A stretch of 32,000 nt of DNA from Patescibacteria group bacterium (GCA_041662745.1 JBAZRV010000007.1:2028-34027); one strand, 5' to 3'. Positions 1 to 32,000 are shown, counted from the first letter of the stretch. Program-made: numbers and translations. The notes: generated by a model not told the origin, from the letters alone.

Positions 1-348
1 AATCAGAAACACATAATCAACATCAGCATTCTTATCCAAAAACTCCGCTTGCTCCAGGGTGCGCGGAAAACCGTCCATGGCATAGCCCAAACGGCAATCA
101 TCTTGGTTGATTCTGTCAGCCACTAAACGATTAACCAGTTCCGTGGGCACCAATTGACCCTTATCCATATAACCCATAACTTCGGCGGCCAAAGGATTGG
201 CAGTGTCTGATTTAATGGCATGCAAAATAACCCCGGTAGAGATATGCGGAATATCAAAAGTCTTAGCGATTAATTCGGTTTGCGTCCCCTTGCCGGAAAC
301 CGGCGGACCTAACACAATCAATTCAAATGGCTTCTCATTCTTGTTCAT
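1..348 (-). CDS. adk: adenylate kinase, N-terminal part (gene continues past the left edge)
   Basis: Own translation from the minus-strand ATG at 348..346: MNKNEKPFELIVLGPPVSGKGTQTELIAKTFDIPHISTGVILH...MDKGQLVPTELV...GYAMDGFPRT. P-loop and NMP-binding motifs are present. It follows secY as in spc operons. It is not in the ORF track because no stop lies in the window. Confidence 0.9.
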   Translation of the reverse strand, partial: MNKNEKPFELIVLGPPVSGKGTQTELIAKTFDIPHISTGVILHAIKSDTANPLAAEVMGYMDKGQLVPTELVNRLVADRINQDDCRLGYAMDGFPRTLEQAEFLDKNADVDYVFLI

Positions 349-408
349 AATTGTCTTAAATTTAATTGTATTTATATTACTATCCTACCCTATTTATCAG
401 TGAAAAGC

Positions 409-435
409 AAAGACGCGACCTTATGCCGCGTCTTT
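409..435 (-). terminator. hairpin after secY (9-bp stem AAAGACGCG/CGCGTCTTT)
   Basis: Perfect 9-bp inverted repeat. On the minus strand it is followed by GCTTTTCAC, a weak U-tract. Confidence 0.45.
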
Positions 436-472
436 ATTTTATAATTAAATTATAATTGATATTTAACTATAT

Positions 473-500
473 GCCATTAGCTATAAACTATACGCCATTT
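473..500 (-). repeat. heptamer-phased array abutting the secY stop
   Basis: Plus strand: GCCATTA GCTATAA ACTATAC GCCATTT. On the sense strand, TAG, TAG and TAA triplets close all three frames. Confidence 0.6.
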
Positions 501-1776
501 ATATCTCTTCGTAATCCCTCATAGCCAATTGGGCGTTAATTTGGCTTACTATCTCAATAACCACGGAAACTACGATCAGCAATGAAGTGCCGCCAATAGC
601 CATATTTCTGGTACCGGTCAAGCCGGCAGTAACCATTGGCAGAACAGCGATAATACCTAAAAATAAGGCGCCGGTTAAAACAATCCGTGACACGATATTT
701 TGCAAGTATTCCGCCGTTGGCTTACCCGGCCTGGTGCCGGGAACAAAACCGCCCTGTTTCTGCAGATTCTCCGCCACCTGATCGGGATGAAAAACCACGG
801 CCGTGTAAAAATAAGTGAAGGCGACGACTAAAACGAAATAACTGATGCCGTAAAACCATTGGTTGCCAAATAGCATGATCACCCATTGGGCGGCATGAGC
901 AATGACTTCGGTTTTCGCTTGAGTAAACAATTGAGCCAGGGTCTGAGGCATAATGATCAAAGAGATGGCAAAAATAATGGGGATAACGCCGGCCATATTG
1001 ACACGCAAAGGCAAATGGCTGGAGGCGCCGCCCACGGTTCTACCGCCGCGCATTTGTCGGGCATACTGCACTGGAATGTTGCGTTGGCCCTCGGTAATAA
1101 TGACCACGCCGATAATCGTCACTAAAGCGATAACGGCGAAGACTGCGGTATTGATGATTTCCGCTTGAGTATAATTATTGACTGTTTGAGTAAAAACGCT
1201 GGGCAAACGGGAGACGATGCCGGCAAAAATCAATAACGATATGCCATTGCCTATTTTCTTTTCGGAAATAAGCTCGCCCAGCCACATAACAAAAATCGTA
1301 CCGGCGGTAATGGAGACTACGGCGACTAACATGTTCATCGGGGTGAAAGAAGCGAACAAAGCGGCTCCGCCGGCTTTGCGCAACAATTGGATCATGGCCA
1401 CGGACTGCACGATAGCCAAGGGCACGGTCAGCCAGCGCGTCCACATATTGATTTTATTGCGCCCATACTCCCCCTCCTTGGATAATTCCTCCAAAGAAGG
1501 CACCACCATGGTCAAGAGCTGAAAAATAATGGAAGAAGTAATATAAGGAGCAACGGACATCATGGCGATAGAAAAATTACTCATGCCGCCGCCGGAAAAG
1601 ATATTCATTAAGCCCAAAATCTGGTTATTGTCAAAAATCCGCTTCAAGCCGGTCGCGTCGATTCCCGGTATGGGAATGGTGGCGGCGATGCGAGAAACAA
1701 CCAAGATGCCCAACACGAATAAGATGCTGTTGCGTAAATCCTTGAGTTTCCAAATTTGGCTGAACTTTTCAAACAT
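499..1776 (-). CDS. secY: preprotein translocase subunit SecY
   Basis: 425 aa, polytopic membrane protein with SecY-type sequence (…GISLLIFAGIV…GGTSLLIVVSVV…). Positioned after rplO. Confidence 0.95.
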   Translation of the reverse strand: MFEKFSQIWKLKDLRNSILFVLGILVVSRIAATIPIPGIDATGLKRIFDNNQILGLMNIFSGGGMSNFSIAMMSVAPYITSSIIFQLLTMVVPSLEELSKEGEYGRNKINMWTRWLTVPLAIVQSVAMIQLLRKAGGAALFASFTPMNMLVAVVSITAGTIFVMWLGELISEKKIGNGISLLIFAGIVSRLPSVFTQTVNNYTQAEIINTAVFAVIALVTIIGVVIITEGQRNIPVQYARQMRGGRTVGGASSHLPLRVNMAGVIPIIFAISLIIMPQTLAQLFTQAKTEVIAHAAQWVIMLFGNQWFYGISYFVLVVAFTYFYTAVVFHPDQVAENLQKQGGFVPGTRPGKPTAEYLQNIVSRIVLTGALFLGIIAVLPMVTAGLTGTRNMAIGGTSLLIVVSVVIEIVSQINAQLAMRDYEEI

Positions 1777-1841
1777 ATATTAGATTAGTTGAAAGTCTTT
1801 AAAGTCAAAAACAGTTTAATTGTTAACTTTAGGCTTTTAAC
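1777..1841 (-). repeat. AAAGTC-family spacer (imperfect inverted repeat) between rplO and secY
   Basis: GAAAGTCTTTAAAGTCAAAAAC … GTTAACTTTAGGCTTTTAAC. Shares GTTAAAAGCC with the spacer at 5402..5498, in the opposite orientation. Confidence 0.5.
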
Positions 1842-2276
1842 TTATTTTATTTCCACTTTGCCGCCGGCTTGCTCAATAACGGCTTTAGCTGAAGCGGAGC
1901 AAGCATCAACTACGACAGTCAATTTCTTAGTCAGTTTGCCTTCACCTAGAATTTTAACCTGTTTATGTCTTTTATCCAAGAGACCATGCTGAATAAGTTT
2001 TTTAATGTCCACAATAGCGCCGGCCTCAAAGCCTTCCAATTTGCCAACGCTAACGACGGCCAATTTAGGATAAATTGACCTGAAGCCTCGTAATTTTGGC
2101 GTGGACTGGACTAAACGTTTCAATCCCAGCGCTTTCAATCCGGAAACACCGCTTCTGGCTTTTTGGCCTTTAATGCCGCGTCCGGAAAAGGAACCGCGTT
2201 TGCCGCCGCGTCCGATCTCTTTGGCTTTTTTTCTAGACCCTTTGGCGGGTTTGATATTGGATAATGATAATGACAT
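1842..2276 (-). CDS. rplO: 50S ribosomal protein L15
   Basis: 144 aa with the G/R/K-rich N-terminus GRGGKRGSFSGRGIKGQKARSG typical of uL15. Operon position fits. Confidence 0.93.
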   Translation of the reverse strand: MSLSLSNIKPAKGSRKKAKEIGRGGKRGSFSGRGIKGQKARSGVSGLKALGLKRLVQSTPKLRGFRSIYPKLAVVSVGKLEGFEAGAIVDIKKLIQHGLLDKRHKQVKILGEGKLTKKLTVVVDACSASAKAVIEQAGGKVEIK

Positions 2277-2291
2277 ACGTAATGATTTATA

Positions 2292-2319
2292 GCCTACGGC
2301 CCACGGCCCACGGCTTTAT
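2292..2319 (-). repeat. heptamer array GCCTACG GCCCACG GCCCACG GCTTTAT
   Basis: Read directly in the rpsE-rplO spacer. Confidence 0.65.
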
Positions 2320-2340
2320 AATATTGCTAAACGATGGTAA

Positions 2341-2889
2341 TTAAGCAACAACCTGAGCTTCCGCCGGTTTTTCTTCTTTCTTTTCCTTCTTGCCGAATTT
2401 AGACTTTTTCAAAATTGATAAAGCTTTAATAGTGGCGCGAATGTTATTAATTTTATTGCCGGTGCCAAAAATCTTTGAAACGACGTTCTCAATGCCGGCC
2501 AATTCCAAAACAATACGAACGGCGCCGCCGGAGATAATACCGGTACCGGGAGGAGCGGGCTTAAGCATAACTTTGGCCGCGCCAACCTTGATGTTGACTT
2601 GATGGGTTATAGTTCCTTCGTGAATCGGCACCTTGATCATGTTTTTCTCGGCTTGGCGCACGGCTTTTTGCACGGCTTGCGGCACATCCTTGGCTTTGGC
2701 CAATCCCATGCCGACACGGCCCTTGCGATCGCCGATAACCACGCAAGCGCGAAAACTCAAACGCTTGCCCCCGGCCATGACACGGGTAACGCGGGCGATT
2801 TCTACGATCGTTTGATCAAACTCCGGCTTTTCGCGCGGAGGTCTTGGACCTTTTCTTCTAAAATCTTTTTTGTTGTTATCTTTTAACAT
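2341..2889 (-). CDS. rpsE: 30S ribosomal protein S5
   Basis: 182 aa. RVTRVMAGGKRLSFRACVVIGD and GTGIISGGAVR motifs of uS5. Short K/E-rich C-terminal tail. Confidence 0.95.
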   Translation of the reverse strand: MLKDNNKKDFRRKGPRPPREKPEFDQTIVEIARVTRVMAGGKRLSFRACVVIGDRKGRVGMGLAKAKDVPQAVQKAVRQAEKNMIKVPIHEGTITHQVNIKVGAAKVMLKPAPPGTGIISGGAVRIVLELAGIENVVSKIFGTGNKINNIRATIKALSILKKSKFGKKEKKEEKPAEAQVVA

Positions 2890-2891
2890 AT

Positions 2892-3245
2892 TTATATTTT
2901 TAATCCGCCTTCTCTGGCGCCTTCGGCTAAGGCCTTGACTCGGCCATGATACTTAAATTGACCGCGATCAAACACGGCGCAAGTGATCCCTTTTGCCTTG
3001 GCTTTTTCTGCCAAAAGTTTTCCTACTGCCTGAGATTTTTCAGTTTTGCCGCCTTTGGCCTTAATCTCCAAATCAGTAGCCGCTGCAATGGTTTTGCCGC
3101 TGGCATCATCGATCAGTTGAGCTTGGATATGGCTTAAACTGCGATAAACTGAAAGCCTGGGATAAGCGGCCGTACCGGAAATCTTAGCTCGCACTCGCTT
3201 GGCTCTTCTTTCGACTCTTAAATTGTTAGCTTTGACTTTATTCAT
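2892..3245 (-). CDS. rplR: 50S ribosomal protein L18
   Basis: Trimmed to the ATG at 3245 ([24 protein letters not shown]…[26 protein letters not shown]). The longer 167-aa ORF would overlap rplF. Confidence 0.9.
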
Positions 3246-3255
3246 AATAATGCTG

Positions 3256-3801
3256 TTATTTCGCCTTAGCTGCCGCTTTGCCGGCCTTCTTGATGAATTG
3301 CTCGCCGACATATTTAATACCCTTGCCCTTGTAAGGCTCAACTTTCTTAATGCGGCGGATTTGCGCGGCCGTCTCACCGACCAATTGCTTATCAATGCCG
3401 GATATCGTCATAATATTGGCTTCAGTGGTAATGGCAATGCCTTCAGGAATAGCATACTCTACCGGATGGGAAAAACCGACATTCAAGACAACCTTCTTGC
3501 CGCTGGCGATAAATTTTTGTCCGACGCCGGAGATTTCCAATTGTTTGCTGTAACCCTCCGTAACTCCTTTAACCATATTGCGGATTAAACTGCCGAATAA
3601 GCCCCATAGAGCGCGCTGTGATTTAACCTCCTGGTTTTCAACGCTGACTATGACAGAGTTATCTTTAACTTCGGCGGAAACTAAAGGGTGCAGTTTTTCT
3701 TGCAAACTGCCTTTGGGGCCCTTGACCGTGACCAAGCCGTCAGAAACTTTGACTTCGACTCCGGCCGGAAAGCTGATAGGATTTTTTCCGATTCTAGACA
3801 T
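3256..3801 (-). CDS. rplF: 50S ribosomal protein L6
   Basis: 181 aa, [17 protein letters not shown]… is the canonical uL6 start. Operon position fits. Confidence 0.95.
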
Positions 3802-3905
3802 ATGATTTTAGTATAGAGTTAAGGGCTTACAAAATTATTTTTATCGGATTATTTTACTGTTTCTTTAGATTTTAAATTTTATAAGCTCTTAGCGTTCAAT
3901 GATTT

Positions 3906-4307
3906 TTAGTAAACCTCGCACAAGACCTCTCCGCCCGATCCCGCCTTTTTGGCTTGACGATTAGTCATTAATCCCTGGGAAGTGGACAGAATAGCGATGC
4001 CGTAATTATTTATGACAACCGGCAAGTTATCCTTGTCAACGTAAACTCGGCGACCCGGCTTGGAAATGCGATTGATAGCGGTTATGGCCGGCTGGCCCCC
4101 TTCGTATTTTAAGGCAATATTAAGGCCGCCGAATTTATAACCTTCGGTGCCGGGCTGGATTTCCTCAAAATCAGAGATGAAGCCTTCGCGCTTTAAGATT
4201 TTGGCGATCTCCAACTTCATTTTGGAAAACGGTATGAAAACTTCGCCCTTTTTAATCCGAGAAGCATTCCGGATACGGGTTAGCATGTCTGCGATTGTAT
4301 CAGTCAT
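3906..4307 (-). CDS. rpsH: 30S ribosomal protein S8
   Basis: 133 aa, MTDTIADMLTRIRNA… is the canonical uS8 N-terminus. Confidence 0.95.
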   Translation of the reverse strand: MTDTIADMLTRIRNASRIKKGEVFIPFSKMKLEIAKILKREGFISDFEEIQPGTEGYKFGGLNIALKYEGGQPAITAINRISKPGRRVYVDKDNLPVVINNYGIAILSTSQGLMTNRQAKKAGSGGEVLCEVY

Positions 4308-4319
4308 AGATATAGTTAT

Positions 4320-4505
4320 TTACCAAGAAGATTTAGTGATGCCAGGAATCTGGCCGCTGGTAGCGAGTTCGCGGAAACAAATGCGGCAGATTTTGAAGTC
4401 ACGAATATAACCGTGACGTCGGCCGCATCTCCAGCAACGGTTGACCTTTCGGGTGGAAAACTTCGGTTTCCTTTTAGATTTAGCAATTTGCGCTTCGGTA
4501 GCCAT
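4320..4505 (-). CDS. rpsZ: 30S ribosomal protein S14 type Z (zinc-binding)
   Basis: 61 aa with [23 protein letters not shown], a CxxC…CxxC motif. Confidence 0.93.
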
Positions 4506-4544
4506 AAAATATTTAAAATGAAATCTCTAGATTAGTAAAATTAA

Positions 4545-5093
4545 TTATTGTTTCTTTTGGAAGGGAAAGCCCAATAAACGGAATAATTCCCTGCCGGCCT
4601 TCTGCTCCCTGGCATTAGTGGTAACGGTAACCTGCAAGCCGTGGATGCGCTCAACTTCATCAGAACGAATTTCCGGGAAAACAATATGCTCCTTAAAGCC
4701 AACGGTTAAATTACCCTGCTTATCAACGTTCATTTCCGATATGCCGCGGAAATCACGGATGCGAGGCAAGGAAACATTGATCAGCTTGCCCAAAAAATCA
4801 TACATTCTTTGGCCGCGCAAAGTCACGACTACGCCGACCACCATGTCTTCACGAACCTTAAAGGCGGAAATGGCTTTTCTGGCTTTGGTGCGAACCGGTT
4901 TCTGACCGCTGATTCTAGTCAAGGTGTTTTCTACGGCGTCAAGAAATCCGCTATCGGTATTGCGGGAATTTATGCCGACATTCAACACCACTTTAGTGAC
5001 CTTCGGCACCGCCATAATGTTCTTGTAGCCGAATTCCTTTTGCAAAGCGGGTACGACCTCTTTTTTATATTTTTCCTGTAAACGTGATATCAT
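4545..5093 (-). CDS. rplE: 50S ribosomal protein L5
   Basis: 182 aa with uL5-like sequence (…VPKVTKVVLNVGI…RGISE…). Operon position fits. Confidence 0.94.
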   Translation of the reverse strand: MISRLQEKYKKEVVPALQKEFGYKNIMAVPKVTKVVLNVGINSRNTDSGFLDAVENTLTRISGQKPVRTKARKAISAFKVREDMVVGVVVTLRGQRMYDFLGKLINVSLPRIRDFRGISEMNVDKQGNLTVGFKEHIVFPEIRSDEVERIHGLQVTVTTNAREQKAGRELFRLLGFPFQKKQ

Positions 5094-5095
5094 AT

Positions 5096-5401
5096 TTAAA
5101 TTGTTTCTTTACATTTTTTACAAAATCTAAACTTCTTATCTTCGACTAACTTATAACCGACTCTGGCGGCTTGGCCGCACTTAGGGCAAACCAAGGCGAC
5201 TTTAGCCATGGCCACGGCGGCAGGAAACTGTATTCTTTGGCCTTTTTCTCCAGAACGCTTGGGACGCTGGTGCTTAATCAACAAATTCAAACCTTCAACC
5301 ACGACCTTATTGTCTGCGGCCATTACTTGCAGGACCTTGCCGGTTTTACCCTTGTCTTTGCCTGCCAGCATTTTTATTTTATCTCCTGTTTTTATTTTCA
5401 T
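5096..5401 (-). CDS. rplX: 50S ribosomal protein L24 (KOW domain plus C-terminal CxxC…CxxC)
   Basis: 101 aa. KIKTGDKIKMLAGKDKGKTGKV is a KOW motif. The C-terminus reads CPKCGQ…CKKCKE. Confidence 0.93.
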   Translation of the reverse strand: MKIKTGDKIKMLAGKDKGKTGKVLQVMAADNKVVVEGLNLLIKHQRPKRSGEKGQRIQFPAAVAMAKVALVCPKCGQAARVGYKLVEDKKFRFCKKCKETI

Positions 5402-5498
5402 AGTATTGTTAGTTAAAAGCCTGTAAAATCAAGTATCCGTAAGGGCGTAAAACTTTGAACTTATCTTCCGGCTTTACGGACTTTTGACTTTTAATTTT
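5402..5498 (-). repeat. AAAGTC-family structured spacer (rplN to rplX)
   Basis: 97-nt spacer. TCCGTAA/TTACGGA and flanking AAAGTC/GACTTT arms. Begins with ATTGTTAGTTAAAAG, as does the spacer at 22589..22696. Confidence 0.55.
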
Positions 5499-5867
5499 CT
5501 AAAGCACTTCCGGCGCTAAAGAAATTATTTTCTGATAACCAAGATTTCTCAGTTCCCTGGCGACCGGCCCGAAGATGCGGGTGCCGCGCATTTCTTTCTT
5601 GGCGTCAATTAAGACTACGGCGTTGTCATCAAAACGGATATAAGAACCGTCAGCGCGACGAATTTCTTTTTTAGTTCTGACTACAACTCCATGAACCACA
5701 TCGCCCTTTTTAACCGCGGAATGAGGGACGGCTTCCTTGACCGACATTGTGACAATATCGCCGATGCCGGCATAACGCTTCTTATAGCCTCCCCAGACGC
5801 GAAAAACAGCCAAGCGTTTGGCGCCGGTATTATCCGCTGATTTAACTATTGATCTTAACTGAATCAT
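5499..5867 (-). CDS. rplN: 50S ribosomal protein L14
   Basis: 122 aa, [17 protein letters not shown]… is the canonical uL14 start. Confidence 0.96.
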
Positions 5868-5960
5868 ATAATGGTTAACTTATGAATCCTCAAGTCAAAG
5901 GCTGGCAGTTTCTAATGTTTCTACGATCTTCAACTTTACGGACTTTATGACTTTTTACTA
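5868..5960 (-). repeat. AAAGTC-family structured spacer (rpsQ to rplN)
   Basis: CTTTACGGACTTTATGACTTTTT is nearly identical to CTTTACGGACTTTTGACTTTT at 5474..5494. The partner arm is AGTCAAAGG. Confidence 0.55.
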
Positions 5961-6200
5961 TTATTTGTAGATTACCCGCCATTTTTTGTCTTTGGACAAC
6001 GGGCGGCATTCGACAAACTCCACCACATCGCCCTCATGATACTGATTCTTTTCATCATGAACCTTGAATTTGCGGCTGACTTTGTAGCGCTTGCCGTACT
6101 TGGGGTGCATCTTAAAGGATTGGATCGCCACGACCAAAGTCTTGGCCATCTTATCCGACACCACCGTACCTTTAAATTTTCTCAAAATCTTCTCAGACAT
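5961..6200 (-). CDS. rpsQ: 30S ribosomal protein S17
   Basis: 79 aa, …GTVVSDKMAKTLVV…HDEKNQYHEGDVVEFVECRPLSK is uS17-like. Confidence 0.93.
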   Translation of the reverse strand: MSEKILRKFKGTVVSDKMAKTLVVAIQSFKMHPKYGKRYKVSRKFKVHDEKNQYHEGDVVEFVECRPLSKDKKWRVIYK

Positions 6201-6216
6201 ATGTATAGGCTAATAA

Positions 6217-6405
6217 CTAATTATTTTTGGATGCTAAAGCGGTCAAAATCAAAGCGATATCCTTCTTCAAAACGCGAATCTCCCTCACGCTCTTCAACTG
6301 CCCTTGATGCACCTTGAATTTCAACTCATCCAGTTTCTTTTTGGCATCGCTAAGCAACGCTTTAAGCTCGGGGACTTCTTTTAGATTTAATTCCTTGATA
6401 TTCAT
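6217..6405 (-). CDS. rpmC: 50S ribosomal protein L29
   Basis: 62 aa helical protein between rplP and rpsQ, with an uL29-like sequence. Confidence 0.88.
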   Translation of the reverse strand: MNIKELNLKEVPELKALLSDAKKKLDELKFKVHQGQLKSVREIRVLKKDIALILTALASKNN

Positions 6406-6406
6406 A

Positions 6407-6817
6407 TTATTGTTTCTTCACTACTTTTGCTTTAAGCGGCAATTTATAAGCGGCTAAAATTAAGGCTTGCCTCGCTTCAACTTCCGGAACGCCGTCAAGT
6501 TCAAAAATAATGTTTCCCGGACGGACTGCGGCGACATACTTCTCCGGGGCGCCCTTGCCGCCACCCATAGTGGTCTGGCTGCCCTTGGCGGTTATGGCGC
6601 TATGCGGAAAAACTCTGATCCAACTCTTGCCGCCACGGCGAATATACTTAGCCAAAACACGTCGCGCCGCTTCCAATTGTTGCGCTGACACCCAAGCGGC
6701 AGTCGTCGCTTTAAGTCCGAACGAACCGAAAGCTACGTAATTGCCGGAAGTGGCAATGCCGTCGGTGACATCGGGACGATGTTGTTTTCTATGGGCTAAT
6801 TTTTTAGGCATCAACAT
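6407..6817 (-). CDS. rplP: 50S ribosomal protein L16
   Basis: 136 aa, MLMPKKLAHRKQHR… is the canonical uL16 start. Confidence 0.95.
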   Translation of the reverse strand: MLMPKKLAHRKQHRPDVTDGIATSGNYVAFGSFGLKATTAAWVSAQQLEAARRVLAKYIRRGGKSWIRVFPHSAITAKGSQTTMGGGKGAPEKYVAAVRPGNIIFELDGVPEVEARQALILAAYKLPLKAKVVKKQ

Positions 6818-6825
6818 ATATTGGT

Positions 6826-6853
6826 ACTTATAGCTTATGGCTTATGGCAATGA
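6826..6853 (-). repeat. heptamer array ACTTATA GCTTATG GCTTATG GCAATGA
   Basis: The sense strand reads CATAAGC CATAAGC TATAAGT, so three TAA spaced 7 nt apart hit all three frames. GGCTTAT (6839..6845) pairs with ATAAGCC (6860..6866). Confidence 0.7.
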
Positions 6854-6883
6854 ATCATGATAAGCCGGTAAGGCAATTTAAAT

Positions 6884-7558
6884 TTATTCTTTATTTTTCT
6901 TATCGTTAAAAATATCTCCTTTATAAATCCACACTTTAATTCCGATAGTGCCGTAAATGGTCTGGGCAATGCCCCGGCAATAATCAATATCGGCGCGCAA
7001 GGTATGCAGGGGCACCTTGCCATACAAGAAGAGTTCGCGACGGGCAATTTCCGCTCCATCCAGGCGTCCGGTGATGATGACTTTAATGCCTTTGGCGCCG
7101 GCTTTTTCCGCCCGGCCCATCGCCTGCTTGACGACACGGCGGAACGGAATGCGTTTTTCAATATCGCCGGCCATGGACTGGATCAGGGAAGCGGAATCCA
7201 AATTAGGATCGCTCAACTCCAGAATATTGACATTGATATTTTTCAATCCCTTCTTGCGGCTGAAGTCGTCTTTAAGGAATTTATCCTTGATCTCTTTCTT
7301 CAAATCTTCGGCGCCGGAACCGCCGCGACCGATAATCAGACCAGGACGGGAGGCGTGGATATTCAAAACAATGGCATTGGGCGAGCGTTCTATTTCAACC
7401 TTAGAAATTCCTAAGTTGCGGAATTTTTTCATCACAAACCTGCGGATGCGCACATCCTGCTTCAAATACTCGGAAAAATCACTCTCCGTAAACCAACGCG
7501 ATTCCCAAGTTTTATTGATTTTTAGCCGTAAACCTTTGGCATTAACTTTTTGACCCAT
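6884..7558 (-). CDS. rpsC: 30S ribosomal protein S3
   Basis: 224 aa, MGQKVNAKGLRL…, with KH and S3-C domains. Confidence 0.95.
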   Translation of the reverse strand: MGQKVNAKGLRLKINKTWESRWFTESDFSEYLKQDVRIRRFVMKKFRNLGISKVEIERSPNAIVLNIHASRPGLIIGRGGSGAEDLKKEIKDKFLKDDFSRKKGLKNINVNILELSDPNLDSASLIQSMAGDIEKRIPFRRVVKQAMGRAEKAGAKGIKVIITGRLDGAEIARRELFLYGKVPLHTLRADIDYCRGIAQTIYGTIGIKVWIYKGDIFNDKKNKE

Positions 7559-7566
7559 AAATATTA

Positions 7567-7601
7567 GCTTATGGCTTATAGCATAGAGCTTATAGCCGAT
7601 A
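7567..7601 (-). repeat. heptamer array GCTTATG GCTTATA GCATAGA GCTTATA GCCGATA
   Basis: Read directly in the rplV-rpsC spacer. Confidence 0.7.
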
Positions 7602-7618
7602 ACTTTTTAATTCTTATT

Positions 7619-8140
7619 TTACTTACTGCCTGTTTTTCTATTTAAAATCTTAGAGGCGAAACCTTTATCGCTGGCCTTGGCCTTTTTGATCTCCTTTTGG
7701 CCTTCCTGTTTGCCGGCAATGTCTTTAAGCTCATCAAATTCTCCGGTGCCAACCTTGATTATATCAGAGGTGTCAGTCTTTTTCTCTTTTTTAACCTTGC
7801 CGGAAGCGACGATTTCCTCTAAAACCACTTTAATCTTAGATGATTCCTTGCGCAACGGGGTGGCGCGTCCAAAGGCTCGGGGTTGCCAACGTTTCAATAC
7901 CGGACCGGCATCAACAGTAATTGAGGCGATTTTCAAATTATCCGGCGTCAAATCATAATTCTCTTTAGCGTTAGCGATGGCGGATTTGAGCAATTTCAAT
8001 AAATCCTTGGCCGCCGCCTTCTGGCTAAAATTTAATTGCATCAAGGCTTTCTCTGCGGTCAAACCGTTAATCAGATTGGCTACCAACCTCACCTTGCGAT
8101 AACTTATCCTCAAATTGTTCATTTTAGCGATAACTTGCAT
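7619..8140 (-). CDS. rplV: 50S ribosomal protein L22 with a K/E-rich C-terminal extension of about 60 aa
   Basis: 173 aa with an uL22 core (…ISYRKVRLVANLING…). The tail has no counterpart in E. coli L22, which I recall as about 110 aa. Confidence 0.9.
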   Translation of the reverse strand: MQVIAKMNNLRISYRKVRLVANLINGLTAEKALMQLNFSQKAAAKDLLKLLKSAIANAKENYDLTPDNLKIASITVDAGPVLKRWQPRAFGRATPLRKESSKIKVVLEEIVASGKVKKEKKTDTSDIIKVGTGEFDELKDIAGKQEGQKEIKKAKASDKGFASKILNRKTGSK

Positions 8141-8145
8141 ATAAT

Positions 8146-8436
8146 TTAAACTTTGGCTCCCTGTTCAATGGCTTTTTGGATTTTACCGCCATGACGGAAA
8201 AACTTCTTAGTCGGAGAAAATTCTCCCAGTTTGTGGCCGACCATATTTTCTACCACAAACACCGGCAAATGTTCTTTGCCATTATGCACGCCAAAAGTCA
8301 AACCAACCATTTCCGGAGTAATCGTGCTGCTTCTAGCCCAGGTTTTAATTACAACCTTAGCGCCTTTAGGGGTGCTCTGGACTTTCTTTAACAGTTTGGG
8401 ATCGACGTAAGGACCTTTTTTAAGGCTTCTAGACAT
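8146..8436 (-). CDS. rpsS: 30S ribosomal protein S19
   Basis: 96 aa, [12 protein letters not shown]… is the canonical uS19 start. Confidence 0.96.
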
Positions 8437-8449
8437 ATGTGTTAATAAT

Positions 8450-8559
8450 CAATAATCAAGACACAATAATCAATTTTCATTTCTTGATTTATTCTTTAAT
8501 TATTGTATTTTATTTATTGTATCTTATTTAATCTTTTGGTTATTGTATCTTGGTTATTG
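8450..8559 (-). repeat. 24-nt inverted repeat, with a tandem 14-mer, in the 134-nt rplB-rpsS spacer
   Basis: CAATAATCAAGACACAATAATCAA (8450..8473) against TTGGTTATTGTATCTTGGTTATTG (8536..8559). 21 of 24 positions are complementary and all three mismatches are transitions. GGTTATTGTATCTT occurs twice in tandem. Confidence 0.7.
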
Positions 8560-8570
8560 TATCTTATTCT

Positions 8571-9419
8571 TTATTTTTTCTTCTTTCTGGACGGACGGCG
8601 ATTCAAAATTAATTTACCGGACGCCTTATTTTTCTTTCTGGTTTTAACACCCAAAGCCGGCTTGCCCCAAGGGGTCTTAGGATGCTTTAATCCGATCGGA
8701 TTAACGCCTTCACCGCCGCCATGAGGATGATCAACTGGGTTCATAACCTTGCCCCTAACTGTCGGCTTGATGCCCCGATGACGCATTCGCCCAGCCTTGC
8801 CCCAGCGAATATTTTTGAAATCAGGATTAGACACCGTGCCAATAACCGCTAAAGCCGTTTCCGGCACCAAACGGACTTCTCCGGAAGGCATCTTAAGTTG
8901 GGCAAAACCGCGATCAAACCCCATCAAATTAACACCGGTACCGGCACCGCGGGCCAACTGACCGCCGCGGCCAGGCAAAATTTCTACGTTATAAACAACG
9001 ACACCGGCGGGAATATGCTTAAGAGGCATGGCATTGCCCGATTTATATTCAATCTTGTTTTGCGAACTCAAAACACTTTCACCAACTTGCAAATTCTGAG
9101 GCGCCACAATATAACGTTTCTCGCCATCAGCGTAAGCCAATAAAGCAATGCGGGCGTTTCGTCCCGGATCGTATTCAATCGTTTTAACGATAGCGGGCAC
9201 ATCAAACTTATCGCGACGATAATCAATGACGCGGATCTTCTTGTTGGCCCCGCCGCCCTGATGGCGTACGGTGATTTTTCCCTGAGAATTACGGCCGGCC
9301 ATGCGTTTAGCTGAAATCAATAAAGACTTTTCCGGCTTAGTGGCGGTAATGTCTTGGCGGGTCAAAATAGAAGTTTGCCGACGCCCGGGAGTTGTTGGTT
9401 TGTAAATCTTGATGGACAT
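8571..9419 (-). CDS. rplB: 50S ribosomal protein L2
   Basis: 282 aa with the …MNPVDHPHGGGEG… hallmark. Confidence 0.97.
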   Translation of the reverse strand: MSIKIYKPTTPGRRQTSILTRQDITATKPEKSLLISAKRMAGRNSQGKITVRHQGGGANKKIRVIDYRRDKFDVPAIVKTIEYDPGRNARIALLAYADGEKRYIVAPQNLQVGESVLSSQNKIEYKSGNAMPLKHIPAGVVVYNVEILPGRGGQLARGAGTGVNLMGFDRGFAQLKMPSGEVRLVPETALAVIGTVSNPDFKNIRWGKAGRMRHRGIKPTVRGKVMNPVDHPHGGGEGVNPIGLKHPKTPWGKPALGVKTRKKNKASGKLILNRRPSRKKKK

Positions 9420-9424
9420 ATCTG

Positions 9425-9862
9425 TTATTTAATACCTTCGTAAACATTAATCGACTTGCCTTTGGGTAGGGTGATGATGGCTTTTTTCCAATTTTTACGT
9501 TTGCCAAACCGTTGGCCGAAACGGACAAACTTGCCGCGCACGTTTGAAACATTGACACTCAGCGGCTTCAAACCGTAACGGCTTTCTACCGCCTTCTTAA
9601 TTTCATTCTTAGTCGTCTTGGCATCAACCGCAAAAACATATTGATTGCTGGCTTCTCCGGAAGCGGTCTTTTCTGTCAATAAGGGAGCAATCAAAACACC
9701 GTAAACCGAGGCCTTGGCACTGTTTTTTTCAGTGCCGGTCTTAGCGATCTTTACCGTTTTGCCGGTCTTAGCGGTCCTGGCCTCGTCTTTGGCCTCAACA
9801 ACTTTTTCTACAGCGACCTTCGGCTCTTCTTCTTTGGTTGTTTTTTTATTAAATAAACCCAT
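9425..9862 (-). CDS. rplW: 50S ribosomal protein L23 with a K/E-rich N-terminal extension of about 45 aa
   Basis: Trimmed to the ATG at 9862 (MGLFNKKTTKEEE…). The longer ORF overlaps rplD. The uL23 core reads LIAPLLTEKT…YVFAVDAKTTKNEIKKAVE. Confidence 0.85.
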   Translation of the reverse strand: MGLFNKKTTKEEEPKVAVEKVVEAKDEARTAKTGKTVKIAKTGTEKNSAKASVYGVLIAPLLTEKTASGEASNQYVFAVDAKTTKNEIKKAVESRYGLKPLSVNVSNVRGKFVRFGQRFGKRKNWKKAIITLPKGKSINVYEGIK

Positions 9863-9866
9863 ATAC

Positions 9867-10595
9867 TTACTTGGTCTTAGCCTTGGCAGTCTTAGTCTTT
9901 TTGACCTTAGCGACCGCGACTGCGGACTTTTCTTTAGTTTTTTCTTTAACTTGTTTATAGACTTTATCAATTTCTTCCACCGACTTAATGCCAACCAATA
10001 AAGCGTCGGCCTTAAGCAAATCAACGCAATTCAGGCTCTTAGCGGAGATCGTCGCCACACCTTTAAGGTTTTTAGCGGCGCGAATCAGCTTATCATCTCC
10101 TTCGCTCATCACCAACAAGAACTTCTTACTCTCTTTCAATCCGGCAATCGCTTTCTTGATATTCTTAAACCAAACATTCAAATCTTTGGTTTTGCCGGCG
10201 GGATTTTCCAATTTATCAAAAATAAACAGATCTTTATTGGCGGCCTTATCGGATAAGCACATGGCCAGAGCGGCTTGTTTCATTTTTTTGTTCACTTTTT
10301 GAGTGAAGTTGCGATCATTCCTCGGACCGAAAGTTACGCCGCCGCCAACCCAAATCGGGGAACGGGTGGAACCGTGACGAGCACGGCCAGTGCCTTTTTG
10401 GCGCCAGGGTTTTTTACCGCCTCCACGCACCTCGGCCCGGGTCTTGGTATGAGCCAGCACTTCGCGGGAATTAGCTTCTTGAGCGATTACCACCTGATGG
10501 ACTACGGCCGGATTGACTTCACGGCCAAACAACCGAGCGGGCAGCTCGACATCTTTTATTTGTTCGCCTTGATAATTGTATACGGGAAATTTCAT
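9867..10595 (-). CDS. rplD: 50S ribosomal protein L4 with a K-rich C-terminal tail
   Basis: Trimmed to the ATG at 10595 (MKFPVYNYQGEQ…); the upstream TTG start is less likely. uL4 core: …RGGGKKPWRQKGTGRARHGS…. Confidence 0.9.
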   Translation of the reverse strand: MKFPVYNYQGEQIKDVELPARLFGREVNPAVVHQVVIAQEANSREVLAHTKTRAEVRGGGKKPWRQKGTGRARHGSTRSPIWVGGGVTFGPRNDRNFTQKVNKKMKQAALAMCLSDKAANKDLFIFDKLENPAGKTKDLNVWFKNIKKAIAGLKESKKFLLVMSEGDDKLIRAAKNLKGVATISAKSLNCVDLLKADALLVGIKSVEEIDKVYKQVKEKTKEKSAVAVAKVKKTKTAKAKTK

Positions 10596-10606
10596 ACTTA
10601 TATATG

Positions 10607-10634
10607 GCTTATGGCTTACGGCCAATAGCTTATT
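10607..10634 (-). repeat. heptamer array GCTTATG GCTTACG GCCAATA GCTTATT
   Basis: Abuts the rplC stop and ends 12 nt before the rplD start. Confidence 0.7.
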
Positions 10635-11470
10635 TATTCTTTTACTTCTTCAATTTTATTTTCTTCAATCGGCTTCAACTCAGCGACAGCCTCTTCCTTA
10701 GATTCAGCAACGACTTCTTCCCGAGGTTCCGCCTTAATCTCAGTATCCGCCTTAATCTCAGTAATTGAATCTTCGGCGCTTTTTTCTACCGGAACTTCTT
10801 TAGTAATTTCTTCGGGAATTTCTTTCACCGATTCTGGTTGTTTGATTATCATCTCGCCCGGACCGTAAATCATGATTAAACCATGGCGAGCTCCGGGAAC
10901 GGCGCCCTTAACATAAAGAATGTTTTTTTCCGGCTCAACGGCAATAATCTGAAGTCCGGACACGGTAACCTGTTCATCGCCCATATGTCCAGCCATTCTC
11001 TTGCCCTTAAACACACGTTGCACTCCGCCGGCACCGATAGAACCGGGCATTCTTTCTTGATCCTTATGGCCATGGGAAGAATTCTGGCCATGAAAACCAT
11101 GGCGTTTAACCACGCCTTGGAAACCCTTGCCCTTAGATTGGCCGGTCACGGTAACCGCATCGCCCTCGGCAAAAACTTCAACAGTAATAACATCGCCGCG
11201 TTTAACACCGGCAACCTCCTTATCGGTCAAACGGAATTCGCGGACGGTTTTAACCGGCGGCAAGTCTTTCAAATGACCGATTCTGGATTTACCCGGCTTT
11301 TTATCAACGCCAAAACCGACTTGGACGGCATTATAACCATCCTTACTATCGGCTGACTTGACCTGAGTAACGACATTGGGCAAAGCCAAAACCGCCGTTA
11401 CCGGGACAACCATACCGTCTTCCTTGTAGAGTTGGGTCATTTCTACTTTTTTTCCTAAAATGAATTTCAT
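10634..11470 (-). CDS. rplC: 50S ribosomal protein L3 with an acidic C-terminal extension of about 70 aa
   Basis: 278 aa with an uL3 core (…GKGFQGVVKRHGF…). The tail IKQPESVKEIPEEITKEVPVEKSAED…EENKIEEVKE is extra. Confidence 0.92.
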   Translation of the reverse strand: MKFILGKKVEMTQLYKEDGMVVPVTAVLALPNVVTQVKSADSKDGYNAVQVGFGVDKKPGKSRIGHLKDLPPVKTVREFRLTDKEVAGVKRGDVITVEVFAEGDAVTVTGQSKGKGFQGVVKRHGFHGQNSSHGHKDQERMPGSIGAGGVQRVFKGKRMAGHMGDEQVTVSGLQIIAVEPEKNILYVKGAVPGARHGLIMIYGPGEMIIKQPESVKEIPEEITKEVPVEKSAEDSITEIKADTEIKAEPREEVVAESKEEAVAELKPIEENKIEEVKE

Positions 11471-11732
11471 AATCTTTAAATCACATTTGCTATTTAAACA
11501 AAAAGTCCGGTTTTACCCGAACCTTAACTTTAACACGCAGCGCCCAATTCGTCCTTAAAAGGCAAAATCGGTTACAGTCGTCATTAAGTTGTGGTTTTAG
11601 GTAAAAACTCCTTTTTGCGGACTGCTCCCTACTCATGAAGGTTTTCCCCGCAGGTTGCTGCTTTAAACTGGGGATCTTTCTTCATTTTCTTTAGCGGCCG
11701 CTTGGGCCTAACTTCGCTTATGGCGAAGAGAC
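11471..11732 (-). other. 262-nt non-coding spacer between rpsJ and rplC with GC-rich stem-loops
   Basis: No ORF over 19 codons. Hairpins CTTCGC-CATAA-GCGAAG and CCCCAG…CTG(C)GGGG, the 10-nt palindrome AGCGGCCGCT, and AAAAA-GGAG-TTTTT. Confidence 0.5.
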
Positions 11733-12065
11733 TTACATTTTAATTTCAATATTCACGCCGGCTGGCAGATTCAATCCCATCAGAGCATCAACAACCTGGG
11801 CGGTCGGATCAATAATGTCAATCAAACGCTTATGCGTACGCATTTCAAACTGATCACGCGCGTTCTTGTGCACGAAAGTGGAACGGTTAACGGTATACTT
11901 GCGTTTTTCTGTGGGCAAGGGTACCGGACCGACAACTTTTACGCCAAAACGATGGCAACTCTCAATGATTTTTTTAGCGGAGTTATCAATAATTTTGTGA
12001 TCGTACGCTTTAAGTTTGATCCTGATTCTTTGGTGGGCTTTGCCCTCGGCTACTTTAGTGGTCAT
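11733..12065 (-). CDS. rpsJ: 30S ribosomal protein S10
   Basis: 110 aa, …[21 protein letters not shown]…[16 protein letters not shown]… is uS10. Confidence 0.96.
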
Positions 12066-12192
12066 AGTTATGCTGGTCTTACCGTCCGGGTGGGTTAATT
12101 AATTTATAACGGACGCAATGACTAAGGTGAAATTTAATTTCACTGGCTCGGAGACGAACGAGACTGCTCATCTCCGAAGAGTAAAATAAAAT

Positions 12193-13377
12193 TTATTTGA
12201 CAATCTTGGTTACAACACCGGCGCCGACAGTATGGCCGCCTTCACGAATGGCGAATTTCATCTTTTCTTCCATGGCCACGGTCTTGCCCAATTTGACGAT
12301 GACGTTAACGGTGTCGCCAGGCATAACCATTTCTGTTCCGGCCGGCAAAGTTATTTCACCGGTTACATCAGTTGTTCTGACGTAGAACTGCGGTTTATAG
12401 CCATTGAAAAACGGCTTGTGGCGTCCGCCTTCTTCCTTGGACAGGATGTAGACTTCGGCTTCAAACTCGGAATGCGGAGTGATGGAACCTGGTTTGGCCA
12501 AAACTTGACCGCGTTCAACTTCTTCTTTCTTAGTGCCGCGCAAGAGGACACCGGCATTATCACCGGCTCTGCCCTCATCCAGGGATTTATTAAACATTTC
12601 GATGCCGGTAACGACGGTTTTCTTAGTATCGGCCAAACCGACAATTTCTACTTCTTCGTTAATTTTGATTATACCGCGTTCAATTCTGCCGGTAACGACG
12701 GTGCCGCGGCCTTCAATAGAGAAAACATCCTCAATCGGCATTAGGAAAGGCTGATCGGTGGCGCGTTGCGGCTCGGGGATGTAAGTGTCTAAAGCATTCA
12801 TTAATTCCATGATGCAATCGGCATCGGGACCGCTCGGATTCTCCAAAGCCTTCAAAGCAGAACCCTTGATAATCGGAGTGGTGTCGCCGGGATAGTTATA
12901 TTTGGTCAATAACTCACGGATTTCTCCTTCAACCAAATCAATCATTTCCGGATCGGCCTGATCAACTTTGTTAATGAAAACGACGATATGAGGTACGCCG
13001 ACTTGGTAAGCCAAAAGAATATGCTCTCTGGTCTGAGGCATGGGGCCGTCGGTAGCAGCCACGACCAAAATAGCTCCATCCATCTGGGCGGCGCCAGTAA
13101 TCATGTTCTTGATGTAATCAGCATGGCCTGGGCAATCCACGTGAGCGTAGTGGCGCTTTTCTGTTTCGTATTCTACGTGAGCGGTAGCAATAGTGATACC
13201 GCGAGCCTTCTCTTCGGGGGCGGCATCAATCTGATCGACTGATTTATGCTGGGCCGTAAAGCCGCGAGCAGCCAGGGTGGCCAAAATAGCCGCGGTCAAG
13301 GTAGTCTTGCCGTGGTCGACGTGACCAATGGTACCCACATTAACGTGGGGCTTGCTTCTGTTAAATGCTTCTGCCAT
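12193..13377 (-). CDS. tuf: elongation factor Tu
   Basis: Trimmed to the ATG at 13377 ([27 protein letters not shown]…). G1-G4 motifs are present and an AAGGA lies about 10 nt upstream. Confidence 0.97.
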
Positions 13378-13476
13378 GTTATTTATCCTTTTTGAGTTCC
13401 TCGCCCTCAAATCCGGGGAGTTTTAGCCAGAACTCAATATTATTTAGTATTATTTATAATTTTTATTAGCTTGACT

Positions 13477-13504
13477 ATTATATCACAAAAACAAAAAAAA
13501 TCAA
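13477..13504 (-). promoter_or_regulatory. tuf promoter TTGATT-N16-TGaTATAAT
   Basis: -35 at 13504..13499, extended -10 at 13482..13477, about 95 nt upstream of the tuf ATG. Confidence 0.6.
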
Positions 13505-13549
13505 GAAGGAGCGGGATTATATTTTTTCCACAGTTACCGCACAGCCGAT

Positions 13550-13906
13550 TTAACCGTTTACCGGCTCAAAGTAGTACCGATCTTCATCTTGTATGTCTCG
13601 ATCATTTTGGCTAAATTCAGATAAAATCTCTTCATCAGGGACAACTCCGATATCTCTGGCAAAATTATACTGATCCACTGACAATTCCCTTAGCTCTTGA
13701 TTATCCTTCCAAATAGCGATATCACGATTTATTTTATCTAAAAGTTCATCTTCTGTCAAGCCCGAGACGCCAGATTTGCCTAAAATTAAATCTTCATAAT
13801 CAGCGACAGTCATAATAACATAGCCCGGTTCGCCGTGCTCATCCAAAACAATGGCCTTATCACCTGTTTTTTTGAGTAAATTTACTAATTTAGTAAGATT
13901 GGGCAT
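13550..13906 (-). CDS. hypothetical protein; N-terminus resembles the Phd/YefM antitoxin fold; acidic C-terminal half
   Basis: 118 aa. KAIVLDEHGEPGYVIMTVADYEDLI matches the usual Phd/YefM pattern of strand, turn, strand, then xxYExL. No toxin ORF is adjacent. Confidence 0.6.
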   Translation of the reverse strand: MPNLTKLVNLLKKTGDKAIVLDEHGEPGYVIMTVADYEDLILGKSGVSGLTEDELLDKINRDIAIWKDNQELRELSVDQYNFARDIGVVPDEEILSEFSQNDRDIQDEDRYYFEPVNG

Positions 13907-14062
13907 ATTAATTGCTGAGTTGATAAATTAGCGGCCAAATACTGATTAACCGCTTTAACTGGCAATAATTAGCGTTGATTTAATAATATTATAGCAAAAA
14001 CAGGACTTTGTAAAGTGGTAATGATTGAGCTGGCGGGTGTGGATAACTATTTATTAAAAACA

Positions 14063-14091
14063 TTGACAAAATCATAAGTATTTGATATAAT
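14063..14091 (+). promoter_or_regulatory. consensus sigma70-type promoter TTGACA-N17-TGaTATAAT
   Basis: TTGACA at 14063..14068, a 17-nt spacer, TATAAT at 14086..14091. It precedes a leader of about 110 nt and the 234-aa ORF. Confidence 0.7.
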
Positions 14092-14209
14092 ACGATGTTA
14101 ATCGTCCCTGTCGGGCGGTTGGCTGAGGCCGAAACCAAAATCGTTTATGTGGACGATGGCGGTTCTATCTGTTCCTTATTAAAGTCCCAAGGACAAGGAG
14201 TACCGGAGA

Positions 14210-14914
14210 ATGAAAGAGTATGGACCACGCCGTGTCTTACATGTTAGATTCATAAACGATGGCGAAGGAGATATAAAGGATTTCAACAACAATGGCTCCG
14301 TCCTACGCATCGCGGATGAAACCTTCCTGACGGCCATGAAAACCCTGGGCGAAAAACTTGGCCGAGCCGATCTGGACGCCCTGAGATGTGATGATGGTAG
14401 CGTATTGCTAACCGACCCGCCGTGTTTTGGCGGAACAATAAAAGTGGCGGAAAGATGCCTAACCGAAGCCGACATTTTTTTCCAGAAAATACCGCGCATT
14501 CCCAAGGCGGAAGAACTGTCGGAGTATATTGATAACATCAACGGTTGTCGGCATTTGTTCAAGCCGCTGCCGTTCGGGTACGGCTATCGGTACGACTACG
14601 CCTGTCTGGAAATCGGCGTACAACTGGGAACCGTCGAAACTATGGGGGCGCTAGCTACCATATACCGGGTCAGACGCTACCGCCAAGAGTTTGTTGGCGA
14701 TAAAAATCAAATCGTTGCGGGGGAAATAAAATACGGTCACCGCAACGCTCCGCGTGATTTGATTGATGTCTTCGGTTGTTGCCTCCTACTTTGTCAGGGC
14801 AACATAAAAAAAGCCCAACAAATGAGTGGGAGTTCTTACGTTAAGTGGGGAATTCATGACCTCACAAAAAAGGCTTTTAACATGATGCGCGAGGAGGCTG
14901 CCAAGACCGCCTAA
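14210..14914 (+). CDS. hypothetical cytoplasmic protein, 234 aa, Cys-rich, no family recognised
   Basis: Framed by a consensus promoter (14063..14091), an AAGGAG 9 nt before the ATG, and a strong terminator (14931..14966). No TM segment or signal peptide. Confidence 0.75.
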   Translation: MKEYGPRRVLHVRFINDGEGDIKDFNNNGSVLRIADETFLTAMKTLGEKLGRADLDALRCDDGSVLLTDPPCFGGTIKVAERCLTEADIFFQKIPRIPKAEELSEYIDNINGCRHLFKPLPFGYGYRYDYACLEIGVQLGTVETMGALATIYRVRRYRQEFVGDKNQIVAGEIKYGHRNAPRDLIDVFGCCLLLCQGNIKKAQQMSGSSYVKWGIHDLTKKAFNMMREEAAKTA

Positions 14915-14930
14915 TCGCCAAGTACAAAAT

Positions 14931-14966
14931 CCCCGCACTGCTGACGCAGGGCGGGGGTTCTTTTTT
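14931..14966. terminator. intrinsic terminator between the convergent 234-aa ORF and valS
   Basis: CCCCGCACTGC-TGAC-GCAGGGCGGGG (11 bp, one mismatch) followed by TTCTTTTTT on the plus strand. Confidence 0.75.
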
Positions 14967-14983
14967 ATTTGAAAAATGATAAG

Positions 14984-17692
14984 TTATAGGCCCTTAGCTT
15001 GACCGCGTAACTTCGCAAGCTTCTCTTCGGCAGCAGTCAATTTTTCTTTTTCTTTTTCCACTACCGCCTGAGGCGCATTTTTTACAAATTCCTCATTACC
15101 CATCTTGCCTTGCAAACCGCTTAAGTATTTTTCCGTCTCCGTAATTTCTTTAGCTAAACGCTCCTTTTCTGCTCCAATGTCAATCAGTCCGGTCAGGACT
15201 AAATAAATTTCCGCGCCCTCAATAACCTTGACAGCGGAATTTTCCGGCTTAGCGCCGGCGAAGCTAATCGTCAAATTCTCCAAACGCGCCAGGCGCTTGA
15301 TAATTTCCGCTTGAGATTCCAATAATTCCTTTTTATCGCTAATAATTATCACCTTAACCAGTTTGACCGGTTCAATTTTATTTTCCGCGCGCAGATTCCT
15401 AATTGCCGTAACTAATTCTTTGACAAGCCCAAAATCATTATTGCCTTCAATGCCGGATAAATGCGCGATCTCCTTGATCTTATCCCATAATTTTACTTCT
15501 CTGCCAACCGGCCATGGCTCCACCATCAACATCCTCCCCGCCGCCAGTTTGTCCCAGATCTCTTCAGTGACAAACGGCATATAAGGATGCCAAAGCTTCA
15601 GCAAGGTTTGCAGGGTATATAATAGTATTTCCTCTTTGTTGACTTTAGATTTTTGGCTTTCAATTTTATAAACTTCAAGATACCAATCGGCAAAATCGCT
15701 CCAAGTAAAATCATACAAAATCTCACTGGCCAAAGAGAATTCACAATTATCCAACTGTTTGGTGACTTCAGCGATTTTGACGCTTAGCCTGTCCAACAGC
15801 CAGTTATCGGCTAAGGTAATCGGTTCCGGCATTGTTTCCACTAACCTCGGATTTTCCACGACAGATAAGATATAGCGGGAAATATTCCAAAATTTATTAA
15901 CAAAGTTCCTGGCCGCTGCCACTTTTTCTTCATAAAACCTGGCATCGTTGCCGGCAGTCGTGCCTTTAATCAAGGATAAACGCAAGGCGTCAGTGCCGTA
16001 CTGATCAATTATTTCCAGCGGATCCAAACCATTGCCCAATGATTTGGAAAATTTGCGGCCGTCTTTGGCGCGCAGAATGCCGTGGATATAAACATTCTCA
16101 AACGGAATATCGTCCAGAGCGTAGGTGGTCATTAGTATCATTCTGGCCATCCAAAAAAACAAAATCTCATAGCCCATCTGCATCCAAGTGGTCGGATGAT
16201 ATTTTTTTAAATCAGCGGTTTGCTCCGGCCAACCTAAAGTGGAAAAAGTCCAAGCGCCCGAAGAAAACCAGGTATCCAAAGTATCCTCGTCCTGGCGCAC
16301 CTGACCGCTGCCGCATTTTTCGCATTTATCCACTGATTTATCGGAATAAAATATCTCGCCGCAATCGTCACAATACCAGATCGGAATGCGATGCCCCCAC
16401 CAAATCTGACGCGAAATGCACCAATCGCGCAGGTTATCAATCCAATACAAGTAAGTGTCGTGGAATCTTTCTGGCGTAATTTTAATAATTTTATTCTTAT
16501 CATGATTATGGCCGACGGTTACGGCTTCACGCATCAAATCCTTCAAGGTTTTGTTGCGGCCGGGAATCTGCTTTTTCACGTCCACAAACCATTGATCCAT
16601 GGGAAGCGCCTCAACTACATCGCCGAAACGATCCGATTTGCCCACATTATGTTCAACTTCCTCTTCTTTAATGTATAACTCATTGCTCTTCAGCCAAGCC
16701 ACGAATTTTTCCCGCGCTTCGTTAACGGTCAGGCCTTCGTAATCTTTGCCCGCGGCCGGAAGCATGCGGCCGTCACGGCCGATAACCGGAATAATGCCGA
16801 TATCTTTGTTTTGCTCATACATCTCAAAATCAATCTGGCTGTGCGCCGGCGTTACGCCGACCGCGCCCGTGCCGTAGTCAATGTCAACATTCTTATCGGC
16901 AATAATCGTAATCACCAGCGGCTTGGCCGCGCCCACATCCGCCGTAAATTTCTGGCCGATGTATTGCTTATACCTGTCATCTTTGGGACTAACCGCTACG
17001 GCCGTATCACCCAATTTTGTTTCCGGACGAGTCGTGGCGATAGCAATAGGAAAATCCTTGCTGTATTTAAAGGTATAGACCGTGGTCTTAACCGTTTCAT
17101 AAACTAACTCGTCATCGGAACAAGTGGATTGCCCTTTGACCGACCAATTGACTACGCGATAGCCGCGATAAATCAAGCCATCGGCGAACATCCTGCGAAA
17201 CAGTTCATTGACTGCCTTGGTGCGCGGTTCGTCAAAAGTATAAGCCAAGCGCGACCAATCGCAAGACGTGCCCATTTTTTTTATCTGAGACAGAATGACT
17301 GATTTTTTTTCCTCGGCATACTCACGGATTTTTTTCAATAATTCTTCGCGACCCAACTCCTGACGCGGATGCTTGATGCCTTGTTTCTTGAGTTCATCCT
17401 CCACCCTGGCCTGAGTAGCCACGGCCGCATGATCGGTGCCGGGCACCAGTAACGCCCGCTTGCCCTTAAGCCGCTGATAGCGCAACTCAATATCCATAAT
17501 GGAATTCTCCAAGGCATGCCCCAAATGCAGGACGCCGGTAACATTGGGCGGCGGCATGGAAACGACAAACTTTTCCGGCCGATTGCCGGGCAGATTGTCG
17601 GGATTAAAATAACCGGACTCCTCCCATTTGCGGTAGATTCCGTCTTCGACCGATTTGGCGTCATACGCCTTGTCCAATTCGATTTTTAGCAT
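14984..17692 (-). CDS. valS: valyl-tRNA synthetase
   Basis: 902 aa. HIGH-type PPPNVTGVLHLGHA, KMSKS-type KFSKSLGN, editing domain, C-terminal coiled coil. Confidence 0.96.
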   Translation of the reverse strand: MLKIELDKAYDAKSVEDGIYRKWEESGYFNPDNLPGNRPEKFVVSMPPPNVTGVLHLGHALENSIMDIELRYQRLKGKRALLVPGTDHAAVATQARVEDELKKQGIKHPRQELGREELLKKIREYAEEKKSVILSQIKKMGTSCDWSRLAYTFDEPRTKAVNELFRRMFADGLIYRGYRVVNWSVKGQSTCSDDELVYETVKTTVYTFKYSKDFPIAIATTRPETKLGDTAVAVSPKDDRYKQYIGQKFTADVGAAKPLVITIIADKNVDIDYGTGAVGVTPAHSQIDFEMYEQNKDIGIIPVIGRDGRMLPAAGKDYEGLTVNEAREKFVAWLKSNELYIKEEEVEHNVGKSDRFGDVVEALPMDQWFVDVKKQIPGRNKTLKDLMREAVTVGHNHDKNKIIKITPERFHDTYLYWIDNLRDWCISRQIWWGHRIPIWYCDDCGEIFYSDKSVDKCEKCGSGQVRQDEDTLDTWFSSGAWTFSTLGWPEQTADLKKYHPTTWMQMGYEILFFWMARMILMTTYALDDIPFENVYIHGILRAKDGRKFSKSLGNGLDPLEIIDQYGTDALRLSLIKGTTAGNDARFYEEKVAAARNFVNKFWNISRYILSVVENPRLVETMPEPITLADNWLLDRLSVKIAEVTKQLDNCEFSLASEILYDFTWSDFADWYLEVYKIESQKSKVNKEEILLYTLQTLLKLWHPYMPFVTEEIWDKLAAGRMLMVEPWPVGREVKLWDKIKEIAHLSGIEGNNDFGLVKELVTAIRNLRAENKIEPVKLVKVIIISDKKELLESQAEIIKRLARLENLTISFAGAKPENSAVKVIEGAEIYLVLTGLIDIGAEKERLAKEITETEKYLSGLQGKMGNEEFVKNAPQAVVEKEKEKLTAAEEKLAKLRGQAKGL

Positions 17693-17751
17693 ACAGGTAA
17701 TGCTTTAATCCTACTAAAATATGCCATTTTTTTCAAGTTTTTTACTTATCC

Positions 17752-17780
17752 TTGACAAATCCCGAGGGGTTTGATACCAT
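17752..17780 (+). promoter_or_regulatory. promoter TTGACA-N17-TGaTACCAT for the 101-aa ORF
   Basis: Hexamers and spacing read directly. Confidence 0.5.
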
Positions 17781-17866
17781 AAGCCAATATTAGAACTTTA
17801 AAAAACCAAGAATAAACAGGTAGTCGCCAATAGAAAAATTACCAAACCAACAAGGAGGACTAAACA

Positions 17867-18172
17867 ATGGACAAAGCCGATTGCGAACGACTACAACAAA
17901 TCATTGAAACGCTTGCCGAACTGCCTAAGGTTGGAGAAAAGGTTTTGCTGTATTATCACGCAAGCAAACACTCAGTAAGCTCGTTTCAAATGCAAGAAAT
18001 CTCGCATATTTCAGGGGATTGTAATGGTATATACTTTTTTTATATCAATAACAACCAGCAATTTCTAGTTTTTGATCAGACTTCCAAATTATGGCATTTA
18101 GCTGGGTTAGCCAGTCGATCAATTTCGGTTATCTGGGGTGAAGAATTGAAACCCGACTTTAATCCTGATTAA
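17867..18172 (+). CDS. hypothetical protein, 101 aa, no family recognised
   Basis: AAGGAGG 8 nt upstream of the ATG, a TTGACA-N17-TACCAT promoter, and an 8-bp hairpin with T-tract terminator downstream. Confidence 0.7.
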   Translation: MDKADCERLQQIIETLAELPKVGEKVLLYYHASKHSVSSFQMQEISHISGDCNGIYFFYINNNQQFLVFDQTSKLWHLAGLASRSISVIWGEELKPDFNPD

Positions 18173-18189
18173 ATCAAGTACCTTTCCCG

Positions 18190-18223
18190 CCCTCGGACAC
18201 TGCGATCCGAGGGTTTTATTTTC
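18190..18223 (+). terminator. intrinsic terminator of the 101-aa ORF
   Basis: CCCTCGGA-N8-TCCGAGGG followed by TTTTATTTT. Confidence 0.7.
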
Positions 18224-18229
18224 AAACAA

Positions 18230-18262
18230 AAATACTCCGACATCTGCCGGAGTATTTTTTAT
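18230..18262 (-). terminator. intrinsic terminator of fusA
   Basis: AAATACTCCG-N8-CGGAGTATTT, flanked by A and T runs, so it can work in both directions. Confidence 0.65.
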
Positions 18263-18271
18263 TTGATATTT

Positions 18272-20404
18272 TTAGCGTCTTTCTTCTTTCTTGCCTTGAC
18301 GACCTTCAATAATCTTCATTTCCACATTTTTCGGTACTTCCATGTATCTGGAAAATTCCATGGAATAATTGGCGCGGCCCTGAGTCATGGAACGCACAAT
18401 GGTGGCGTAGCCGAACATTTCGGCCAGCGGCACCTGGGCGCTGATAACCTTAACAGCCGAAGCGCCGACACCGCGGTCTTCCATCGAGCTAATGACGGCG
18501 CGGCGCGCGTTCAAATCACCGATAACATCGCCCATAAACTGTTCCGGGGTGGTTACTTCCACTTTCATTACCGGTTCCAAAATAACCGGAGTGGCGCGCT
18601 TAGCGGCATCCTGCAAAGCCATGGAGGCGGCGATTTTAAAGGCAGCTTCAGACGAATCAACTTCATGGTAAGAACCGTCATAAACGGTAACCTTAACGTC
18701 AATCAAGGGATAGCCAGCCAGAATACCACGTTCGGTCGCCTCTTTGGCGCCCTTCTCAATCGGCTTAATGAATTCACGGGGCACGGCGCCGCCTTTGATT
18801 TCGTCAGCAAAGACAAATCCCTGATTCGGTTCAGACGGTTCCACCCGCAACCAGCAATGGCCGTATTGGCCGCGACCGCCGGATTGGCGGATATATTTGC
18901 CTTCGGCTTCCGCCTTGCCTTTGATGGTTTCGCGATAAGCGACTTGAGGCTTGCCAATATTGGCTTCCACCTTAAATTCACGCTTCATGCGATCCACGAT
19001 AATATCCAAATGCAATTCGCCCATGCCGGAAATAATGGTCTGACCAGTTTCCTCATCGGTGTGAACGCGGAAAGTCGGATCCTCTTCAGCCAGTTTAGAC
19101 AAAGCCAAAGCCATCTTTTCTTGGTCGGCTTTGGTTTTTGGCTCAATCGCAATATCAATGACCGGATCGGGAAATTTAATTGATTCCAAAAGTATGGGGA
19201 AAGACGGATCAGACAAAGTATTGCCGGTAGTGACGTCTTTAATACCGACTAAAGCGGCGATTTCTCCGGCATACACCTCGTCAACTTCTTCGCGCGAGTT
19301 AGCATGCATGCGCAAAATGCGGCCGATGCGTTCTTTATTGCCGGTTTTATTGTTAATAATATAGGAACCTGATTTCAAAATACCGGAATACACGCGATAA
19401 AACACCAATTTTCCAACAAACGGATCGGTGGCAATCTTAAACGCCAAACCGGCCAAAGGCGCATCATCGGAAACAACTAAGGGTATCTCTTTTGTTTCAT
19501 CATCAACACTATGGCCGATGGGAGCCGGGACCTCCAAGGGGTTGGGCAAATATTCGGCAACGGCATTAAGCAAAAATTGCACGCCCTTATTCTTCAGGGC
19601 GCTGCCGCATAATATCGGCACGAGTTTATTGGCGATAGTGGCTTTTCTTAAGGCCCTCTTCAAATCAATCACCGGCACTTCTTCACCGGCCAGATATTTT
19701 TCCATCAAAGTTTCGTCAGTTTCCACAATGGCCTCCACTAATTTGTGGCGATACTCCTTGGCTCTCTCTAGTTCGTCAGCCGGAACATCAGTGATCTCCC
19801 ATTTGGTTCCCAAATCATCGGAATAAACTTCCGCCTTCATTTCAAACAAATCAATAATGCCGGTGAAAGTATCGGCGGCGCCGATCGGCAGTTGAATCGG
19901 ATGGGCATGGGGAGTCAGTCGATCATAAATTGATTTAAGATCATTATAAAAGTTGGCGCCCATGCGATCCATTTTATTGACGAAACCAAGCTTAGGCACA
20001 TGATACTTCTCTGATTGGCGCCAAACGGTTTCCGATTGCGGTTCCACGCCGGCTACGCCGTCAAACACAATGACGCCGCCGTCCAAGACGCGCAAAGAAC
20101 GCTCCACTTCAGCAGTGAAATCCACGTGGCCCGGGGTATCAATCAAATTGATCTGGATATCTTGACCGCCCAGCCAGTCGGCGTTAGGCCAATAACAAGT
20201 GGTAGCGGCCGAGGTAATGGTGATACCGCGTTCGCGTTCTTGCTCCATCCAATCCATAGTGGCTTCGCCCTCATGGACTTCACCGATTTTATGTTTCTTT
20301 CCGGTATAAAAAAGAATGCGCTCGGATACGGTGGTTTTGCCGGCGTCAATATGAGCGATAATACCGATGTTTCTAATTCTTTCTAAAGGTGTTTTACGGG
20401 GCAT
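18272..20404 (-). CDS. fusA: elongation factor G
   Basis: 710 aa, …[16 protein letters not shown]…DTPGHVDF…, full five-domain length. Confidence 0.97.
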
Positions 20405-20450
20405 ACTGGTTAATTACAAATTACGAATTAATAATTACAAATTTTTACTG

Positions 20451-20515
20451 ATAAATATTTAAATTTTATAAAACTTTTTGGAAGAGGCGAAAGCACGAGC
20501 TGTCGCCTCGAAAAA
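20451..20515 (-). repeat. 65-nt cassette 3' flank, copy 1 (downstream of 20528..20827)
   Basis: ATAAATATTTAAATTTTATAAAACTTTTTGGAAGAGGCGAAAGCACGAGCTGTCGCCTCGAAAAA matches 21300..21364 at 63 of 65 positions. Confidence 0.9.
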
Positions 20516-20516
20516 G
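20463..20516 (-). terminator. terminator-like extended hairpin inside flank copy 1
   Basis: Minus strand: CUUUUU-c-GAGGCGA-loop-UCGCCUC-uucc-AAAAAG, then UUUUAUAAAAUUU. Confidence 0.55.
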
Positions 20517-20527
20517 AAAAAAATAAA

Positions 20528-20827
20528 TCAACTTCCACCAGCTAAATAATACAATTTCAATGAGTCCATTTCTTCTAATTCCGTCTCGCTCATACCCTTG
20601 ACCGCTTTAATAAGTTTCCTTGCCCAAGCCAAGGCTTCTTTCTTTGATTTGAAATTGTGGTTTGTCTCAAATAAGATCTCGCCGTGATACTTAATGCATG
20701 CATCAAACTTACCTTCATGACGAGTACGACGACTTGACGCTGATGTGTCTGGCCCCTCAGATTCACAATGAAGATCTTTCTTGGGTTTCGACTTAATAGT
20801 CATTAAAGCAAACATACTTAACATCAT
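20528..20827 (-). CDS. small hypothetical protein, cassette B gene 2 (paralog family, type a)
   Basis: Start moved to ATGATG at 20827 (MMLSMFALMTIK…) with AAGGAG 6 nt upstream; the ORF-track start at 20851 is a TTG. Shares the motif NHNFKSKKEALAWARKLIKAV and its N-terminus with 21703..22050. Confidence 0.75.
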   Translation of the reverse strand: MMLSMFALMTIKSKPKKDLHCESEGPDTSASSRRTRHEGKFDACIKYHGEILFETNHNFKSKKEALAWARKLIKAVKGMSETELEEMDSLKLYYLAGGS

Positions 20828-20853
20828 GGCTTTCTCCTTTTTGGCTGTCAATA

Positions 20854-21183
20854 TTAAGGCAATCTTAGAATAATTACTCTATTCTGTTTATCGGGATCAA
20901 CCTGGATAGCTCTGCCCTTACTAAAAGTATGAGATTTCGGCGGTAATCCTTTTAATAGATCCAATAACCTATTGCCCCACTCAGTTGCTTCTTTAGGAGT
21001 TTCAAATACGGCTTCGGTATGTAAAATGGGATGATCAAAATTATCATTCAGGCATAAACAGGACGAAAATCTAAACTTAACTTCTCCGCCATCATGGCCA
21101 ATGAACCGACCAAATCTTACCGTCAAAGAATCCAATTCTGATTTGCTAATACTAACCCCCAGTTCAGCCTGACTAACTTCCAT
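20854..21183 (-). CDS. small hypothetical protein, cassette B gene 1 (paralog family, type b)
   Basis: 109 aa with GGGAGGG 7 nt upstream. Motif EAVFETPKEATEWGNRLLDLL. Confidence 0.75.
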   Translation of the reverse strand: MEVSQAELGVSISKSELDSLTVRFGRFIGHDGGEVKFRFSSCLCLNDNFDHPILHTEAVFETPKEATEWGNRLLDLLKGLPPKSHTFSKGRAIQVDPDKQNRVIILRLP

Positions 21184-21200
21184 TGCCTTTCCCTCCCATC

Positions 21201-21232
21201 AGTTGATTTTTTCTTTTAAGGTTCAAAGTTAC
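21201..21232 (-). repeat. conserved cassette 5' leader, copy B
   Basis: AGTTGATTTTTTCTTTTAAGGTTCAAAGTTAC aligns with 22066..22097 with 2 substitutions and 1 indel. Confidence 0.8.
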
Positions 21233-21299
21233 GAGTGATTTGCTATTCCCACCAAGAATCGGCACAATATTTCATGCATTCGCGTTTTGAATACAAACA

Positions 21300-21364
21300 A
21301 TAAATATTTAAATTTTATAAAACTTTTTGGAAGAGGCGAAAGCACGAACTGTCGCCTCAAAAAA
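21300..21364 (-). repeat. 65-nt cassette 3' flank, copy 2 (downstream of 21365..21706)
   Basis: Differs from copy 1 at two positions: 21348 is A where copy 1 has G, and 21359 is A where copy 1 has G. Confidence 0.9.
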
Positions 21365-21365
21365 T
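21312..21365 (-). terminator. terminator-like extended hairpin inside flank copy 2
   Basis: Same structure as copy 1, offset by +849 nt. Confidence 0.55.
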
Positions 21366-21706
21366 CAACCTATATTTAATTCGACAAACTCCTTACCGTT
21401 TTCCTTGCTTAATTGGGATAAAATCCAAATTAAATTAGAGCATTTGTCACCCCAATCCGTGGCTTTTTCCCAAGAATCAAAAACTGATTTTGTTTCCAGT
21501 ATGGTAGTGGTCTGAATTGGCAATTTTCTACAACTTTCTTTGCGCTTGTCATCACAAATACCGCCAGGACAAACGCCTTCACATTGATAAATACGAACTC
21601 GATATTTGGCTTGACGCTTGTTTTTTTTAGAACAGCCAATTTGTTTTACCTCATAATGCAATGGCTGATCAGCGGTGAAGCTTATGGTTCCGGAAAATCC
21701 GATCAT
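21365..21706 (-). CDS. small hypothetical protein, cassette A gene 2 (paralog family, type b, with a Cys-rich loop)
   Basis: 113 aa. ATGA overlap with the upstream gene and AAGGAG 7 nt upstream. Motif KSVFDSWEKATDWGDKCSNLI. Loop CEGVCPGGICDDKRKESC. Confidence 0.75.
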   Translation of the reverse strand: MIGFSGTISFTADQPLHYEVKQIGCSKKNKRQAKYRVRIYQCEGVCPGGICDDKRKESCRKLPIQTTTILETKSVFDSWEKATDWGDKCSNLIWILSQLSKENGKEFVELNIG

Positions 21707-22050
21707 GGTTTTTCTCCTTGTTCGGCTTCGGCCAACTTTTCTTCCAAAGCAACAACTTCATTTATAATCTTTTCCATTCTGGCCCATTTCTCCGCAGGAA
21801 TATTCTCTTCAAATAATTCCACTTCCGGTTCCGTTCTAATCGCATTAACAAATCTTTCTGCCCAAGATATAGCCTGTTCTGCCGAATCGAAAATATCATT
21901 AGTGTTGAGAACTGGCCGATGGTATTCACCATAGTTATAAAGATTTATCCAAGCGACAAACTTGCCCCCCTTCTTTGACGGCCCACCAGCATCGCACTTA
22001 ACATCATCACCACGATTCTGAATAACTAGAAAATCAATCATAGACAGCAT
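21703..22050 (-). CDS. small hypothetical protein, cassette A gene 1 (paralog family, type a)
   Basis: 115 aa with AAGGAG 7 nt upstream. Motif NDIFDSAEQAISWAERFVNAI. C-terminal helical acidic tail. Confidence 0.75.
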   Translation of the reverse strand: MLSMIDFLVIQNRGDDVKCDAGGPSKKGGKFVAWINLYNYGEYHRPVLNTNDIFDSAEQAISWAERFVNAIRTEPEVELFEENIPAEKWARMEKIINEVVALEEKLAEAEQGEKP

Positions 22051-22065
22051 ATTTCTTCTCCTTCT

Positions 22066-22097
22066 AGTTGATTTTTTGTTTTAAAGGTTCAAATTAC
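22066..22097 (-). repeat. conserved cassette 5' leader, copy A
   Basis: AGTTGATTTTTTGTTTTAAAGGTTCAAATTAC, directly upstream of the AAGGAG of 21703..22050. Confidence 0.8.
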
Positions 22098-22120
22098 TTA
22101 TTACTTGTTACGTATTACTT
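22093..22120 (-). repeat. heptamer array ATTACTT ATTACTT GTTACGT ATTACTT abutting the rpsG stop
   Basis: The sense strand reads TAA-AAGTAAT-ACGTAAC-AAGTAAT-AAGTAAT: four TAA spaced 7 nt apart, hitting every frame. Confidence 0.75.
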
Positions 22121-22588
22121 TTATCTGGAAAAATGCGCAAAGGCCCGGTTGGCTTCGGCCATTCTGTAAGTGTCTTGCTTCTTCTTGATGGCAGTACCCT
22201 CGCTATTGTAAGCGGCGATCAATTCTTCTGCCAACTTAACGGCCATGCGCCGGCCTCTTTTGGCCTTGGCGGCGCCGATAATCCAACGGCAGCCCAAAGT
22301 ATAACTGCGGGAAGGACGGACAGCCATCGGCACTTGATAGTTGGCGCCACCAACGCGGCGACCCTTGATTTCCACGGTCGGGGCGGCATTCTTGATGGCC
22401 GTATCAAACACAACCAAAGGATCAACTTTTGTCTTATCGGAAATAATTTCTAAGGCTTCGTAAACAATACCCTTGGCGACGGACTTTTTGCCGCGCTCCA
22501 TGATATAATTGATAAATTTAGCGATATCCTCGCGGTTATATTTCTCATCGGGAGCAATCGCTCTTTTTGTTGCTGGTTTACCTCTCAT
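22121..22588 (-). CDS. rpsG: 30S ribosomal protein S7
   Basis: 155 aa with uS7 sequence (…VEIKGRRVGGANYQVPMAVRP…). Confidence 0.96.
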   Translation of the reverse strand: MRGKPATKRAIAPDEKYNREDIAKFINYIMERGKKSVAKGIVYEALEIISDKTKVDPLVVFDTAIKNAAPTVEIKGRRVGGANYQVPMAVRPSRSYTLGCRWIIGAAKAKRGRRMAVKLAEELIAAYNSEGTAIKKKQDTYRMAEANRAFAHFSR

Positions 22589-22696
22589 AATATTGTTAGT
22601 TAAAAGTCAAAAGTCTTAAAGCCGTTAAAGTTTTGATTCGATCAGCATACTAACATTCTTTTTGACTTTACGGGTTAGACTTTAGACTGGCCAAGT
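22589..22696 (-). repeat. AAAGTC-family structured spacer (rpsL to rpsG)
   Basis: Arms AAAAGTC AAAAGTC TTAAAGC CGTTAAA (22602..22629) and GACTTTA CGGGTTA GACTTTA GACTGGC (22664..22691) form an imperfect inverted repeat. Confidence 0.65.
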
Positions 22697-23125
22697 TTAT
22701 TTAGCGGCCTTCTTCTCTTTCTTCATTCCATACAAGCTACGACCGCGCTTGCGATTAGCCACGCCGGCGGAATCATAGACACCGCGGACAATGTGATAAC
22801 GGACACCGGGCAAATCCTTGACTCTGCCGCCACGCACCATAACAATAGAGTGCTCTTGCAGATTATGGCCAATGCCGGGGATATAAGCAGTAACCTCCTG
22901 GCCGTTAGACAAACGGACACGGGCAATTTTACGCAAAGCGGAGTTCGGCTTTTTCGGCGTAGTGGTTCTTACAACCGTGCACACGCCACGCTTAAAGGGA
23001 TTGCCTTTCTGCATGGTGTGTTTACGGCGATGCAAACTGTCCAAAGTAGTCTGGATATCAGGCGTTTTTGATTTTGCAACTTTGGGCTTGCGACCCTTCT
23101 TAAGTAATTGGTTTATTGTAGGCAT
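22697..23125 (-). CDS. rpsL: 30S ribosomal protein S12 (with an insertion of about 12 aa near the N-terminus)
   Basis: 142 aa, [12 protein letters not shown]…[12 protein letters not shown]…[14 protein letters not shown]. Confidence 0.96.
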
Positions 23126-23169
23126 AACTGAAATAGTTACAAGTTAAGATTAAAAATTACAGATAAAAA

Positions 23170-23198
23170 ATTATATATTTAATAAAATTAACGATTAA
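23170..23198 (-). promoter_or_regulatory. proximal rpsL promoter candidate TTAATC-N17-TATAAT
   Basis: -35 at 23198..23193 and -10 at 23175..23170, about 45 nt before the rpsL ATG. Confidence 0.45.
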
Positions 23199-23284
23199 AA
23201 CGTTAGATTTCAGCCAAAATTACCAAAGTTCATCACTATTGGTCGGAAGCTCACGTTCAATAAGCAAACGACCGCAAGAGAATG

Positions 23285-23309
23285 AAAAAATCCCAATTCC
23301 GGAATGGGA
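23285..23309 (-). terminator. hairpin with T6 in the GNAT-rpsL intergenic region
   Basis: Minus strand: TCCCATTCCGGAATTGGGA followed by TTTTTTC. Confidence 0.5.
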
Positions 23310-23378
23310 CTCTTCGGATAACTTGGCTAATTTTAAACAATTTAACCGAAAATATTGTTACTATTTTTTATAGATATT

Positions 23379-23407
23379 ATTTTAACCGATTTTAGCTCAA
23401 AAGTCAA
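23379..23407 (-). promoter_or_regulatory. distal promoter candidate TTGACT-N17-TAAAAT
   Basis: -35 at 23407..23402 and -10 at 23384..23379. It lies upstream of the hairpin at 23285..23309. Confidence 0.5.
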
Positions 23408-23423
23408 CGCCAAAAATCAACAA

Positions 23424-23882
23424 TTAACCGGCTATGACCTTTTCATAAACAAAAGCCGCTTGGTGTCCATACAGACTTTTAATTCGGCCTCGATTCCTAA
23501 ATCCCAATTTTTTATAAAAATGCAGAGTTTTCCTTTCGTCTGCGGCCGCATCAACGAATAAGCTTTCACCAGGCTTTAATCTCTTAACCACGGCATTGAC
23601 TAATTTGGTGCCAATGCCCAAGCCGCGGTATTTAGGACTGACAATCAGAATACGCAACCAATTCTGCACAATATCTTGGCTGACATAAATAATGCCGCCA
23701 GCCAGATCCTCGCCTGCTAACGCTACAAAACTTAAACCCTTTTGCTTATACGCTTCCCTCAGATACTCCTTAGTCAACCACTCATCCTTCGGCCACTCCG
23801 CCTTACCCAATTTCAATAACTTAACCAAATCGGTTGCGCGCATCTTTCTTATGGCCACTTTTGATTTTAAAGCTGATGGCAT
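23424..23882 (-). CDS. GNAT family N-acetyltransferase (RimI-like)
   Basis: 152 aa. LIVSPKYRGLGIGTKLVNAVV is the acetyl-CoA-binding Q/RxxGxG/A motif. Confidence 0.8.
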   Translation of the reverse strand: MPSALKSKVAIRKMRATDLVKLLKLGKAEWPKDEWLTKEYLREAYKQKGLSFVALAGEDLAGGIIYVSQDIVQNWLRILIVSPKYRGLGIGTKLVNAVVKRLKPGESLFVDAAADERKTLHFYKKLGFRNRGRIKSLYGHQAAFVYEKVIAG

Positions 23883-23890
23883 ATTTTCAA

Positions 23891-24520
23891 CTATAAAAAT
23901 CTGCTTAAAATGTTTATCAGCCGCTGGAAAAGACTGCCGAAAATTCCAACATTAGTAAAATTATCAATTAGCACCAGGGCTAATAAAATATACGGCCCAT
24001 ACATTAGGTATTTTTCCTTAAAGTCTGAAAATTTATCCGGGATAACGGCCAGCAACACCCTGGATCCGTCCAGCGGGGGTATGGGAATTAAATTAAAAAC
24101 AAAAAGAGAGATATTGATTAAAACCAACAGGAATAAAAAATTAACTAATAAATTCATCGGTCCCAATGCGGGTGAAATCATTTTGAAAAGGACGGCAAAA
24201 ATAAACATTCCCAAAAGATTGGCTAAGGGGCCGGCAAAAGCTACCGCTGCCGTACCCCAACGACCGCCGCGCAAATTATAAGGGTTGACCGGCACCGGCT
24301 TAGCCCAGCCAAAACCGGCGATCAACATCATAATAAATCCTAACGGATCCAAATGAACCAGCGGGTTGAAATTCAGCCGGCCCTCGTCTTTGGCGGTGGA
24401 ATCGCCCAATAAATTAGCGGCCAGAGCATGGAAAAATTCATGAATGGTCAAAGTAACTAAAATTGCCAAAATCCAAGAAAGAAAAAATAACGGTTCGGTA
24501 AACAGCCAATTTAAGGGCAT
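23891..24520 (-). CDS. site-2 protease family (peptidase M50) membrane metalloprotease
   Basis: 209 aa, multi-TM. HEFFHALAA (HExxH) and NLIPIPPLDGSRVL motifs. Confidence 0.85.
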   Translation of the reverse strand: MPLNWLFTEPLFFLSWILAILVTLTIHEFFHALAANLLGDSTAKDEGRLNFNPLVHLDPLGFIMMLIAGFGWAKPVPVNPYNLRGGRWGTAAVAFAGPLANLLGMFIFAVLFKMISPALGPMNLLVNFLFLLVLINISLFVFNLIPIPPLDGSRVLLAVIPDKFSDFKEKYLMYGPYILLALVLIDNFTNVGIFGSLFQRLINILSRFL

Positions 24521-24571
24521 AAGGCTAATTATTGGTTAAAGCTTGATAATCACGACTGAATCTTACCATAT

Positions 24572-24600
24572 TTGACTTGTTTGTTCAAATTTGTTAGAAT
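24572..24600 (+). promoter_or_regulatory. rpmB promoter TTGACT-N17-TAGAAT
   Basis: Hexamers read directly. The leader is about 93 nt. Confidence 0.6.
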
Positions 24601-24699
24601 AACTTTACATTTTGAAACTCAAATACCTCAGTTCAGCAGGCAACATTAAACCGCCCTGATTCCGAGGTAATATTTTAAAAAAATAATTTTACATTTTAT

Positions 24700-24876
24700 A
24701 TGTCCAAAGCATGTTCCGTTTGCGGCCGCGGCACCAGAAGCAGCTTTTCCGTCTCTCACTCCAACATTAAATCCAAGCGCACTCAGAAAATCAATCTGAA
24801 AAGCAAAAGATTGGACGGCAAATCAACCGCTATCTGCACCGCCTGCCTGAAAACCAAAGCCAAAAAACAAAAATAA
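24700..24876 (+). CDS. rpmB: 50S ribosomal protein L28 (58 aa, C4 type)
   Basis: Own translation: MSKACSVCGRGTRSSFSVSHSNIKSKRTQKINLKSKRLDGKSTAICTACLKTKAKKQK. bL28 pattern (CxxCG…G…SHS…K…NL). Below the ORF-track size cutoff. Promoter at 24572..24600 and terminator at 24903..24924. Confidence 0.85.
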   Translation: MSKACSVCGRGTRSSFSVSHSNIKSKRTQKINLKSKRLDGKSTAICTACLKTKAKKQK

Positions 24877-24902
24877 TCATTGCTATTCCGCTTTTGCAGC
24901 AT

Positions 24903-24924
24903 CCCGGCTACGGCCGGGTTTTTT
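24903..24924 (+). terminator. rpmB intrinsic terminator
   Basis: CCCGGC-TACG-GCCGGG followed by TTTTTT. Confidence 0.85.
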
Positions 24925-24951
24925 GTTGCCGAAACATTAAAGTGATATAAT
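24923..24951 (+). promoter_or_regulatory. promoter candidate TTGTTG-N17-TGaTATAAT upstream of the DUF2769-like gene
   Basis: Extended -10 at 24943..24951. This would give a leader of about 170 nt. Confidence 0.4.
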
Positions 24952-25129
24952 TAATGAAAGCCGGACATTACATTATGTGGCCATAACCGACCGATGAATC
25001 GTGAGACGCATAAATAGAGATGCTATTTCAAGAAAAAATACAGCTTTAATTGGTAATATAATCAGCTAAAACGTCTTATTAAACTTGGCATTAACGACTG
25101 ACACGCAGTCAGCGGTGCCAATTAAATAT

Positions 25130-25351
25130 ATGACAATACAAAAAACCGAGGCAAACTCAGGCAGGTGCGTTTGCGGGCAATGCCCTTCTTACAGCGACTG
25201 TTTGAGAGACAGAGCAGAGGGATTATTCTGCGCCTCGGGCAAAGCCACTTGCGAAATCAAAAAAAGTGGTTGCTTGTGTGGCGGCTGCCCGATCGCCACT
25301 GAATACAACTTAAATGGCGGTTACTGGTGCATTGAAGGAGTCGCGGAGTAA
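25130..25351 (+). CDS. Cys-rich small protein, DUF2769-like
   Basis: Trimmed to the ATG at 25130 (MTIQKTEANSGRCVCGQCPSYSDC…LFCASGKATC…GCLCGGCPIATEYNL…YWCIEG). The Cys spacing matches my recollection of DUF2769. Confidence 0.6.
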   Translation: MTIQKTEANSGRCVCGQCPSYSDCLRDRAEGLFCASGKATCEIKKSGCLCGGCPIATEYNLNGGYWCIEGVAE

Positions 25352-25376
25352 GGCAAAAAAACAAAAGAACAAAATT

Positions 25377-25398
25377 CCCGCCCCTTTAGGGGGGGGGG
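25377..25398 (+). repeat. G10 homopolymer forming a CCCGCCCC-TTTA-G10 hairpin
   Basis: Ten consecutive G at 25389..25398, counted directly. Confidence 0.8.
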
Positions 25399-25419
25399 AT
25401 AATATTAAAAGTGAAAAAA

Positions 25420-25444
25420 TCACTGGCTTCGGCCAGCGATTTTT
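25420..25444. terminator. bidirectional terminator between the DUF2769-like gene and ndk
   Basis: TCACTGGC-TTCG-GCCAGCGA (one mismatch), flanked by A6 upstream and T5 downstream. Confidence 0.6.
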
Positions 25445-25471
25445 AAATTTGAATTATCTTATGGGAAGATT

Positions 25472-25963
25472 TTATAAAGTATGCGCTTCGTAAACCGTCT
25501 TATAATCAAAAATCTCATCCTCATTAAACCAAACGTATATTTCCCTCTCTGCGTCAGCCTTATCAGCGGAAGCATGAACGAGATTAGCGACAACTTTTTT
25601 CTCCGTATCGGCATGGGAATAAGAAACATGGGAATAATCGCCGCGAATAGTGCCGGGAGTGGCGGACTTGGGTTCGGTTGCGCCCACCATCATGCGGACG
25701 TTGTCAATAGCATCCACGCCCTCAACCACAAAAGCCAAAACCGGTCCCGAGGTAATAAAATCAATCAAATATTTTCGGACATGTTCGCCGCGGCGGACGG
25801 CAATATCTTCGGTGTAATGCGCCTTGGCCTTCTCTTCGCTGACCCAGGCTAAACGCATGGCCACAATCTTCATGCCCACTTTTTCAAAACGGGCGACTAT
25901 TTCCCCCATCACCCCGCGCTTAACGGCATCAGGCTTAAGCAAAACCAATGTTCGTTCAATCAT
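25472..25963 (-). CDS. ndk: nucleoside diphosphate kinase
   Basis: 163 aa, …ERTLVLLKPDAVKRG…NLVHASD-like region. One-nt gap after the receiver gene. Confidence 0.92.
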   Translation of the reverse strand: MIERTLVLLKPDAVKRGVMGEIVARFEKVGMKIVAMRLAWVSEEKAKAHYTEDIAVRRGEHVRKYLIDFITSGPVLAFVVEGVDAIDNVRMMVGATEPKSATPGTIRGDYSHVSYSHADTEKKVVANLVHASADKADAEREIYVWFNEDEIFDYKTVYEAHTL

Positions 25964-25964
25964 A

Positions 25965-26342
25965 TTATTTTAAATATTTTTTAATAACGTTTATCACATC
26001 AGCCGGAGTATGCTGCGCCTTGACAAAATATTCTTCGGCGCCCAGCTGCTGACCCTTCTCCTGGTCGGATTCCTGACCCAAGTTAGTCATAATAATCGTT
26101 GGAATCTTTTTGGTTGCCGCTTCGCTCTTAAGCGAGCTAAGAATGGAAAAACCATCAACTTCCGGCAGGATAATATCTAAGAGAATAATGTCCGGATCAT
26201 CGGTTTTGGCCAGCTCAATCGCCTGGCTGCCCTTATCGGTTATAATGACTTCATAACCCTCCTCCTCCAATCGCAATTTATACATATCCACGATCATGGC
26301 GTCATCTTCCACGAGCAGTACTTTAATTTTATCACCTGGCAT
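25965..26342 (-). CDS. stand-alone response-regulator receiver domain (CheY-like)
   Basis: Trimmed to the ATG at 26342 (MPGDKIKVLLVEDD…ILLDIILPEVDG…TNLG…K). No output domain, and no kinase in the window. Confidence 0.85.
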   Translation of the reverse strand: MPGDKIKVLLVEDDAMIVDMYKLRLEEEGYEVIITDKGSQAIELAKTDDPDIILLDIILPEVDGFSILSSLKSEAATKKIPTIIMTNLGQESDQEKGQQLGAEEYFVKAQHTPADVINVIKKYLK

Positions 26343-26380
26343 AATAATAAAAATTAGATTAATAATTAAACAACAAAGAA

Positions 26381-26409
26381 ATCTTAACAAAAACCAACAA
26401 TAAAGTCAA
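26381..26409 (-). promoter_or_regulatory. promoter TTGACT-N17-TGtTAAGAT for the receiver-ndk pair
   Basis: -35 at 26409..26404 and -10 at 26386..26381. Confidence 0.55.
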
Positions 26410-26413
26410 AAAA

Positions 26414-27304
26414 TCAATCAGCAAACATAAACTCCCGGCCGTCGCTGAATAAGCGAATATCGCCAGCCAAATCGGTACGAAAAATCTTAGCGCCCAACCG
26501 CTTCAAATAATACAGCGTACGGTAATGGGGATGGCCGTATTGATTGTCGGCGCCGACAGAAACTATTGCTAACTCCGGCGCTGCCGCCGACAAAAAACCC
26601 TTGTCATTGGCATTAGTTGAACCATGATGCCCGACTTTAAGCACGTCGGATTTAATCTGAACCATTGATTGCAACAATAGCCCCTCCTCATTTTCAAAAT
26701 CTCCGGTATACAAAGCGGTGGTGGAGCCGTAAACCAATTTAAAAACGATGGAAGTATTATTAAGATTATCCGCATGTTCACCTTGCCAGTTTTTCTCCGG
26801 CGCCAGGAATTTCAATACCAAGCCGTCAATTGTTTCTTCTTGCGGTTGTTCAATTATTTCCACTGGAATATCCTTCTCTTCAACCAGCCTTAAAAATTCC
26901 AAATAATCGGGCGCCGTATGGGTGACTCCGGTCATAATCACCTTGTTTACCTGATATCTCTTAAGGACTTCCACCAAGCCGGCGACGTGGTCAGAGTGCG
27001 GATGGCTCAAAATAACCGTCTCAATGGTCCGATCGGTCGGTGGCAAGTACTGGCCCAACCCGTACAGCACTTTATTATCGGGCCCGCCATCAACCAAGAT
27101 ATCTTCACCACCGGGAGTTATAATTAATGAGGCGTCCCCTTGCCCGACATCAAAAAATATCAATTCTAAAGACGAGGTGGAACGGATGTTAAAGGTTCCT
27201 AAAACGGCGCCGGTATGACGCTGGCAGAAATTAAAGCCGACTCCGGCCAATAATAAAAAAATTATAACGAATCCGATTGAATATTTTATGCCTTTATTGG
27301 TCAT
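26414..27304 (-). CDS. membrane-anchored ComEC-type metallo-beta-lactamase domain protein
   Basis: 296 aa with an N-terminal TM anchor. FFDVGQGDASLI, HPHSDHVAG, KVGHHGS are the ComEC/Rec2 C-terminal MBL signature. Confidence 0.85.
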   Translation of the reverse strand: MTNKGIKYSIGFVIIFLLLAGVGFNFCQRHTGAVLGTFNIRSTSSLELIFFDVGQGDASLIITPGGEDILVDGGPDNKVLYGLGQYLPPTDRTIETVILSHPHSDHVAGLVEVLKRYQVNKVIMTGVTHTAPDYLEFLRLVEEKDIPVEIIEQPQEETIDGLVLKFLAPEKNWQGEHADNLNNTSIVFKLVYGSTTALYTGDFENEEGLLLQSMVQIKSDVLKVGHHGSTNANDKGFLSAAAPELAIVSVGADNQYGHPHYRTLYYLKRLGAKIFRTDLAGDIRLFSDGREFMFAD

Positions 27305-27310
27305 GGATGA

Positions 27311-27319
27311 ATTATAACA
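27311..27319 (-). promoter_or_regulatory. extended -10 (TGtTATAAT) 6 nt upstream of the MBL gene ATG
   Basis: Minus strand: TGTTATAAT-tcatcc-ATG. The predicted +1 coincides with the A of the ATG. Confidence 0.4.
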
Positions 27320-27340
27320 TACCTAATAAAAAAATTTATA

Positions 27341-27370
27341 AAAACTAAAAACCCCGAACTAACGGGGTTT
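27341..27370 (-). terminator. terminator of the CARDB gene
   Basis: AAACCCCG-N6-CGGGGTTT followed by TTTAGTTTTTAT on the minus strand. Confidence 0.65.
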
Positions 27371-27395
27371 GAAGGAATACTAAAAATGATGATTA

Positions 27396-28460
27396 TTACG
27401 GAACAACGGTAATATATTCAGAATAAGTATTGTTGTTTTCATTTACCTCCGCTAATTCGCTCGGCTCATCCGCCTTAGCGGTAAAGGTTTTCTTACCGCT
27501 GGCGATAAATTTGCCATTATAGGTTATCTCAAAAATCTGGCTGGTGCCAAGCGGTCTGGAGGCGGAAGGGTAATCGCCGTGATTTATAGTAGCCACGGTA
27601 AAATCTTGCCCGATAAAAGAAATATTACGCAGACCGGCCGAGGTCGTCAAAGCCGAACCGGTATTCTTAATTTGCAACACGACGTTATAATTGGTATTGA
27701 CTTTAGGCTGCGAAGTGGGGAAAACAATATCGTAAACTATTAAATCTGGCTTAGTCGGAGAAACCGGGGTTAAATTGTAAACCAAACTGTAGAGGATGGA
27801 CAAACCGCGTTCAGCCGCCGTAACCGAAGTCTTACCGCTAGCATAAGTCATGGTAGTCGGAACATCTTTGATAATTGAGCTTTCCTTATAACCATTAGCT
27901 TCAAAGCCGGCAGCGGTGACCTTTCTCTTGGCGCCGGCATCAATCAAATAAATGTCTTTAGAACCAACATACTGGATTAAAGAACCGTCGGGCAACTTGG
28001 AAACGGAAGTAAGAATGCAAGAATTGTCTCTGATATAATCCGTCTCAAAAGAACTTTGAATGATAATGGTACGCGACTGCCAATTATCTCCATACAGAGC
28101 GCGAACCTCGCACAGCACGCCGCCGGGAGTAACAGCAAAAACTTTGTTGCTGTTATCAAACTGCGCCAGATTGCTGCCCGGCCTGACTATGACATTCTTG
28201 CCATTATCAATCTGATCAAATTCATCTTGAGTAACAATTTTAATTTTTTGATCCGACCAACCGCCGCTGTACCAAGTAAAAAAGGTGGCTTGATTGGAGA
28301 ATAAATGACGCTTCAAATCATCATCAATAATATAAACCGCCGGACTGGACGCGGTTTTAATCAAATCGCCGGACATCGGTAAATAAGCGGCTCTCGCCGG
28401 CTTGCCGCTGCCGCCGACAATAATCAGGGCAATAGCTAAAATTAAAAATATTTTTTTCAT
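27396..28460 (-). CDS. secreted protein with a C-terminal CARDB-like domain
   Basis: 354 aa. Signal peptide MKKIFLILAIALIIVGGSGKPARA. Two VYxIDxxxKRxxxxxxxF repeats. C-terminus PDLIVYDI…IKNTGS…ELAEVNENNN is CARDB-like. Confidence 0.75.
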   Translation of the reverse strand: MKKIFLILAIALIIVGGSGKPARAAYLPMSGDLIKTASSPAVYIIDDDLKRHLFSNQATFFTWYSGGWSDQKIKIVTQDEFDQIDNGKNVIVRPGSNLAQFDNSNKVFAVTPGGVLCEVRALYGDNWQSRTIIIQSSFETDYIRDNSCILTSVSKLPDGSLIQYVGSKDIYLIDAGAKRKVTAAGFEANGYKESSIIKDVPTTMTYASGKTSVTAAERGLSILYSLVYNLTPVSPTKPDLIVYDIVFPTSQPKVNTNYNVVLQIKNTGSALTTSAGLRNISFIGQDFTVATINHGDYPSASRPLGTSQIFEITYNGKFIASGKKTFTAKADEPSELAEVNENNNTYSEYITVVP

Positions 28461-28483
28461 ACTGCTGATATTTAACTACTAAT

Positions 28484-28512
28484 AGTATAACATTTGATAT
28501 AAAAAATGCCAA
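28484..28512 (-). promoter_or_regulatory. CARDB gene promoter TTGGCA-N17-TGtTATACT
   Basis: The -35 is embedded in the 3' arm of the upstream terminator. Confidence 0.55.
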
Positions 28513-28531
28513 ACCCGGCGGGTTTGGCATT
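28497..28531 (-). terminator. terminator of the T2SSF-domain gene
   Basis: 12-bp stem AATGCCAAACCC/GGGTTTGGCATT followed by T-rich sequence on the minus strand. Confidence 0.75.
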
Positions 28532-28549
28532 GAATTCAATGTTCAAAGT

Positions 28550-29206
28550 TTACTTGAGATTAAAGCGACCGGATAACTGCGCCAAACGCGCCAATAGGTA
28601 ATCAAGATTGCATTTTGTTTCGCAACTGTCAATGCCATCATCATCGGCAGGCAAATCCAAAAGGTCAGGTGAGAACCCGCTTTCGTTGGCATTAATCAGG
28701 CTGATTTCCATGGCAGAAAATTGTCCGGTTTCCGACATGGCCTCAGCGATACTTCCGCCATCTTTGACAGAATCATGGATCTTTTCTGCCGCCTCCCGCA
28801 GTGGAGCATCCAATCGTTTTGAACTTTCTTTCAATGCTTGCAAAATAGGTACACCGAGAAAAAGCAACCTGCTTAAAATCTGATAAAAAGATTCATACTG
28901 ATCAGCGCGGGAATAAATCGAGCCGTCGACAATGTAATGCATCGCCAAGGGCATGGTTCCGCCGGTTTCTCCGCTTCTGACAGCGCACACTTCCAGATCT
29001 GAAAACATTGAAGACGCGCTTAAGGCCTTCGAAAAAGACAATCCCCCTCTAACATCTTCAATGATTTTCTTAATACCGCGGTCAAAGTCATTAGTAGCGG
29101 ATAATTGACTGTAAATAACGTTCAATGCTTGCATCAGTGTCAAATTCAAGTCCAATAAATTTGCCAGATCAAACCAAAACATCCGATATTGCATGGCTCG
29201 TGTCAT
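28550..29206 (-). CDS. soluble protein made of two T2SSF (PilC/GspF cytoplasmic) domains, no TM segments
   Basis: 218 aa. Domain 1: FWFDLANLLDLNLTLMQAL…VRGGLSFSKAL…VRSGETGG. Domain 2: FYQILSRLLFLGVPILQAL…VKDGGSIAEAM…INANESG. AAGGAGG 6 nt upstream, with its own promoter and terminator. Confidence 0.75.
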   Translation of the reverse strand: MTRAMQYRMFWFDLANLLDLNLTLMQALNVIYSQLSATNDFDRGIKKIIEDVRGGLSFSKALSASSMFSDLEVCAVRSGETGGTMPLAMHYIVDGSIYSRADQYESFYQILSRLLFLGVPILQALKESSKRLDAPLREAAEKIHDSVKDGGSIAEAMSETGQFSAMEISLINANESGFSPDLLDLPADDDGIDSCETKCNLDYLLARLAQLSGRFNLK

Positions 29207-29273
29207 GATTATCCTCCTTTTTGCCCAGCCATAGATTGACGTGGGCGGTTGAAGTTGTAAAGTGCCTGAATTA

Positions 29274-29302
29274 AAACTAAATCATTCCTCTATAATTGTC
29301 AA
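29274..29302 (-). promoter_or_regulatory. promoter candidate TTGACA-N17-TAGTTT for the T2SSF-domain gene
   Basis: -35 at 29302..29297 and -10 at 29279..29274, just downstream of the ComEC stop. Confidence 0.45.
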
Positions 29303-29318
29303 TAAAGCTATAAAAATA

Positions 29319-30851
29319 CTAAAGTTTATTATTCTGTCGCCAAATAAAACAAAATAACAAAAAATAAAAAATAATCAATGCCGGCAGACCAAAGCCAGCC
29401 AACTCAACAGAACTCAAAGGCAAGGAATCAATTAAACGGGAAACTGTTAGCCAATATTGAACCGCTAACCAAGTCAGCCAACCAATCATTTTTCCAAGAG
29501 CGGGGAAAATTGCTCCCGCAATCGCATTAATCAAACTCAAGATCATTAACGGCGGAATGATCGGCAAGATTAGCAAATTAGCCGGCAGAGACAATAGAGA
29601 CAAACGGCCGAAATAGTATAAAATTAACGGCAGAGTGGAAAGCTGAGCGCTGCCGGTAGTCAAAACTATTTCCTTGATTTGCCAAAATTCCGGCCAATCT
29701 TTAAAATACCGCTTAATGATCGGCAATAAGTAACCCAATCCCAAGACTGAAGCGAAAGATAATTGGAAACCAACGTCATCAAGCAAGGTGAAAGGATTGA
29801 ACAACAGCATAATTGCGGCAGTGCAAGCCAAAATGTTTTTTATTCCGGTCAATCGTCCTAAGGCCGTAGCATAAAGCGCCGCTAACGCCATGATCGCCGA
29901 TCGTACGGCCGAAGCCGGGGCGCCGACCAGAATCACATAGCCGGCAATGATAAAGACCGAAGGCCAAAAAGTTTTCTGGCGCCGGACGCCAAAAGCGATA
30001 AGCAAATTCAAAATAATGGCAAAAACAACAACCAAATGCGAACCGGAAACGGCAATTATATGTGTTAAGCCCAAATTAGCGAATATCACGCCGTAAAATT
30101 CCGGTATGCCGCGGCTATCGCCGAGGATGATGCCTCTGATAATTGAGGCTTGCGGTTCGGATAAGGAGCTGTTAATACCCCGAGTTAGCCAGGATTTCAA
30201 ATGGCCGATATGCCCCAAAACCGACAAGCCGCTTGGCGGAGCCAAGGACTTTACTTCAGCCAAAACACAAGCAACAAAAACCCCATCCTTCCGTAGATAC
30301 CTGGCGTAATCAAAGTCATCAATCATCCCCGGACGGATTAAGCGACAACTGACTGCGACCTTTTCGGCCAATTGCCATTCCGGATATAAATCAGTTTTAA
30401 CCGCTACTCTATCGACTACCGGCCGATTTCTTACTTCTAACGCCGGTGAAAAATCCGGGGTCGCCCTAATTAAATAACCCGCCTTAACTGTCAGCTTCTG
30501 ACTGTCAACGGTTTTATCAACGCGAACAATCCGGCCGATGAATTCCACTGTGGATGAAGCATAACCGCTCAATCTTTCCGGTTGATTATATTTGGGCAAA
30601 GCCGAAACGCAACGCCACCAGCCAAAAATTAAAAAAAATAAAAATAATAAAAAAACAAGCAATTGGCCGTTGGCTTCATTTACCGGCTTTTTGTTCCTGA
30701 TTCCAAAACCCAGAACAAAAACCGAAAACAATACGGTCAACCCCAGACAGAAAAGCCAAAAGGCCGAAAAAATAAAAAAATTACCGAAAAATATTCCGGC
30801 AATAAAAGAGAGACAGGAAAAAAATAATAACTGAGCGCGGCTTAGCGGCAT
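29319..30851 (-). CDS. comEC: ComEC/Rec2 membrane channel part (DUF4131 OB-fold plus competence domain, no MBL domain)
   Basis: 510 aa, polytopic. …LGLTHIIAVSGSHLVVV… competence-domain motif. ATG overlaps the prfB stop (TAATG). Confidence 0.85.
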   Translation of the reverse strand: MPLSRAQLLFFSCLSFIAGIFFGNFFIFSAFWLFCLGLTVLFSVFVLGFGIRNKKPVNEANGQLLVFLLFLFFLIFGWWRCVSALPKYNQPERLSGYASSTVEFIGRIVRVDKTVDSQKLTVKAGYLIRATPDFSPALEVRNRPVVDRVAVKTDLYPEWQLAEKVAVSCRLIRPGMIDDFDYARYLRKDGVFVACVLAEVKSLAPPSGLSVLGHIGHLKSWLTRGINSSLSEPQASIIRGIILGDSRGIPEFYGVIFANLGLTHIIAVSGSHLVVVFAIILNLLIAFGVRRQKTFWPSVFIIAGYVILVGAPASAVRSAIMALAALYATALGRLTGIKNILACTAAIMLLFNPFTLLDDVGFQLSFASVLGLGYLLPIIKRYFKDWPEFWQIKEIVLTTGSAQLSTLPLILYYFGRLSLLSLPANLLILPIIPPLMILSLINAIAGAIFPALGKMIGWLTWLAVQYWLTVSRLIDSLPLSSVELAGFGLPALIIFYFLLFCFIWRQNNKL

Positions 30852-31952
30852 TATTTTCCGGCTTGTTGCTTTAGGTAGGCGCCGACAAAATCATCGATTT
30901 CGCCGCCAAGCACCCGATCGGTATCGGCGGTTTCATAATCAGTGCGATGATCTTTTACCAAACGATAGGGTTGCAAAACATAAGAACGAGCTTGATTGCC
31001 CCATTGAGCTTGACGGTATTCTCCCTTAATTTTCTCCTTCTTTTCTCCGGCCGCTTCCTGATAGTACTGCAACAATTTTGATTTTAAAATCTTTAACGCC
31101 TTATTTTTATTTTGTAACTGCGATCTTTCATTCTGGCATTTAACAGTGATGCCGGTCGGCAAATGGGTCAAACGGACAGCGGAATCAGTTGTATTGACCG
31201 ATTGGCCGCCATGGCCGCCGGCGCGAAAAACATCAACTTTAATATCCTCATCTTTAATTTCCACTGACTCAATTTCCTCAAGTTCGGGCAATACTTCTAC
31301 TAAGGCAAAAGAAGTATGGCGCATTTTTTCTGCGTCAAACGGCGAAATGCGCACTAATCGATGTACTCCCCCCTCAGACTTCAGCCAGCCATAAGCATAA
31401 CGGCCGGTTACCTCTATGGTCGCCGATTTTATTCCAGCCTCTCCGCCGGCCGTTTCATCAATAATCTTAGCCTCAAAGCCGTGGCGCTCGCAAAAACGCA
31501 AATACATCCTTACGAGCATTTGCGCCCAGTCCATCGCATCCACTCCGCCAGTACCGGCATGGACTGAAAGGACGGCATTCTCTTTGTCGTATTTATCAGA
31601 AAATAAAACAGCAAATTCCAAGCGGTCATATTCCGCTTGCAATTGCTGTAACTTAGCTGTTAGCTCGAATTGATGGGCTTCCAGTTCGCCACTACTGTCG
31701 AAAATTTTCGACAACTCTAAAATCTCGGCTAAATTATCAGTCAACTTCTGCCAGATTCCCGCCTCCTTCTTCAAATCATCATATTGCTTGCTTACAACCT
31801 TAGCGGTTTCGGAGTCAGACCAAAAATCAGGTTTTGACATCTTGACCTCTAATCGTTTCAATTCTTTTTCAGTTTGATCGGGGTCAAAGTAACCTCCAGG
31901 TGGCGGCTACCTTGTCTTGCAGCTCTTTAATTTTTAGTAACAAGTCGTTCAT
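30851..31952 (-). CDS. prfB: peptide chain release factor 2, needs a programmed +1 frameshift
   Basis: Frame 0: ATG at 31952, MNDLLLKIKELQDKVAATWRLL, then TGA at 31886..31884. The +1 frame from 31885 reads DPDQTEKELKRLEVKMSKPDFW… and joins the 336-aa ORF with SPF and GGQ motifs. The slippery CTT TGA C is preceded by GGAGG 3 nt upstream. Confidence 0.92.
31883..31897 (-). promoter_or_regulatory. prfB +1 frameshift site (GGAGG-TTA-CTT-TGA-C)
   Basis: Minus-strand sequence tGGAGGttaCTTTGAC. Same architecture as the E. coli prfB autoregulatory site. Confidence 0.85.
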
Positions 31953-32000
31953 AAAATTAGGCTATGACCATGCCCAAGATTTTAAAATAATTTTCGTAAT

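Follow-up and report, generated by a model that had tools for sequence, protein, structure and literature searches.

What do four small extra genes do between rpsG and fusA, the genes for S7 and EF-G, inside the str operon? We analysed a 32,000-nt stretch of DNA from a Patescibacteria MAG (the window), in which the rpsG–fusA gap, usually a short one, holds four ORFs of 115, 113, 109 and 99 aa on the minus strand, forming a block of ~1.7 kb. Both NCBI and JGI annotate these ORFs as hypothetical proteins (WC668_04745 to 04760).

Four genes of one family between rpsG and fusA

The genes of the block, together with the anchors of the slot and the candidate promoter of the operon, are as follows.

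23379..23407, minus strand: candidate str-operon promoter (TTGACT-17 nt-TAAAAT), ~250 nt upstream of rpsL
22121..22588, minus strand: rpsG (S7; PF00177), upstream anchor of the slot
21703..22050, minus strand: P1a, 115 aa, subtype 1, gene 1 of cassette A; AAGGAG 7 nt upstream
21365..21706, minus strand: P2a, 113 aa, subtype 2 with a 4-Cys insert, gene 2 of cassette A; ATGA overlap with P1a
20854..21183, minus strand: P2b, 109 aa, subtype 2, gene 1 of cassette B
20528..20827, minus strand: P1b, 99 aa from its ATG, subtype 1, gene 2 of cassette B
18272..20404, minus strand: fusA (EF-G; EF-G domains), downstream anchor of the slot, without an SD before its ATG

The four ORFs are genuine protein genes of a single, fast-evolving family with two subtypes, P1 and P2, which have a beta-strand-plus-helix core in common. 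BLASTP aligned P1a with P1b at E=9e-13 (31% over 89 aa), and the matches of P2a to P2b (2e-6) and of P1a to P2a (2e-5) were confined to a 25-residue core. At the profile level, P1 and P2 aligned in hhalign at 95.8% (E=7.6e-9), and in searches of 11,922 ORFs a P1-only HMM recovered P2b (E=8e-6) and a P2-only HMM recovered P1 members (E=3e-6 to 2e-3). This confirms the proposal of a first-pass annotation of this DNA that the ORFs are paralogs of two subtypes, the first and last genes belonging to one and the middle two to the other; the strong SDs that it described were also found, with AAGGAG or GGGAGG placed 6–8 nt ahead of the ATG in all four ORFs.

Homologs of P1a were identified as P0008, P0009, P0019, P0016, P0015 and P0018; P2a is matched by P0006 (57% identical) and by a gene in the related locus L095 (38% identical), and the near-ortholog of P2b is P0005, in locus L002. 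Full-length, intact homologs from several lineages keep the conserved core residues. An alternative start for P1b, a TTG at 20851, would extend the protein to 107 aa.

As read from the sequence, no good promoter match other than TTGACT-17-TAAAAT lies upstream of the cassettes, and this one is conserved in L002; a promoter scan up to position 23400 revealed nothing convincing inside the block. The sole site that the scan placed in the rpsG–fusA gap on this strand coincides in part with the SD and start codons of P1b, and we took it to be spurious.

A repeat-plus-hairpin frame around each cassette

The borders of the two cassettes carry the following features.

22066..22078, minus strand: 5' inverted repeat of cassette A, CAAAAAATCAACT, 2 nt upstream of the SD
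21358..21370, minus strand: 3' inverted repeat of cassette A, GGTTGATTTTTTG, including the P2a stop codon TGA
21333..21358, minus strand: GC hairpin after cassette A, GAGGCGA...TCGCCTC, fold -16.8 kcal/mol, z=-2.9
21300..21332, minus strand: AT-rich tail after hairpin A, TTCCAAAAAGTTTTATAAAATTTAAATATTTAT, part of the 65-nt direct repeat D1
21229..21299, minus strand: inter-cassette spacer, with a 37-nt remnant of a ~125-nt long-hairpin (MITE-like) element
21201..21213, minus strand: 5' inverted repeat of cassette B, GAAAAAATCAACT
20521..20533, minus strand: 3' inverted repeat of cassette B, AGTTGATTTATTT, including the P1b stop codon TGA
20484..20509, minus strand: GC hairpin after cassette B, fold -18.6 kcal/mol, z=-3.6
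20451..20483, minus strand: AT-rich tail after hairpin B, conserved, followed by the fusA upstream region

Each cassette is framed in the same manner, with AAAAAATCAAC just before the SD and its reverse complement, GTTGATTTTTT, overlapping or following the stop codon, after which come a GC stem-loop and an AT-rich tail. The arrangement as two 2-gene cassettes inside the str operon, suggested by the first-pass annotation, is borne out, as a 65-nt repeat closes both of them, with 97% identity between 20451–20515 and 21300–21364, and contains the GC hairpin; no further copy of this hairpin was found in the window. The AT-rich tail of hairpin A is conserved in L002 and L087.

In a comparison of 11 cassettes, the 5' and 3' 13-nt repeats covary: 90% of cells are paired, compared with 29–56% in slid controls, a level equalled by 0/500 shuffles, with changes on both sides at 5 pairs (11 cells) and with G-U type pairs tolerated. 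This 13-nt repeat has an AU-rich sequence and makes a weak helix for long-range RNA pairing. The hairpin is likewise 88% paired, against 43–60% when slid, and two of its pairs have changed on both sides, representing compensatory changes in relatives. Its stem spans 10 positions, about 9 of them standard pairs in the window, and folds at about -17 to -21 kcal/mol, with z from -2.9 to -5.0 across loci but -1.9 in L088. No Rfam family matched the stem-loop between rpsG and fusA. A stem-loop accompanies each inserted cassette and is missing in the empty-gap relatives L009 and L010, and the complete repeat-plus-hairpin module was found in str context only, in 4 of 21 metagenome pattern matches, the other 17 being chance.

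The cassettes had been described as terminator-bounded, of which the GC-rich stem-loops are real, but the canonical U-tract is absent in the window, where a U-run lies ahead of the stem and an A-run behind it (the sequence 3' of the stem being UUCCAAAAAG), and a terminator scan called neither hairpin. In L006, L090, L092 and L095, a U-run begins ~9 nt past the stem.

The remnant in the inter-cassette spacer is identical to the L095 element at 29/37 positions in a local alignment, a score reached by 0/500 shuffles, and full copies of the ~125-nt element are present in L095 and L007.

Slot content differs between near-identical strains

Homologs of the family are nearly all found in this same rpsG–fusA slot, in a few related lineages that form a narrow group of uncultured Patescibacteria. 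P0008, P0009, P0019 and P0016 lie directly between the two genes, and the wider gene order around them is also the same. P0005 and the gene of L095 are likewise placed between the two, and P0006 immediately precedes fusA, its contig breaking off before the position where an rpsG might be seen. Among ~120 fetched loci, L091 alone has a family member outside the slot. The system is known from ~10 lineages, several of them on contigs under 4 kb.

The content of the slot varies even where the flanking proteins are 97–100% identical, with relatives carrying one P1, one P2, an unrelated coiled-coil/Cys-motif protein, combinations, or nothing. L095, whose fusA DNA is 97.7% identical to that of the window, has its P2 gene as the single gene of the slot. 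In L087, S7 and EF-G are each 97% identical to their counterparts in the window and the neighbouring proteins 76–93%, compared with 53–54% for P1; P1a is as close to this protein as to the P1 of L090 (55%), where S7 is 78% identical. P1 is absent from L002, L095, L006 and L007–L010, and in L002 and L006 an unrelated 90–93 aa coiled-coil/Cys protein lies inside the same frame. L002 also appears to have lost P1b, with a short remnant left. No recombination intermediate or empty frame was seen among the loci.

A core component of the str operon or ribosome was rejected, with P1 missing from clade members and only 53% identical where S7 is 97% identical. The link to EF-G or S7 function that the position had earlier been taken to imply needs qualifying, because near-identical strains can dispense with the genes or exchange one for another. 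The first-pass view that a filled gap is unusual holds only in part: in a survey of 72 species, mostly Patescibacteria, the rpsG–fusA gap exceeds 200 nt in 28 and 500 nt in 16 (~22%), and the cargo of the long gaps is unrelated, including a ParE toxin, PDDEXK_3, a Cas2/PaaX-like protein and a tRNA-binding protein.

P2b and P0005, the sole measurable pair, do not evolve neutrally (dN/dS 0.285, dS 0.144). For the same comparison, dS is 0.52–0.92 in rpsL, rpsG and fusA and 0.88–1.68 in NDK and M50, and the GC content of the cassettes is 38–41%, against 49% in the flanks. The substitution rates indicate that at least this one cassette, that of P2b, is constrained by purifying selection and far younger than the genes on either side, and that it was therefore exchanged recently between lineages, an argument based on one gene pair and 19 substitutions.

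Predicted fold and family searches

AlphaFold modelled P1a with a pLDDT of 88.7 (H4-12, E17-22, E31-39, E42-49, H57-72, H86-112) from a shallow alignment of 8 sequences only, and subtype 1 is accordingly predicted to adopt an alpha-beta-beta-beta-alpha fold with a C-terminal helix; for the four proteins together, a shared fold was judged by the homology of their sequence profiles. No matching family was found in Pfam, NCBIfam, PHROG, PADLOC or PDB sequences, which upholds, as regards the protein family, the first-pass statement that no described counterpart was known, and a search for profile matches to an unrelated housekeeping family obtained none.

Two families that had been named as possible relatives, DUF1508/YegP and HicB, fell away. 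None of the 12 members examined matched DUF1508/YegP in Pfam, even at E<=10, and the P1a model is a single alpha-beta-beta-beta-alpha unit without the tandem beta-beta-alpha duplication. HicB produced no Pfam or NCBIfam match at E<=10, a HicA-like partner gene is absent, and P1 or P2 is the sole slot gene in some relatives, unlike the two-gene HicB module. The likeness to either family is only a short 'strand, then F-x-S-x-x-E-A helix' look. A type II toxin-antitoxin pair was also rejected, with P1 occurring alone in L087, L088 and L090 and P2 alone in L095, and with P1 and P2 being homologs of each other, not two different partners. No P1 or P2 member matched the PADLOC anti-phage defence models at E<=1, and a search for defence, toxin or immunity signatures with these models found none.

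A strain-variable cassette slot as the best reading

On our best reading, the slot holds accessory cassettes, not core translation genes. More specifically, we give an even chance to the view that the rpsG–fusA spacer of the str operon is a strain-variable 'cassette slot' specific to this clade and that the 1.7-kb block is its state in this genome. Without a convincing promoter of their own, the cassettes would be transcribed by read-through from the rpsL promoter, and the strong SDs would drive their translation. The repeat-plus-hairpin frame would act at the RNA level: it would close or stabilise the segment of the cassette and in part insulate or attenuate it, which would make an insert tolerable upstream of fusA. 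Repeated borders and ultra-conserved rpsG and fusA flanks would provide the homology for unequal crossing-over and inter-strain recombination, which would duplicate, delete and swap cassettes, the array P1a-P2a followed by P2b-P1b being one outcome.

The encoded proteins would be binding proteins of an accessory, dispensable kind, subject to diversifying or frequency-dependent selection, and their role most plausibly lies in conflict or in interactions specific to a strain, whether with a phage, with a toxin or at the host-cell interface; it is because of the evolutionary pattern only that we call this role conflict-related. The location in the operon would then serve strong constitutive expression, and the proteins would not be components of the translation machinery. 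Parts of this account could be read differently. The hairpins could be efficient terminators and the AT-rich tails promoters, and the location could reflect a functional tie of P1 to S7, S12 or EF-G, in favour of which P1 sits exactly in the slot across lineages whose S7 is ~20% different and the module is absent elsewhere.

The proposed slot resembles accessory-gene hotspots between core genes, in that content differs among near-identical strains between highly conserved flanks, one cassette is younger than the flanks, cassette GC is below that of the flanks, and toxin-antitoxin-type and nuclease-type cargo occupies the same position in other Patescibacteria. It differs from them in lying inside the str operon, directly upstream of fusA, in carrying only 70–116-aa proteins, and in giving each insert the same repeat-plus-hairpin frame with no integrase or tRNA gene.

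Alternative explanations

It is possible, if on the whole unlikely, that P1 and P2 are lineage-specific accessory translation factors (modulators, protectors or hibernation-type) binding the ribosome, S7/S12 or EF-G. Their location would then follow from co-expression with the partners, and specialised variants from expansion of the paralogs. P1 lies exactly in the slot in at least five lineages with S7 identities of 78–100%, and outside it once; strong SDs precede the genes, which run on the same strand as the operon, and a tRNA-binding-domain protein occupies the same gap in one other lineage. The predicted P1a model has the element order of a dsRBD, and many of its weak Foldseek matches are dsRBDs or ribosome hibernation factors. 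However, all of these fold matches are below significance (for dsRBDs, a best E-value of 0.28 and TM of 0.2–0.4), no dsrm HMM match was obtained, and no conserved basic helix-N-terminus motif is apparent in P1 and P2, whose pI ranges from 4.6 to 8.9 with the majority of members acidic, which is unusual in rRNA binders. Furthermore, P1 diverges far more than all neighbouring genes without following the S7 tree, and close relatives lack P1 altogether or have an unrelated protein in its place. A small extra gene in a str operon has a precedent in ybxF (rplGB), which encodes an L7Ae-type protein at the head of the Bacillus subtilis str operon, upstream of rpsL; ybxF is non-essential, co-transcribed with rpsL-rpsG-fusA, present in a single copy, conserved across Firmicutes and a member of a known RNA-binding family, whereas P1 and P2 are variable, multi-copy, fast-evolving and unassigned to any known family.

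We consider unlikely an undescribed, locus-specific CPR cassette system in which small-protein genes inside the covarying-repeat and hairpin frame would be duplicated and swapped from strain to strain in the str operon and the new alpha-beta-beta-beta-alpha proteins would act directly on S12, S7 or EF-G. If this were true, P1 and P2 might, for example, be strain-specific EF-G/ribosome protectors or modulators against phage or competitor attack, and the RNA frame would couple their expression to that of fusA.

A decidedly unlikely reading is that P1 and P2 are small integrase arm-type/AP2-like DNA-binding proteins that bind repeats in or around the slot. They would serve either as regulators encoded by the cassettes or, in recombination at the borders, as architectural or directionality factors, and the conserved inverted repeats there would suit such a role. 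A beta-beta-beta-alpha core (a three-stranded sheet against one helix) is confidently predicted, and three strands followed by a helix with a F-[DT]-[ST]-x-E-[EQ]-A-x-x-W type motif are features of the arm-type domain as well. P1b gave a sub-threshold match to Pfam Arm-DNA-bind_4 (E=0.001; 2/12 members match), tblastn with P1a reached the N-termini of Roseobacter phage tyrosine integrases (E=0.02; the same ones with P0008 at E~1), and the P1 profile aligned with a phage integrase N-terminus in hhalign at 89.9% over 47 columns, the aligned text reading GKF.A....G.YHRP..FD(S/T).EQAI.W. Nevertheless, every sequence signal falls under its family threshold (for Arm-DNA-bind_4, 19.0 bits against a cut-off of 22.3, for P1b only), Pfam assigns the N-terminus of the phage integrase to no family and the phage collection contains only three relatives of it, and neither an AP2 nor an integrase N-domain appeared among the PDB sequence or Foldseek matches. 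The members are mostly acidic or neutral and stand alone, with extra N-terminal and C-terminal helices and with neither fusion to a recombinase or nuclease nor linkage to a recombinase, none being present within +/-10 kb.

Very unlikely, in our judgement, is a site-specific cassette system, integron-like or a cargo-carrying MITE, with a recombinase or transposase acting in trans, the inverted repeats and hairpin as recombination sites and the cassettes moving as units. The same frame does surround three unrelated or distantly related gene types, its covarying ends resemble terminal inverted repeats, and strains differ in the number and order of cassettes. In L095, the cassette is also flanked by inverted copies of the long-hairpin element, which occurs alone in L007 and elsewhere. 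As in integrons, short, apparently promoterless ORFs are arranged head to tail in arrays of variable length and order, each followed by a structured imperfect palindrome bounded by inverted repeats. Integron attC sites have the order RYYYAAC...GTTRRRY; here, the intergenic element runs GTTGATTTTTT ... AAAAAATCAAC (GTT...AAC), the inverse order, with one repeat 5' of the ORF beside the SD. No IntI or other integrase or transposase is nearby, the neighbours being rpsL, rpsG, fusA, an M50 peptidase, NDK and similar, and the complete module is known from this single locus. Moreover, homology and conservation run past the repeats on both sides, and therefore the repeats are not element termini, and the tolerance of G-U type pairs suits RNA better than DNA.

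Finally, it is highly improbable that the ORFs are decaying or non-functional fillers (old insertion remnants or de novo ORFs): their narrow distribution, the close relatives without them, the apparent loss of P1b in L002 and the low GC content would fit, but intact full-length homologs with conserved core residues in several lineages, the dN/dS of 0.29 between P2b and P0005, an AlphaFold fold confidently predicted despite the shallow alignment, and the strong SD kept by every gene all argue for functional proteins.

A family of small proteins between rpsG and fusA

Few gene arrangements of bacteria are as conserved as the str operon, a routine anchor for phylogeny and synteny. In the window, its order is rpsL, rpsG, four small ORFs and fusA, with the small ORFs forming two cassettes in the rpsG-fusA gap, hereafter the slot:

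The str operon and its four small ORFs (window coordinates)
22697–23125, minus strand: rpsL
22121–22588, minus strand: rpsG, upstream of the four small ORFs
21703–22050, minus strand: P1a, 115 aa, cassette A
21365–21706, minus strand: P2a, 113 aa, cassette A, with an ATGA overlap with P1a
20854–21183, minus strand: P2b, 109 aa, cassette B
20528–20827, minus strand: P1b, 99 aa, cassette B
18272–20404, minus strand: fusA, downstream of the four small ORFs

An AAGGAG or GGGAGG sequence lies 6–8 nt 5' of all four ORFs, and a read-out of ORFs and Shine-Dalgarno (SD) sites agreed with the first-pass annotation on coordinates, sizes, overlap and SDs. In contrast to these strong SDs, fusA itself has none. 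The public annotation of this Patescibacteria MAG lists all four products as hypothetical proteins.

The first-pass annotation had assigned the four ORFs to one family with two subtypes, here named P1 and P2, and this was borne out at three levels. In pairwise alignments, P1a and P1b are 31% identical across 89 residues (E=9e-13), while P2a/P2b (E=2e-6) and P1a/P2a (E=2e-5) align over a 25-residue core. With homologs added, the P1 and P2 profiles matched each other at a probability of 95.8% (E=7.6e-9) over 37 columns covering the last strand and helix, and HMMs built from a single subtype recovered the other among 11,922 ORFs from all fetched DNA. The N-terminal halves of P1 and P2 are divergent, and P2a-type members carry a four-Cys insert.

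Sequence profiles from Pfam, NCBIfam, PHROGs, PADLOC and the PDB gave nothing significant for any member, and the suggested likeness to DUF1508 or HicB was not supported, as no member matches either. AlphaFold, with only eight sequences, gave a confident model of subtype 1 (pLDDT 88.7), with a helix (residues 4–12), three strands (17–22, 31–39, 42–49), a second helix (57–72) and a long C-terminal helix (86–112). We describe the predicted fold as an alpha-beta-beta-beta-alpha core and place it in no family. Foldseek against the PDB found nothing significant (best E=0.28); double-stranded RNA-binding domains, which share their order of elements with the subtype-1 model, were numerous among the weak matches, and the best BFVD matches were small uncharacterised phage proteins (E=0.04–0.2). 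P1/P2 is a new, unannotated family of small proteins, with a fold predicted confidently for subtype 1, and joins the very many unknown genes of the candidate phyla radiation.

Homologs found are confined to one clade and, where context could be read, nearly all to the slot

A full HMMER scan of 1.84 billion representatives returned only six further small P1/P2 proteins, all of subtype 1; long matches were dropped as repeats or NUMOD-like motifs. A word-indexed protein search returned only the window's own proteins and two P2 homologs, P0005 and P0006, a 12-sequence alignment query gained nothing, and an S12 look-up gave no new slot variants. Where context could be read, four subtype-1 homologs (P0008, P0009, P0019, P0016) lie directly between rpsG and fusA, in loci with the common wider order CARDB, MBL, response regulator, NDK, M50, rpsL, rpsG, slot, fusA. 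P0005 (~90% identity with P2b) and, in locus L095, a P2 of a third type also lie between rpsG and fusA; P0006 (57% identical to P2a) is directly 5' of fusA, its contig breaking off before rpsG comes into view. The P1/P2 family, together with the repeat-plus-hairpin frame described below, occurs only in one Buchananbacteria-related clade (S7 identity of ~78% or more), being carried by only about ten lineages, several of them on short contigs.

The exception is P0015, which lies outside the str slot among five tightly packed tiny ORFs on a 1.4-kb contig; no other member away from the slot was found in ~120 fetched loci. The five ORFs (L091:84–1173) overlap or abut, encode 56–86 aa each and include a putative membrane peptide, a Cys-rich protein and a zinc-ribbon protein with a weak likeness to Lar (Pfam E=0.001, below threshold). 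Their layout resembles a phage early-gene region. A phage origin of the family was rejected, since IMG/VR searches with P1a and P0015 found no relatives and the sole viral match to the hairpin pattern was attributable to chance; tblastn against GenBank phages gave only weak matches to integrase N-termini.

The content of the slot varies between close relatives

The L095 locus carries fusA DNA 97.7% identical to that of the window, and the parts of S7 and EF-G present there are identical in protein sequence; within its ~800-nt gap lies a lone P2 gene that shares just 38% identity with P2a. Two other relatives, L087 and L112 (S7 97%, EF-G 97%), hold a single P1 that is 53–54% identical to P1a, whereas neighbouring proteins in these loci are 76–93% identical. 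P1a is equally similar to the P1 of L090 (55%; S7 78%) and to that of L087, indicating that P1 divergence does not track the genome tree.

Other slots hold an unrelated third family of small proteins (72–93 aa), in which a coiled coil at the N-terminus precedes a Cys-x-His...Cys-x-x-Cys motif and which has no significant match in Pfam, PHROGs or PADLOC:

Coiled-coil/Cys genes in the same slot and the same repeat-plus-hairpin frame
L002:9546–9818: 90 aa, followed by a P2b ortholog and a remnant at the P1b position (S7 95%, EF-G 97%)
L006:6587–6868: the only gene in the slot
L092:673–891: preceded by P1

At the P1b position of L002 only ~70 nt are present (L002:10321–10400), ending in GCTAAGCAGTTGATTTTTCGAGG, which looks like a deletion remnant that has kept the 3' repeat and hairpin. 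The L007 slot contains a repeat element only, and in L009 and L010 the gap is 18–51 nt.

Neutral evolution (dN/dS near 1), which the first-pass annotation had named as evidence against its reading, is not seen in the P2b/P0005 pair, where dN/dS is 0.285. The dS of this pair is 0.144, compared to 0.52–0.92 for rpsL, rpsG and fusA and 0.88–1.68 for NDK and M50; the encoded protein is thus under constraint, and the cassette is far younger than the genes around it. Arguing from this one gene pair, the P2b cassette appears to have been exchanged between lineages. GC content is 38–41% in the cassettes versus 49% in rpsG and fusA.

A conserved frame of repeats and a hairpin surrounds the cassettes

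In both window cassettes, a motif (C/G)AAAAAATCAAC(C/T) precedes the SD by 2–4 nt (1–6 nt in most relatives), and its reverse complement, (G/A)GTTGATTTTTT, overlaps the stop codon, the TGA of the motif often being the stop itself. Across 11 cassettes the two motifs are 90% complementary, compared to 29–56% in slid controls, with changes on both sides at five positions (11 cells); none of 500 shuffles attained four of the five measures, while 35 of 500 attained the number of pairs changed on both sides. Covariation is clearest in L002, where 5' AAATAATCAATAAG matches 3' CTTATTGATTATTT.

The 3' repeat is followed by a GC stem, GAGGCGA/TCGCCTC, with compensatory variants in relatives (GAGGTGG/CCGCCTC, GAGGCGGAA/TTCCGCCTC and GGGGCG/CGCCCC). 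The stem is 88% paired versus 43–60% in slid controls, and folding z-scores were −2.9 to −5.0 in four of the five modules folded and −1.9 in the fifth (L088). An AT-rich tail beginning TTCCAA follows; promoter-like TTCCAA ... TAATAT or TATAAT matches in it are weak and inconsistent from locus to locus. The cassettes had been described as terminator-bounded: hairpins are indeed present, but in the window they are not canonical terminators, as a U-run precedes the stem, an A-run follows it and the terminator scan did not call them. In four other loci (L006, L090, L092, L095), a U-run begins ~9 nt past the stem. Neither Rfam nor a tRNA scan gave a match in the window.

The same frame surrounds P1, P2 and two-gene units as well as the unrelated coiled-coil/Cys gene, and the complete module occurs only at the rpsG-fusA locus, with two copies in the window and four, all in str context, among 21 metagenome matches to the hairpin pattern. 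A dispersed mobile element was rejected, the other metagenome matches being chance occurrences in unrelated DNA and the window holding only two copies.

Filled rpsG-fusA gaps are common, with other cargo, in the genomes surveyed

We located both genes in 72 of 80 species-representative genomes, mostly Patescibacteria, fetched via S7. The gap was 100 nt or less in 38 of the 72, longer than 200 nt in 28 and longer than 500 nt in 16, showing that a filled gap is common in this sample. The first-pass annotation had proposed surveying this gap in CPR/Patescibacteria genomes for the family and its copy number; none of the gaps surveyed encodes a P1 or P2 relative. The cargo is heterogeneous, comprising a ParE toxin (with a small ORF upstream), DUF5678 with a retropepsin-like protein, a PDDEXK_3 nuclease-family protein, a Cas2/PaaX-like protein, a tRNA-binding-domain protein and membrane or secreted proteins (for unrelated cargo in other Patescibacteria, see L031:2426–2945, L052:7313–9169, L028:1238–1627, L068:6982–7482 and L012:3164–3496).

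A proposed accessory cassette slot within an essential operon

These data fit a clade-specific accessory cassette slot, which we class as a variable hotspot for accessory genes; its conserved cassette frame is unusual, and its cargo includes a new protein family. Upstream of the cassettes, a single good promoter match (TTGACT-17-TAAAAT, window 23379–23407, minus strand; conserved in L002) lies ~250 nt before rpsL, from which we infer that read-through from the operon would drive cassette expression, each gene being translated from a strong SD of its own. The frame probably acts at the RNA level, because it is placed relative to translation signals, tolerates G-U type pairs and is confined to a single locus; it may allow fusA to be expressed despite an insert, by way of stabilisation, processing or partial attenuation. 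Its repeated borders and the very conserved flanks could provide homology for unequal crossing-over and inter-strain replacement. The protein genes combine very fast or allelic divergence, presence/absence variation, protein-level constraint and paralog arrays, a pattern that, as read from sequence comparison, points to genes of conflict or strain-specific interaction.

The main rival takes P1/P2 for translation-associated factors, which would suit the strictness with which P1 keeps its place beside the S7 and EF-G genes; it is weakened by the dispensability of P1/P2 and by their replacement in the slot with an unrelated protein. Should they bind EF-G or the ribosome, the significance of the system would rise sharply. 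A DNA-binding role is less likely. Three weak but mutually consistent sequence signals hint at a tyrosine-integrase N-terminal arm-type/AP2-like domain: a Pfam Arm-DNA-bind_4 match (E=0.001, below threshold), a tblastn match of P1a to N-termini of Roseobacter phage integrases (E=0.02) and an hhalign match to a Roseobacter phage integrase N-terminus (89.9%). Against it, no recombinase is present, these scores are sub-threshold and the proteins acidic; pI ranges from 4.6 to 8.9, with acidic or neutral values in most members, and this speaks against nucleic-acid binding as a conserved role. A site-specific cassette mechanism is likewise less likely, no recombinase being present. Integron cassette arrays have a similar layout, but both defining tests failed: IntI is absent, and the repeats stand in the inverse order to those of attC; a toxin-antitoxin pair was rejected because P1 and P2 are homologous and each is found alone.

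Among described concepts, the closest are accessory-gene hotspots between core genes, integron cassette arrays for their layout, and structured RNAs or attenuators between rpsG and fusA of the str operon (PMC2965389); a search of the literature for such an arrangement in Patescibacteria turned up nothing. In this clade, genes thus turn over within species at the rpsG-fusA junction, in a defined and repeated architecture, and this is to be reckoned with in binning, synteny-based annotation and marker-gene analyses of its genomes. It offers a compact natural example of foreign small genes fitted into a highly expressed essential operon, with the repeat-plus-hairpin frame as a directly testable candidate for making such genes operon-compatible.

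Further features of the str region

The ~250-nt untranslated leader down to rpsL at 23125 is well conserved, being nearly identical in the window and L002, and could be an rpsL leader or attenuator; Rfam gave no match to it at gathering score. A GNAT acetyltransferase gene (window 23424–23882, minus strand; Pfam Acetyltransf_1, E=2e-13) separates the gene for the M50 peptidase from the candidate rpsL promoter; it is missing at the same position in L002, L087 and L088 and thus marks another strain-specific insertion beside the operon. At its end, GGTTGATTTTT (23412–23421) was considered as a third cassette end and judged coincidental, as it has no hairpin and lies at the rpsL promoter. In the window, fusA and tuf are not adjacent (12193–18272, minus strand), with valS (14984–17692), several small ORFs and a plus-strand 234-aa ORF intervening; the L088 interval differs and lacks valS, so the operon is interrupted at more than one junction in the clade.

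Several loci also contain a self-complementary, MITE-like long-hairpin element (~125 nt, MFE −37 to −50 kcal/mol):

Copies of the long-hairpin element
L095:625–790 and L095:1240–1400: two inverted copies flanking the single P2 cassette
L007:4040–4200: solo copy filling the rpsG-fusA gap
L006:9330–9403: copy downstream of fusA
L092:962–1031: further entry
Window 21229–21299: 37-nt remnant in the inter-cassette spacer (29/37 identical; score attained by 0/500 shuffles)

A conserved TAATTCGTAATT(T/C) motif lies 5' of fusA (window 20405–20450, minus strand; L002:10460–10507; L005:680–720; L087:6470–6497; L088:6375–6395). GTAAT-type heptamer repeats are frequent 3' of rpsG and also 5' of fusA, and the 142-nt gap of L008 contains five ACGAAT(C) repeats plus inverted copies.
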